Counted from the first letter of the stretch, positions 1 through 64,000 are shown. The stretch: 64,000 bases of DNA from Rhabdothermincola salaria (GCF_021246445.1 NZ_JAJQXW010000001.1:372001-436000); one strand, 5' to 3'. Program-made: numbers and translations. Notes: generated by a model not told the origin, from the sequence alone.

Positions 1-521
1 TCGGGGTCCCGGTCGGGGCCGATCTCGACCACCTCGCCGTCGGGGAGCTGCAGGCGCATCGACACCACGTGGTCGCACCACGAGCCGGAGTGGTGGTGGT
101 TCTTGCCGTGGATGTCGGCGGCGATGGCCCCGCCGACGGTCACGTAGCGGGTGCCGGGGGTGACGGGTACGAACAGGCCCTGGGGCACCAAGGCGTGCAG
201 GAGCCGGTCGATGGACGTGCCGGCCTCGGCGGTGACCAGCACCCGGTCGGCGTCGGGGTCGGCGTCGTGGACCCAGAACCCGTCGACGTCGACGGTGTCG
301 ACCACCCGCCCGCCGGCGTTCTGGGCGGCGTCGCCGTAGCTGCGACCCAGGCCCCGGGCGATGAGGCCACGCCGGTCGGTGGTGGGCAGCGCCCGGCGCA
401 GCTCGGTGGTGGAGGTGGGGCGGCGCAGGTCGGCGGCGGAGGGTGCCGTGCGACCCCACCCGGTCAGCTCGGCCGGGTGACGGTGGGCCGGGGCGTTGGG
501 TTCAGGAGGTGTAGACGGCAC
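1..521 (-). CDS. dprE1: DprE1-like FAD-linked oxidase (decaprenylphosphoryl-beta-D-ribose oxidase), N-terminal part, runs off the window edge
   Basis: Not in the ORF track. Manual translation from GTG 521 gives ...ELTGWGRTAP...IARGLGRSYGDAAQNAGG...PVTPGTRYVTVGGAIAADIHGKNHH, typical DprE1 motifs. Same strand as and directly after the ubiA-like and dprE2 genes. Confidence 0.88.
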   Translation of the reverse strand, partial: MPSTPPEPNAPAHRHPAELTGWGRTAPSAADLRRPTSTTELRRALPTTDRRGLIARGLGRSYGDAAQNAGGRVVDTVDVDGFWVHDADPDADRVLVTAEAGTSIDRLLHALVPQGLFVPVTPGTRYVTVGGAIAADIHGKNHHHSGSWCDHVVSMRLQLPDGEVVEIGPDRDP

Positions 522-1413
522 AGCCGTAGATGATGGCCCACACCACGCCGGCACCGAGGACGATCCGGTCCGACAGGATGAGGACCTCCGGTTCGGCGCC
601 CTTGCCCTGGTCCAGCAGCAGGGCGTAGCGCAGGATGGCCACCGCGAAGGGCACGATCGACACCTGGAACAGCACCGCCCCGTCCGGGTTGGTCTGCCCG
701 GAGGTGAAGGCCCAGATGCAGTAGGCGATGAGCACCCCGCCGGAGAACACGGCGCGGAGGTAGTGCAGGAAGCTGGGCGTGTAGGCGCCGAGGGCGGGGC
801 GGACGGCCACGGCGTCGTCGGCCAGGTCGAGGGACTCGCCGTGGCGCTTGCCGGTGACCATGAACAGCGCCCCGAACGAGGTGACGATGAAGAACCACTC
901 CGAGATGGGCACGCCGACGGCGGCGGCGCCGCCCACGGCGCGCAGCACGAAGCCGGCGGAGATGGCCACGATGTCGAGGACGGGCTGCTCCTTGAGCCAG
1001 TAGGTGTAGGCGGTGGTCAGGCCCAGGTAGGCCACCAGCACCCACCCGAAGTCCGGTTCCAGCAGGAAGCCGCCCACCAGGGCGGCCACCAGCAGCACCG
1101 CCGCCAGCGCGTAGGCCAGTCCGGGGGAGACGACACCGGCGGCGATGGGCCGGTTGCGCTTGGTGGGGTGGAGGCGGTCGGCCTCCACGTCGGTGGCGTC
1201 GTTGACCAGGTAGGTGGCGCTGGCTGCTGCGCAGAAGCAGGCGAAGGCCCCGGCCGTGTGGAGGAGCACCTCGCCCTGGTCGATGACCCCGGCGGCCACC
1301 GGGGCCGCCACCACGAGCACGTTCTTGGCCCACTGCTTGGGGCGCAGGGAGCGGACGATGCCGGCGGCCAGCGACGGGCGCGGCGCGTCCGTGGGGCGGT
1401 CGGCGTGGGTCAT
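502..1413 (-). CDS. UbiA-family decaprenyl-phosphate phosphoribosyltransferase (DPPR synthase)
   Basis: RPKQWAKN, YLVNDATDVEADRLHPTKRNRPIAAG and GFVLRA motifs, multiple TM segments, between dprE2 and dprE1. Confidence 0.9.
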   Translation of the reverse strand: MTHADRPTDAPRPSLAAGIVRSLRPKQWAKNVLVVAAPVAAGVIDQGEVLLHTAGAFACFCAAASATYLVNDATDVEADRLHPTKRNRPIAAGVVSPGLAYALAAVLLVAALVGGFLLEPDFGWVLVAYLGLTTAYTYWLKEQPVLDIVAISAGFVLRAVGGAAAVGVPISEWFFIVTSFGALFMVTGKRHGESLDLADDAVAVRPALGAYTPSFLHYLRAVFSGGVLIAYCIWAFTSGQTNPDGAVLFQVSIVPFAVAILRYALLLDQGKGAEPEVLILSDRIVLGAGVVWAIIYGCAVYTS

Positions 1414-1414
1414 C

Positions 1415-2185
1415 TCAGCGAGCGCTGACCTTGCGCCACAGGCCTCGGGGGAGGTGGCCGAGCACGAAGAACAGGTAGCGCAGCACCGGTGGGGCCCAGA
1501 TGACCTCTCGGCCCTTGGCCAGACCCTCGACGATGGCCTCGGCCACCTTCTCGGGGGTGGTGGAGAACGGCGCCGGGTCCATGCCCTCGGTCATCTTGGT
1601 GTGCACGAAGCCGGGTCGGACCACCACGGCGCGCGCCCCGGTGCCGATGAGGGCGTCGCCGAGGCCCTGGGTGAAGGCATCGAGGCCGGCCTTGGACGAC
1701 CCGTAGACGTAGTTGTCGCGTCGGGTCCGCACCCCGGCCACCGACGACAGCACCAGCAGGGTGCCGTGGCCCTGGCGACGGAGGCGCTCGGCCACGGCCA
1801 AACCGCTCGAGACGGCGCCGGTGTAGTTCACGGTCACGGCGTCGGCGGCGGCCACGGGGTCGGCGTCGAACGTGGTCTGGTCGCCGAGCACGCCGAAGGC
1901 CGAGATGACCAGGTCCAGGTCGCCGAAGCGGTCGAAGCAGTCGTCGACGACCCCTTGGTGCGACGCCGGATCGGTGGCGTCGAAGGCCACCGTCTCCACC
2001 GTGGTGGCACCGAGCCGGCGGAGCTCGTCCGCGGCCTCGGCGGCCGACGCCGGGTCCCGGACGGCCAGCACGACCGTGCGGCACCGGCCGGCGATCAGGC
2101 TGCGCACCGTGGCCCGGGCGATCTCGGAGTTCCCCCCGAGCACCAGCACCGATTGCACCGCCCCGAGGGCGTCTCGCATGGTCAT
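1415..2185 (-). CDS. dprE2: DprE2-like SDR (decaprenylphospho-2-keto-ribose reductase)
   Basis: GGNSEIA N-terminus, SSVAG and YGSSKAGLD catalytic YxxxK, GGAGG SD upstream. Confidence 0.88.
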   Translation of the reverse strand: MTMRDALGAVQSVLVLGGNSEIARATVRSLIAGRCRTVVLAVRDPASAAEAADELRRLGATTVETVAFDATDPASHQGVVDDCFDRFGDLDLVISAFGVLGDQTTFDADPVAAADAVTVNYTGAVSSGLAVAERLRRQGHGTLLVLSSVAGVRTRRDNYVYGSSKAGLDAFTQGLGDALIGTGARAVVVRPGFVHTKMTEGMDPAPFSTTPEKVAEAIVEGLAKGREVIWAPPVLRYLFFVLGHLPRGLWRKVSAR

Positions 2186-2296
2186 CCTCCACCTGATGGG
2201 TCGTACCGCCGGGCGAGCCTAGACGTGCCCGCCGGGGGCGGAGACGGCGTCAAGCGCTCGGGGAGGACCGTCCCACCCCCTCCGTAGACTCCGGGG

Positions 2297-4312
<2,016 letters not shown>

Positions 4313-4353
4313 GCCTCCCCGGCCAAGGGCGGCCGTTGGTCCATGATGACCAG

Positions 4354-6048
4354 ATGTCCATCGCCGCCCGACGAGGGCTCGGGCCGCGAGCGTGCCGTGT
4401 CGTCACCACGCCGCTGACGGCCGGCCTCGTGTTGCTGGCGGTCTACGTCGGGCTGTCGTTCCTCATGGATCCGATGGGGAGCCTCGGCACCGACACCGGC
4501 GGCAAGGTGGCCACCCTCGAGGTCATGGCCGAGCGTCCGCTCGGCCTCGATCCCGACGTGGGCTACTGGGCCGCGGACCAGGATCCGGACGCCGAGCTCC
4601 ACGGGCTCTTCTACACGAGCCGCATCGGCGACCGGTTCGTCAACGTCACCACCCTGCCGATGCTCGAGCTCGGCGCCCCCCTGTACCGGGCGGGCGGCTA
4701 CCGGGCGGCGCTGTTCCTGCCCATGTTGGGAGCCGTCGCCGCGGCGTTCGCGGGCCGGGCCCTGGCTGGGAGAGCCGGGGGGGACGAGCGGACCGGGTGG
4801 ATCGCCTTCTGGGTGCTGGGCTTGGCGTCGCCCTTGGCGGTCTATGCCCTCGACTTCTGGGAGCACACGCTGGGGGTGGCCTTCGTCCTGTGGGGTCTCG
4901 TCGCCCTCCTCGCCACGCTGGAGACCCACCGAGCAGCCCGTTGCGCGGTGTGGGGTGCGCTCGCCGGCCTGGCGTTCGGCGCCGCCTTCTCGATGCGCAC
5001 GGAGGCGCTGGTCTACGGCTTCGTGGCCACCGCCGCGGTCTCCATCTCCTTGCTCGTGGTCAGGCGCTGGCGGGAGATGGTGGCCAATGGCGCAGGGGTG
5101 CTCGCCGGCCTGGCGGTCACGGTCCTCGTCACCACGGCCCTCGAGGTCGCTGCGCTCGGGGAGTCGTTTCGTTCGGGCCGGGCATCGGGTACGGCCGAGG
5201 CGGCCGGGTCCGGCTTGGAGCTCCGCCTGAAGGAGGCCGTCGTGACCGGTGCCGGACTCGTGCCCAGCCTCGAGCCCGGCGACCTGGTCCTGGCCGGCAT
5301 GATCGCGGCCGCCCTGTTGTCGGCGGCCTTCTTCGCCGGTCGGAAGGATGGTGAGCGCATCGCCGCCGTCTCGGCCGCGGTCGCCGTCGGGCTCTTCGCC
5401 ATGCGCCTCGGCCAGGGGCTCGGCTTCGTGCCCGGGATGCTGGCGGCCACGCCGCTGGCCGCGCTCGGCATCGCCAGGATGCCCGGGAACCGCAACGCCC
5501 GCCTCCTCGGAGCGATCGCCCTCGTCGCCCTGCCCCTCGTCTGGCTCTTCCAGTTCACCGGCGGAGCAGCCCCCCAGTGGGGAGGGCGCTACATCCTCTC
5601 GTCGGGTGCGGTGCTGGCCGTACTGGGCGTCATCGCCCTCTCGAGCCTCCCGCCCTGGGGGCGACGGTTCTTCGTCGTAGCGTCTGTGGCGGTGACCGTG
5701 TTCGGCCTGGCGTGGCTCGCCGAACGGACCCACGAGGTGGGACGGGCCGCCCGCGACGTCGCCGCCTTCCCCGAGGACGCCGTGATCTCGACGCAGGCGT
5801 TCTGGCTGCGCGAGCTCGGGGCGGTCTACGAGGGTGAGGACACCGAGTGGTTGAGTGTCCGTGGTGCCGACGAGCTCCCCGAAGCCATCGACGTGATCGA
5901 CGCCGAGGCCGTCGATTCCTTCGCCTTGTTGGGCACCAGCACGACCGACGGACCCCCGGTCGTAGAGGGGTTCGAGGTGGTGCGGGAACGCTCCTACACC
6001 TGGCTGGGGGTCGCCTTCACCGTGGTGAGCTATGACCGAGACCCTTGA
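4354..6048 (+). CDS. Polytopic membrane protein, putative GT-C superfamily glycosyltransferase (paralog A)
   Basis: Many hydrophobic helices, acidic motif after TM1 (GTDTGGK), FWEHT, RTE and QWGGRY motifs, soluble C-terminal tail. ATG 4354 chosen because a CATGAT -10-like hexamer lies 6 nt upstream. Confidence 0.6.
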   Translation: MSIAARRGLGPRACRVVTTPLTAGLVLLAVYVGLSFLMDPMGSLGTDTGGKVATLEVMAERPLGLDPDVGYWAADQDPDAELHGLFYTSRIGDRFVNVTTLPMLELGAPLYRAGGYRAALFLPMLGAVAAAFAGRALAGRAGGDERTGWIAFWVLGLASPLAVYALDFWEHTLGVAFVLWGLVALLATLETHRAARCAVWGALAGLAFGAAFSMRTEALVYGFVATAAVSISLLVVRRWREMVANGAGVLAGLAVTVLVTTALEVAALGESFRSGRASGTAEAAGSGLELRLKEAVVTGAGLVPSLEPGDLVLAGMIAAALLSAAFFAGRKDGERIAAVSAAVAVGLFAMRLGQGLGFVPGMLAATPLAALGIARMPGNRNARLLGAIALVALPLVWLFQFTGGAAPQWGGRYILSSGAVLAVLGVIALSSLPPWGRRFFVVASVAVTVFGLAWLAERTHEVGRAARDVAAFPEDAVISTQAFWLRELGAVYEGEDTEWLSVRGADELPEAIDVIDAEAVDSFALLGTSTTDGPPVVEGFEVVRERSYTWLGVAFTVVSYDRDP

Positions 6049-7771
6049 ACCCGACGTCAACGGTGCCCTCCCGCTCCGGGGGGGTCAGCGAGCCGCCACG
6101 AGCCTCTGGCTGCACGCCCTGCTCTTGACCGCGGCGATCACGATCGTGGTCGCGCTCGGGCAACCCGGCGTGGCCTACTTCAGCGACGAGGGGGCCGCTG
6201 TCCTCCAGGCTCAGGTTTTGGTGGACACTGGCAGTTGGCAGTACGTCTCACCCCTCGGATCGTTGGGGCAGGACCCGGATCTGAGTCCGTTCATCCGTGG
6301 AGATCGCAGCGTTGACGGGGTCGCTCCTTACGCCAAGCATCCGCTCTATCCGGTCATCCTGTCTTTGCTCGGTCCCACCAACGTGTCGGCGATGCTGGCC
6401 CTCTCCGTGGCCGGCACGGTGGCGGCGTCTGTAGGTGCTGCGCTGCTGGCGCGCCGAGTCCTCCGGGCACCATCGACCACCCAGCTGATCGTGCTGTGGT
6501 CGGTCGGCCTCGGCTCGCCGTTGCTCTTCGACAGCGGATTGGTCCTCGCCCATACCGTGGCCGCGGCCCTCGTCGTGTTCGGGGTGCTGGCGTTGCTGGC
6601 GGCACGTGCGGCGCGAGCTCTCCCGCTCGTCGTCACGGCCCTAGGGGGCGGGCTGTTGCTCGTCGGCGCCTCGATGTTGCGGACCGAAGCGCTCTTCGTC
6701 GGTCCAGCCGTGGCCTTGGCGGTGGGGATCGTGGACCGCCATCGTCTGCGACGGGCGCTTCCGGTCGCGCTGGCCGCGGGCGTCTCCTCGGTGGTGGCCT
6801 GGGCGGCCGACCGAGCCTGGGCGGACCGGATCGTCGGTGATCGGCAGCCGGGCGGGGTGCCGCTCGAGTCGTCGGGTTGGCTCATCGATCGCTTCCGCGG
6901 GGCGGGAACCACGTTGCTGCGCACCACCAACCTGGCTCTGGGGGTGGCCGACGTGCTGCTCTGGGTCTCCCTCGCGGTCCTGGTGGTCGGCCTGCTGGCG
7001 TGGCGCTGGGCCGCCCGAGTCGACCTGTTGATCCTTGGTTCGGCGTTCGTCGTCGTCGCCTGGGTCGTGCGGCAAGGGGCCGATCCACCAGCGCTCGTCC
7101 CTGGTCTGTTCATGGCCTTCCCACTCGGGGTCGGGGCCACCGTCTTGGCCCTTCCTCCGGACCGGAGCAGGCGGGAGGCTCGATGTGTGTGGCTGGTGGT
7201 GGCCTTCGTCGCAGCCGGGGTCATCCTCACCCAGTACGGGATCGGCGGAGGGGTGGAGTGGGGTGGCCGGTACTTCGCCATTCTGCTCCCGCTCTGGATC
7301 GCCGTCGCCGTGGGAGGGTCGGTGGAGCGACTCCGCTCGGTGGGACCGATTCCTCGTCGCCTGCTGGGCGGTCTCCTCGTGGCCTTCGTCGGCCTGTCGT
7401 CGCTGAGCATCGTCGCGGTGCAGCGCCATGTGCACGGACTCACCGAGGAGTTGTTGGTGGCGATGGAGGACGCAGCCGGTTCGCTCGACTCGAGTGCGGC
7501 AGCGGGCTCGATGCCGGTGATCGTGTCGGAGAACCGACTGCTGCCCCAGATCGCCTACACGGATTTCGATCGGTACGCCTGGGTGGTCGGGCGCCCCAGC
7601 GCGTTGCCGGAGGGCTTCGAGCGGTTGGCGTCGATGGGAATCGACGAAGCGGTGGTGGTGACACCCAACGTGTCGACCTTCGAGGACATCACCGCAGAAG
7701 TGGGGTGGTCGGTCTCTTCGCATCGCTCAGTGGGGTCGTACGAGGTGCTGATCGCCCGAGTCGAGGACTGA
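6032..7771 (+). CDS. Polytopic membrane protein, putative GT-C superfamily glycosyltransferase (paralog B)
   Basis: YFSDEG after TM1, KHPLYP, LAHT, RTE and EWGGRY motifs colinear with the upstream gene; 17-bp overlap with it. Confidence 0.62.
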
Positions 7772-7773
7772 GG

Positions 7774-7787
7774 CGAACGCCCGTTCG
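7774..7787. promoter_or_regulatory. LexA (SOS) box upstream of uvrA
   Basis: CGAAC-GCCC-GTTCG is a perfect Gram-positive GAAC-N4-GTTC box, in the -35 region of the TATGCT -10 (7806-7811). Confidence 0.75.
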
Positions 7788-7817
7788 TGAGGTTGGTGGG
7801 GCCGGTATGCTCTCGGG

Positions 7818-10670
<2,853 letters not shown>

Positions 10671-10684
10671 GCGACACTGGCGGC

Positions 10685-11446
10685 ATGGACCGAACCCGGC
10701 TGCAGCGCGAGCAGGAGTTCCACGACGAGCGCTTCACCGATGACGGTGAGCGAGCGGCCGCGAAGAAGTACTACGCCGTCACGCGGGCCAGCTCGATGCG
10801 GATGGATCAGATCCTCGAGATGGTCCCGGCGGGAGCGAGAGCGCTCGAGCTCGGGTGCGGTCTGCACAACCATGCGGTGCAACTCGCCCAGCGGGGAGTC
10901 GACGTCGTGGCCGTGGACATCTCCCCGGTCGCCGCCTTGCAGATGCGCCAGCAGTGTGAGTCCCTCGACCTCCCGGGTCGCGTCTCGGTGGAGGTCATGA
11001 ACGCCGAAGAGCTGGCCTTCGAAGATCAGGCCTTCGACCTCGTCGTGGGCACCGGGATCCTCCACCACCTCGATCTCGACCGGGCCTACCCCGAGTTGGC
11101 CCGAGTGCTCCGCTCGGGTGGAAAAGGTGCGTTCATCGAACCGCTGGGTCGCAACCCGCTCATCAACCTGTACCGGCGGATGACTCCTCGGATGCGCACG
11201 CCTGACGAGCATCCGCTCGTCGAGAGCGACTTCGACGATGCTCGCCGGTGGTTCGACGAGGTGGAGGTCGACTACTACCACACCCTTTCGTTGGCGGCGG
11301 TTCCGTTGCGCCGGTTGAAGGCCTTCGATGTGGCACTCAAGCGCCTGGAGGAGGCCGATGCCTGGATGTACGAGAGGATTCCTCGCAGTCGAGCCCTCGC
11401 CTGGTCGTGCGTCGTGGAGCTGAGCGGCACCAAGCCCGCCCGCTGA
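10685..11446 (+). CDS. Class I SAM-dependent methyltransferase
   Basis: LELGCG motif I, VDIS, FDLVVGTGILHH, RTPDEHPL. Confidence 0.85.
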   Translation: MDRTRLQREQEFHDERFTDDGERAAAKKYYAVTRASSMRMDQILEMVPAGARALELGCGLHNHAVQLAQRGVDVVAVDISPVAALQMRQQCESLDLPGRVSVEVMNAEELAFEDQAFDLVVGTGILHHLDLDRAYPELARVLRSGGKGAFIEPLGRNPLINLYRRMTPRMRTPDEHPLVESDFDDARRWFDEVEVDYYHTLSLAAVPLRRLKAFDVALKRLEEADAWMYERIPRSRALAWSCVVELSGTKPAR

Positions 11447-11490
11447 GGCGGATCCGCAGCATCCGGCGATCGGCGAGGGAGGCTGTAGGG

Positions 11491-12837
11491 ATGGTTCGAG
11501 TGGCGAGGTGGCTGGTCTACGGGGGCATCGTCGCGACCGTCGTGGGTCTTGCGCTCTACCACTCACGGGTCATCGCCGATCCGCCCTACCCGTATACCGG
11601 CACCTTCCGATTCGGATGGTCGCTGCTCTACATCGGCGTGCTGGTGGTGACGGCCTACGGGCTCGGACTGCCGGAGCTCCCGCGCACCGCAGGGCGGGCC
11701 CTCATCTCGTCGGTGATCGCCGCCGTGAGTGGTGCCGTCGTGATCTCAGTGCTGCAGCTGCTGACCGGTGATGCCCTGCTGCCTAGGTTCGTCGTGTTCG
11801 GATCAGCGGTGCTCCTGGTGCCGTGGTACCTGCTGTGCGCCGGGCTGGCCAAGGGAGGGTCGCAGAAGGATGCCCAACGCGACCGGGTGCTGGTGGTGGC
11901 CTCCGTGGAGGAAGTGGAAGCGCTCCGCAAGGACCTGCGACGAGCCTCGGAGATGTCGGCGGCCATCGTCGGGGTGATGCTGCCTCCTGATGCCGGGCAG
12001 CCGGTCGGGACGCCGCCGGCCGACGGCCCACTCGTGGCAAGGGCCGCTGAGCTCGGCGCCAGCCTCGTCGTCTTGGACCGTGAGGCCGAGGCGGATGGCT
12101 CGGTGGTGGACCAGGCCGCGGAGCTGCACGCCCGTGGGCTACGCATCCGCAGCTACGCGCTGTTCGTGGACCAGTGGCTGGGCAAGGTTCCTCTCTTCGA
12201 GCTGGAACGGGTGTCGCTCCTGTTCGACGTCGGGGAGGTACACCGCACCCGCTATGGCAGGGTGAAGCGGATGATGGACCTCGGCGCCGGAACCCTCGGG
12301 TTGTTGGCCTTCGTGGTGGCCGTGCCGTTCGTGGCGATGGGCGACCTGGTGGCGAACCGGGGTCCGCTCCTCTTTCGTCAGGAGCGCGTCGGCAAACGGG
12401 GCCAGACCTTTCGCATCCTGAAGTTCCGCACCATGGCCCCGAACCAAGACGGCGGCAGCGGAGCGGGGGAGTGGACCAGGCCTGATGACACGCGCGTCAC
12501 ACCGTTCGGGAACCTCTTGCGGCGAACCCACGTCGACGAGCTACCCCAGGCGATCAACATCCTCCGGGGCGACTTGTCGGTGGTCGGGCCACGGCCAGAG
12601 CAACCCCACTACGTCGCTGAGCTGTCCGAGAGACTGCCGTACTACGACCTGCGCCACCTCGTCCGTCCCGGACTCACTGGTTGGGCTCAGGTGAAGTATC
12701 CGTACGGGGCCGACGAGACCGATGCGAAGGAGAAGCTCCAGTACGAGTTCTGGTACCTGCGCCACCAAGGCATGGCGCTGGATCTGAGGATCGTGAGCCG
12801 CACCATTCGAAGCGTTCTGAGAGGTGGCGGGCAATGA
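11491..12837 (+). CDS. Priming polyprenyl-phosphate glycosylphosphotransferase (WcaJ/WbaP-like sugar transferase)
   Basis: N-terminal TM block plus KFRTM, DELPQ, VVGPRPE and PGLTGWAQV. ATG 11491 follows a GGAGG SD. Confidence 0.9.
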   Translation: MVRVARWLVYGGIVATVVGLALYHSRVIADPPYPYTGTFRFGWSLLYIGVLVVTAYGLGLPELPRTAGRALISSVIAAVSGAVVISVLQLLTGDALLPRFVVFGSAVLLVPWYLLCAGLAKGGSQKDAQRDRVLVVASVEEVEALRKDLRRASEMSAAIVGVMLPPDAGQPVGTPPADGPLVARAAELGASLVVLDREAEADGSVVDQAAELHARGLRIRSYALFVDQWLGKVPLFELERVSLLFDVGEVHRTRYGRVKRMMDLGAGTLGLLAFVVAVPFVAMGDLVANRGPLLFRQERVGKRGQTFRILKFRTMAPNQDGGSGAGEWTRPDDTRVTPFGNLLRRTHVDELPQAINILRGDLSVVGPRPEQPHYVAELSERLPYYDLRHLVRPGLTGWAQVKYPYGADETDAKEKLQYEFWYLRHQGMALDLRIVSRTIRSVLRGGGQ

Positions 12838-13838
12838 CCGGTGTTGGGGTAGCCGACGTGGCGGTGCTGATCCCGGCAAGGAACGAGGCTGACTCGATCG
12901 GTAGGTGCCTCGAGCACGTCCTGGCGCAGGATATCGGGCTCGATCGCCTCGAGGTCATAGTCGTGGACGGGGACTCGACCGACGGCACCGGTGAGATCGC
13001 GGCTGCCATCCTCGAGAGGGCGGGTCTTGATCGATGGGTCGTTCACTGCAACAAGGGCGGATCGACGCCGTCCAACCTCAACGCCGGTCTGGCGCTGGTT
13101 CGAGCTCCGGTGGTGTGCAGGGTCGATGCTCGGAGCATGGTCCCGCCTCGGTATGTGCGCGCCTGTATTGAGACCCTCCAGTCTCGCCCCGACGTCGCAG
13201 TCGTCGGTGGCGCCCAGGTTGCGGTGCCTCGCTCTGAGTCGAACCGAGACCAGGGGATCGCTCGCGCCCTGAACAATCGCTACGGCATGGGTCTGTCCCG
13301 TTACCGTCGAGGTGCGAGGAGTGGCCGCGCCGACACCGTCTACCTCGGTGCATTTCGCACTGCGGAGCTTCGCGGCGTGGGCGGCTGGGACGAGCGCCTT
13401 CCAACGAACCAGGACTTCGACCTGAACCGGCGAATTGCACATCATGGTCACGTTTGGTTCGAATCGTCCCTCGAGGTGGGGTATAGCCCGCGGTCCTCAG
13501 TCAGGCAGCTGTGGATGCAATACCACCGCTTCGGCCGGTGGAAGGTTCGCTATTGGCGGATGACCGGAGATCGACCACAGCAGCGCCAGATGGGGATTAT
13601 CGTTGCGCCAGTCCTCATGCTCATTGCAGCGATTGCCTTCTTGGTGCCAAGGTCGGGCCGGATGTGTCGAATGAGTGTCTTGACTGTCGGCACCTTGGGG
13701 GCGGCGGTCGCTCTCGAGGAACTTGGATCCCAAGAGGGGACCGCCGGTACAGTTGAGCGCGGATGGGCCATCGCCGGCATGGTCGCAGTCGGAAGTGGCT
13801 GGCTGTCAGGTGTTCTGCGTGACGCCGTGTTCGAATGA
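12834..13838 (+). CDS. Glycosyltransferase family 2 (ExoA-like)
   Basis: LIPARNE, VVDGDSTDGT, RVDAR, NQDFDLNRR, C-terminal TM helices; ATGA overlap with the previous gene. Confidence 0.85.
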   Translation: MTGVGVADVAVLIPARNEADSIGRCLEHVLAQDIGLDRLEVIVVDGDSTDGTGEIAAAILERAGLDRWVVHCNKGGSTPSNLNAGLALVRAPVVCRVDARSMVPPRYVRACIETLQSRPDVAVVGGAQVAVPRSESNRDQGIARALNNRYGMGLSRYRRGARSGRADTVYLGAFRTAELRGVGGWDERLPTNQDFDLNRRIAHHGHVWFESSLEVGYSPRSSVRQLWMQYHRFGRWKVRYWRMTGDRPQQRQMGIIVAPVLMLIAAIAFLVPRSGRMCRMSVLTVGTLGAAVALEELGSQEGTAGTVERGWAIAGMVAVGSGWLSGVLRDAVFE

Positions 13839-14953
13839 CGAGACACCCCACCACCCTCCACTTGGCACCGGCGCATGTGGCTACCGACACTCGAGTCTTC
13901 TGGAAAGAGTGCGTTTCGTTACGAGACGCCGGGTGGAGGGTCACGATCGTCGCGCTTCACGATCGTGACGAGGACCTGGACGGTATCCGGATCGTGGGGC
14001 TGCGCCGTGGAAAGGGAAGTTGGGGTCGCCTGCGCAACCTGGCCCATGTGGTGAGGACCATCCTTCGCAACCGGACGGACGTAATCCATGTTCACGACAT
14101 AGAAATTCTCCCCGTGGCGATCGTCCTCGGCCTGGTTGGTCGCAAGGTGATTGTTGACTTCCACGAGGACTACCCGCTTCTCGTCGAGAGTCGCAGCTAC
14201 ATCCCGAAGAGACTCAGGAGAACGGCGGCGTGGACGGTTCGGCTTCTCGAGGGCCTCGTCGTTCGGGTTTCGTCGGCAGTGATCTCTGCGGAGGACACGG
14301 GGGCCCAACGGTTCGGCAAGCGGCACGTCGCCGTTCTGCGAAACTATGTCTTGGACAGCGAGATCGAACTCATGGCTCGATCGGAGCCTGATGTACGAGC
14401 GAGAGCGTGTGTATACGTGGGCGCTGTCAGCCGGGAGCGAGGCCTGCTGGAGATGGTTGGGGCCATCGAACGGGCTGGATCTGACATCGAGCTTCGGCTC
14501 ATCGGAGAGATGCCGGCCGACCTCCGCGCCGAGGTGATGGCGACGGGGGGGGCGCAGCAGCTGCGCTACTACGGCCGTTGTGACAGGGCCCGGACCTGCG
14601 AGGTTCTGGTTGGGTCGGCTGTGGGGCTCGTGATCTGGCACCCAACCCCGAAGCACGCTGGCGGTGCAGTCCCGGTGAAGCTCTTTGAGTACATGGCTGC
14701 AGGTCTGCCGGTCATCGCAAGTGACTTTCCCGAGATTCGGGCCGTCGTAGAGCCTGCCGGCGCCGGCTTCTTGGTAGACCCATTCGATGTTGATGCGCTG
14801 GCGGCCCATATGAGGTGGATGGTCGATCACCCGGAGGAAGCGCGGGCTCTCGGGATGAGGGGGCGACAGTCGGTGCTCGACCGATACACGTGGAGTTCCC
14901 AGGTGCCCACGTTGCTTGGTGTGTACGAGGCACTCCAGGAACTGGAGCCGTGA
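13835..14953 (+). CDS. Glycosyltransferase family 4
   Basis: DTRVFWKE, IHVHD, DFHEDY, KLFEYMAAGLPVIASDFP; ATGA overlap. Confidence 0.88.
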   Translation: MTRHPTTLHLAPAHVATDTRVFWKECVSLRDAGWRVTIVALHDRDEDLDGIRIVGLRRGKGSWGRLRNLAHVVRTILRNRTDVIHVHDIEILPVAIVLGLVGRKVIVDFHEDYPLLVESRSYIPKRLRRTAAWTVRLLEGLVVRVSSAVISAEDTGAQRFGKRHVAVLRNYVLDSEIELMARSEPDVRARACVYVGAVSRERGLLEMVGAIERAGSDIELRLIGEMPADLRAEVMATGGAQQLRYYGRCDRARTCEVLVGSAVGLVIWHPTPKHAGGAVPVKLFEYMAAGLPVIASDFPEIRAVVEPAGAGFLVDPFDVDALAAHMRWMVDHPEEARALGMRGRQSVLDRYTWSSQVPTLLGVYEALQELEP

Positions 14954-14966
14954 GCCACCCCTCGAG

Positions 14967-14987
14967 GTGTCAGGCCGCTCCTGACAC
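14967..14987. terminator. Hairpin at the junction of the convergent glycan operons
   Basis: GTGTCAGG-CCGCT-CCTGACAC, perfect 8-bp stem overlapping the flippase stop codon; no U-tract. Confidence 0.35.
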
Positions 14988-16343
14988 GATGCCGGTCGCC
15001 CGGGCCGCTCTGACGAACTGGCGCGGGCTCAGGTAGAGCCTGGTGTCCAGGTCGAGGCGTGTACGGGCAAGCCACCAACCCCCGAAACCCTGAAGAACGC
15101 TTCCGACGCCGGAGGCCGTCGCGACGGCGAGCACGGACACGCCGGCGACGGTCAGCTCGGAAATGATGGTGATGGTGGCGACTGCGCTCATGACGCCGAG
15201 TACGGCCCGGTCGGAGCCGCCAGCCATCACGACCGTTTGGAACGCAGGGCCGAGACCGGCCGCGATGGTGAGTCCCGACATCAGGATCACTGCGGGCCAG
15301 TGGGATTGGGAGAAGAACTCGCCGAAGAACAGAGGGAGAAGCCATCCCCCGAGCGCGGCGATGAGGGCGGTCGACGTCGCCAGGAGGACGAAACCAACGG
15401 TTGCAGCGCAGCGCAGCAGACTCTCCAAGCGTGCATCTTCATGCCGGAGTCTGAAGCGCACGACGTACGGTTGGAGGAGCAGCTGGCTCACTAGGATGGG
15501 CGCCAGCGCCAAGGAGGCCACGCGGACGGCGGCCCCATAGGCGGCGGCGTCCTCGGTACCAAAGAACGCGCCCACGACCCATGTGTCCGCCTGGGTGATT
15601 CCGAGCGCGACGGCCCCGACTGTAGCTATTAGGGCTCCCGCCTTCGCCTGTCGGAGCATGTCTTCGCGGTGCGGGAAGCCTGACTGCACCGGTGCACGGC
15701 GCATCTCGACCAGGAGGAAGAGCAGTCCGACGAGAAAGGTGACTGCTGATGCGCCGAGTGAGAGGGCGAGCACCAGCTTCAGAGATGTCTGTGTGGGGCT
15801 GCCGAGCGTGGCGATCCACACCGCGCCTACGAGAACCGCAAAGATGACGGTTCGCCCAGGGCTCCCGACGATCGTGGCGAGTCCATGGCGGCGCATGCCG
15901 CGCTGAGCCTCGGATGGCACGAGCCGAAGTGATTCGAACAGCACCCACAGGCCGACTAACACCCCAGTGGCCGCGGCCTCTCCGGCCCCGAAGAGCTCTC
16001 GAGCAACTATCGGGAGCGTAAGCGCGACCAGCGTTGCCAGGATGATCGCCGCGACTGCGTTGACGGTCAGCGAGCTCGCGAGGACCCTGATCGCCGTGAC
16101 GTTCCGCAGGTGTTCGTGCGCCGCGAGCTCCCGCACGATCACCCGGTCCTGGCCCAGGCGGGCGATCATTGGGGCGAACAGCGCCACCACCGAGTAGAGG
16201 TAGTAGAGGCCGAGGTCACTGGGGGCCAGCATCCGGGCCAGCATCAGTGTCGACGCGAACGTCGCCGCCATGGCGATGGCTTGGCCACTGCCCGATGCAG
16301 CGAGCGCGCGGCCTGCGGCACGGCGAACGGAGGCAGGCTTCAC
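14970..16343 (-). CDS. Wzx-like oligosaccharide flippase (MOP superfamily)
   Basis: Many TM helices, LARMLAPSDLGLY and ADTWVVGAFFGTEDAAAYGAA motifs. Confidence 0.8.
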   Translation of the reverse strand: MKPASVRRAAGRALAASGSGQAIAMAATFASTLMLARMLAPSDLGLYYLYSVVALFAPMIARLGQDRVIVRELAAHEHLRNVTAIRVLASSLTVNAVAAIILATLVALTLPIVARELFGAGEAAATGVLVGLWVLFESLRLVPSEAQRGMRRHGLATIVGSPGRTVIFAVLVGAVWIATLGSPTQTSLKLVLALSLGASAVTFLVGLLFLLVEMRRAPVQSGFPHREDMLRQAKAGALIATVGAVALGITQADTWVVGAFFGTEDAAAYGAAVRVASLALAPILVSQLLLQPYVVRFRLRHEDARLESLLRCAATVGFVLLATSTALIAALGGWLLPLFFGEFFSQSHWPAVILMSGLTIAAGLGPAFQTVVMAGGSDRAVLGVMSAVATITIISELTVAGVSVLAVATASGVGSVLQGFGGWWLARTRLDLDTRLYLSPRQFVRAARATGIVSGAA

Positions 16344-17260
16344 CGGGGCGGCCGCTCGGACGGGTCACCGGGGCCCAGGCCAGCAGAGAAGCCAACGGCT
16401 CGTAGTTGGGGTGCGAAGTGCTCGAGGACCCGATGGATCTGGGCGTCGTTCGAGCCGCCGGTGACGTTGTCGTGCTTGAGAGCACTCGACTGGTCCGCCC
16501 CGTTCGGCGGCAGGTAGAGCACGTTGGGGCGAGGTACCCGTACCGCGCCGGTCCCGTTTAGGACGGCCGACACCTTGAACCACACGTCGTCCGCCGTCGG
16601 GCAGAACCGCTCAGCGAGGGCGTGGTCCAGAGCCATGGGTGCGAGCGCTCCAGGTGGGTACAGCACTCCTCCCACGCCGACCGGGAATGTCAATGCCGGT
16701 GTCGTGTCGGATCTGGCCTCCTTCCATGTCGCGTAGGGGGCAACCACCCCGTCGCTGCACTCCATGGCCAGGGCTCGGTGGGCCACCACCGTCCCCGGGC
16801 ACCGGGAGTGGACCTCAAGCAACTGGCGAAGCCAATGCCTCGGATACAACACGTCGTCGTCGGCGGTGGCCACGAGGCTTGTAGGGAAGCGTTCCACGGT
16901 TGGGATGAGCTTCTTGTAGCTCCGCTGGTCACCGTCGACGAAGACGAGATCGACTCCGTAGCCGGTCAGCCTGGTAAGGGATTCCGGCAGATCCGATGGC
17001 CCGATCTGGTCTCGTGACATGACCAGTTGGATCGAGTCCGGCCGGGACGATTGCTTGAGTAGGGACCGAAGGGTTAGGTGCACCTTGGGTAAGCGCTCAG
17101 GGATGGTCGTGAGTGACACCACGGCGTGTATTGAGCTTGCCTTAGAGCGACGAAATAGGTCGAGCCGACGTGCGGGAAGACGGGCCCTCATGAATTCGGA
17201 ACAGCGAAGAAGGGCCCTCGTTTCCCGCCGTTGGTAGGCGGGGACGTCGTGGGCAGTCAT
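16340..17260 (-). CDS. Putative GT-A fold glycosyltransferase
   Basis: VSLTTIPERL, SYKKLIP, TADDDVLYP (DxD-like), GVGGVLYPP, ADDVWF. Confidence 0.7.
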   Translation of the reverse strand: MTAHDVPAYQRRETRALLRCSEFMRARLPARRLDLFRRSKASSIHAVVSLTTIPERLPKVHLTLRSLLKQSSRPDSIQLVMSRDQIGPSDLPESLTRLTGYGVDLVFVDGDQRSYKKLIPTVERFPTSLVATADDDVLYPRHWLRQLLEVHSRCPGTVVAHRALAMECSDGVVAPYATWKEARSDTTPALTFPVGVGGVLYPPGALAPMALDHALAERFCPTADDVWFKVSAVLNGTGAVRVPRPNVLYLPPNGADQSSALKHDNVTGGSNDAQIHRVLEHFAPQLRAVGFSAGLGPGDPSERPPR

Positions 17261-18156
17261 GGAAGATCGAGGGGCGTGCGGCGGTCCGACGCGTGAACTG
17301 CCAGCAACAGCGGATTGCCAACGGGCACAGGTGCTGGCTTAGTCAACCGGAACCGACCTGCTCCATAGGCGCCCACCGGGCGAACCTCGGCGAAGCGGTA
17401 CCCAAGCTCATGCAGGATCCGCCTCGCTGACTTGTCGCCCGTTCTCCGATAATCAGCGTTCTCTTCGAACACCACCACGGGGCGGGCGGACTCCAGCATG
17501 AGGGTTCCACCCTCGAGGACATCGGGTTCGAATCCCTCGACGTCGATCTTCACGAGCCTGGGGCTGTTCAGCTCGACGCTGTCGAGTGTGCTAACCGGGA
17601 TCCGTAGGGTTGCAGCTCCGTGGTGCTTCTCGTTGCGTAGGAGACTTGCGGTCCCGCGATTGCGGGTGCTGGGCTCAGGCAGATTCAGCGAAGCGACACC
17701 GGGCTTGGCTCCGAGAGCGACCTCATGGACGACGACGTTTGACCGACCGTTGATCTCGCAATTCAACCGCACTCGGTTGGCGAGGTCAGGGACCGGTTCG
17801 AAAGCATGGGTCGTACCGTCTGGCGCGAGTCGGGAGAGCCGAAGTGTGTGGAGCCCACTGTTGGCTCCCACATCAATGCAGTCGTCGCCAGGATCTACGA
17901 CGGCTTCCAGGATCCGGCCAAGTGCTGGCTCGTACTCGCCGTAGACCCATGCCGACCAATCGACCCAGCTCCGCAGGTCGGCAAGGAACCAGTCACCCTG
18001 CGTTGTTCTGGTGACAACCGGCTGTTCGGGCGGCACCCACCCCGGCTTGCGGTATGACGCAGTAAGCAGTCGCTGGACTCCCCTGATTCGAATGTGATGG
18101 CCCATGAACCGGCCGAGTCGGGAGGTCGCCAAGCTCTGCACTTCTGCAGCGTACAC
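17257..18156 (-). CDS. FkbM-family methyltransferase
   Basis: IDVGANSG, HAFEP, KIDVEGFE. Start uncertain. Confidence 0.88.
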   Translation of the reverse strand: MYAAEVQSLATSRLGRFMGHHIRIRGVQRLLTASYRKPGWVPPEQPVVTRTTQGDWFLADLRSWVDWSAWVYGEYEPALGRILEAVVDPGDDCIDVGANSGLHTLRLSRLAPDGTTHAFEPVPDLANRVRLNCEINGRSNVVVHEVALGAKPGVASLNLPEPSTRNRGTASLLRNEKHHGAATLRIPVSTLDSVELNSPRLVKIDVEGFEPDVLEGGTLMLESARPVVVFEENADYRRTGDKSARRILHELGYRFAEVRPVGAYGAGRFRLTKPAPVPVGNPLLLAVHASDRRTPLDLP

Positions 18157-18216
18157 AGCACACTTCTCAGCAGGGCCAGGGCTGTTCGAACGCGATCAGC
18201 CTCAGGCGAACGGGCG

Positions 18217-19338
18217 TCAGGTGATGCTCAGCATCCGGTCCAGAGCCACCCTGGCCCACGCTGCTGTCTCGGGATCGACCGTGATCTGGTTGACCACCCG
18301 ACCCTCCACGAGGCCTTCGAGCACCCAGCACAGGTGCTGAGCGTCGATGCGGAACATCGTCGAGCACGGGCACACCAACGGGTCGAGGGAGACGACGGTC
18401 TTGTCCGGGGTCTCGTCGTTCAGGCGGTTCACCAGGTGGATCTCGGTGCCCACCCCGATGACCGCTCCTGGGGGAGCGGCTTCGACGGCCTTGATGATGT
18501 AGTCGGTGGAGCCGACCTGGTCGGCCACCTCGCACACGTCGTGGGCGCACTCGGGATGCACGACCACGATGCCGTCGGGGTGCTGGGCCCGGAACTCGGC
18601 CACGTGTTCGGGGCGGAACCGCTGATGCACCGAGCAGTGCCCCTTCCACAGCAAGAAGGTGGCGTCCTTCACATCGGCCTCGCTCAAGCCTCCTCGCTCG
18701 AGGCGGGGGTTCCACAGGCGCATGTCGGCCTCGGTGAAGCCGAGCTGGTGGCCGGTGTTGCGGCCGAGGTGCTGGTCGGGGAAGAACAGAACCTGCTTGC
18801 CGCCGGCGCCGTCGTCGGCCCGGTCGCCGAGTGAGAGGGCCCACTCCAGCACCGCCTTGGCGTTGGTGGAGGTGCACACCGCACCGCCGTGCTCGCCCAC
18901 GAAGGCCTTCAGCGCGGCCGAGGAGTTCATGTAGGTGATGGGGATCACCTTGGAGATGTCGGTGGTCTTGGCCAGCGCCTCCCAGGCCTCCTCCACCTCG
19001 TCGAGGTCGGCCATGTCGGCCATGGAGCACCCGGCGTTGAGGTCCGGCAGGATCACCTTCTGGTGCTCATCGGTGAGGATGTCGGCGGATTCGGCCATGA
19101 AGTGGACGCCGCAGAACACGATGTAGTCGGCCTCGGGATGCTGTTGGGCGAGCACGGAGAGCCGGAAGGAGTCTCCGCGGGCGTCGGCCCAGCGCATGAC
19201 CTCGTCGCGCTGGTAGTGGTGGCCGAGGATGAAGACGCGTTCACCGAGCGTGCGCTTGGCTGCGTCGATGCGGGACGCGAGGTCATCGAGCGTGGCGTCG
19301 GCGTACCGCTCGGGAAGCGGGATCTGGAGCCGCAACAT
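18217..19338 (-). CDS. nadA: Quinolinate synthase
   Basis: LGHHYQ, GDS, FCGVHFMAE, AGCSMA, YMNSSA, GHCSVH, HPEC, CPCSTM. ATG 19338 preferred over GTG 19404. Confidence 0.95.
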   Translation of the reverse strand: MLRLQIPLPERYADATLDDLASRIDAAKRTLGERVFILGHHYQRDEVMRWADARGDSFRLSVLAQQHPEADYIVFCGVHFMAESADILTDEHQKVILPDLNAGCSMADMADLDEVEEAWEALAKTTDISKVIPITYMNSSAALKAFVGEHGGAVCTSTNAKAVLEWALSLGDRADDGAGGKQVLFFPDQHLGRNTGHQLGFTEADMRLWNPRLERGGLSEADVKDATFLLWKGHCSVHQRFRPEHVAEFRAQHPDGIVVVHPECAHDVCEVADQVGSTDYIIKAVEAAPPGAVIGVGTEIHLVNRLNDETPDKTVVSLDPLVCPCSTMFRIDAQHLCWVLEGLVEGRVVNQITVDPETAAWARVALDRMLSIT

Positions 19339-19344
19339 GTTGTC

Positions 19345-19457
19345 TGGAACCCCCAGGGGGAAGAGGGCACCGATGGTGAGCGGTGGGGGCAGCCTGGTCG
19401 CCACGCCACGGGGATGTCGCTCTCGGTGTCCGATATGTCGCCGGATACCAGGCCGGC
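19345..19457 (-). ncRNA. Candidate NAD+-I (nadA-motif)-like riboswitch / structured leader
   Basis: TAGAGT -10 at 19469-19464. Leader folds CACCGA-GAGCG-[ACAUCCCC]-GUGG...CCAC-CGCUC-acca-UCGGUG, with competing GGCCUGGU/ACCAGGCU pairing. Similarity to the NAD+-I core is from memory and was not searched. Confidence 0.5.
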
Positions 19458-19555
19458 GGTGTCACTCTAGGTCAGCGCCAGCGAGATCGCGAACATTCCC
19501 GGAGGGCCCACCGTGGGCGACAGCGCCGCTGACGATGACCCGTACGATTGGGACG

Positions 19556-21448
19556 ATGGTCCAGCGTCCCCCAGCCGGCACGATCCCCGATGCTCCCGGC
19601 TCCTACCAGTTCAAGGACGCGCACGGACGGGTGATCTACGTGGGCAAGGCCAAGAGCCTGCGCCAGCGCCTCTCGAACTACTTCCAGAACCCGCGCAACC
19701 TGGCGCCGCGCACCGCCCAGATGGTGGCCACCGCCGAGTCCGTCGAGTGGATCCAGGTCCGCAACGACGTCGAGGCGCTCATGCTCGAGTACAGCCTCAT
19801 CAAGCAGCACCAGCCCCGGTTCAACATCCGCCTGCGCGACGACAAGAGCTACCCGTTCCTCGCCGTCACCCTCGACGACGAGTGGCCCCGGGCCACCGTC
19901 ATGCGCGGCGCCAAGCGCAAGGGCACCCGCTACTTCGGCCCCTACGCCCACGCCTGGGCCATCCGCGAGACCCTCGATCTGTTGTTGCGCACGTTCCCGA
20001 TCCGCACCTGCTCGCAGAACAAGTTCAACCGCCACGCCAAGCTCGGTCGGCCCTGCCTGTTGTTCCACATCGAGAAGTGCACCGGCCCCTGCGTGGGCGA
20101 GATCGCCAAACCCGACTACGACGACCTCGTCGACGAGCTGGTCAGCTTCCTCGACGGCGACACCGACACCGTCATCCGCCGCCTCGAGGCCCAGATGGCC
20201 GAGGCGGCCAGCGAGCTCGAGTTCGAGCGGGCGGCCCGGGTGCGTGACCGCCTGGGGGCGGTGCGCCAGGCCATCGAGAAGCAGCAGATGGTGGTGGAGC
20301 GCTCCGAGGACCTCGACGTGATCGGCCTGGCCGATGACGAGCTGGAAGCGGCGGTGCAGGTGTTCTTCGTGCGCCGGGGCCGGGTGGTGGGCCGCAAGGG
20401 GTTCGTGGTCGACAAGGCCGAGGACGTCACCCCCGGTGAGCTGGTCGACCGCATCCTCGAGGGCCTCTACGCCGACCCGCCCCCCATGGGCGTGCCCAAG
20501 CAGGTCCTCGTCCCCACCGAGAGCGCCGATCCCGAGCTCTACGAGGAGTTCCTGGGTGAGGTCCGGGGCTCGAAGGTCGCCATCCGGGTGCCCCAGCGCG
20601 GCGACAAGCGCGAGCTGATGGCCATGGTCACCCGCAACGCCGAGGAGGAGCTGGTGCGCCACCGGCTGCGCCGGGCGTCGGACCACAACACCCGGGCCCG
20701 GGCGCTCAACGAGCTCCAGCAGTACCTCGACCTCCCCGAAGCCCCGTTGCGCATCGAGTGCTACGACATGAGCCACATCCAGGGCAGCGACTACGTGGGC
20801 TCCATGGTCGTGCTCGAGGACGGTCTGCCCAAGAAGAGCGAGTATCGGCGCTTCAAGATCCGCAGCGGGCAGGGCAACGACGACTTCGCCGCCATGGAGG
20901 AGGTGCTCACCCGTCGCCTCCGCGCCTACCTCGAGGATCGGGAGAAGCCCGTCACCGAGCGGGGCGGCAAGTTCTCGTACCCGCCCCAGCTGTTGCTGGT
21001 CGACGGCGGCAAGGGGCAGCTCAGCGTGGTGGTCCGGGTGCTCGAGGAGCTGGGCCTCGACGAGGAGATCCCCGTCGCCTCGCTGGCCAAGCAGTTCGAG
21101 GAGGTCTACCGCCCGGGCGACCCGACGCCCATGCGCGTGCCCCGAGGCAGCGACGCCCTCTACCTGCTGCAACGCATCCGCGACGAGGCCCACCGCTTCG
21201 CCATCAGCTACCACCGCCAGCTGCGCGGCAAGCGCATGACCACCTCCGTCCTCGACGGCATCCCCGGCCTCGGGCCTACCCGCAAGGCCCGCCTGGTCAA
21301 GGAGCTCGGCGGTGTCGGCGCCGTGAAGAAGGCGTCGCTGGAGAACCTCAAGGAGCTCTCCTGGCTCCCGGACACCGTCGCCGAGGCCGTCCATACCAAG
21401 ATCCACGGTTCCAGCAGTCGCACGCCAGGCCCTACGGTCGGCTCGTGA
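19556..21448 (+). CDS. uvrC: Excinuclease ABC subunit C
   Basis: GIY-YIG region (VIYVGKAKSLRQR), RIECYDMSH, DGGKGQ, RDEAHRFA, HhH. ATG 7 nt after a TACGAT hexamer. Confidence 0.97.
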   Translation: MVQRPPAGTIPDAPGSYQFKDAHGRVIYVGKAKSLRQRLSNYFQNPRNLAPRTAQMVATAESVEWIQVRNDVEALMLEYSLIKQHQPRFNIRLRDDKSYPFLAVTLDDEWPRATVMRGAKRKGTRYFGPYAHAWAIRETLDLLLRTFPIRTCSQNKFNRHAKLGRPCLLFHIEKCTGPCVGEIAKPDYDDLVDELVSFLDGDTDTVIRRLEAQMAEAASELEFERAARVRDRLGAVRQAIEKQQMVVERSEDLDVIGLADDELEAAVQVFFVRRGRVVGRKGFVVDKAEDVTPGELVDRILEGLYADPPPMGVPKQVLVPTESADPELYEEFLGEVRGSKVAIRVPQRGDKRELMAMVTRNAEEELVRHRLRRASDHNTRARALNELQQYLDLPEAPLRIECYDMSHIQGSDYVGSMVVLEDGLPKKSEYRRFKIRSGQGNDDFAAMEEVLTRRLRAYLEDREKPVTERGGKFSYPPQLLLVDGGKGQLSVVVRVLEELGLDEEIPVASLAKQFEEVYRPGDPTPMRVPRGSDALYLLQRIRDEAHRFAISYHRQLRGKRMTTSVLDGIPGLGPTRKARLVKELGGVGAVKKASLENLKELSWLPDTVAEAVHTKIHGSSSRTPGPTVGS

Positions 21449-22218
21449 CCGGCACCGACGACCTCCTGCCCTCCGAGAACGCTGAGTTGTGGGAGGCGCA
21501 TGCCGACTGGTGGCAGCGGGAGTTCACCGAGGGCGTGGACCCCGAGTACACCGAGCAGATCCTGCCCATCGTCACCGAGTGGACGGCCGGGCACTCCCGG
21601 GTGCTGGAGGTCGGCACGGGGGAGGGGCAGGTCGCCCGGGCCGTCACGGCCGCCGCTCGACGAGACAGCAGGCCCGAGCCGCTCGTCGTCGGGGTCGACC
21701 CGACCGTCGCCCAGATCACCGAGGCCGCTCGCCGCGCCGGCGGCCCGGTCTACGCCCGGTCCGGCGCCGAGGCGCTGCCCTTCGCCGACGGCACCTTCGA
21801 CGCGGTGGTGTGTTGCCTGGTCTTCGAGCACATCGACGACGTCGACGGGGCCCTGGCCGAGGTGGCCCGGGTGCTCGAATCCGGTGGGCGGTTCGTCTTC
21901 TGCCTCAACCATCCGCTGCTGCAGACCCCCGGCTCCGGGTGGATCGACGACCAGATCCTCGACCCACCCGAGCAGTACTGGCGCATCGGCGCGTACCTCT
22001 CGGAGCAGGCCGTGGTCGAGCAGGTCGAGAAGGGCGTCTTCATCCGCTTCGTGCACCGCCCCTTGAGTCGCTACGTCAACGCCATGGCCGACGTGGGCCT
22101 CCAGCTCGAGCGCATGTTGGAGCCGGCTCCGCCGGCCGGCTTCCTCGCTCGAGCCCCGGAGTACCCCGAGGCCGCCTCCATCCCGCGCCTGCTCACGCTG
22201 GTGGCCCGACGGGTGTGA
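21445..22218 (+). CDS. Class I SAM-dependent methyltransferase
   Basis: LEVGTGEG, AEALPFADGTFD, HRPLSRY; GTGA overlap with the uvrC stop. Confidence 0.85.
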   Translation: MTGTDDLLPSENAELWEAHADWWQREFTEGVDPEYTEQILPIVTEWTAGHSRVLEVGTGEGQVARAVTAAARRDSRPEPLVVGVDPTVAQITEAARRAGGPVYARSGAEALPFADGTFDAVVCCLVFEHIDDVDGALAEVARVLESGGRFVFCLNHPLLQTPGSGWIDDQILDPPEQYWRIGAYLSEQAVVEQVEKGVFIRFVHRPLSRYVNAMADVGLQLERMLEPAPPAGFLARAPEYPEAASIPRLLTLVARRV

Positions 22219-22303
22219 CCGCGGCGTGAACTCGGCCTGAACCTCGGCTCCGAGCGGTCTCCGGGGACCTCGGCGCCGCCCGTAGGCCGGTAGCGTGCCG
22301 GGC

Positions 22304-23158
22304 ATGAGCGACTTCGTGGTCATCACGGGGCTCTCCGGGGCGGGCCGGTCCGAGGCCGCCAACATCCTCGAGGACCTCGGCTGGTTCGTCATCGACAACC
22401 TGCCGCCCGCGCTCATGACCAAGGTGGCCGAGCTGGCCCACGCCCCCGGCGCCGGCATCGCCAAGGTGGTGCTCGTCGTCGGCACCGGGCCGTACCACAA
22501 CGAGGTGCTGCCCGCCCTCGAGGCGCTGCGCCGCCAGGGCGGACGGGTGCGCATCGCCTACTTCGAGGCCGGCACCGACGTGCTGGTGCGCCGCTACGAG
22601 TCCAGCCGTCGCCGTCACCCCCTCGCCGCCCCCGACCTCACCCTCGCCGACACCATCGAGGCCGAGCGTGAGCTGCTCGGCCCGGTGAAGGCCGAGGCCG
22701 ACGTCGTCGTCGACACCTCCGAGCTCAACGTCCACGAGCTGCGCACCCGCGTGCAGGACCTCTTCGCCGAGGACACCCCGGCGTCGGGCATGCAGACCAC
22801 GCTCATCTCGTTCGGCTACAAGCACGGGCTGCCCCTCGACACCGACCTCGTCATCGACTGCCGGTTCCTCCCCAACCCGCACTGGGTGGAGGAGCTGCGC
22901 CCCCAGACCGGCCTCGACCAACCGGTGAAGGACTACGTCCTCGGCCAGGACATCACCGCCGAGTTCCTCGACGAGATGCGGTCGCTGCTCGAGCTGTTGT
23001 TGCCGGCGTACGTGAAGGAAGGCAAGTCCTACCTCACCATCGCGTTCGGCTGCACCGGCGGCCGACACCGCTCGGTGGCCATCGCCGAGGAGATCGCCGC
23101 CGGGCTGCGCGCCGACGGTTTCGACCTGCGGGTCACCCATCGCGACCTCGGTCGCTGA
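22304..23158 (+). CDS. rapZ: RNase adapter RapZ-family P-loop protein
   Basis: ITGLSGAGRS, IDNLP, RRRHPL, SFGYKHG, RFLPNPHW, GCTGGRHRSV. Confidence 0.95.
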   Translation: MSDFVVITGLSGAGRSEAANILEDLGWFVIDNLPPALMTKVAELAHAPGAGIAKVVLVVGTGPYHNEVLPALEALRRQGGRVRIAYFEAGTDVLVRRYESSRRRHPLAAPDLTLADTIEAERELLGPVKAEADVVVDTSELNVHELRTRVQDLFAEDTPASGMQTTLISFGYKHGLPLDTDLVIDCRFLPNPHWVEELRPQTGLDQPVKDYVLGQDITAEFLDEMRSLLELLLPAYVKEGKSYLTIAFGCTGGRHRSVAIAEEIAAGLRADGFDLRVTHRDLGR

Positions 23159-23266
23159 GGCCTTTCGTCAACCTCGACCTCCCCGATGGGCGAGACTGGC
23201 AGGACCCCGGACGATCTGATCGGATGGGGGCCACTTCTCTGGCGAGCTCACTTGGAGGCACCTGCT

Positions 23267-24277
<1,011 letters not shown>

Positions 24278-24289
24278 CCCGCCGCCCCG

Positions 24290-25406
<1,117 letters not shown>

Positions 25407-25417
<11 letters not shown>

Positions 25418-26186
25418 GCGCAAACCCCTCATCTCCGGCAACTGGAAGATGAACCTCAACCACTTCGAGGCCACCGCCACCCTCGACAAGCTGCGCTACC
25501 TGCTCGCCAAGGACGACTACGAAGTGGTCGACGTGTCGGTGCACCCGCCGTTCACCGACATCCGCACCGTGCAGACCTTCCTCGAGAGCGAGAAGGTGCC
25601 CATCGCCATCGGCGCCCAGAACTGCCACTGGGAGGACAAGGGCGCCTACACCGGCGAGGTCGCCCCGCCCATGCTGGCCAAGCTCAACGTGGCCTACGTG
25701 ATCGTCGGGCACAGCGAGCGCCGCGAGATCTTCGGCGAGACCGATGTCGAGGTCGGCCGCAAGGTCAAGGCCGTGTTCACCCATGGGATGACGCCGATCC
25801 TGTGCTGCGGCGAGACCCTCGAGGAGCGCGAGGGCGAGGCCCACCACGGCAAGATCACCGGCCAGGTGCACGCCGGCATCGAGGTCCTCACCGCCGAGCA
25901 GGTCGCCACCATGGTCATCGCCTACGAGCCCATCTGGGCCATCGGCACCGGCCGCACCGCCAGCGCGGACGACGCCCAGGAGGTGTGCGGCTGGATCCGG
26001 GCCAAGGTGGCCGACATGAAGGGCGCCGACGCCGCCGCCGCGGTGCGCATCCAGTACGGGGGGTCGGTGAAGGCGGCCAACGCCGCCGAGCTCATGGGCC
26101 AGCCCGACATCGACGGCGCCCTCGTCGGCGGAGCGGCCCTCGACCCCGACGAGTTCGCCAAGATCGTCCAGTTCCGTCTGGCCTGA
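25407..26186 (+). CDS. tpiA: Triosephosphate isomerase
   Basis: GNWKMN, GHSERR, AYEPIWAIGTG, YGGSV. Confidence 0.98.
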
Positions 26187-26255
26187 GCCGGCAGCAGCGC
26201 CGCGGTGCGCCGCGGTGCTCGGCCGGCCGGTCGAGCAGCGGCGTGCCGTGACCGT

Positions 26256-27287
26256 TCAGCTGGGCGCCAGCGTGGCGTTGGCGTCGACGACAGCCGTGAG
26301 GTCGCCGATGGCGGGACCCATCGACGTGCGGGTGATGTGGCCGTTCTCGGCGGTGTCGAGGTCGGCCAGCGTGACCCGGCGCAAGGTCTGGTCGCCGTAG
26401 CTGCGGAAGTAGAAGGCCCCCGCCCCGGGGTCGTGGGCGACCGTGCCGAGGGTCCACTCGACCCGCTCCTCGCCGGCCTCGTGCACGGTGATGAAGCCGT
26501 ACGGGATGTCGAACTGGTTGAGGATGTGGAACACCTCTTGGATCCCGGCGGCCGCGGTGGCGGGCGTGCTGTGGTCGGCGCTGAACAGCGTCGCCCTCAC
26601 GAAGCGGGACGGCGAGGTGAAGTCGCCGGGCAACCCGAGCGAACCCGTGCCGGTGCCGAAGCCGGTGATGGGCGTGGCGCCGATCGAGATGGTGTCGGGC
26701 GTGTGGGGCGTGACCTGCATGTACTGCGAGAGGTTCTTGAGGTGGAAGCCCAGCTCGGGTGAGTTGGTCAGCGACCCGAACGGGTTGTCGGTGATCTGGA
26801 GGGTCTTGGCGATCGGCTCGACCGCCACCGAGGTGCCGTCGGGGTCGTACACGACGTAGTGGAACGGAGCCACCCCTCCCCATTCGGGGGCGTCGACGGC
26901 GAGGACGCGCACCTCGTGGATGCGGTCGCGCATCTCGGCGATCGACGCGCAGGTGGTGAGGACCCAGTGGACGAAGTCCTGGGGGGCCACCCCGTCGGCG
27001 CCCCCGTCGTCGGCGGCGTAGTCGGCGGTGCCGGGGAAGTAGAAGGCACCCGCCGTGAGCCCGGCGTCGTTGATGCCGTCCATGACCGCGTCGGCGCTGG
27101 CGCGCCCTACTCCCACCACCGAGTGGGCCGTGGTCCACGACGCCCCGGCACCGGCGCTGAGGCCGCTGGTGAACGTCGTCCCGGCTGGGACGTGCATGAC
27201 GTCGAGGTCGAGATCGACCGCGAACTCGACGGTGCGACCGTGGACGACCGCCCCGTCCGCGCATGCCAACCGAAGGCCCGTGCACAT
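26256..27287 (-). CDS. Linear amide C-N hydrolase (choloylglycine hydrolase / penicillin V acylase family)
   Basis: MCT N-terminal Cys nucleophile, GRTVEF, DGINDAGL, LTNSP, LPGDFTSPSRF. Confidence 0.9.
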   Translation of the reverse strand: MCTGLRLACADGAVVHGRTVEFAVDLDLDVMHVPAGTTFTSGLSAGAGASWTTAHSVVGVGRASADAVMDGINDAGLTAGAFYFPGTADYAADDGGADGVAPQDFVHWVLTTCASIAEMRDRIHEVRVLAVDAPEWGGVAPFHYVVYDPDGTSVAVEPIAKTLQITDNPFGSLTNSPELGFHLKNLSQYMQVTPHTPDTISIGATPITGFGTGTGSLGLPGDFTSPSRFVRATLFSADHSTPATAAAGIQEVFHILNQFDIPYGFITVHEAGEERVEWTLGTVAHDPGAGAFYFRSYGDQTLRRVTLADLDTAENGHITRTSMGPAIGDLTAVVDANATLAPS

Positions 27288-27530
27288 GGCTGTTCCTCTC
27301 CCGTGGACCCGTCCAGGTCCTCGACCATCGCCTTAGGATCGGCACCTCGATGCACCGGCCTTGAGACGATCGCCCCACGGTGGGCCGATCGCCGGCCTCG
27401 GAGCGACGCGCCGCTGCCGCGGCTGCCCGACACGGCGCCCCTGCCGCGCTCCTCGCGCCTCGGGCGGCGCCACGCCGGGCCACCCGGGGTGGGGACGGAC
27501 CGCACCGGACCCCTGGTAGAGTCCCTCGCC

Positions 27531-27761
27531 GTGCTGATCGCTGTCGTCGTCCTCCACGTCATCGTGTCGTTGACCCTCATCCTGCTGGTGCTGTTGCACA
27601 GCGGCAAGGGTGGCGGCCTGTCCGACATGTTCGGTGGCGGCATGGGCGCGTCGGCGGCGGGATCCACCGTGATGGAGAAGAACCTCGATCGCCTCACGGT
27701 GATCGCCTCGCTGATGTTCACCTTCACCACGGTCACCCTCGCCCTGATCATCGACACCTGA
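27531..27761 (+). CDS. secG: Preprotein translocase subunit SecG
   Basis: LLHSGKGGGLSDMFGGG...EKNLDRLT, two TM helices. Confidence 0.95.
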   Translation: MLIAVVVLHVIVSLTLILLVLLHSGKGGGLSDMFGGGMGASAAGSTVMEKNLDRLTVIASLMFTFTTVTLALIIDT

Positions 27762-27769
27762 GGCTGGCG

Positions 27770-29416
27770 GTGCCGGCCCGCAGGCCGTGGCGCCACCTCC
27801 TCGCCGCCGCGTCGGCCCTGCTGCTGGTCGTCGGCGCGTCCTGCTCCGGGGACGACGAGGCCGAGCCCGACCCCGAACCGCCGGTGGTGGCCGAACCGGT
27901 CGTGGGCGGCACGCTGCGCGTGGCCCTGCCGGCGGCCGCCCTGCCCCTCGATCCGGCGCTCGCCGCCCCCACCGATGCCGGCGCCGCCCTCGTGGCCGAG
28001 CTGCTCCACGCTCGGCTCACGTCCACCACGCCCGGTGCGGTGGAGCCCGAGCCCGCCCTCGCCGAGGCTTGGGAGGTGTCCGACGACGCCACCACGTTCA
28101 CGTTCCGGCTCCGCGCCGAGGCCCGGTTCTCCGACGGCTCACCCGTCACCGCCGCCGACGTGGTCGCCTCCCTCACCCGGGTCGCCGCCCTCGGACCGGC
28201 CTCGTTGGCCTCTGCTCGCCTCGACGCCGTCGCCGGGTACGGCGCCTTCGCCGTCGACGGCACCGCCGACGCCCTGGCCGGGCTCTCCGCCCCCGACGAC
28301 ACCACCGTGGTCGTCGAGCTCGATCGGCCCGACGTCGACCTCCCGGCGCTGCTCGCCGCGCCCGCCTTCGCCATCCGCCCGGCGGCCACCGTGGCCGCCG
28401 ACGCCCCCGCCCTCGGCCCGCCCGCGGCCGATGGGCCGGCGCCGGTCACCAGCGGCCCGTACCGATGGGAGTCCGGCGACGCCGAGGGTGCGGTGCTGGT
28501 GCGGGCCGACGGCGTCGACCCCGAGGCCGCCCGCCCCGAACGGGTGGAGCTGGCGCGCACCGAGTCCGTGGACGCCGCCGTGGAGAGGTGGGCCGGTGGC
28601 GAGGTGGACCTGGTGCCCCTCCCGGCCGCCGGGGCCGGGCAGACGGTGCCGCCCGGGGTCGGCACGGTGCAGTTCGACGCGTTGGGCGCCCTGTGGTGGT
28701 TGGGCCTGAACCTCGACGCCCCCGCGCTCGCCGACGAACGGGTCCGCCAGGCCGTCTCCCTGGCGCTCGACCGCCCCGCCCTGGTCGAGGTCCTCGAGGG
28801 CACGAGCGGCCTCGACGGGCTCGTCGCCCCCCAGGTACCCGGCGGCGACGTGGTCTGTGGCGATCCGTGCACCCGTGACGTGCCCGCCGCCGAGGTGCTG
28901 CTGGCCGAGGCGTCACCGGATGCTCCGGTTGCCCTCACCCTCGACGTCTACGACGACCCCACCGTGGTGGCGGTGGCCGAGGCCATGGCCGCCCAGCTGG
29001 CCGAGGCCGGCGTCGAGGTGGCCGTCGAGTCCCGGCCCTTCGACGCCTACCGCGACGGCGTGCTGGCCGCCGACCGGCAGCTGTTCTGGTTCGGATGGGT
29101 GGGGCTGGCCCCCACCGCCGGGGCCTACCTCGAGCCCACCTTCCGCACCGACGCCCCCGACAACGTCGTCGGCCTGCGCGACGCAGACGTCGACGCCGCC
29201 CTGGCGGCCGCCGCCGCCACCCTCGACCCCGAGGAGCGCGCCGGCCTGTGGGGCGACGCCCACGCCCTCGTCCTCGACCGCACGGTGGCCGTGCCCATCG
29301 CCCAGGCCCGCGCCGCCACCGCCGTGGCCGCCCCGGTGCAGGGCTACCGCCTCCGCCTCGACGCCACCCCCGTCCTCGCCGACCTCTGGCTGGCCCCCGA
29401 CGACCCCGAGCCCTGA
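27770..29416 (+). CDS. ABC transporter family 5 substrate-binding lipoprotein
   Basis: Lipobox-like GASC, PALAEAW, FRLRAEARFSDGSPVTAADV, SGPY, RVRQAVSLALDR. Confidence 0.85.
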   Translation: MPARRPWRHLLAAASALLLVVGASCSGDDEAEPDPEPPVVAEPVVGGTLRVALPAAALPLDPALAAPTDAGAALVAELLHARLTSTTPGAVEPEPALAEAWEVSDDATTFTFRLRAEARFSDGSPVTAADVVASLTRVAALGPASLASARLDAVAGYGAFAVDGTADALAGLSAPDDTTVVVELDRPDVDLPALLAAPAFAIRPAATVAADAPALGPPAADGPAPVTSGPYRWESGDAEGAVLVRADGVDPEAARPERVELARTESVDAAVERWAGGEVDLVPLPAAGAGQTVPPGVGTVQFDALGALWWLGLNLDAPALADERVRQAVSLALDRPALVEVLEGTSGLDGLVAPQVPGGDVVCGDPCTRDVPAAEVLLAEASPDAPVALTLDVYDDPTVVAVAEAMAAQLAEAGVEVAVESRPFDAYRDGVLAADRQLFWFGWVGLAPTAGAYLEPTFRTDAPDNVVGLRDADVDAALAAAAATLDPEERAGLWGDAHALVLDRTVAVPIAQARAATAVAAPVQGYRLRLDATPVLADLWLAPDDPEP

Positions 29417-29509
29417 CCCACCGGCCCCTCCCGGCCCGGGGCGGGCCGCCCACCCCGCCGAGGCCTTCCCCGGCCCACCAGCCCCGCCCGCCCGGTCCGC
29501 CCGCCCGGT

Positions 29510-29557
29510 TTCTTGCATCGGTTCGTCGCTCTCTGGCACGCCGAAACCATGCAAGAA
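29510..29557. repeat. 48-nt palindromic REP-like element, copy 1
   Basis: TTCTTGCATCGGTTCGTCGCTCTCTGGCACGCCGAAACCATGCAAGAA; closely similar to the reverse complement of 35980-36027. Confidence 0.85.
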
Positions 29558-29571
29558 CGGGAGGGATGTCG

Positions 29572-29619
29572 TTCCTGCATGGTGCGGGCGTTCTCTGGCA
29601 CGCCGGAACCATGCAAGAA
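29572..29619. repeat. 48-nt palindromic REP-like element, copy 2 (tandem, more degenerate)
   Basis: TTCCTGCATGGTGCGGGCGTTCTCTGGCACGCCGGAACCATGCAAGAA. Confidence 0.8.
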
Positions 29620-29695
29620 GGGCAACGGGGCGCGGGCGCCGAGGTCAGGGGCGCGGGTCAGGGGCGCGGGCGCCGAGGGCAGCGGGGGCCTGGGG

Positions 29696-30514
29696 TCAGC
29701 GGCCCCAGGCCCACCAGCGGTCGTGGCGGCGCTCCAGGCCGAGAGGCAGCCCGAAGCAGGCCGACAGGGCCTCCTCGGTGAGCACCTCGGCCAGCGGGCC
29801 GGCGGCCTGCACCCGGCCCTCGGCCAGCATCAGCACATGGGTGAAGCCGGCGGGGATCTCCTCGACGTGGTGGGTCACGAGCACCATCGCCGGGCCGTCG
29901 GGCCGTGCCGCCAACGTGGCCAGACCCCCGACGAGCGTCTCGCGCCCGGCGAGGTCGAGCCCGGCGGTCGGCTCGTCGAGCAGCAACAGGCCGGGATCGG
30001 TCATCAGCGTGCGGGCCAACAGCACCCGCTGGCGTTCGCCCGAGGACAGCGACCCGAAGCGACGGTCGGCGAAGTCGCCGACCCCCACGTCGGCCAGGCA
30101 CCGACGGGCCCGGGCCCGGTCCTCGTCGTCGTAGGTGTGCCACCACGGTTCGAGCGCCGCGTGCTTGGCCGTCATGACCACGTCGGCCGCGGTGAGGTCC
30201 GGGCGCAACAGGTCGGCCATGCCGGCGCTGGCCAGACCCACCCGGGTGCGCAGACGGCGCACGTCGGTGCGTCCCAGGCGTTGCCCGAGCACCGACACCG
30301 TGCCGGTGCTGGGGTGCAGGTACAGCGAGGCGATGCGCACCAGCGTCGACTTGCCCGACCCGTTGCGGCCCAGCACCACCCAGCGCTGGCTGGGGGCCAC
30401 CTCCCAGTCGACGTCGGCCAGCAGGGCCCGCCCCTCGCGGACCAGGCTCACCCCGTGCAGGGCCAGGGCGAGCTCGACGCCGGGGGCGTGGGGGACAGGA
30501 TCGACGGCGCTCAC
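29696..30514 (-). CDS. ABC transporter ATP-binding protein (ModF/YlmA-like)
   Basis: GRNGSGKS, LSSGERQR, LLDEP, VTHHVEEIP. Confidence 0.9.
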   Translation of the reverse strand: MSAVDPVPHAPGVELALALHGVSLVREGRALLADVDWEVAPSQRWVVLGRNGSGKSTLVRIASLYLHPSTGTVSVLGQRLGRTDVRRLRTRVGLASAGMADLLRPDLTAADVVMTAKHAALEPWWHTYDDEDRARARRCLADVGVGDFADRRFGSLSSGERQRVLLARTLMTDPGLLLLDEPTAGLDLAGRETLVGGLATLAARPDGPAMVLVTHHVEEIPAGFTHVLMLAEGRVQAAGPLAEVLTEEALSACFGLPLGLERRHDRWWAWGR

Positions 30515-30561
30515 GGATCGGTGACGCTACCGCCACGTTCGCGCTCGCAGCCCGAGTAGCG

Positions 30562-31971
30562 TTGCTCCGCCGACGAACCCGTCGGCGGCCTGCCCGTCAC
30601 ACGAAGAGACGAACCCCCATCGAGCTCGCATTCGGCCTGGTCGCCGTCATCGTCCTCATCGCCGCCAACGGCCTCTTCGTCGCCGCGGAGTTCGCCCTCG
30701 TCGCCGTCGATCGCACCAAGATCGAGCGGGAGAAGGACGCCGGCAGTCGCCGGGCCCGCATCGCCGACGGGCTGTTGCGCCACCTGTCGTTCCAGCTCTC
30801 GGGCGCCCAGTTCGGCATCACCGTCACCTCCCTGGTGCTCGGCTTCCTCGCCCAACCGGTGATCGCCGTGCTGCTCGAACCCGTGTTGCGGCCCCTCGTC
30901 GGCGAGCGGGCCGTGGCCGGCGTCGCCGTCGTCGTGGCCCTGATCCTCGCCACCATGGTCCAGATGGTGCTGGGCGAGCTGGCCCCCAAGAGCTACGCCA
31001 TCGCCCGGCCCGAGGCCACGTCACTGGCCCTGGCCCCCATCGTCCGGTTCTACGGCATCGTCGCCGGCCCGTTCATCCGCTTCCTCGACAGCGCCGCCAA
31101 CCGCACCGTGCGGGCCCTCGGGGTGGAACCCCGCGAAGAGCTGTCCAACGTGCAGTCGCTCCCCGAGCTGCAGGTCATCGTCCAGGCCTCGGCCGAGGAG
31201 GGCACGCTCGGCGGCGGCGCCAGCGACCTGCTCACCCGGTCCATCCGCTTCGGCTCCAAGACCGCCGAGCACGCCCTCGTGCCCCGAATCGCGGTGAAGG
31301 CCCTGCCCATCGCCGCCGACGTCATCGAGCTGGTGTCGCTGTCCGCCGAGTCCGGCCACAGCCGTTTCCCGGTCTACGGCGTCGACCTCGACGACATCCG
31401 GGGCGTCGTGCACGTGCGCCGGGCCCACACCGTGCCCCGCGACCAGCGATCGACCACCACCATGGGGGACCTCATGGTGCCGGTGCTGGCCGTGCCCGAG
31501 AGCCGCGACCTGCACGAGGTCCTGGTCGACCTGCGTCGGGCCCGCACCCACATGGCCGCCGTCGTCGACGAGTACGGCGGCACGGCCGGCATCATCACCC
31601 TCGAGGACGTCATCGAGGAGATCGTCGGCGAGATCGACGACGAGCACGACCCGCTGCCCAAGCTCACCCAGGCCCGGCGTCGCGGCGAGTACGTGGTGTC
31701 GGGCACCCTGCACGCCGACGAGGTCTTCGACCTGGTGGGCCTCGAGATCCCGCAAGGGGAGTACGAGACCATCGCCGGGTTCGTGCTCGACCGACTGGGC
31801 CACGTGCCCGAGGTGGGCGAGAGGGTCGCCGAGGGCGAGTGGACCATCGAGGTGGTGGCCATGGACCGTCGCCGCATCGCCGAGGTCCGCCTGGCCCCGC
31901 GACCCGACGCCGGGCCCGATGACGACCGGCCCCGCGACGGCCGGCCTCGCGACGACAGGACGGGCTCGTGA
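30562..31971 (+). CDS. Hemolysin-family CNNM/CBS/CorC transporter
   Basis: NGLFVAAEFALV, QFGITVTS, GELAPK, CBS pair (GHSRFPV, VDEYGGTAGIITLED), CorC tail. Start uncertain. Confidence 0.9.
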   Translation: MLRRRTRRRPARHTKRRTPIELAFGLVAVIVLIAANGLFVAAEFALVAVDRTKIEREKDAGSRRARIADGLLRHLSFQLSGAQFGITVTSLVLGFLAQPVIAVLLEPVLRPLVGERAVAGVAVVVALILATMVQMVLGELAPKSYAIARPEATSLALAPIVRFYGIVAGPFIRFLDSAANRTVRALGVEPREELSNVQSLPELQVIVQASAEEGTLGGGASDLLTRSIRFGSKTAEHALVPRIAVKALPIAADVIELVSLSAESGHSRFPVYGVDLDDIRGVVHVRRAHTVPRDQRSTTTMGDLMVPVLAVPESRDLHEVLVDLRRARTHMAAVVDEYGGTAGIITLEDVIEEIVGEIDDEHDPLPKLTQARRRGEYVVSGTLHADEVFDLVGLEIPQGEYETIAGFVLDRLGHVPEVGERVAEGEWTIEVVAMDRRRIAEVRLAPRPDAGPDDDRPRDGRPRDDRTGS

Positions 31972-33077
31972 ACGTCTGGGCGCTCGCCGCCGTCGTCGTG
32001 CTGCTCGTCGTGAACGGCTACTTCGTGGCGCTCGAGTTCGCGGTCGTGGGCTCGCGGCGCAGCCGCCTCGAGCCGTTGGCCGAGGCCGGTGACCGTCGCG
32101 CCCAGCACGGCCTCGAGGCCATCGCCGACCTCAGCACCCGTCTGGCCGGCGCCCAGCTGGGCATCACCGTCGCCTCCCTGCTGCTGGGCATGGTCGGCGA
32201 GCCGGCGGTGGCCGCCGGCTTCGAGATGCTCTTCGAGAACGTCGACGCCATCCCTGAGGGGGCCGTCCACGCCATCTCCTTCGCCGTGGCGTTGGCCATC
32301 GTGGTCTTCCTGCACATGGTGATCGGCGAGATGGTGCCCAAGAACCTGGCCCTGGCCGACCCCGAACGGGCCCTGAAGGCGCTGGCGGGCATCGACCGGG
32401 CGTTCCTCAAGCTGGCCCGCCCGGTGGTGCGGCTGCTCAACGCCTTCGGCAACGTGGTCGTGCGCCTCACCGGGGTCGAGCCCCGCGACGAGATCGCCAG
32501 CGCCCGCACCGCCGAGGAGCTGGCCGCCGTCGTGGCCACCTCACGCGAGGGCGGGGCGATCGAGGACTTCGCCGCCGACCTGCTCACCGGGGTCCTCGAC
32601 TTCTCGGGGCGCACCGTCGACTCGGTCATGGTGCACCGCGACCAGGTCTGCGCTCTCCCTCGCGACACCACCGTCGCCGAGGCCGAGGCCATGGTCGTCG
32701 AGCGGGCCCACACCCGCCTGCCGCTCACCGGTCCGGGCGGCCTCGACGACGTCATGGGCTTCGTGCACGCCAAGGACCTGCTCACCCTGGCCGCCCCGGC
32801 CGCCGATCGCCCCATCCCTCTGCGGCTGGTGCGGCGCATGCTGGTCGTCCCCGTGGACCGTTCCCTCGAGGACGTGATGCTGGTGATGCGCCGCTCGCGG
32901 GTCCACTTCGCCCTGGTGCAGCACTTCGACGGCACCACGGCGGGCATCGTGACCCTCGACGACCTGCTCGAGGAGCTGGTCGGCGACCTCGTCGACGGGC
33001 GCCACGAGCGCGACGCGGACACGGGCGAGGCCACCGGCGACGACCGGACCGGCGGCCACGAGGAGCCCTGGGTCTGA
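31968..33077 (+). CDS. Hemolysin-family CNNM/CBS protein (second, without CorC domain)
   Basis: NGYFVALEFAV, QLGITVAS, GEMVPKN, CBS pair; GTGA overlap. Confidence 0.9.
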   Translation: MNVWALAAVVVLLVVNGYFVALEFAVVGSRRSRLEPLAEAGDRRAQHGLEAIADLSTRLAGAQLGITVASLLLGMVGEPAVAAGFEMLFENVDAIPEGAVHAISFAVALAIVVFLHMVIGEMVPKNLALADPERALKALAGIDRAFLKLARPVVRLLNAFGNVVVRLTGVEPRDEIASARTAEELAAVVATSREGGAIEDFAADLLTGVLDFSGRTVDSVMVHRDQVCALPRDTTVAEAEAMVVERAHTRLPLTGPGGLDDVMGFVHAKDLLTLAAPAADRPIPLRLVRRMLVVPVDRSLEDVMLVMRRSRVHFALVQHFDGTTAGIVTLDDLLEELVGDLVDGRHERDADTGEATGDDRTGGHEEPWV

Positions 33078-33191
33078 CCCACCGGGCACCGAGGTCGGCA
33101 CCGCTCGGGCCGGCAGCGGGGGCATCGAGGTGGCCGAGGGGTGGCCGAACGGGGCGTAACGTCGGCGGTCGGATCCGGATCGGAGAGGTTC

Positions 33192-33959
33192 ATGGGACTG
33201 CTCGAAGGCAAGAAGTTGCTCGTCACCGGAGTGCTCAGCGACTCCTCCCTCGCGTTCGGGGTGGCCGCCCTGGCCCAACAGGAGGGCGCCGAGATCGTGC
33301 TCACCGGGGTGGGCAACGCCATGAAGAACACCCGTCGGGCGGCGGCCAAGCTCCCGGTCGAGCCGCCCGTGCTCGAGATGGACGTGTCCGACCCGGCCCA
33401 GCTCGCCGCGGTGCGTGACGACCTGGCCGAGCGTTGGGGCCGGGTCGACGGCGCCCTGCACGCCATCGGCTTCGCCCCTCCCGTGTGTCTGGGCGGCACG
33501 TTCATGGACGCCCAGTGGGACGACGTCGCCGTGGCCCTCAACGTGTCGGCCTACTCGTTCAAGGCCCTCGCCGACGTCGTCTCGCCGCTGATGACCGAGG
33601 GCGGCTCGCTCGTGGGCCTCGACTTCGACGCCACCGTCGCCTGGCCCGCCTACGACTGGATGGGCGTGGCCAAGGCCTCGCTCGAATCCACGTCGCGCTA
33701 CCTCGCCCGCTACCTGGGCGAGCACCAGATCAGGGTCAACCTCGTCGCCGCCGGGCCCATCAAGACCATCGCCGCCCGATCCATCCCCGGGTTCTCGCAG
33801 TTCGAGGACGTGTGGGACGAACGGGCCCCGCTCGGCTGGGACGTCCGCGACTCGTCCGCCGTGGCCAAGGCCTGCGTCGTGCTGCTCTCGGACTGGTTCC
33901 CCCTGACCACCGGCGAGATCGTCCACGTCGACGGCGGCTACCACTCCACCGGCGCCTGA
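33192..33959 (+). CDS. fabI: Enoyl-ACP reductase (InhA/FabI type)
   Basis: LLEGKKLLVTG, HAIGFAP, YDWMGVAK, AAGPIKT. Confidence 0.93.
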   Translation: MGLLEGKKLLVTGVLSDSSLAFGVAALAQQEGAEIVLTGVGNAMKNTRRAAAKLPVEPPVLEMDVSDPAQLAAVRDDLAERWGRVDGALHAIGFAPPVCLGGTFMDAQWDDVAVALNVSAYSFKALADVVSPLMTEGGSLVGLDFDATVAWPAYDWMGVAKASLESTSRYLARYLGEHQIRVNLVAAGPIKTIAARSIPGFSQFEDVWDERAPLGWDVRDSSAVAKACVVLLSDWFPLTTGEIVHVDGGYHSTGA

Positions 33960-34015
33960 GCCCCGGCGTCTGCTTGTTCGCAGACAGGTGATGCCACTCA
34001 ACTAGGTTCACTGGG

Positions 34016-34675
34016 ATGCAGATCGGCATTCTCGGAGGAACCGGCCCGGCCGGTAGTGGCCTGGCGACCCGGCTGGCATCGGTCGGCCACGACGTCGTGG
34101 TCGGATCGCGATCGGCGGAGCGCGCCGGCGAAGTCGTCGACGGGCTCCACGCCCGGTGGGAGGGGCGCGACCTGTCCATCGCCGCGGCCGACAACGCGGG
34201 GGCGGCCGAGGCCGAGCTCATCGTGGTGGCCACCCCTTGGGACGCGGCCTGGACCACGGCGAAGTCCGTGCGCGGCCAGCTCGCCGGCAAGATCGTGCTG
34301 TCCATGGCCAACGCCCTGGTGCGCGTCGGCCACGAGTTCCAGCCCCTCGTGCCGCCCCGCGGGTCGGTGGCGGCCAGCGTGCAGGCCGCGGTGCCGGACT
34401 CCGAGGTCGTGGCCGCCCTGCACCACGTGCCGGCCAAGGAGCTCGGCGACCTCGATCACCCCGTCGAGAGCGACGTGCTGATCTGCTCGGACCACCCCGA
34501 GGCCAAGGCCCGGTGCATGGAGCTGCTGGCCGAGATGCACGACCTGCGTCCCCTCGACGCCGGCGACCTCACCCAGGCCGCCCCCATCGAGGCCTTCACC
34601 GCCGTGCTGTTGCAGCTGAACGTCCGCTACAAGACGCGCGTGGCGGTGAAGTTCACCGGTCTCGACGACATCTGA
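34016..34675 (+). CDS. npdG: NADPH-dependent F420 reductase
   Basis: ILGGTGPAG, GSRSAERA, VATPW, DVLICSD, LDAG, LNVRYK. Confidence 0.88.
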   Translation: MQIGILGGTGPAGSGLATRLASVGHDVVVGSRSAERAGEVVDGLHARWEGRDLSIAAADNAGAAEAELIVVATPWDAAWTTAKSVRGQLAGKIVLSMANALVRVGHEFQPLVPPRGSVAASVQAAVPDSEVVAALHHVPAKELGDLDHPVESDVLICSDHPEAKARCMELLAEMHDLRPLDAGDLTQAAPIEAFTAVLLQLNVRYKTRVAVKFTGLDDI

Positions 34676-34781
34676 CCCTCCGCCGGAGCGGCCGCGGAAC
34701 GGTTGCGGGACTGCCCGGGCCCCGTCGGGGGTTGTGGTGGGGACACGGCGGTAACGTGCACGCCGAGCCGGAAGGACCTGC

Positions 34782-35963
34782 ATGACCGACAGCCCTCTCG
34801 ACAACGACGCGCCCATGCGCCTCTACGACACGGCCCGGCGCGCGGTCGTCGACTTCGAACCCGGGCCCGTCGTCACCATGTACACCTGCGGCATCACGCC
34901 CTACGACGCCACCCACCTGGGTCATGCCGCCACCTACGTCACCTACGACGTCCTCCAGCGGCGTCTGCGCGACCGGGGCCACGAGACGCGCTGCGTGCGC
35001 AACATCACCGACGTCGACGATGACATCCTGCGCAAGGCCAAGGAGCTCGGGGTGCACTACCTCGACCTCGCCGCCGCCGAGACGGCCCGCTTCGACAACG
35101 ACATGGTGGCGCTCAACGTCATCGAGAGCTGGAGCGAACCGCGGGCCACGTCGGCCATCCCCGACATCCGGGGCTTCATCGGCATGGTCCTCGACCGCGG
35201 CCACGCCTACGAGAGCGGCGGAGCCGTCTACTTCTCGGTGGGGTCCTTCGAGAAGTTCGGTGAGGTCTCGCACTACTCCCGCGACGAGATGCTCGACCTG
35301 GCCCGCCAGCACGGCGGCAACCCCGACGACCCCAACAAGCGCGACCCGCTCGACTTCGTGCTGTGGCAGCCGTCGGCCGAGGGCGAACCGGCGTGGGAGT
35401 CGCTCTGGGGTGCGGGACGTCCCGGTTGGCACATCGAGTGCTCGGCCCTGGCGCTGCGTGAGCTCGACACCACCATCGACCTGCACGGCGGCGGGTCCGA
35501 CCTGGTTTTCCCCCACCACGAGTGCGAGGCGGCCCAGAGCGAGGCCGCCACCGGTCAGCCCTTCGTGCGCCACTGGATGCACCAGGCCATGGTCCGGATG
35601 GACGGCGAGAAGATGTCGAAGTCGCTCGGGAACCTGGTCTTCATCTCCGAGCTGTTGAAGACCCACGACCCGAGGGCCATCCGCCTGGCCATCGTCGCCC
35701 GCCACTACCGCGACTCGTGGGAGTGGGACGACACCGTGATGCCCGCCGCCGACGAGCGCTTCGAGCGCTGGCTGGCCGCCACCGAGGCGGTCGGTGCGGC
35801 CGACTCGGACGCCGCGCTCGCCGCGGTGCGCCAGCGCCTCGACGACGATCTCGACACCCCCGGCGCGGTGGCGGCCATCGACGCCGCCGTCGAGCGCGGC
35901 GAGGGCGTGGCCCGTGCCGCCGCCCTTCTCGGCGTCTTCCTCGTCGGCGACCCCGTCACCTGA
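34782..35963 (+). CDS. mshC: MshC-like cysteine ligase (CysRS paralog without anticodon-binding domain)
   Basis: CGITPYDATHLGH, GRPGWHIECS, GGSDLVFPHH, KMSKSLGN; only 393 aa. Confidence 0.7.
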   Translation: MTDSPLDNDAPMRLYDTARRAVVDFEPGPVVTMYTCGITPYDATHLGHAATYVTYDVLQRRLRDRGHETRCVRNITDVDDDILRKAKELGVHYLDLAAAETARFDNDMVALNVIESWSEPRATSAIPDIRGFIGMVLDRGHAYESGGAVYFSVGSFEKFGEVSHYSRDEMLDLARQHGGNPDDPNKRDPLDFVLWQPSAEGEPAWESLWGAGRPGWHIECSALALRELDTTIDLHGGGSDLVFPHHECEAAQSEAATGQPFVRHWMHQAMVRMDGEKMSKSLGNLVFISELLKTHDPRAIRLAIVARHYRDSWEWDDTVMPAADERFERWLAATEAVGAADSDAALAAVRQRLDDDLDTPGAVAAIDAAVERGEGVARAAALLGVFLVGDPVT

Positions 35964-35979
35964 CCAACCCCCTCTGGTG

Positions 35980-36027
35980 TTCTTGCATGGTTTCGGCGCA
36001 CCTGAGAGCGACGAAACCATGCAAGAA
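35980..36027. repeat. 48-nt palindromic REP-like element, copy 3 (inverted orientation)
   Basis: TTCTTGCATGGTTTCG...CGAAACCATGCAAGAA, perfect 16-bp stem, 16 nt after the mshC-like stop. Confidence 0.88.
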
Positions 36028-36144
36028 GCGCTCTGGGGTGTGGTTGACCGAGGAAAGCAACTTCGTGATTCCTGTCACCAGCCCTATCGCCGGGGCCGGG
36101 ACTGGGGCACAATCGCACGAAGTCGAGGTCGGGGGGGGTGGAGC

Positions 36145-36873
36145 ATGGGTCGAGAGGTCGGACAGCTCTACAAGCCGGCTCGTGCGGTGCTCGACCCGCT
36201 GTTCTCGTTCTTCTGGAACTGGGAGGTCGAGGGCCTCGAGCACGTGCCCGCCGATGGTGGCGCCATCGTCGCCCCCAACCACCTGTCGGTCTTCGACCAC
36301 TTCGCGGTGGCCGCCGCCCTGCCCCGGCGCATCACCTACGTGGGCAAGGCCGAGTACATGGACAGCTGGAAGACCCGCTACATCTTCCCTGCCCTCGGCA
36401 TGATCCCCATCGACCGGGGTGGCGGCAGCGCCGCCGAGCGAGCCCTCGACAAGGCGGCCGAGCTGCTCGACTCCGGTGAGCTGTTCGGCATCTATCCCGA
36501 GGGGACCCGCAGCCGCGACGGCCTGCTCCACAAGGGCCACACCGGGGCTGCCCGCCTGGCCATGCGCACCGGCTGCCCCATCATCCCCGTCGGGCTGCAG
36601 GGCACCCTCGAGGTCCAGCCTCCCGACTGCTCTCTGCCCAAGCCGTTCCGCACCCTGCGGGTCCGGGTGGGACGACCCGTCGACGTGACCCGCTACCTCG
36701 ACCGGGCCGACGATCGCATCGTGCTGCGCCAGATCACCGACGAGGTCATGTTCGAGATCCGCGAGCTCTCCGCCCAGCGCTACGTCGACACCTACGCCAC
36801 CAAGACCAGCGAAGAGCTGCCCACCGAGACGGCTCGCATCCCCGAGGCCGAGAGGGTGGCCGTCTCGGCCTGA
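36145..36873 (+). CDS. plsC: 1-acyl-sn-glycerol-3-phosphate acyltransferase family
   Basis: NHLSVFD, IPIDR, YPEGTRS motifs. Confidence 0.88.
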   Translation: MGREVGQLYKPARAVLDPLFSFFWNWEVEGLEHVPADGGAIVAPNHLSVFDHFAVAAALPRRITYVGKAEYMDSWKTRYIFPALGMIPIDRGGGSAAERALDKAAELLDSGELFGIYPEGTRSRDGLLHKGHTGAARLAMRTGCPIIPVGLQGTLEVQPPDCSLPKPFRTLRVRVGRPVDVTRYLDRADDRIVLRQITDEVMFEIRELSAQRYVDTYATKTSEELPTETARIPEAERVAVSA

Positions 36874-37007
36874 GGGCCTCGCCGCCTCGATCCGCGGCCG
36901 CGCCCCCGGGCGACCGGGCGGCCCCCACCCCGTGGGTCCGGCACTCACGCTGGCGGCGCCACCAACTCCTGCGGGAGGCCGGTGGCCGCAGCGTTACGCT
37001 CGCAGCC

Positions 37008-38957
37008 ATGGCCGACGTCCTCACCATCAACCTGCCCGACGGATCGACGCGAGAACTGCCGGCCGGCTCCACTGCGGGCGACGTCGCCGCCGCCATCGGG
37101 TCCCGGTTGGCCAAGGCCGCCGTCATCGCCGAGGTCAACGGCGTCGAGCGCGACCTCGTGTGGCCCCTCGACGACGGCGACACGGTCGCCATCGTCACCG
37201 ACACCAGCAGCCGCGGGCTGTACACGATCCGCCACTCCACGGCCCACGTGCTGGCCCAGGCGGTGCTCGACCTGTTCCCCGGGGCCACGTTCGCCATCGG
37301 GCCGCCCGTCGAGAACGGCTTCTACTACGACTTCGAGCTGCCCGACGGGGGCACCTTCACCCCCGACGACCTCGAGCGCATCGAGGCGCGCATGCGCGAG
37401 ATCATCGCCGAGCACCAGCCCTTCATCCGCGACGAGATCACCGAGGACGACGCCCTCGAGCTGTTCAAGGACCACAAGTACAAGGTCGAGATCATCAAGG
37501 GTGCCGCGGAGGACCCCATGTCGGCCACCGAGACGGGGCTGGTGCGCACCTACGAGAACCCGCCTCGGTTCATCGACCTGTGCCGTGGCCCCCACGTGCC
37601 CGACACCGGGCGACTGGGGCACTTCAAGCTCATGCGGGTGGCCGGCGCCTACTGGCGCGGCGACGAGAAGAACCCCATGCTGCAGCGCATCTACGGCACG
37701 GCGTGGCCGTCGAAGAAGGAGCTGGCCGCGCACCTCCAGCACCTCGAGGAGGCCGAGAAGCGCGACCACCGCAAGCTGGCGGTCGAGCTCGACCTGTTGA
37801 GCTTTCCCGAGGAGCTCGGCGGCGGACTGGCGGTGTGGCACCCCAAGGGCGCCGCGGTGCGCAAGCTGATGGAGGACTACAGCCGCGACCGCCACGAGCA
37901 GGGCGGCTACCAGTACGTGTACTCCCCGCACCTGGCCAAGTCGGTGCTGTGGGAGACCAGCGGGCACCTCGACTTCTACGCCGACGGCATGTACCCGCCC
38001 ATGGAGATGGACAACGGGTCGTACTACCCGAAGCCCATGAACTGCCCGTTCCACATGCTCATCTTCTCCAGCGACCAGCGCAGCTACCGGGAGCTGCCCA
38101 TGCGCCTGTTCGAGCTGGGCACGGTGTACCGCTACGAGCGATCCGGCACCCTGCACGGGCTCATGCGCATCCGGGGCTTCACCCAGGACGACAGCCACAT
38201 CTTCTGCACCCCCGACCAGGTGGTCGACGAGGTGTCGCGGGCGCTCGAGTTCGTGCTGTCGGTGCTGCGGGCCTTCGGCTTCCACGACTTCGAGGCCAAC
38301 CTCTCCACCCGTCCCGAAGAGAAGTGGGTCGGCACCGACGAGAAGTGGGAGATGGCCACCGACGCCCTGCGGACCGCCCTCGAGCGCGAGCAGCTGCCCT
38401 ACGAGATCGACGAGGGCGGCGGTGCGTTCTACGGCCCCAAGATCGACGTGAAGGTGCGCGACGCCATCGGTCGCAAGTGGCAGCTCTCCACCATCCAGGC
38501 CGACTTCAACCTGCCCGAGCGCTTCGGCCTCGAGTACGTGGGCCCCGACAACCAGCGCCACGAGCCGGTGGTGCTGCACCGGGCCCTGTTCGGGTCGGTC
38601 GAGCGCTTCTTCGGGGTGCTGCTCGAGCACTTCGCCGGCGCCTTCCCCGCGTGGCTGGCCCCGGTGCAGGTGCGGGTGCTGCCCGTCCGAGACGACCACG
38701 ACACCTACGCCCACCGCCTCGTCGACCGGCTCAAGGCCGAGGGCTTCCGGGCCGACTTCGTCGACGCCTCCGAACCGTTGGGCGGCCGCATCCGACGGGC
38801 CAAGCTCGAGAAGCTCCCCTACGTGCTGGTGGTCGGCGACGACGACGTGGAGCACGGCACCGTCGGGGTCAACCCCCGGGGCGGCGAGGTCGAGCGCGGG
38901 GTCACCTGCGACGACTTCATCCACCGCCTCTCGGTCGACGTCATGGCCCACCTCTGA
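37008..38957 (+). CDS. thrS: Threonine--tRNA ligase
   Basis: TGS domain, RHSTAH, DLCRGPH, KPMNCP, FYGPKID, HRALFGS. Confidence 0.98.
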   Translation: MADVLTINLPDGSTRELPAGSTAGDVAAAIGSRLAKAAVIAEVNGVERDLVWPLDDGDTVAIVTDTSSRGLYTIRHSTAHVLAQAVLDLFPGATFAIGPPVENGFYYDFELPDGGTFTPDDLERIEARMREIIAEHQPFIRDEITEDDALELFKDHKYKVEIIKGAAEDPMSATETGLVRTYENPPRFIDLCRGPHVPDTGRLGHFKLMRVAGAYWRGDEKNPMLQRIYGTAWPSKKELAAHLQHLEEAEKRDHRKLAVELDLLSFPEELGGGLAVWHPKGAAVRKLMEDYSRDRHEQGGYQYVYSPHLAKSVLWETSGHLDFYADGMYPPMEMDNGSYYPKPMNCPFHMLIFSSDQRSYRELPMRLFELGTVYRYERSGTLHGLMRIRGFTQDDSHIFCTPDQVVDEVSRALEFVLSVLRAFGFHDFEANLSTRPEEKWVGTDEKWEMATDALRTALEREQLPYEIDEGGGAFYGPKIDVKVRDAIGRKWQLSTIQADFNLPERFGLEYVGPDNQRHEPVVLHRALFGSVERFFGVLLEHFAGAFPAWLAPVQVRVLPVRDDHDTYAHRLVDRLKAEGFRADFVDASEPLGGRIRRAKLEKLPYVLVVGDDDVEHGTVGVNPRGGEVERGVTCDDFIHRLSVDVMAHL

Positions 38958-38964
38958 GCCGGCC

Positions 38965-39537
38965 GTGACCTCACCGACCGACCCGACCGAACCGACGACT
39001 GCGGCCGACGCGGCCGCCCCGGCCCCCGGCCTGGCGCACCTGTGGGCCGGCTGGCGGGCCAGCTACATCACCTCGGTGAGCGAACCCGACGACATGTCGC
39101 TGGCCCCCGATGCCACCGGCTCGCTGTTCGAGCGCATCCTGGCCCTCCCCGACGACGAAGGGTTCGTGGTGCACCGCGGCAGCCGGTGCTCGGTGCTGCT
39201 CAACGCCTACCCCTACACCAGCGGCCACGTCCTGGTCCTGCCCAACCGGGCGGTGCCCGACCTCGAGGACCTCGAACCGGACGAGCTGGCCGACCTGGCC
39301 CTGCTCACCCGCGACTCGGTCGTGGCCATCAAGGCGGCGTACCGCTGCGAAGGCGTCAACGTGGGCACCAACCTGGGCAGCGCCGGCGGGGCCGGGGTGC
39401 CCGACCACCTCCACACCCACGTGCTGCCCCGATGGTCGGGTGACACCAACTTCATGACCGCCGTGGCCCTCACCCGGGTGCTGCCCGAGCCGCTCGACGA
39501 GTCCTGGCGCCGCCTGCGCGCCGCCTGGCCGGGCTGA
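38965..39537 (+). CDS. HIT-family hydrolase (Ap4A phosphorylase-like)
   Basis: LNAYPYTSGH, HLHTHVLPRW; follows thrS as in other actinobacteria. Confidence 0.9.
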   Translation: MTSPTDPTEPTTAADAAAPAPGLAHLWAGWRASYITSVSEPDDMSLAPDATGSLFERILALPDDEGFVVHRGSRCSVLLNAYPYTSGHVLVLPNRAVPDLEDLEPDELADLALLTRDSVVAIKAAYRCEGVNVGTNLGSAGGAGVPDHLHTHVLPRWSGDTNFMTAVALTRVLPEPLDESWRRLRAAWPG

Positions 39538-39699
39538 ACCGGCGACCCCGGCCCCAACGCGCCGCCGACGCGTCGGGCCATCGCCCGCCAGGCGCTGGTG
39601 GTGGTGGCGTCGGGACCTTGGGCCCGAATGGAGGCGCCGATGTTCCCGAACCGGCCCGATCCGGTCGTCGACCTCGTCGCGGTGGGCGACACTCTCGCC

Positions 39700-40383
39700 A
39701 TGTCCTCCCGCGCCCACCGCGTCGCCGTGCTCGCCGTGGGCGTCGGGGCCGCGATCGCGTTGCTCGCCGCCGGGTGCGGGTCGTCGTCGGACGACGGCGC
39801 CTCGGCTCCGGGTCCGACTGTCGGGGCGAGCGACCTGGTCGGCGACGCTCCCGATCCCGCCGTCGAGGTGGGCGACCTCGTGCTCACCGACCACGCCACC
39901 GAGCCGGCCGGCGAGCCCTTCGCCGTGGCGGCGCCGGAGGGCCAGCTCCTGGTGGTCTACTTCGGCTACCTCTCGTGCCCCGACGTCTGCCCGCTCACCA
40001 TGGCCGACACCGCGGCCGGCCTGGCCGAGCTCTCACCCGACGAGCGTGAGCGGGTGGAGGTCGCGTTCGTCACCGTCGATCTGGCGCGCGACGACGGTCC
40101 GCGCATCGCCGACTACCTGTCCCACTTCTTCCCCGACTCGGGGACCCACGCTCTGCGCGCCGCCGACGATGGCGCCCTGTACAAGGTCACCTACCGGTTC
40201 AACGTCCAGTGGGAGATCGAGCCCCACGAGCCCGGCGACTTCTACGCCGTCGCCCACACCGGCGACACCTACGTCGTCGACGACCAGGGCCGCCTCGTGT
40301 GGCGCTGGCCCTACGGCACCGCCGGCCCCGAGATCGGTGCCGGCCTGCGCTCGTTGCTGGCGAGCACCTACCCGAGCACCTGA
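39700..40383 (+). CDS. SCO1/SenC family copper-binding lipoprotein
   Basis: Lipobox LAAGC, FGYLSCPDVCP, VTVDLARD, conserved His (VAHT). Confidence 0.9.
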   Translation: MSSRAHRVAVLAVGVGAAIALLAAGCGSSSDDGASAPGPTVGASDLVGDAPDPAVEVGDLVLTDHATEPAGEPFAVAAPEGQLLVVYFGYLSCPDVCPLTMADTAAGLAELSPDERERVEVAFVTVDLARDDGPRIADYLSHFFPDSGTHALRAADDGALYKVTYRFNVQWEIEPHEPGDFYAVAHTGDTYVVDDQGRLVWRWPYGTAGPEIGAGLRSLLASTYPST

Positions 40384-40502
40384 GCGCGGTGCCCATCACC
40401 CTGAGCTTCGCCCGCGGGTCCGAGGTCCGCGTCATCGCTCGGCACGGTGGGGGCGGGTCGGCTTGGAACATCGGTGACGGCGGGCGCTACGGTCGCCTCC
40501 TC

Positions 40503-41156
40503 ATGCCCGACGACGCCCCCGACGACACACCGCCGCCCGACGGCACCTCACCCGCCGACGAGACCACCGGTCGCGGGGACCTCCCCGACGTCGGCGATCC
40601 GGAGTCGACCGATCTCGATGCCGCCGGCGACGCCTCGGGGGATGCCACCCCGGCTGCGCTCGCCGACGCCGACATCCGCGACGCCCTGCCCGAGGACCTC
40701 GACGCCGCCGGCTACGTGGGCCCGTACCTGTTCCCGAACAACAACCGACGCCGCATCCCCGCCTACCTCTACTGGGGCATCGCCGCGGTCTGCGCCGTGG
40801 TGTGGTTCATCTACCGCGACGGCGACAACCCCGTGGTCAACGGCGGGTTCCTCGCCGCCGCCATCGGGCTGGTGCTCATCGGTGCCTACAGCTTCGTGTC
40901 GGGCTGGAACCTCGACGTCGACGAACGCGACGCCCTGGTGGTGGCCACCCGCCAGGTCGGCTTCCCGGTGGGCCACGCGTCGGCCCAGATGGGCTGGCGG
41001 GGGCTGCTCAGCCGACCCACCTGGCGCATCCTGCTCTACTCCGCCGAGGACCCGCCCGACAAGCGGGGCCTGGTCCTCGTCGACGGCCTCGACGCATCCG
41101 TGGTCGAGTGGTTCGTCGAGGACAATCCTGAGGACTGGACCGACCTGAGCATCTAG
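40503..41156 (+). CDS. Hypothetical membrane protein (acidic N-terminus, 2 TM)
   Basis: Strong GC3 codon bias, TACGGT -10 upstream, two hydrophobic helices. Confidence 0.7.
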   Translation: MPDDAPDDTPPPDGTSPADETTGRGDLPDVGDPESTDLDAAGDASGDATPAALADADIRDALPEDLDAAGYVGPYLFPNNNRRRIPAYLYWGIAAVCAVVWFIYRDGDNPVVNGGFLAAAIGLVLIGAYSFVSGWNLDVDERDALVVATRQVGFPVGHASAQMGWRGLLSRPTWRILLYSAEDPPDKRGLVLVDGLDASVVEWFVEDNPEDWTDLSI

Positions 41157-41263
41157 CGGCCGGCCGGCGGGTCGAGCCCCGGATCGCCGGCCGCTACGCC
41201 CGTCATCTCGCCGCGGCTGGTCAGCCGGGTTCGTCCGCTCCCGGATGTCGGCTGGTCGACCGC

Positions 41264-41770
41264 TCAGCGCCGTACGGCGTCGAGGGCCTTCTCGGCCGCG
41301 GTGAGGTTGTCGCGACCGGTGCGCACTGCGGCGCGCACCACGTCGAGCGCGCTCACCGGGCCGTGGCCGGCGGTGGTGGCCGAACGGTTCCAGCTCGACC
41401 CCTTGATGCGGTCGGCCTGGTCGGCCAACGCCGTGGCCTGTTCCTCGAGGTGCTCGAGGACCTGGTCGAGCGACTCGTCGGTGCTCGTCTCCCAGTGCCG
41501 CTCGGCGGCATCGACCACGCCGGGGTGCACCACCGGCTGCTCGCCGAGGTCGATCTGGCGCAGCGCCTCGGCCTGCACCGTCCAGGTGCGCACGGTGTCG
41601 GCCACGAGGTCGAGGGCGCAGTTGCCGTCGTCGTCGTAGCGCCGGGCCAGCTCTTCCACGCTCTCGTCGTCGGCGAGGGGCCGCAGCGCCTCGCGGTAGC
41701 GGCGCGGGTACGAGCGCAGGGCGGCGGTGGCGTCGGACGGGGACAACGTCGACAGGTCGTAGGAGCTCAT
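41264..41770 (-). CDS. DinB/YfiT-like four-helix bundle protein
   Basis: Helical pattern resembling the DinB superfamily, but metal-binding His residues are not evident; TAGGTT -10 7 nt upstream. Confidence 0.55.
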   Translation of the reverse strand: MSSYDLSTLSPSDATAALRSYPRRYREALRPLADDESVEELARRYDDDGNCALDLVADTVRTWTVQAEALRQIDLGEQPVVHPGVVDAAERHWETSTDESLDQVLEHLEEQATALADQADRIKGSSWNRSATTAGHGPVSALDVVRAAVRTGRDNLTAAEKALDAVRR

Positions 41771-41780
41771 GGGAGCGAAC

Positions 41781-43847
41781 CTACCCAGCGGCGCCGGTGT
41801 CGGCCGTCGAGACGGCCGCGGCCAGGTGGGCGGGCAGCACGTCGTAGTGGTCGTGCTCGGCGTGGAAGCGGCCCAGCCCGTGGGTGCGGGCCCGCAGGTC
41901 GACGGCGTAGCGGGTGAGCTCGGCGCCGGGGACCAGCGCGGTGATGACCGTCTCGTCCTCGCTCGCCAGGTCGGTGCCCTGGACCCGGGCCCGACGGGCG
42001 TTGAGGTCGCCCATCACGTCGCCCTGCGACGCGGTGGGCACGGTCACCTCCACCCGGGAGACCGGTTCGAGGATCACGGGTGAGGCGGCCGCCACCGCCT
42101 CGCGCACGGCCAGGCGGCCGGCGGCCTTGAAGCTCATCTCCGACGAGTCGACCGGATGGTGCTTGCCGTCGAGGCAGCGCACGACCACGTCGACCACCGG
42201 GAACCCGTGGGGCCCGCCTTCGGCGAGGGCCTCGCGCACCCCCTTCTCGACAGCCGGGATGAACTGGCGGGGGATCGCCCCGCCCACCACCTCGTCGACG
42301 AAGGTGATGCCCTCGCCCCGGGCGGCCGGGGCCACGGCCACCACGGCCACCCCGAACTGCCCGTGGCCTCCGCTCTGCTTCTTGTACTTGCCCTCGGCCC
42401 GGGCCTCGGCGGTGATGGTCTCGCGGTAGGCGATGCGCACGTCCGATGCGTCGACCTCCACCCCGAACTTGCGCCGCAGGCGGTCGAGGGCCACAGCCAG
42501 GTGCGTCTCACCCTGCCCCGCCAGCAGCGTCTGGTGCGTCTCGTCGTCGCGGCGGACCCGCAGCGACGGGTCGTCGGCCACCAGGCGGTGCAGGGCGGTG
42601 GCCAGCTTGTCCTCGTCGGCGCTGCTGCGTGCGGCCACGGCGATGGCGTGGACCGGCTCGGGCCATTCGGGGGCGGGCACGACGACGGGGGAGCCCTTGG
42701 GGGCGAGGGTGTCACCGGCGAGGGTCTCGACCTTGGGCACGGCGACCAGGTCGCCGGCGAGGGCCGACGACACCTCCACCCGGTCGCGACCCCGATGGGT
42801 GAACAGGCCGTGGAGACGGAGGTCGGCCCCGGTGCGGACGTCGACGAGGTGGGTGTCGGTGCTCACGGTGCCCGACAGGACCCGGAGAAGGCTGACCTGG
42901 CCCACGAAGGGGTCCGACGTGGCCCGCACCACCAGGGCGAGAGGGTCGGCGGTGGGGTCCGGGGGCACGGAGACGACGGTGTCGCCGGCGTGGACCTCCA
43001 CGGGCGGGCGATCGAGGGGTGAGGGGCCGATCTCGCAGAGCAGGTCGGCGAGGCGGTCGATGCCGATGACCGCGGTGGCCGACCCGCACACCACGGGGAA
43101 GACGGTGGCCTGGTCGACGCCGACCGCCAGAACCCGTTCGAGCTCCTCGAAGCTCGGGACGTCGCCGGCGAGGTAGCGCTCGAGCATGTCGTCGTCGCCG
43201 ACGACGATGCCCTCGACGAGGTTGTCGTGCACCTCGTGCTCCTCGTCGGCCATCTCGAGCGGCACCGGACCGGAGGTGTGCACGCCGTCGTCGTAGAGGA
43301 AGGCGGTGTCGGTGAGCAGGTCCGCGACGCCGTGGAAAGCCCCCTCGGCGCCGATGGGCAGCTCCAGGGGCGCCACCCCGGCGCCGAAGGCGTCGCGCAG
43401 CTCGGCGAGCACGCCGTCGAAGTCGGAGCGGTCGCGGTCGAGCTTGTTCACGAACACCATGCGCGGGAGGCCCATCGAGGCCGCCACCTTCCACAGGTGG
43501 CGGGTCTGGGGCTCCACCCCGTCGGCCGCGCTCACCACGAACACGGCCAGGTCGGCGGCCCCGAGCGCGGCGAGGGTCTCCGCCTCGAAGTCGGCGTAGC
43601 CGGGGGTGTCGAGCAGGTTGATCTTGTGGCCCTTCCACTCGAAGGGGGCGAGCGTGACCACCAGCGACATGTGCCGTGCCTGCTCCTCGGGCTCGGCGTC
43701 GCAGACGGTCGTACCCTCCTCGACCCGACCGGGGCGGGCGATCACGCCGGCCTCGGTGAGCAGGGCCTCGGCCAGGCTGGTCTTGCCCGCGCCGCTGTGG
43801 CCGACGAGGGCGACGTTGCGGATCTTCTCGGGGGCGAACGGCTGCAC
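41781..43847 (-). CDS. Elongation factor G-like protein (EF-G2)
   Basis: IRNVALVGHSGAGKT, DTPGY, NKLD, KKQSGGHGQF, VDSSEMSF; AAGGAGG SD before GTG 43847. Confidence 0.92.
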   Translation of the reverse strand: MQPFAPEKIRNVALVGHSGAGKTSLAEALLTEAGVIARPGRVEEGTTVCDAEPEEQARHMSLVVTLAPFEWKGHKINLLDTPGYADFEAETLAALGAADLAVFVVSAADGVEPQTRHLWKVAASMGLPRMVFVNKLDRDRSDFDGVLAELRDAFGAGVAPLELPIGAEGAFHGVADLLTDTAFLYDDGVHTSGPVPLEMADEEHEVHDNLVEGIVVGDDDMLERYLAGDVPSFEELERVLAVGVDQATVFPVVCGSATAVIGIDRLADLLCEIGPSPLDRPPVEVHAGDTVVSVPPDPTADPLALVVRATSDPFVGQVSLLRVLSGTVSTDTHLVDVRTGADLRLHGLFTHRGRDRVEVSSALAGDLVAVPKVETLAGDTLAPKGSPVVVPAPEWPEPVHAIAVAARSSADEDKLATALHRLVADDPSLRVRRDDETHQTLLAGQGETHLAVALDRLRRKFGVEVDASDVRIAYRETITAEARAEGKYKKQSGGHGQFGVAVVAVAPAARGEGITFVDEVVGGAIPRQFIPAVEKGVREALAEGGPHGFPVVDVVVRCLDGKHHPVDSSEMSFKAAGRLAVREAVAAASPVILEPVSRVEVTVPTASQGDVMGDLNARRARVQGTDLASEDETVITALVPGAELTRYAVDLRARTHGLGRFHAEHDHYDVLPAHLAAAVSTADTGAAG

Positions 43848-44016
43848 GAGGCCTCCTTGCCCGGGTGGCCGCGACGACCCGCGGGCGGTGGCGCCCGGGC
43901 GCACGCCCCGGAGCGTACTGGTGCGGTACGTCGGCGCGCCGAGGGGTGCTGGTAGCCTCCGGGGGTACATGAGGCGCGCCTCGCGCGCCGCCTCACGATC
44001 GCGAACTGGAGCAGCC

Positions 44017-44700
44017 ATGCTCGACGGACACTGGCGGACGAGCATCGAAAAGGGCCTCAGACCGGTCGGCCGCAACCTGCGTCGCACCGGGATCTCCGCC
44101 GACCACCTCACTGCGCTCGGCATGGTCATGGCGGCCGGGGCGGCGGTGGCCATCGCCACCGGCAACCTCCACGTCGGCCTGCTCCTGTTGGTGCTCACCG
44201 GGCTCCCCGACGCCCTCGACGGCGCCGTGGCCAAGGCCGCCGGCACCGCCGGACCGCGCGGCGCCTTCTTCGACAGCGTCGCCGACCGCATCTCCGACTC
44301 GCTCCTGCTCGTCGGTGTGGCCTGGTACCTCGCCACCACCGAGGGCGGCCTCATGCCGCTGCTGCCCATGGCCGTGCTGGCCGCCTCGCTCGTCATCAGC
44401 TACGAGCGGGCCAAGGCCGAGTCCCTCGGCTTCAACGCCAAGGGCGGGGTGATGGAACGGGCCGAGCGCATCGTCGTGCTGGGCCTCGGCCTGTTGTTCG
44501 AGGCCCTCTTGATCCCGGTGCTGTGGGTCATGCTCGCCCTCACCCTGCTCACCGCCGTGCAGCGCTTCGTCAAGGTCTGGCGACAGGCATCGCGTGAGCG
44601 TCCGCCGGTGCTCACCGCCCGCCGGGCCTCGCGCCGTCGAGCGGCCCGTTCGGCGTCCACCGAGTGGCGCCGCAACCTGCGCTCCCGTTCCCGCCGCTGA
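44017..44700 (+). CDS. pgsA: CDP-alcohol phosphatidyltransferase (phosphatidylinositol phosphate synthase)
   Basis: DALDGAVAK...GAFFDSVADR, SYERAKAE, ERAER; first gene of the PIM operon. Confidence 0.9.
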   Translation: MLDGHWRTSIEKGLRPVGRNLRRTGISADHLTALGMVMAAGAAVAIATGNLHVGLLLLVLTGLPDALDGAVAKAAGTAGPRGAFFDSVADRISDSLLLVGVAWYLATTEGGLMPLLPMAVLAASLVISYERAKAESLGFNAKGGVMERAERIVVLGLGLLFEALLIPVLWVMLALTLLTAVQRFVKVWRQASRERPPVLTARRASRRRAARSASTEWRRNLRSRSRR

Positions 44701-44705
44701 GGGCG

Positions 44706-45695
44706 ATGGGCCTCGACCCGGTCACCGCCGCCTACCGCGGCGCCGCCGCTTACTCCCGCGCCGTGCCGCTCCCCGTGGCCGGGCTCACTGCCCGGGTGCT
44801 GTCGCGCGCCGCGGCCACGGTGTCGCGTGAGCGGCGGATGCTGGTGGCCCGCCACCTGCGTCGAGCAGCGGGCCCCGACCTGCAGGGCCGCGCCCTCGAC
44901 CAGGCCGTCGACGCCACCTTCGACAGCTACGCCCGCTACTGGATCGAGTCGTTCCGGCTGCCGGGCACCTCGCCGGAGGTCCTCGACGCCGGCATGCACG
45001 TCACCGGCTACGAGCACGTCGACGCCGCCCTCGACCAGGGCGACGGCGTGATCCTGGCCCTGCCCCACCTCGGCGGATGGGAGTGGGCCGGGTTCTGGCT
45101 CACCCAGGTCAAGCAGGTGCGCGTCACCGTCGTGGTCGAGCCGGTCGAGCCGCCCGACCTCTTCGAGTTCTTCGCCGCCTTCCGGCGCCAGCTGGGCATG
45201 GAGATCGTGCCGCTCGGCCCCGGTGCCGGCACCGAGGTGATCCGCGCCCTGAAGGACAACCACGTGGTGGCCCTGCTGTGCGACCGCGACATCAACGGCG
45301 ACGGCATCGAGGTCGACTTCTTCGGCGAGCGCACCACCGTCCCGGCCGGACCGGCCGCGCTCGGGCTGCGCACCGGCGCCCCGGTGCTGCCCACCGCCGT
45401 CTACTTCGACGGCTCCCGCCACCACGGGCGGGTCGAGGCTCCGCTCGACACCACCCGGCAGGGCAAGCTGCGCGCCGACGTGCAGCGCGTCACCGACGAC
45501 CTCGTCGCCTGGCTCGAGACCCTCATCCGCGCCGCGCCCGAGCAGTGGCACCTCCAACAGCCCAACTGGCCGAGCGATTACGACGCGCTCGAGGCCATCG
45601 GCAAGGCGCACCCCCGGCCCCTCCACGGCCCGGCATCCGCCGCCGCGGCCGCCGAAGCCGCCGCCGCCCGGTCGGCTCCCGGCGGGGAGGGCTGA
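44706..45695 (+). CDS. Phosphatidylinositol mannoside acyltransferase (PatA-like)
   Basis: SYARYWIESFRLP, LPHLGGWE, CDRD, QWHLQQPNW; between pgsA and pimA. Confidence 0.88.
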   Translation: MGLDPVTAAYRGAAAYSRAVPLPVAGLTARVLSRAAATVSRERRMLVARHLRRAAGPDLQGRALDQAVDATFDSYARYWIESFRLPGTSPEVLDAGMHVTGYEHVDAALDQGDGVILALPHLGGWEWAGFWLTQVKQVRVTVVVEPVEPPDLFEFFAAFRRQLGMEIVPLGPGAGTEVIRALKDNHVVALLCDRDINGDGIEVDFFGERTTVPAGPAALGLRTGAPVLPTAVYFDGSRHHGRVEAPLDTTRQGKLRADVQRVTDDLVAWLETLIRAAPEQWHLQQPNWPSDYDALEAIGKAHPRPLHGPASAAAAAEAAAARSAPGGEG

Positions 45696-45698
45696 CGG

Positions 45699-46787
45699 AT
45701 GCGCATCGGCGTGGTGTGCCCCTACAGCCTGACCGTGCCCGGAGGGGTGCAGGGCCAGGTGCTGGGCCTGGCGCGCAGCCTGCGGGCCCTCGAGCACGAC
45801 GTGCGGGTCCTCGGCCCGTGCGACGGCCCGCCCCCCGACGCCGGCGTCACGCCGCTCGGCGACAGCATCCCCACCGCGGCCAACGGGTCGATGGCCCCCA
45901 TCGCCCCCGACCCGTCGGCCCAGCTGCGCACCATCCGGGCCCTGCGCGACGAGCGCTTCGACGTCGTCCACCTCCACGAGCCGTTGGCTCCCGGGCCCAC
46001 CCACACGGCGCTGCTGTTCAAGTCCCAGCCGTTGGTCGGCACCTTCCACGCGGCCGGCGAGAGCGCCCCGTACCAGTGGTTGGGCCCGCTGGTGCGATGG
46101 GGGGCCGACAAGCTCGACCTGCGCTGCGCCGTGTCCGCCGATGCCCGGTCCATGGCCGTCGCCGCCCTCGGGGGCCGTTACGCGCTGGTGTTCAACGGGG
46201 TCGAGCTCGAGCACTTCGCCAAGGCCACCCCGACCCCCACCACCGGCCCCACCATCCTCTTCCTCGGCCGCCACGAACCCCGCAAGGGCCTGGCCGTGCT
46301 GCTCGAGGCCATGGCCGAGCTGCCGCCCACGGTCACGCTGTGGGTGGCCGGCGACGGGCCCGAGACCGAGGTGCTGCGCCGGCGGGTCGCCGGCGACGTC
46401 CGCATCGAGTGGTTGGGACGCATCTCCGAAGACGAGAAGGCCGCCCGCCTCCGCGGTGCCGACGTGTTCTGCGCCCCTTCGCTGCGAGGCGAGTCGTTCG
46501 GGGTGGTGTTGCTCGAGGCCATGGCCGCCCACACCCCGGTGGTGGCCAGCGAGCTGCCGGGGTACGCCAACGTGGCCCGCGCCGACCTCGACGGGCTCCT
46601 CGTGCCGCCCGGCGATGCCGTGGCGCTGGCGGCCGCCCTGCGCCGGGTGCTCTCCGAGCCCGCCACCGCCGAGCGCCTGGTCGCCTCGGGCGAAGCCCGG
46701 GCCGCCCACTTCTCCATGGAGCACCTCGCCGAGGTCTACGTCGACCTCTACGAGAGAGTGCTCTGGCGGCGTCGTACCCGCCGGTAG
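45699..46787 (+). CDS. pimA: Phosphatidyl-myo-inositol mannosyltransferase (GT4)
   Basis: MRIGVVCPYS..PGGVQ, HLHEP, EPRKG, GESFGVVLLEAMAA. Confidence 0.9.
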   Translation: MRIGVVCPYSLTVPGGVQGQVLGLARSLRALEHDVRVLGPCDGPPPDAGVTPLGDSIPTAANGSMAPIAPDPSAQLRTIRALRDERFDVVHLHEPLAPGPTHTALLFKSQPLVGTFHAAGESAPYQWLGPLVRWGADKLDLRCAVSADARSMAVAALGGRYALVFNGVELEHFAKATPTPTTGPTILFLGRHEPRKGLAVLLEAMAELPPTVTLWVAGDGPETEVLRRRVAGDVRIEWLGRISEDEKAARLRGADVFCAPSLRGESFGVVLLEAMAAHTPVVASELPGYANVARADLDGLLVPPGDAVALAAALRRVLSEPATAERLVASGEARAAHFSMEHLAEVYVDLYERVLWRRRTRR

Positions 46788-46827
46788 CATCACGGCGTCC
46801 CGACGACCCCACGAGGCCCACCCGACC

Positions 46828-47628
46828 GTGAGCACCCCGCAGACCGCCCCCGCGCCCACCCGTTCCTGGCTGGTCACGGTCGCCACCATCCCCGCCGTCG
46901 CCCTCGGGCTCGTCGCCACGGCCGTGCTCACCGTGGTGCTGTCCTGGATCGGCCTGGTGATCGGCCTGGTCGCCACCGTCGCCCTCGGGGCCTGGGCCGC
47001 CAGCCGGGCCGCGGCCGACCCCACCCAGAACGTGCTGGCCGGGTTGGGGGCGCGCCCCGCCGACCCCGACGCCCACGCTCGCCTGGTGAACCTGGTCGAG
47101 GGCCTCAGCGTCTCCGGCGGCATCGCCACCCCCACCCTGCACGTGGTCGAGGACACCGGGGCCAACCTCATGGTCCTCGGTGTCGACGACCACCACGCCC
47201 ACCTCGTGGTCACCACCGGCCTGCTCGAGCACCTCGAACGCATCGAGCTCGAGGGCGTGCTGGCCCGGGCCGTCACCCAGATCCGCCGGGGCGACCTGGC
47301 CGCCTCCACCACCGCCGTCGAGGTGCTCACCGGCAGCGGTGCGGGCGCCGCGCTGTTGGCCAAGCCGGTGGCCGGCGTGCTCGCCGGTCGCCTCGAGCGG
47401 GCCGTGTCCCCCGACGACGACGTGCTCCTCGACCGTGACGCCGTCACCCTCACCCGCTACCCGCCCGGTCTGTGCGCCGCCCTGCGCAAGCTCGACGCCG
47501 TCTCCACCCAGGTGCACCACCCCGTCGGGGCCACCGCGGCGTTGTGGCTGGCCGACCCCACCGGGAACGCCTCCGACTCCGCTCGGCCCCCGCTGGCCGA
47601 CCGGGCCGACGCCTTGGAGCTGCTGTGA
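46828..47628 (+). CDS. HtpX/M48-like membrane protein lacking the HExxH motif
   Basis: N-terminal TMs, RLVNLVEGLS, VVTTGLL, ELEGVLA, LTRYPPGLCAALRKL match the HtpX scaffold; HExxH position reads RAVTQ. Confidence 0.7.
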   Translation: MSTPQTAPAPTRSWLVTVATIPAVALGLVATAVLTVVLSWIGLVIGLVATVALGAWAASRAAADPTQNVLAGLGARPADPDAHARLVNLVEGLSVSGGIATPTLHVVEDTGANLMVLGVDDHHAHLVVTTGLLEHLERIELEGVLARAVTQIRRGDLAASTTAVEVLTGSGAGAALLAKPVAGVLAGRLERAVSPDDDVLLDRDAVTLTRYPPGLCAALRKLDAVSTQVHHPVGATAALWLADPTGNASDSARPPLADRADALELL

Positions 47629-48752
47629 ACCTGCGCATCGGAGCCATCGCGGCCGCCGTCCTCGCCGTGATCGGCGCCGTCGTGGTGTTCGTCTTCGTCC
47701 TGGGTTCCGACGACGAACAGGTGGCCCCCACCACCACCACGACCACGACCATCCCCACCACGACCACCGAGCCACCCCCGCCGGTGCGCTCACCGCTGAC
47801 CGGCCTGCCCACCGACGACCCGGTGGGTGAGCTGCACCCGGCCGTCACCGTGAAGATGGACAACAGCCCCGATGCCCGGCCGCAGTCGGGGATCAACGAC
47901 GCCGACATCGTCTACGAGATGAAGGTCGAGGGGATCACCCGCTTCGGTGTGGTCTTCCACTCCCGGATCGTCGACGGCGTGGGTCCCGTGCGGTCGGCCC
48001 GCTCCAGCGACATCGACCTGGTGGCCGACCTGTCACGGCCCCTCTTCGTGTGGTCGGGGGGCAACGCCGGCGTCACCGGCGAGGTCCTGCAGGCCGCCCG
48101 CGAGGACGTGCTCACCAACGCGTCCTTCGACGCCGCCGAAGGCTTCTACTACCGATCGAGCGAGCGGCGGTCCCCGCACAACCTGTACGTCAACCTGGTG
48201 CCCCTCGTGGCCGAGCGCTCCCCGGAGGGCCAGTGGGGGCCGGCGCCGCTGTTCGAGTACCGGGTCGCCGAGACCGAGCCTCACCCGGTCCCCGCCGAGG
48301 CCGTCCCGGTGGCCGGCGTCAGCGTCGACTTCGGTCTGCGCCAGGTGGTGGACTACGTCTGGGACGCCGAGCGAGAGGGCTGGAACCGCTACCAGGTCGA
48401 CACCCGCCACGCCCGCGAGAACTCGGCGGCCGTCGACCAGGACGGTCGGCAGGTGGCCCCCGCCAACGTGGTGATCCAGTGGGTCGAGTACGGCGTGAGC
48501 GCGGCCGACAGCCGTTCGCCGCGCGCCATCACGGTGGGCGAGGGCGACGCGCTGGTCCTCACCGCCGGCCAGGCCATCCCGGGGCGCTGGAGCCGGCCGA
48601 CCCGCGACCAGCCGGCCCGCTTCACCGACGCTGCCGGCCAGCCGATCCTGCTGACGCCGGGGGCCACGTGGGTGGCCCTGCCCGAGGCCGGCACCCCCGC
48701 GCCGTACCTCGATCAGCCCACCGCCGACGCCCTCCTGGCCGTGCGCCGCTGA
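47625..48752 (+). CDS. DUF3048 (YerB-like) membrane-anchored protein
   Basis: SPLTGLP, VKMDN...ARPQSG, VEGITRF, GPVRSAR, PHNLY; Thr-rich linker; GTGA overlap. Confidence 0.85.
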   Translation: MNLRIGAIAAAVLAVIGAVVVFVFVLGSDDEQVAPTTTTTTTIPTTTTEPPPPVRSPLTGLPTDDPVGELHPAVTVKMDNSPDARPQSGINDADIVYEMKVEGITRFGVVFHSRIVDGVGPVRSARSSDIDLVADLSRPLFVWSGGNAGVTGEVLQAAREDVLTNASFDAAEGFYYRSSERRSPHNLYVNLVPLVAERSPEGQWGPAPLFEYRVAETEPHPVPAEAVPVAGVSVDFGLRQVVDYVWDAEREGWNRYQVDTRHARENSAAVDQDGRQVAPANVVIQWVEYGVSAADSRSPRAITVGEGDALVLTAGQAIPGRWSRPTRDQPARFTDAAGQPILLTPGATWVALPEAGTPAPYLDQPTADALLAVRR

Positions 48753-48827
48753 GACGTCGGGCACGTCGGCCTCGAGGCGGCGCGTTCGCTTCGTGGCCGG
48801 GGCCTCGCCGGTCGTACACTCAGCGGC

Positions 48828-49736
48828 ATGGCTGATCAGTTCTCCGAAGGTCTCGTGGCGCGTGAGACGGGCACCCAGCTCGTGAAGCGAGGCCTGGCCG
48901 AGATGCTCAAGGGCGGCGTCATCATGGACGTCGTCGACCCCGAACAGGCCCGCATCGCCGAAGACGCCGGCGCGGTGGCCGTGATGGCCCTCGAGCGGGT
49001 GCCGTCCGACATCCGTCGCGACGGCGGGGTGGCCCGCATGAGCGACCCGGAGATGATCGAGGGCATCAAGGAGGTCACCACCGTCCCGGTGATGGCCAAG
49101 GCTCGCATCGGGCACTTCGTCGAGGCCCAGATCCTCCAGGCCCTCGGCGTCGACTACGTCGACGAGTCCGAGGTGCTGACCCCCGCCGACGAGGCCCACC
49201 ACATCGACAAGTGGGCCTTCACCGTGCCCTTCGTCTGCGGCGCCACCAACCTGGGAGAGGCGCTGCGCCGCATCTCCGAGGGCGCCTGCATGATCCGCTC
49301 CAAGGGCGAGGCCGGCACCGGCAACATCGTGGAGGCGGTGCGCCACCTGCGCTCGATCCTCGGCGACATCCGCAAGATCAGCCAGGCCGACTCCGCCGAG
49401 CTGTTCGGGTGGGCCAAGCAGCTGCAGGCCCCCATCCCGCTCGTGCAGGAGATCGCCGAGACCGGCGCGCTGCCGGTGCCCATGTTCTGCGCCGGTGGCA
49501 TCGCCACCCCGGCCGACGCCGCCCTGGTGATGCAGCTCGGCGCCGAGGCCGTGTTCGTCGGCTCGGGCATCTTCAAGAGCGACGACCCCGCCGGTCGGGC
49601 CAAGGCCATCGTGGAGGCCACCACCAACTTCCGCGACGCCGACATCCTGGCCAAGGTCAGCCGCGGCATCGGTGGGGCCATGCCCGGCCTCGAGATCAGC
49701 GGCCTCGAGACCACCTTCGCCGAGCGCGGCTGGTGA
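48828..49736 (+). CDS. pdxS: Pyridoxal 5'-phosphate synthase lyase subunit
   Basis: [37 protein letters not shown]. Confidence 0.98.
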
Positions 49737-49812
49737 CCGGCCCCGCCGCTCCCGTTCGCCACCGGCAGTAGGGTCGCCCCCGTGCCGTCGTCCCCGCCAT
49801 CGGAGCCCCCAG

Positions 49813-50397
49813 GTGCCGGCTGTCGTCGGCGTGCTCGCCCTGCAGGGCGCGGTGGGCCTGCACGCCCGTGCCCTCCAGCGCCTGGGCTCGTCGGTGCGCG
49901 AGGTGCGCACCGCCGCTGACCTCGACGCCGTCGACGCGCTGGTCGTGCCCGGCGGCGAGTCGACCACCATGTCCAAGCTGCTCGAGGCCAACGGGCTCTT
50001 CGATCCGCTGGCCACCCGGCTGGCCGAAGGCATGCCCGCCCTCGGCACCTGTGCCGGCATGATCCTGCTGGCCGCCGACGTCCTCGACGGTCGCGCCGAC
50101 CAGCGCTGCCTCGGCGCCATCGACATCGACGTGCGCCGCAACGCCTTCGGCCGCCAGGTCGACTCCTTCGAGACCGACCTGCAGGTCATCGGGCTCGACG
50201 AGGCGCCGGTGCACGCCGTGTTCATCCGCGCCCCGGTCGTCGACCGGGTGGGCTCCGAGGTCGAGGTGCTGGCCGAGGTCGAGACCCGTCCCGTCGCCTG
50301 CCGCCAGGGCCCGGTCATGGTCACCGCGTTCCACCCCGAGCTCTCCTCGGACCTGCGCATCCACGAACTGTTCGTCTCCCGGGTGCTGGCCGCGTGA
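49813..50397 (+). CDS. pdxT: Pyridoxal 5'-phosphate synthase glutaminase subunit
   Basis: GVLALQG, PGGEST, GTCAG, RNAFGRQ, FHPE. Confidence 0.96.
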   Translation: MPAVVGVLALQGAVGLHARALQRLGSSVREVRTAADLDAVDALVVPGGESTTMSKLLEANGLFDPLATRLAEGMPALGTCAGMILLAADVLDGRADQRCLGAIDIDVRRNAFGRQVDSFETDLQVIGLDEAPVHAVFIRAPVVDRVGSEVEVLAEVETRPVACRQGPVMVTAFHPELSSDLRIHELFVSRVLAA

Positions 50398-50440
50398 GCA
50401 CGCGCCCTCATCCGCTCCACCAGCCACAAAGGGGAACCTG

Positions 50441-51190
50441 ATGTCCGGCCACTCCAAATGGGCGACCATCAAGCACAAGAAGGGCGCGGCCGACAAGGCG
50501 CGCGGCAAGCTCTTCGCCAAGCTGATCCGCCAGGTCGAGGTCGCGGCGCGCGAGGGGGGCGGCGACACGGACATGAACCCGACCCTGCGCACCATGTACC
50601 AGAAGGCCCGGGATGCGTCGGTGCCGCTCGACACCATCGAACGGGCCATCAAGCGGGGCACCGGTGAGCTCGAAGGGGTCACCTACGAGCAGATCACCTA
50701 CGAGGGCTACGCCCCCAACGGGGTGGCCGTGCTCATCGAGGTGCTCACCGACAACCGCAACCGCACCGGCGGCGACGTGCGCTCGCTGCTCAAGAAGACC
50801 GGCGGCTCCATCGCCGAGCCCGGCGCCGTGGCCTGGCAGTTCGAGCGCAAGGGCGTGGTGGTCATCCCCGGGTCCGTGGCCGAGGACGACATCATGCTGG
50901 CCGCCCTCGACGCCGGCGCCGAGGACATCGGCGACGAGGGTGACACGTGGCGTCTCACCTGCGCGGCGTCAGATCTGCCGGCGGTGCGCAGCGCCCTCGA
51001 GGGCGCCGACATCCCGTTCGACTCGGCCGACGTCACCATGGTGTCGAGCACCACGATCCCCCTCGAGACGCCCGAGGCGGCCAAGGCGGTGCTCAAGGTG
51101 ATCGACGCCCTCGAGGAGAACGACGACGTCCAGGACGTGTACGCCAACTTCGACATCCCCGACGAGTTGCTCCAGTCGCTCGAGGCCTGA
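50441..51190 (+). CDS. yebC: YebC/PmpR family protein
   Basis: MSGHSKWATIKHKK, YEGY, TDNRNRT, DDVQDVYAN. Confidence 0.96.
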   Translation: MSGHSKWATIKHKKGAADKARGKLFAKLIRQVEVAAREGGGDTDMNPTLRTMYQKARDASVPLDTIERAIKRGTGELEGVTYEQITYEGYAPNGVAVLIEVLTDNRNRTGGDVRSLLKKTGGSIAEPGAVAWQFERKGVVVIPGSVAEDDIMLAALDAGAEDIGDEGDTWRLTCAASDLPAVRSALEGADIPFDSADVTMVSSTTIPLETPEAAKAVLKVIDALEENDDVQDVYANFDIPDELLQSLEA

Positions 51191-51195
51191 GCCCG

Positions 51196-51672
51196 GTGAC
51201 GTTGCGGGCCGGGGCCGAGGCCCCGGACTTCTCCCTCGAGGGCACCGACGGGACGCCCGAAGGCCGTCGCCGCTACTCACTCGGCGAGCTCGGCGGTGCC
51301 CCGGTGGTGCTGGTGTTCTACCCGGCCGACAACTCGCCGGTCTGCACCGTGCAGCTCAACACCTACTCGGCCGACATCGGGCGCTTCGCCGACGTCGGCG
51401 CCCAGGTGCTGGCCATCAGCCCGCAGTCGGTCCAGGACCACGAGCGCTTCGCGGCCGATCACGGACCCTTCGCCTTCCCGCTGCTGTCCGACACGGGCAA
51501 GGACGTCGGCCGGGCCTACGGCATCCTCGGCCCGGTGGGCTTCTACCGGCGTTCGATCTTCGTGGTCGACGCCCTGGGGGTGGTGCGGTGGTCGCACCGG
51601 GCCACGGCCGGGCTCACCTTCCGCCCCGTCGACGAGATCGTCGACGTGGTCGCCGACCTGCGTTCGTCGTAG
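51196..51672 (+). CDS. Peroxiredoxin (BCP/AhpC-TSA family, single Cys)
   Basis: APDFSL, FYPADNSPVCT, FPLLSD. Confidence 0.88.
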   Translation: MTLRAGAEAPDFSLEGTDGTPEGRRRYSLGELGGAPVVLVFYPADNSPVCTVQLNTYSADIGRFADVGAQVLAISPQSVQDHERFAADHGPFAFPLLSDTGKDVGRAYGILGPVGFYRRSIFVVDALGVVRWSHRATAGLTFRPVDEIVDVVADLRSS

Positions 51673-51681
51673 CCGGCCCGG

Positions 51682-52566
51682 TCACTGCTCGTTGGCCACG
51701 CCGAGCAACCGCGCCCGGGTGAGGGACCGGAAGCCGGTGGCCAACGACAAGAGGGCGATCACCCACGCCACCGCGCCGATCACGAGCGCCAGCAGCGGCG
51801 TGCCCGAGCCCAGCAACGCGCCGGTGGACTGGCCGTAGGCGATGAGGATCAGCGGGAAGGTCACCAGCCCGGAGGCCTGTTGGGCGGCCGCGGTCGACTT
51901 CACCCGGGCCGAGAGGCGCAGCACGAGCGACAAGGCGATGGCCAGGAACGGCGGCAGCACCCACAAGATGAGCAGCCACCACGAGGTGGTGGGGAAGAAC
52001 CAGCCGCCGACCTTGCGCCCCACCAGCAGGTTCACCATGACCGAGTAGATCCCGAAGCCGACGATGGTGGTCACGTAGCCGGGGATGAGGCTGGCGATCA
52101 GCTTGCCCATGTAGATCTCGCGCACGTCGGCGGGCGAGTGGGCGAGGAACTCGCCGGTGCCTCGCTCGCGCTCGCCCACGATCGTCGCCGCGCCGACGGC
52201 GGTGGAGATGGTGAGCGGCACCACCACGGCGATGGGGGCGAACAGGTACACGGCGAGGACGTAGCCCACCTGGGTGGAGGGATCGACGTCCTGGGGCACG
52301 GCCTGCTGGGCGGACTGGGGGAGCAGCTCGAGCGCCTGGGACACCTGCTGGATGGCGCTCACGTTGCCGATGCTGGTGATGATCGACAACAGGAACGCCG
52401 GCACGATCAGGAAGAAGAAGCCGCCCAACAGCAGCATCGGCACCCAGAAGTCCTTGGACTCCACCAGCTGGCGCAGGTCGGTGCGCATGACCGTGAACAT
52501 GCGCGCCGTGTTGATCCGGCGACGGGTCCGGGTGGGCGCGGCGGAGGCGGAGGCGGAGGCCGTCAT
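51682..52566 (-). CDS. ABC-2 type exporter permease
   Basis: About 6 TM helices, IVGERERGTGEFLAHSP and GK motif; overlaps the ATPase stop. Confidence 0.85.
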   Translation of the reverse strand: MTASASASAAPTRTRRRINTARMFTVMRTDLRQLVESKDFWVPMLLLGGFFFLIVPAFLLSIITSIGNVSAIQQVSQALELLPQSAQQAVPQDVDPSTQVGYVLAVYLFAPIAVVVPLTISTAVGAATIVGERERGTGEFLAHSPADVREIYMGKLIASLIPGYVTTIVGFGIYSVMVNLLVGRKVGGWFFPTTSWWLLILWVLPPFLAIALSLVLRLSARVKSTAAAQQASGLVTFPLILIAYGQSTGALLGSGTPLLALVIGAVAWVIALLSLATGFRSLTRARLLGVANEQ

Positions 52567-53708
52567 CGCCCGTCCTCCTCGGCCAGGTCGATGCGGGTGC
52601 GCGGTGGCGGTGGGGCCGCGGGAGCAGTGCCCTCGTGGGGGGCGAGCACCGGGGCCAGGCCGGCCGCGGCCGACGACCGGCCCTCCGCCGCCAGGCGCTC
52701 CCGGTGGTCGCGGCGCACGGCGAAGTAGAGGTCCTCGAGCGTGGGGTCGTGCGGCTCGACCCGGGTGAGGCGCACGCCGTGGGCGACCAGGCGGGCGATC
52801 AGGTCGGGGAGCCGGGTCAGGTCGTCCAGTTGGACCTCGGCCACCCCGGGGCGGCCGTCGGCGTCGGGCCGGTACGCCAGCACCCCGTCGGACCCCTCGA
52901 GCCCGTCGAGCGAGCGGGGGTCCTCGGCGGCGAGGTGGACCAGGTTCGGGGGCCAGTAGAGCCCGGTGAGCTCGGCCTGGGTGCCGGCCAGCAGGTCGGT
53001 GCCGGCGTCGAGCACCACGATCCGGTCGGCCAGGCCTTCGGCCTCGATCAGCAGGTGGGTGCACATCACCACGGTGCGGCCTCCGGCGGTCATCTCCCGG
53101 ATGAGCTCCAGCACCGCGTGCGACGACTCCGGGTCGAGGCCCGAGGTGGGCTCGTCGAAGAGCAACAGGTCGGGGTCGTGGAGCACCGAGCGGGCCAGGG
53201 CCAGGCGGGTCTTCATGCCGGTCGAGTAGCCACCCACCTGCTGGTCGAGGGCATCGACGATGCCGAAACGGTCGGCCGCGTCGTGGATCGGCCCGTCGGC
53301 CTTGCGTCCGAGGCCGTAGAGCTCGGCGGCGTACTGCAGGTTGGCCCGGCCGGACAGGCGGTCGTAGAGCGCGGGCTTGGCCGAGACCACGCCGCAGCGG
53401 CGGCGGATCTCCTCGCCGTCGACGAGCGGGTCGAGGCCGAACACTCGCACGTCGCCGTCGTCGGGTTCGAGCGCACCGGTGATGACCCGGATGGCGGTGG
53501 TCTTGCCGGCACCGTTGGGTCCCAACAGCACGGTGATCTGCCCGGTGGGAACGCGGAGGTCGAGGTCGGCGAGGGCCGGCACGGCGCCGAAGCGGCGGCC
53601 CACCCCGCGCAGCTCCACGGCGGATCCCGGGTCGGGAGTCGGTGGGGGAGCGGTGGGCACGGCAGTGGTGGCGGCCGCAGCCGTCGTGGAGGTCACAGGA
53701 TGTGTCAT
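52563..53708 (-). CDS. ABC-2 type exporter ATP-binding protein
   Basis: GPNGAGKT, YSTGMK, FDEPTSGLD, PTLEDLYF. Confidence 0.92.
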   Translation of the reverse strand: MTHPVTSTTAAAATTAVPTAPPPTPDPGSAVELRGVGRRFGAVPALADLDLRVPTGQITVLLGPNGAGKTTAIRVITGALEPDDGDVRVFGLDPLVDGEEIRRRCGVVSAKPALYDRLSGRANLQYAAELYGLGRKADGPIHDAADRFGIVDALDQQVGGYSTGMKTRLALARSVLHDPDLLLFDEPTSGLDPESSHAVLELIREMTAGGRTVVMCTHLLIEAEGLADRIVVLDAGTDLLAGTQAELTGLYWPPNLVHLAAEDPRSLDGLEGSDGVLAYRPDADGRPGVAEVQLDDLTRLPDLIARLVAHGVRLTRVEPHDPTLEDLYFAVRRDHRERLAAEGRSSAAAGLAPVLAPHEGTAPAAPPPPRTRIDLAEEDGR

Positions 53709-53790
53709 CGGCAGATCGGGGCCTCGGGCTGAGCGTCGTCCTCCGGTGCAACGGGGGATCCGCCGCGCTGCTTCCCCGCCTGGCTAACCT

Positions 53791-53804
53791 CGTACGGGTG
53801 TTCG
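53791..53804. promoter_or_regulatory. LexA-like box (1 mismatch) overlapping the ruvC start
   Basis: CGTAC-GGGT-GTTCG directly after the TAACCT -10 (53785-53790). Confidence 0.55.
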
Positions 53805-54325
53805 TGCTCGGCATCGATCCTGGTCTCTCGCGCTGCGGGTACTGCGTCCTCGAGGCGCGCCCGGCCGGACGTGGGGCGGCCGGAGGCGGCGCCCGGGCCC
53901 GGGCCCTGGGCGTCATCACCACCCCGCCGTCGGCGCCCGTGCACCTGCGCCTGGCCGAGCTCCAGCTCGAGCTGCGCGACCTCATCGCCGAGCACCGGCC
54001 GGCGGCCGTGGCCGTCGAGCGGGTGCTGTTCCAGGTGAACGTGCGCACGGCCATGTCGGTCGGCCAGGCCAGCGGCATCGCCATGACCGAAGCGGTGGCC
54101 GCCGGTTGCGACGTCGTCGAGTACTCCCCGAACGAGGTCAAGATGGCGGTCACCGGATGGGGAGGTGCCGACAAGATGCAGGTCCAACAGATGGTGCAGA
54201 CCCTGCTCGGGCTGCCGGAGCTGCCCCATCCGCCCGACGCCGCCGACGCCGCCGCCCTGGCCCTGTGCCACCTGGCCATGGCCCCGCTGCGGGCGGCCGC
54301 CGTCGCCTCGGGAGGTGCGTCGTGA
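53798..54325 (+). CDS. ruvC: Holliday junction endodeoxyribonuclease
   Basis: LGIDPG, AVER, KMAVTG...ADK, DAADAAALA. Confidence 0.95.
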   Translation: MFVLGIDPGLSRCGYCVLEARPAGRGAAGGGARARALGVITTPPSAPVHLRLAELQLELRDLIAEHRPAAVAVERVLFQVNVRTAMSVGQASGIAMTEAVAAGCDVVEYSPNEVKMAVTGWGGADKMQVQQMVQTLLGLPELPHPPDAADAAALALCHLAMAPLRAAAVASGGAS

Positions 54326-54936
54326 TCGGATCGCTGCGCGGCACCCTGCTCGAACGCTGGCCCAGCGGCGAGATCCTCGTCGAGGTCGCCGGCGTCGGCT
54401 ACCGGCTCACCGTGTCGGCCGCCACCGCGCTCGACGTCGGCGAGCTCGGCACCGAGGTCTTCGTCTACGTCCACCACCACCGCCGAGAGGACGTCGAGAC
54501 CCTCTACGGGTTCTGCCGCGGCGAGGAGCGCCTGGCCTTCGAGGCCCTGCTCGGGGCTCACGGCGTGGGCCCGTCGTTGGCGTTGGCCATCCTCTCGGTG
54601 CACCCGCCGGCGGCGTTGCAACGGGTGCTGGCCTCCGACGACCTCGCCGCCCTCTGCCTGGTGCCCGGCGTGGGCAAGAAGACCGCCGCCCGGCTGTTGG
54701 TCGAGCTCAAGTCCCGCCTCGAGATCCCCGGCCTCGACACCGCCGCCACCGCCGCCACCGACACGGGCGCGCCGGCGGCCACGGCCGCCAGCCCCCACGC
54801 CGACGTGCGCGATGCGCTGGCCAACCTGGGCTACGGCAACGAGGAGGTCGCCGGCGTGCTGCGCGAGCTGCCCGACGACGGCGACGACTCCGCCGAGCTG
54901 TTGCGCCTGGCCCTGCAGAAGCTGGCGGTGGCCTGA
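54322..54936 (+). CDS. ruvA: Holliday junction branch migration protein
   Basis: [32 protein letters not shown]. Confidence 0.96.
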
Positions 54937-54952
54937 TGCGAGGAGACCGCTG

Positions 54953-56038
54953 ATGCGCGACGAGCTGCTCTCCCCCGACCCGTCACCCGACGACGTCGAG
55001 ATCGAGGACCCCCTCACCCCGGCGGCCACCCTCATCGGCGAGGAAGGGGGCCTGCGGCCCCGCCGCCTCGACGAGTTCGTCGGTCAGCGCGAGCTCAAGG
55101 AGCACCTCGACATCGTCCTCGAGGCCGCCCGCCGCCGGGCCCAGGCCGTCGACCACCTCCTCTTCGCCGGACCTCCGGGGCTGGGCAAGACCACCCTCGC
55201 CGGCATCGTGGCCGCCGAGCTCGGTGTGGGCCTGCACGTCACGTCGGGCCCCGCGCTCGACCGGGCCGGCGACCTCGCCGCCATCCTCACCCGTCTGGGC
55301 GAGGGCGACGTGCTCTTCATCGACGAGATCCACCGCCTCAGCCGCACGGTCGAGGAGGTCATGTACCCGGCCATGGAGGACTACCAGCTCGACATCGTGC
55401 TGGGGAAGGGCCCCGCCGCCCGGTCCATCCGCCTCGACCTGCCCCGCTTCACCCTCATCGGGGCCACCACCCGCACCGGCCTCATCACCGGCCCGCTGCG
55501 CGACCGCTTCGGGCTCGTCGCCCGGCTCGACTACTACGACGCCGGCGAGCTCGAGGACATCGTGATCCGTGCCGCCGGCATCCTCGGCCTCGAGATCGAC
55601 GACGACGGCGCGGCCGAGATCGCCGGGCGGGCCCGGGGCACGCCCCGCATCGCCAACCGGCTCCTGCGCCGGGTGCGCGACTTCGCCGAGGTGCGCAGCC
55701 ACGGGCGCATCGACCGCCACACCGCCCGCGAGGGCCTCTCGTTGTTCGGCGTCGACGACCTCGGCCTCGACAAGGTCGACCGGGCCGTGCTCACCAACCT
55801 GTGCCAGAAGTTCGGGGGCGGCCCGGTGGGGCTGGGCACGCTGGCCATCAGCGTGGGCGAGGCCGAGGAGACGGTCGAGGACGTCTACGAGCCGTTCCTC
55901 ATCCAACAGGGCCTGCTGATGCGCACCCCCCGGGGTCGGGTGGCCACGCCGGCGGCCTGGGCCCACGTGGGCCTCATCGCGCCGCCCTCGGCGCCGCTGA
56001 TGGCAGCCGACCCCCCACCGGACCTCTTCTCGCCCTGA
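54953..56038 (+). CDS. ruvB: Holliday junction branch migration helicase
   Basis: [32 protein letters not shown]. Confidence 0.98.
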
Positions 56039-56129
56039 CCCGCGGGTCGCCGCCGAGCCGTCCGTCGGCCCGCGTCGAGCGTCGGCGCATCACGAGGCGC
56101 GCCGGGGCCGGCGACTACGGTCCCACGGC

Positions 56130-56876
56130 GTGCGCTGGCGGCCGCCGTACCTCTCGGGCCTCTTCGGCATCTCGGCCATCTGCGGCATCATCGACGCGGC
56201 CTGCTTCATCGCCATGGGCGGGGTGTTCGCCGAGCTCATGACCGGCAACATGGTGCTGCTCGGCTTCCGCCTGGGTACCGGCGAGGACTTCGGCAACGGC
56301 ACGCCGGCGCGGTACCTGGCCGCGCTGGCCTTCTTCGCCCTGGGTGCCCTTCTCGGCGGGCACGTGATGCGGGGGCCGCGGGTCTTCACCGAGCGGCGGT
56401 TCGGGTTCTTCGTGGAGCTGGCGATCCTGGTGGTGGCCACCGTCGTGGCCGTGGTCACCGACCCGGGCCAGACCGGGTGGGATCGCGACGTCGTGGTCGC
56501 CCTGCTGTGCGTGGCCATGGGGCTGCAGAACACCTTGCTGCGCACCCACGGGGTGCCCGACCTCGCCACCAACGTGATGACGCTCACCTTCACCGCCCTC
56601 GTGTCGGACTCGGCGCTCGCCCGGGGCCACAACGAACGCTGGCGGCGGCGGGGTGGGTCCATCGCCTTGTTCATCGTCGGGGCCACCGTCGGCGCCTGGC
56701 TCACCCGGTACGGGGCCTGGCCTCCTCTCGTGCTGGCCACGGCCCTGTTCGCGGCGGTCCTCTGGCCCCTGTTGGCCTCCGACCCTCCGCCGCGCACCCC
56801 GGCCTCCCCGCCCGGCCCCCGTCCCGGTGAGGTCCCGGGCGCCCCCAGCACCCCCGGGCCCCCACACCCCGCCTGA
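56130..56876 (+). CDS. YoaK (DUF1275) family membrane protein
   Basis: GIIDA...FAELMTGN, AMGLQN, TNVMT. Confidence 0.85.
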   Translation: MRWRPPYLSGLFGISAICGIIDAACFIAMGGVFAELMTGNMVLLGFRLGTGEDFGNGTPARYLAALAFFALGALLGGHVMRGPRVFTERRFGFFVELAILVVATVVAVVTDPGQTGWDRDVVVALLCVAMGLQNTLLRTHGVPDLATNVMTLTFTALVSDSALARGHNERWRRRGGSIALFIVGATVGAWLTRYGAWPPLVLATALFAAVLWPLLASDPPPRTPASPPGPRPGEVPGAPSTPGPPHPA

Positions 56877-56882
56877 GGCGCT

Positions 56883-57020
56883 GTCGATGGCGGGCGTCGA
56901 TTGCGGGCGTCGACGGCCGGCGTCGACGGTGGGGTCCCCCTCGGCCGCCGCTCATGCGTCGGGGGTTCGGGGGCTCGGGGGTTCGGGTCGGTGCCGGGTG
57001 GTGCCGGGTGGTGCCGGGTG
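56883..57020 (+). repeat. Compound tandem repeats (13-mer x4, 8-mer x3.5, 10-mer x3)
   Basis: GTCGA-led 13-mers at 56883-56934, TCGGGGGY at 56959-56987, GTGCCGGGTG at 56991-57020. Confidence 0.8.
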
Positions 57021-57049
57021 GTGGTGGCCAGCCCGTAGCCTCGGGCGCC

Positions 57050-58129
57050 GTGGAGACGGCCGCCTTCGACTACGACCTGCCCGAGGCGGCCATCGCCCAG
57101 GAGCCCCTGGCCCGGCGTGACGCGGCCCGGCTCCTGGTCGACCGCGGACCGGGCCGCACCCCCGAGCACCGCCAGGTCGCCGACCTCGCCGAACTCCTCG
57201 ACCCGGGCGACCTGCTCGTGGTGAACACCACCCGGGTGCTCCCCGCCCGGCTGGCCCTGGTCAAACCCACCGGCGGTGCCGCCGAGGTGCTGTTGCTCGA
57301 ACGCCTCGGCGGGCCCACCGACGGGTCTGCCGCCGGTGGCGACGGTGGGGGAGGGGGGTCGCGCTGGGAGGCGTTGGTGCGGCCCAGCCGACGCGTCGCC
57401 CCTGGTTCGGTGCTCCACCCGCCCGACGGCGACGACGAGCTCGAGGTGGAGGTGGGGGAGGACCTCGGCGAGGGACGCCGGATCGTGGAGCTGCGCACCG
57501 TGGGCGACGAGCTCGATGTGCTGGCCCGCCACGGCGCCATGCCTCTGCCGCCCTACATCACCGCTCCGCTGGCCGAGGCCGAGCGCTATCAGACCGTCTA
57601 CGCCGAACGTCCGGCGTCGGCGGCCGCCCCGACCGCGGGCCTGCACCTCACCCCCGAGCTGCTCGAGCGCATTGCCGACAAGGGGGTCGGTCGGGCCGAC
57701 GTCGAGTTGGTGGTGGGGCTGGGCACCTTCCGGCCCATCGCCGTCGACGACGTGCGCGACCACGTCATGCACGCCGAGCACTACCGGGTCCCGGCCGCCA
57801 CCATGGAGGCCTGCACCGCCACCCGGGCTGCGGGCGGGCGGGTGGTGGCCGTGGGCACCACGGCGGTGCGGGCCCTGGAGAGCGCGGCGGCCACCGGCGC
57901 GCTCGTCGGCCGCACCGACCTCTTCATCCACCGGCCCTACCCGTGGCGGGTGGTCGACCGACTGCTCACCAACTTCCACCTGCCCCGCTCGTCGCTGCTG
58001 GTGATGATCGACGCCTTCGTCGGCCCCCGCTGGCGCGACCTGTACGCCACCGCCCTGGCGGACGGCTACCGGTTCCTCTCCTTCGGCGATGCCATGCTCC
58101 TCGACCGCTCGGAAGGGCCCCGTCCGTGA
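57050..58129 (+). CDS. queA: tRNA preQ1(34) S-adenosylmethionine ribosyltransferase-isomerase
   Basis: FDYDLP..AIAQEP, PLPPYI, RYQTVYA, AAPTAGLH, TNFHLPRSSL, RFLSFGDAM. Confidence 0.96.
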   Translation: METAAFDYDLPEAAIAQEPLARRDAARLLVDRGPGRTPEHRQVADLAELLDPGDLLVVNTTRVLPARLALVKPTGGAAEVLLLERLGGPTDGSAAGGDGGGGGSRWEALVRPSRRVAPGSVLHPPDGDDELEVEVGEDLGEGRRIVELRTVGDELDVLARHGAMPLPPYITAPLAEAERYQTVYAERPASAAAPTAGLHLTPELLERIADKGVGRADVELVVGLGTFRPIAVDDVRDHVMHAEHYRVPAATMEACTATRAAGGRVVAVGTTAVRALESAAATGALVGRTDLFIHRPYPWRVVDRLLTNFHLPRSSLLVMIDAFVGPRWRDLYATALADGYRFLSFGDAMLLDRSEGPRP

Positions 58130-59283
58130 CCCCGTCCCCGTCGTCCGCCCCGTTCGTGCCCGACCCGACCGGCCACGTGGTCCGCCTCGACCTCCAGGCC
58201 ACCCACGGCCCGGCGCGGGCCGCCACCGTGCACACGGCCCGGGGTTCGTTCCGCACGCCGTGCTTCATGCCGGTCGGCACCCGAGCCGTGGTGCGGGCGC
58301 TCACCGCCCAGGACCTCGAGGACCTCGGCGCCGAGGTCGTCCTGGCCAACACCTACCACCTGATGCTGCGCCCCGGCGCCGACCTCGTGGCCGAGCTGGG
58401 AGGCCTGCACCGCTTCTCGGGCTGGGACGGGCACGTGCTCACCGACTCCGGCGGGTACCAGGTGTTCTCCCTCGAACCCAAGGTCACCGACGACGGTGCC
58501 ACCTTCGTGTCCACCTACGACGGCAGCCGCCACCACCTCACGCCGGAGAGCTGCGTGGCCATCCAACAACTGCTCGGGGCCGACATCCAGATGGTGCTCG
58601 ACGTGTGCCCGCCGCTGCCCTCGGCCGACTCGGTGGTGCGCTCGGCGGTCGACCGCAGCGCCCTGTGGGCCGGCCGGGCCCGCGCCGCCCACCGGCCGGC
58701 CCGGGAAGAGGGCTCCACCCAGGCGCTCTTCGGGATCGTCCAGGGCGGGGTGGACCCGGCGCTGCGCACCGAGAGCGCCGAGCGCACGGTCGCCCTCGAC
58801 TTCGACGGCTACGGCATCGGCGGGTTGTCGGTGGGCGAGTCCCGAGACGAGATGCTGCCCGCCCTGGCCGCGGCCCTCGCCGGGCTCCCGCCCGACCAGC
58901 CCCGCTACCTCATGGGCGTCGGCGACCCCGTCTCCCTGGTGGAGGCGGTGGCCCTCGGCGTCGACATGTTCGACTGCGTGCTGCCGACCCGGCTGGCGCG
59001 CCACGGCACCATCCTCACCAGCGAGGGGCGGCTCAACCTGCGCAACCTGCGCTGGGCCCGCGATCCGTCGCCGCTGGAGGAAGGGTGCATCTGCCCGGCC
59101 TGCGTGCGGCACTCGAAGGGGTACCTGCGGCACCTGCTGCTGGTGAACGAGCCGACCGCGGCCCGGTTGACGTCGCTGCACAACGTGCACTGGTTGCTGC
59201 GCCTGATGGAGCGGACGCGGGCGGCGATCGTCGACGGGACCCTCGACACCGTGCGCCGAGAGGTGGCCGAGGTCTGGTCGTGA
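58126..59283 (+). CDS. tgt: tRNA-guanine(34) transglycosylase
   Basis: TPCFMPVGT, NTYHL, TDSGGYQ, GGLSVGE, DMFDCV, CxCxxC and HN zinc site. Confidence 0.97.
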   Translation: MTPSPSSAPFVPDPTGHVVRLDLQATHGPARAATVHTARGSFRTPCFMPVGTRAVVRALTAQDLEDLGAEVVLANTYHLMLRPGADLVAELGGLHRFSGWDGHVLTDSGGYQVFSLEPKVTDDGATFVSTYDGSRHHLTPESCVAIQQLLGADIQMVLDVCPPLPSADSVVRSAVDRSALWAGRARAAHRPAREEGSTQALFGIVQGGVDPALRTESAERTVALDFDGYGIGGLSVGESRDEMLPALAAALAGLPPDQPRYLMGVGDPVSLVEAVALGVDMFDCVLPTRLARHGTILTSEGRLNLRNLRWARDPSPLEEGCICPACVRHSKGYLRHLLLVNEPTAARLTSLHNVHWLLRLMERTRAAIVDGTLDTVRREVAEVWS

Positions 59284-59447
59284 CCCGGCGAGCCGGCCGG
59301 GCCGATCGGTGGCCGGGGCCGCCCTCGCGGCGTCCGCGGGACGGGCGAGCGGGCCGCCCCTCCCCGGAGCACTAACCTGAACCGGTTCGCCGGTGGGCCC
59401 CTGGCCCCCTCCGGCCCCCGATCGCACCCGTCTCTCGAACTGAGCCC

Positions 59448-59930
59448 ATGTCCACCATCTTGTTGATCGTCCTCTTCGTGCTGGCCTGGGTGGTGCTGAT
59501 CCTGCCCAAGCAGCGGGAGCTCAAGCGCCACAACGCCCTGGTGGCCTCGCTCGAGGTCGGCGACGAGGTGATGAGCGGCGCGGGCATCTACGGCACCATC
59601 ACCGAGATCGACGGTGACGTCGTGCACCTCGAGGTGGCTCCTGGGCTGGAGCTGAAGGTGGCCCGCCGGGCGGTGGCGTCCAAGGTGGCGACGGTGATCG
59701 ACGTCGACGACGAGGACGACGAGCTGGTCGACGGCGACGGTGTCCTCGAGGCCTGGCCGACCGCCGACGACGAGGACGACGAGGTCGACGACGACGACGA
59801 GGACGACGACGACGAGGACGACGACGACGAGGACGACGACGAAGAGGTCGACGAGATCGAGGTCGAGGTCGTCGAGGTCGAGGTGGTCGACGACGACGCC
59901 GACGGCACCGAACCTCCCGGGCGCCGCTGA
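59448..59930 (+). CDS. yajC: Preprotein translocase subunit YajC with long acidic tail
   Basis: N-terminal TM, SLEVGDEVMSGAGIYGTI; upstream of secD. Confidence 0.92.
   Translation: MSTILLIVLFVLAWVVLILPKQRELKRHNALVASLEVGDEVMSGAGIYGTITEIDGDVVHLEVAPGLELKVARRAVASKVATVIDVDDEDDELVDGDGVLEAWPTADDEDDEVDDDDEDDDDEDDDDEDDDEEVDEIEVEVVEVEVVDDDADGTEPPGRR
59787..59846 (+). repeat. 15-nt coding tandem repeat (DDDDE x3 plus DDDEE)
   Basis: GACGACGACGACGAG repeated in frame in yajC. Confidence 0.85.
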
Positions 59931-59931
59931 G

Positions 59932-61674
59932 GTGCGCCGCTTCAGGGGCTTCGGCTCGCTCATCGTCATCGTCGTGGTGGCCACGTTCGGCCTCGTCTAC
60001 ACCTTCGGGGTCGGCAACAAGCCGCTCCTGGGCCTCGACCTCCAGGGCGGGGTGTCGGTGGTGCTCCAGCCCACCAACGAGGTCACCGAGGAGACCCTCG
60101 AGCAGGCCATCTCGATCATCCGCCAGCGCGTCGACGCCCTCGGCGTGGCCGAGCCCGAGATCACCCGCCAGGGCGACAACATCCTCATCCAGATCCCCGG
60201 CGTCGACGACCGGGACCGGGCCCTGGCCCTGGTGGGCCAGACGGCCGAGCTGCAGTTCCGGCCCGTGCTGGGCGCCATCCCGGCCGGACTCGACCTCGAG
60301 TCGGCACCGACGGACACCCCCGCACCGGGCGACTCCTCCGACACCACGACCGAGGCCCCCGACACCACTGCCCCCGACACCACTGCGCCCGACGCGACCG
60401 ACGAGACCGAGCAGGGGCTCGGGCTGGGCGTGGGCGAGAGCGCCGGCGGCGTCGTGGCCCAGAGCGCGTTCGAGTCGGCCCAGGCCGAGCCGCCGCCCGA
60501 ACCGGCCCCCGACACCACGGCCCCGGCGGCCCCCGAGGGCACCGACACCACGCTCGCCCCCCCGATCGACGCCACCGAGTTGCTCACCGGTGGCCTCCCG
60601 GCCGACGTGTGCACCACCGGCATCCCGTCGAGCGAGCTGCCGCCCGACGAGAACGTCACCCTGCCCCAGTGTGAGGAGGGGGTGCTGGTGGCCACCTACC
60701 AGCTCGGCCCGGTGCTGCTCACCGGCGCCGGCCTCGAGAGCGCGGCGGCCAGCCTCTTCGGCGCCGAGTGGCAGGTGAGCCCGGTGTTCAAGGGTGGTTC
60801 CGAGGGCATCGACGCCTTCAACGGGGCGGCGTCGCAGTGCTTCTCGCAGTCGCCGTCGTGCCCGACCGGCCAGCTCGGCATCGTGCTCGACGGTCGGGTC
60901 ATCTCGGCGCCCACCATCCAGACGCCGACGTTCAGTCGCGACGAGGTGTCCATCACCGGCCAGTTCACCGAGCGCGAGGCCCGCGACCTGGCCACCGCCC
61001 TCAACTACGGCGCCCTGCCCGTCGAGCTCGAGCAGCAGCAGGCCCAGCTGGTCTCGGCCACGCTCGGCCGCGACGCCCTCGAGGCCGGTCTCGTGGCCGG
61101 CGTCGTCGGTCTCGTCCTGGCCAGCGCCTACATGATCACCGTCTACCGGTTCCTCGGCCTCCTGTCCGTGCTGAAGCTGACCGTCGAAGGGGCCCTGCTC
61201 TGGACCGTGATCAGCTACCTCGGCTCCAACAGCGGGCTGGCGCTCACCCTCGCCGGCATCACCGGCATCATCGTGTCCATCGGCGTGTCCTTCGACTCCA
61301 ACGTCGTCTACTACGAGCACCTCAAGGAAGACGTCCGGGCCGGGCGCAGCATCCGCAGCGCCACCGACAAGTCGTTCGTGGCCGCCTTCTCGACCATCGT
61401 CAAGGCCGACGTGGCCTCCCTCATCGGCGCCGGGCTGCTGTGGTGGCTCACCGTCGGCCCCGTTCGGGGCTTCGCCTTCTACCTCGGCATCGCCGGGCTG
61501 CTCGACCTCCTCGCCTCTTGGGCCTTCATGCGCCCCGCGGTCAAGCTGGCCACCAAGTCGTCGTTCCTGCGGGCCCGGCCCGGCCTGCTCGGGTTGCCGG
61601 CCGAGGTGCCGCCCACCGGCGCCCGGCCCACCGACCCCCCAGTCGCCGCCAGCACCGCGGGAGCCGCCCGATGA
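59932..61674 (+). CDS. secD: Protein translocase subunit SecD
   Basis: LGLDLQGG, RQRVDALGVAEP, LNYGALP, DSNVVYYE, GPVRGFA. Confidence 0.96.
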   Translation: MRRFRGFGSLIVIVVVATFGLVYTFGVGNKPLLGLDLQGGVSVVLQPTNEVTEETLEQAISIIRQRVDALGVAEPEITRQGDNILIQIPGVDDRDRALALVGQTAELQFRPVLGAIPAGLDLESAPTDTPAPGDSSDTTTEAPDTTAPDTTAPDATDETEQGLGLGVGESAGGVVAQSAFESAQAEPPPEPAPDTTAPAAPEGTDTTLAPPIDATELLTGGLPADVCTTGIPSSELPPDENVTLPQCEEGVLVATYQLGPVLLTGAGLESAAASLFGAEWQVSPVFKGGSEGIDAFNGAASQCFSQSPSCPTGQLGIVLDGRVISAPTIQTPTFSRDEVSITGQFTEREARDLATALNYGALPVELEQQQAQLVSATLGRDALEAGLVAGVVGLVLASAYMITVYRFLGLLSVLKLTVEGALLWTVISYLGSNSGLALTLAGITGIIVSIGVSFDSNVVYYEHLKEDVRAGRSIRSATDKSFVAAFSTIVKADVASLIGAGLLWWLTVGPVRGFAFYLGIAGLLDLLASWAFMRPAVKLATKSSFLRARPGLLGLPAEVPPTGARPTDPPVAASTAGAAR

Positions 61675-62822
61675 CCGCCTTCGCACGCCTCCTACGGGGC
61701 CAGAGCACCATCGACTTCCCGACGTGGTGGAAGCGGGCGCTGGTCCTCTCGGCTCTGCTGGTGCTGATCTCCATCGGCTCGCTGTTCACCCGTGGCCTCA
61801 GCCTGGGCATCGACTTCGTCGGCGGTGTGTCGTGGGAGGTCCCCGCCCCCGGGGTGTCGGTCTCCGACGCCCGCCAGGCCCTCACCGAGGTCGGCCAGGA
61901 GGGGGCCAAGATCCAGATCGTGGGCGACGACACCCTCCGGGTGCAGGGCCCCGAGATGGACGACGCCGGCGTGGCCTCCGTGCGCGAGGTGCTGGCCGAC
62001 GTGGCGGGCACCGAGGTCGCCGAGGTCAGCGTGTCCACCGTCGGCGCTTCCTGGGGCTCCGACATCACCAACGCCGCGGTGCGGGCCCTCTTCTTCTTCT
62101 TCGCCGCCATCCTGATCTACCTGACGATCCGCCTCGAGTGGCGCATGGCGGTCGCCGCCCTGGTCGCGGTGGCCCACGACGTCCTCATCAGCGTGGGCGT
62201 GTACTCGGTGTTCCAGTTCGACGTCACCCCCGGCACGGTGATCGCCTTCCTCACCATCCTCGGCTACTCGATCTACGACACGATCGTGGTGGACGACAAG
62301 ATCAAGGAGAACGAGCGCCTCGTCGGTCTCAGCGGCCGGATGGACTACACCCAGATGGTCAGCCTCTCCATGAACCAGGTGCTGCTGCGCTCCATCAACA
62401 CCACGATCACCTCGCTGCTGCCGGTCATCTCGCTGCTGGTGGTGGGTGGGGCGATCATGGGGGCTGTCACCCTCCAGGAGTTCGCGCTGGCGCTGTTCGT
62501 CGGTCTCGCTGTCGGCGCCTACTCGTCGATCTTCGTGGCCGCCCCCGCGCTGGTGTGGCTCAAGGAGAAGGAACCGAAGAACCAGACCGTGCGCGAGCGG
62601 CTGGCGGCGTCGGGTGGCGGGGTCTCCGGGGCCGACCCGGACGCTCGGGGCGTGGCCGCCGGCGTCCGCGGGGCCAAGGCCGTGTCCGCCGCCACGACCA
62701 CCTCGACATCCTCCTCCTCGGCCGGCACGCCCTCCTCCTCCGCCGGCACCGGGCGTCCGAAGCCGCCGACGCCCAGCAGCGCCATCCCACCGCGGCCCCG
62801 CAAGAAGACCAAGAAGCGCTGA
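61671..62822 (+). CDS. secF: Protein translocase subunit SecF
   Basis: LGIDFVGG, HDV, GYSIYDTIVVDDKIKEN, RSINT, GAYSSIFVA. Confidence 0.96.
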   Translation: MTAFARLLRGQSTIDFPTWWKRALVLSALLVLISIGSLFTRGLSLGIDFVGGVSWEVPAPGVSVSDARQALTEVGQEGAKIQIVGDDTLRVQGPEMDDAGVASVREVLADVAGTEVAEVSVSTVGASWGSDITNAAVRALFFFFAAILIYLTIRLEWRMAVAALVAVAHDVLISVGVYSVFQFDVTPGTVIAFLTILGYSIYDTIVVDDKIKENERLVGLSGRMDYTQMVSLSMNQVLLRSINTTITSLLPVISLLVVGGAIMGAVTLQEFALALFVGLAVGAYSSIFVAAPALVWLKEKEPKNQTVRERLAASGGGVSGADPDARGVAAGVRGAKAVSAATTTSTSSSSAGTPSSSAGTGRPKPPTPSSAIPPRPRKKTKKR

Positions 62823-62875
62823 GCCAGCCGTCACCGCCGGGCCGGGCTCGTGGGGCCACGCGGTACCGTGGGGGG

Positions 62876-62926
62876 ATGATCGCGCCAGGTCGGCTTCGTC
62901 GTCGGATCGGAAGCGACCGCCGGTGA
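62876..62926 (+). CDS. Candidate leaderless 16-aa upstream ORF (MIAPGRLRRRIGSDRR)
   Basis: TACCGT -10 at 62864-62869, ATG 6 nt later, stop overlaps the apt GTG (GTGA). Confidence 0.4.
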   Translation: MIAPGRLRRRIGSDRR

Positions 62927-63483
62927 CCGACCCGGCGGCCATGGTCAGCGCGCTGGTGCGCGACATCCCCGACTGGCCGCGGCCCGGTGTGGTGTTCCGC
63001 GACATCACCCCGCTGTTGCACGACCCGGAGGCCTTCGGTGCCGTGGTCGACGCGCTCGTCGAGGTCGCCACCGTGCCCGGCCGGCCCGTCACCCGGGTGC
63101 TCGGCGTCGAGGCGCGTGGCTTCGTGTTCGGCGCACCGGTGGCCTACAAGCTCGGCGCCGGCTTCGTGCCCGTGCGCAAGGCCGGCAAGCTGCCCTGGGA
63201 GATCGAGCGTGAGGAGTACGTCCTCGAGTACGGGGTCGACCTCCTCGAGATCCACCGCGACGCCGTGCACCCCGGCGAGCAGGTCGTGATCGTCGATGAC
63301 GTCCTGGCCACCGGCGGCACGGCGGCCGCCACCATCCGCCTCGTCGAGAAGCTCGGCGGGGTGGTCGCGGGGCTGGCCTTCGTGATGGAGATCGAGGGGC
63401 TCGGTGGTCGCCAGGCCCTCGCCGGGCACGACATCGACGTGCTGGCCACCTTCCCGTCGGGCGCCGCTGGAGCGGAGGCCTAG
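62923..63483 (+). CDS. apt: Adenine phosphoribosyltransferase
   Basis: IPDWPRPGVVFRDITPL, EARGF, RKAGKLP, VDDVLATGGT. Alternative start ATG 62941. Confidence 0.96.
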   Translation: MTDPAAMVSALVRDIPDWPRPGVVFRDITPLLHDPEAFGAVVDALVEVATVPGRPVTRVLGVEARGFVFGAPVAYKLGAGFVPVRKAGKLPWEIEREEYVLEYGVDLLEIHRDAVHPGEQVVIVDDVLATGGTAAATIRLVEKLGGVVAGLAFVMEIEGLGGRQALAGHDIDVLATFPSGAAGAEA

Positions 63484-63488
63484 GGGCG

Positions 63489-64000
63489 ATGGCCACCGTG
63501 GACCGCGTGCTGCCGTGGCGTCGCCACAGCGCCCCGCCCATCGAGGAGCTGGCGCCGCTCATCTCCGCGTTCCGCACCAACCACCCCAAGGCGCCCATCG
63601 GCCTGATCACGCGGGCCTACGAGTACGGCAAGGACGCCCACGGCGAACAGACCCGCAAGAGCGGTGAGCCCTACATCACCCACCCGGTGGCGGTGGCCAA
63701 GATCTGCGCCGAGTTCGGTCTCGACGACGTCACCCTGGCCGCCGCCATCCTCCACGACGCCCTCGAGGACACCGGGGCCACCGTCGAGGACCTCGAGGCC
63801 AAGTTCGGGCCGGACGTGGTGCGCATCGTCGACGGCGTCACCAAGCTCGACCGCATCAAGTTCGACTCCAAGGAGGCCCAGCAGGCCGCCACGGTGCGCA
63901 AGATGCTGGTGGCCATGGCCAAGGACCTGCGGGTCCTGATCATCAAGCTGGCCGACCGCCTGCACAACATGCGCACCATCGCCGCCATGCCGGCCTGGAA
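63489..64000 (+). CDS. relA: RelA/SpoT (p)ppGpp synthetase/hydrolase, N-terminal part (runs off the window)
   Basis: Manual translation: RKSGEPYITHP, AAILHDALED (HD), DGVTKL, IKLADRLHNMRT. Confidence 0.95.
   Translation, partial: MATVDRVLPWRRHSAPPIEELAPLISAFRTNHPKAPIGLITRAYEYGKDAHGEQTRKSGEPYITHPVAVAKICAEFGLDDVTLAAAILHDALEDTGATVEDLEAKFGPDVVRIVDGVTKLDRIKFDSKEAQQAATVRKMLVAMAKDLRVLIIKLADRLHNMRTIAAMPAW

Follow-up and report, generated by a model that had tools for sequence, protein, structure and literature searches.

We found that the 5' untranslated region of nadA in Rhabdothermincola salaria carries a conserved, pseudoknotted RNA that is probably cis-regulatory, most likely an NAD+ riboswitch that recognizes its ligand through the ADP half. 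At least 77 species-level genomes of Acidimicrobiia carry the element, which, judged from the aligned sequences, is best read as a hitherto undescribed riboswitch candidate that resembles NAD+-I but has a single domain and a pseudoknot. It combines hallmarks of riboswitches, namely a covarying structure in a 5' untranslated region, invariant unpaired nucleotides and association with one metabolic gene. A first-pass annotation had proposed an NAD+-I-like element in this actinobacterium, and its overall reading was supported wherever sequence analysis can test it, every string that it cited lying at the minus-strand position it had given.

A conserved leader upstream of nadA

The window (the whole 64-kb stretch of DNA that was analysed) is housekeeping chromosome, with uvrA/B/C, gap-pgk-tpi, secG, cysS, thrS, pdxS/T, ruvAB, queA-tgt and secDF. 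In it, nadA, which encodes quinolinate synthase A, lies on the minus strand (18217..19338, 373 aa, ATG at 19338-19336), position 19339 being the final base of its leader. The product matches the Pfam NadA family (E 1.3e-93), and the domain begins after ATG 19338. The divergent gene, uvrC (19556-21448), starts at 19556 on the plus strand and is separated from nadA by 217 nt, which implies that both promoters lie within one short intergenic region. The same divergent pair was seen again in several loci (e.g. L002-L005, L009-L011, L017, L027), where uvrC was recognized from the reverse complement of a ATGGTGCAG-type start upstream of the leader. On the 3' side of nadA, the minus strand carries an FkbM-type methyltransferase gene, an ORF without Pfam match and a polysaccharide-biosynthesis (flippase-like) gene (14970-18156). 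Since nadB and nadC are not adjacent to nadA, the leader appears to act on nadA alone here. The window ORFs of at least 230 aa include neither a further NAD gene nor a regulator of NAD genes.

To obtain relatives, genome contigs were scanned with the NadA of the window and the best 80 of 565 confirmed relatives were kept. These are titled Acidimicrobiia, Acidimicrobiales, Iamiaceae, Microthrixaceae or unclassified Actinomycetota MAGs, and the closest NadA among the best 80 of the 565 is 88% identical (L072, Iamiaceae). In nearly all 80 loci the tblastn alignment starts at residue 1 or 2, and the sequence 5' of nadA is strikingly conserved among the kept loci. Two alignments of the leaders were made: a MAFFT alignment (A1) of the window and 75 loci (76 rows), which left out three loci with no upstream DNA (L013, L014, L052), one that is truncated on its 5' side (L007) and one that is identical to another (L061, identical to L060), and a model-fitted alignment (A2) of 77 distinct rows.

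With R1, a covariance model built in this work from which the pseudoknot was left out, the whole conserved element maps to 19356..19466 on the minus strand (112.7 bits, E 1e-22). This is the one strong match in the 64-kb window. Among the best 80 of 565 loci, 77 carry one R1 match each, directly 5' of nadA, and the three others are those that have no DNA upstream; with the window, all 78 of 78 matches lie directly upstream of nadA. The runner-up match in the window (16.2 bits, 40785-40881, plus strand) was rejected as a second copy, as it lies in frame inside an ORF (40209-41156) and was taken as chance. This ORF encodes a hydrophobic protein without Pfam match and carries CGACAACCCCGTG at 40823-40835 (plus strand).

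Two of the matches are atypical. One (L021:1321-1469, 58.3 bits) has an insertion of ~40 nt between the helices P0 and P1 described below and a ACAUCUUC bulge; the other (L054:1013-1120, 38.7 bits) keeps P0 and the kissing complementarity and lacks the ACANCCCC bulge. Both may be decaying or divergent versions of the element. In addition, five contigs bear titles at odds with the rest, Acidobacteria bacterium (L027, L030, L054), Bifidobacterium breve (L048) and Nocardioides (L052), while their NadA proteins are 71-83% identical to that of the window; the leader is also found in L027, L030, L048 and L054, and L052 is one of the loci without upstream DNA. These titles look like MAG mislabelling or bin contamination, which is of consequence here since Acidobacteria are given as the sole hosts of the published nadA motif.

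On the window sequence taken by itself, the minimum free energy of the leader is -45.8 kcal/mol against a dinucleotide-shuffle mean of -48.05 (z = +0.57), and 144/200 shuffles fold at least as stably; single-sequence thermodynamics is evidence neither for nor against the element. The bulge octamer ACANCCCC is seen 11 times in the window versus 13.2 expected, and the longer CGACANCCCCGYG twice versus 0.21 expected, its second copy being inside a coding ORF. Rfam 15 returned no family match at gathering thresholds in the whole window, and in a 301-nt E-value scan of the window the nadA model had no match at E <= 10. The same scan gave a RAGATH-16 match on the strand opposite the nadA leader and facing uvrC (19421-19504, plus strand, 22.2 bits vs gathering 65.6, E 0.051), which is probably chance, and a mir-9242 match that was taken as chance. 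That the element is real becomes apparent only when the leaders of relatives are compared.

Helices, kissing loop and predicted transcript start

We scored a six-helix model on both alignments. In A1, 95.1% of 2303 cells pair, against 83.1% in column shuffles and 30-48% with slid partners, and both-sided changes occur in 22/31 pairs; in A2, the paired fraction is 96.3%, whereas shuffles give 83.1% and slid controls 28-49%, with changes on both sides at 24/31 pairs, and 0/500 shuffles reach any of the measures. As the sequences are related, such counts of cells exceed the independent events behind them. When run de novo, RNAalifold recovered P0, P1, P2 and the start of P3. The stems claimed from the window alone (CACCGA 19428-19423/UCGGUG 19373-19368, GAGCG/CGCUC 19382-19378 and GUGG/CCAC) all covary where they had been placed, and the comparison with relatives that had been proposed for them found them conserved and paired well above shuffles and slid controls.

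From its 5' end, the element (all coordinates on the minus strand) opens with the hairpin P0 (19439..19458), in which CGCCGG 19458-19453 pairs with CCGGCG 19444-19439 around the loop CCUGGUAU (19452-19445); both-sided changes are found in 6/6 pairs, and 93.8% of cells pair in A2. The linker J0/1 that follows is single-stranded (ACAUAUC, 19432..19438, or GACAUAUC when G19439 is counted) and conserved, GACATATC being its commonest form (25/76) and the remainder mostly ...CATATC variants. GCGACAU does occur twice, as had been observed (19441-19435 and 19420-19414). The idea that GACAUAUC is the relic of a second bulge was rejected, ACAU alone being shared and many relatives carrying UCCAUAUC or UGCAUAUC. 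The 5' strand of P1, GGACACCGA (19423..19431), pairs with UCGGUGCCC (19365..19373) with both-sided changes in 9/9 pairs, and this 3' strand is placed by covariation in A1 and A2. Directly inside lies P2, whose 5' strand GAGCG (19418..19422) covaries in 4/5 pairs; its penultimate pair, C19419-G19381, is C-G in 76/77 rows of A2.

Past the one-sided bulge (19410..19417), P3 is formed by GUGG (19406..19409) and CCAC (19383-19386); its second pair is UA in 59 rows and CG in 17, and its fourth GC in 69, CG in 7 and UG in 1 (A2). An internal loop on the 5' side (CGU here, 19403..19405, opposite C19387) is variable, with 2-4 nt among relatives. On the return, the 3' strands (19378..19389) run through P4 CC (19389-19388), C19387, P3 CCAC and P2 CGCUC, the stretch between the apical UG and P2 measuring 7 nt in 76/76 leaders. 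Between P2 and P1, a bulge on the 3' side (ACCA, 19374..19377) has 3-5 nt in relatives, most commonly ACA (20/76).

In the apical segment GGCGACCAGGCUG (19390..19402), the GGCG, CC and CTG blocks are invariant or nearly so, CUG being invariant, and alignment columns 75-99 contain zero indels in 76 leaders. Within the segment, GG 19402-19401 can pair with CC 19389-19388 (P4; GC in 77 rows at one pair and GU 47/GC 30 at the other, with no both-sided change in A2), and CCAGG 19397-19393 forms the 3' arm of a pseudoknot whose 5' arm is CCUGG in the P0 loop (19448..19452); G19453 may give a sixth pair. In A2, which was made with a model from which the pseudoknot is absent, 100% of its cells pair and 3/5 pairs covary, the central pair being UA in 50 rows, CG in 16, GC in 7 and AU in 3.

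The first-pass annotation had drawn here an eight-pair helix between GGCCUGGU (19454-19447) and ACCAGGCU (19398-19391), giving a pseudoknot or an alternative fold. What holds of this is a conserved, covarying pseudoknot of 5-6 of the 8 pairs; the full 8-bp long-range helix was rejected, its outer U-A (columns 24-79) pairing in only 45/76 leaders. This helix is better read as a kissing loop than as an established competing fold. A GGC/GCU mini-stem that RNAalifold placed in the apical segment was also rejected: it never varies, and the two leaders with covariation at the pseudoknot partner have lost its C-G pair.

A promoter is predicted just upstream of P0. The putative -10 box TAGAGT (19464..19469), read from the sequence, lies exactly where it had been claimed, and a TANNNT box is kept just 5' of the element in relatives. 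Among the leaders scored by a strict P0 finder (64 of 78, the other 14 being left out), TANNNT occurs within 25 nt 5' of P0 in 64/64, a count made with no shuffle control, and its end is 6-10 nt from P0 in 59/64. The box reads TACACT in 27 leaders, TATGCT in 8, TAGACT in 7 and TAGAGT in 4, with others in the remainder. Transcription would then start at ~19458, at the base of P0, for a leader of ~120 nt.

These data also bear on whether the element could be coding sequence or a chance likeness. The coding candidates would be a NadA lengthened at its N terminus by a start at GTG 19404, or else the long plus-strand ORF 19229-21448; GTG 19404 is indeed in frame with nadA in the window, high G+C keeps long frames open on both strands, and the octamer alone is at chance frequency. 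However, a matching in-frame GTG is present in only 24/77 leaders, an in-frame stop lies within 66 nt of the ATG in 8/77, and the distance from bulge to ATG, taken modulo 3, is spread 22/36/18 over all three frames, which argues that the element is not coding. Helix substitutions are compensatory and not concentrated at codon third positions, relatives align from the first residues of a NadA whose domain follows ATG 19338, and the GIY-YIG domain of UvrC starts 15 residues after 19556. We therefore rejected translation from GTG 19404 through the element, an objection raised with the original claim, as this GTG is not a conserved start, and we regard chance or coding as highly improbable.

Comparison with NAD+-I, the ubiB motif and NAD+-II

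The bulge is the centre of the likeness to NAD+-I (nadA motif, RF03013). Its claimed position is exact, and its sequence here, ACAUCCCC, is the same as the consensus bulge of the Rfam nadA family; among the leaders, 67/76 fit ACANCCCC (ACATCCCC in 42, ACAACCCC in 21 and ACACCCCC in 4), with CG directly 5' of the bulge in 74/76. The conserved core reads C-G, G-C, ACAWCCCC, G-C, Y-R, a fixed 7-nt 3' strand and then UG. As described in the cited papers, domain 1 of NAD+-I consists of P1, a ACANCCCC bulge, a 7-bp P1a, an AGYG loop and P1b; its penultimate P1 pair, a C-G that contacts the adenine, binds ADP together with the bulge, and G36 and G38 pair with C residues of the bulge (PMC6859854 for the architecture; PMC7297122, PMC10702441 for both architecture and contacts). 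The nucleotides around our bulge equal this ADP pocket in the penultimate C-G, the presence of a closing pair, the ACANCCCC bulge, the G-C and Y-R pairs, the 7-nt strand and the UG.

When searched with the Rfam nadA model, as had been suggested, the core aligns in register. Over the 62 positions of the model, P1 falls on P2 here (P2 is the counterpart of the inner end of NAD+-I P1), followed by the bulge and by the GU..AC with which P1a starts, and the uG within AGuG comes to lie on UG 19391-19390. The score is however far under the gathering threshold of 37.5 bits, with 12.3 bits for the window (19422..19378, E 1.7 in 81 nt) and 19.8 bits for L039 (E 0.018 in 141 nt), and in 15/16 loci scanned no match was obtained at E <= 10. 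Scores so far below gathering make the element a variant rather than a family member, which is in keeping with the variant of the NAD+-I core originally proposed. On sequence grounds it may work like NAD+-I domain 1, to which it is possibly homologous, while by family criteria it is not a member.

The element shares with NAD+-I its place in the 5' untranslated region of nadA, an 8-nt one-sided ACANCCCC bulge between two helices with a penultimate C-G before it, a helix after the bulge that opens with G-C and then U-A (or C-G), a 7-nt 3' strand between the bulge-side helix and an unpaired YG, and a ribosome-binding site that may fall within a small downstream hairpin. It differs in many respects. 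The closing pair is G-C here versus A-U in the Rfam consensus, and the continuous 7-bp P1a is replaced by 4 bp, an asymmetric loop with 2-4 nt facing 1 nt, and 2 bp; a continuous 7-bp P1a was not supported, the column pair 72-90 pairing in 0/76 leaders and the column pair 74-88 in 39/74, with no both-sided changes. In place of AGYG the leaders carry GCUG (74/76), in which YG is invariant and the G36 equivalent is a C; this C adjoins or lies within the pseudoknot, and the columns corresponding to the tertiary pairs of the bulge never vary. Unlike NAD+-I, the element has a loop kissing an extra 5' hairpin instead of P1b, and an added outer helix, P1, with its 3'-side bulge.

Two further differences had been anticipated. 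All 101 NAD+-I representatives published in the survey cited are tandem, with the ribosome-binding site in P1', and come only from Acidobacteria (PMC6859854). Here, as claimed, the leader lies outside that host range, in Acidimicrobiia (Actinomycetota), and shows only one clear domain: there is one ACANCCCC in the leader and one R1 match per locus, the second bulged domain is absent, and a short pyrimidine-run/Shine-Dalgarno hairpin stands downstream instead.

We compared the element with two other RNAs. The ubiB motif, reported as a variant of NAD+-I domain 1 with nine representatives in Nocardia and a plain ribosome-binding-site hairpin (PMC6859854, PMC7297122), resembles it in having an actinobacterial host and one domain-1-like bulged stem followed by such a hairpin in place of the second bulged domain. 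It differs in its gene, ubiB rather than nadA, and in an internal loop 7 bp from the bulge, the corresponding 7-bp helix being absent here; in the published descriptions of the motif from which this comparison was drawn, no 5' hairpin or pseudoknot is mentioned. NAD+-II (pnuC motif) is reported to sense NAD+-related ligands and to use a pseudoknot involving the ribosome-binding site (PMC8632094, PMC10085692), and resembles our element in having a pseudoknot and, if the latter senses such a ligand as we infer, in its ligand; its fold is however unrelated, and in the same accounts it binds the nicotinamide side and precedes pnuC in Streptococcus. No NAD+-II Rfam match was obtained in the leader scans at E <= 10. 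A full-text literature search brought up neither a nadA leader RNA from Acidimicrobiia nor a third class for NAD+, and two Breaker-lab discovery surveys mention nadA by citation only.

What a riboswitch of this kind would sense is suggested by the same literature. The isolated NAD+-I pocket is reported to sense the ADP moiety only (PMC7297122), and the full-length RNA not to discriminate against ATP (PMC10702441). These reports, together with the near-identical domain 1 that precedes a non-NAD gene in Nocardia (PMC6859854), favour a riboswitch for another ligand, an ADP-containing or pathway compound such as ADP/ATP (energy charge), NaAD, NaMN, ADP-ribose or quinolinate, whose polarity may differ, for instance as an ON switch. 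Against it, the element stands before nadA only (78/78), as does the validated NAD+-I class. We consider another ligand fairly unlikely and NAD+ the probable one.

A bolder proposal, which we hold tentatively and as unlikely, is a third NAD+-sensing architecture, in which one ADP-pocket domain, inherited from NAD+-I or convergent with it, would combine with the kissing loop and J0/1 to enclose the ligand in a pocket with contacts to its nicotinamide half as well. If true, this would show the purpose of the enigmatic domain 2 of NAD+-I, supply the NAD+/ATP discrimination missing from NAD+-I, and unite the nadA form of Acidobacteria, the ubiB form of Nocardia and the one from Acidimicrobiia in one radiating aptamer family. 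NAD+-I is among the least understood riboswitch classes, its second domain having no demonstrated ligand (PMC10702441). As a natural variant with the nucleotides of the ADP pocket intact, no second domain and a covarying kissing loop in addition, the element is a comparative test of which parts NAD+ recognition and gene control require. If sensing takes place here as the sequence suggests, RNA-based sensing of NAD+ at nadA would also reach a second phylum.

Shine-Dalgarno region and possible control of translation

The aptamer-like fold extends from the predicted mRNA 5' end to ~27 nt before the start codon, and a pyrimidine run and the Shine-Dalgarno sequence follow directly. In the window, a C-run (19360-19356) and the G-run Shine-Dalgarno (19354-19350; together 19350..19360, minus strand) form a weak hairpin with a local MFE of -5.2 kcal/mol that could sequester the Shine-Dalgarno. 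Such sequestration had been claimed, and it stands as far as the adjoining runs and the weak hairpin are concerned; across relatives, the local MFE structure pairs 75% or more of the Shine-Dalgarno in only 28/76 leaders, and no sequence-specific co-variation was found between the C-run and the Shine-Dalgarno across the leaders. Duplexes of each anti-Shine-Dalgarno with its own Shine-Dalgarno average -8.53 kcal/mol versus -8.34 for cross duplexes, and 423/2000 permutations are at least as good.

In constrained folding with the aptamer forced versus forbidden, Shine-Dalgarno accessibility goes up in 30 and down in 19 of 76 leaders. In 70/76 leaders, the most favourable duplex with the Shine-Dalgarno region begins inside the P1 3' strand; if real, such a duplex would free the Shine-Dalgarno when P1 forms, a polarity that the reading with another ligand would allow, but it has no support above composition. 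Taken together, constrained folding, the local Shine-Dalgarno hairpin and duplex energies gave no consistent signal for a switching helix or mutually exclusive folds.

The want of a clear switching helix in these analyses also speaks for a structured leader that binds no small molecule and serves as a protein or sRNA site, or as an mRNA stability or processing element. Covariation is likewise proof of structure and not of ligand binding, and P1 and P2 are stable by themselves: with 14 GC-rich pairs in all, they are expected to fold even when no ligand is bound, which argues against ligand switching. We nevertheless judge such a leader unlikely, as the invariant unpaired nucleotides cluster in the bulge, which corresponds to a ligand pocket of solved structure, a compact pseudoknot before a cofactor-biosynthesis gene is typical of riboswitches, and no candidate regulator gene stands beside nadA in the window.

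The preferred reading, an NAD+ riboswitch, could operate as follows. The transcript would start at the base of P0 and fold into the bipartite P1+P2 stem, which would lead through the one-sided ACAWCCCC bulge into the 4-bp P3, a small asymmetric loop and the apical segment, whose CCAGG would kiss the P0 loop. NAD+ bound at the bulge would lock the P1/P2/P3 stack together with the kissing loop. The weak Shine-Dalgarno hairpin, 0-5 nt past P1, might then be steadied by stacking on the folded aptamer, or else the compact fold itself might block the ribosome; by either route, high NAD+ would lead to less nadA translation.

The spacing between P1 and the Shine-Dalgarno is not uniform among the loci. 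Without a following U-run in these cases, seven loci (L016, L019, L022, L023, L031, L034, L069) carry there an extra GC-rich hairpin (segment ~-15 to -27 kcal/mol), and two others (L017, L027) a long spacer.
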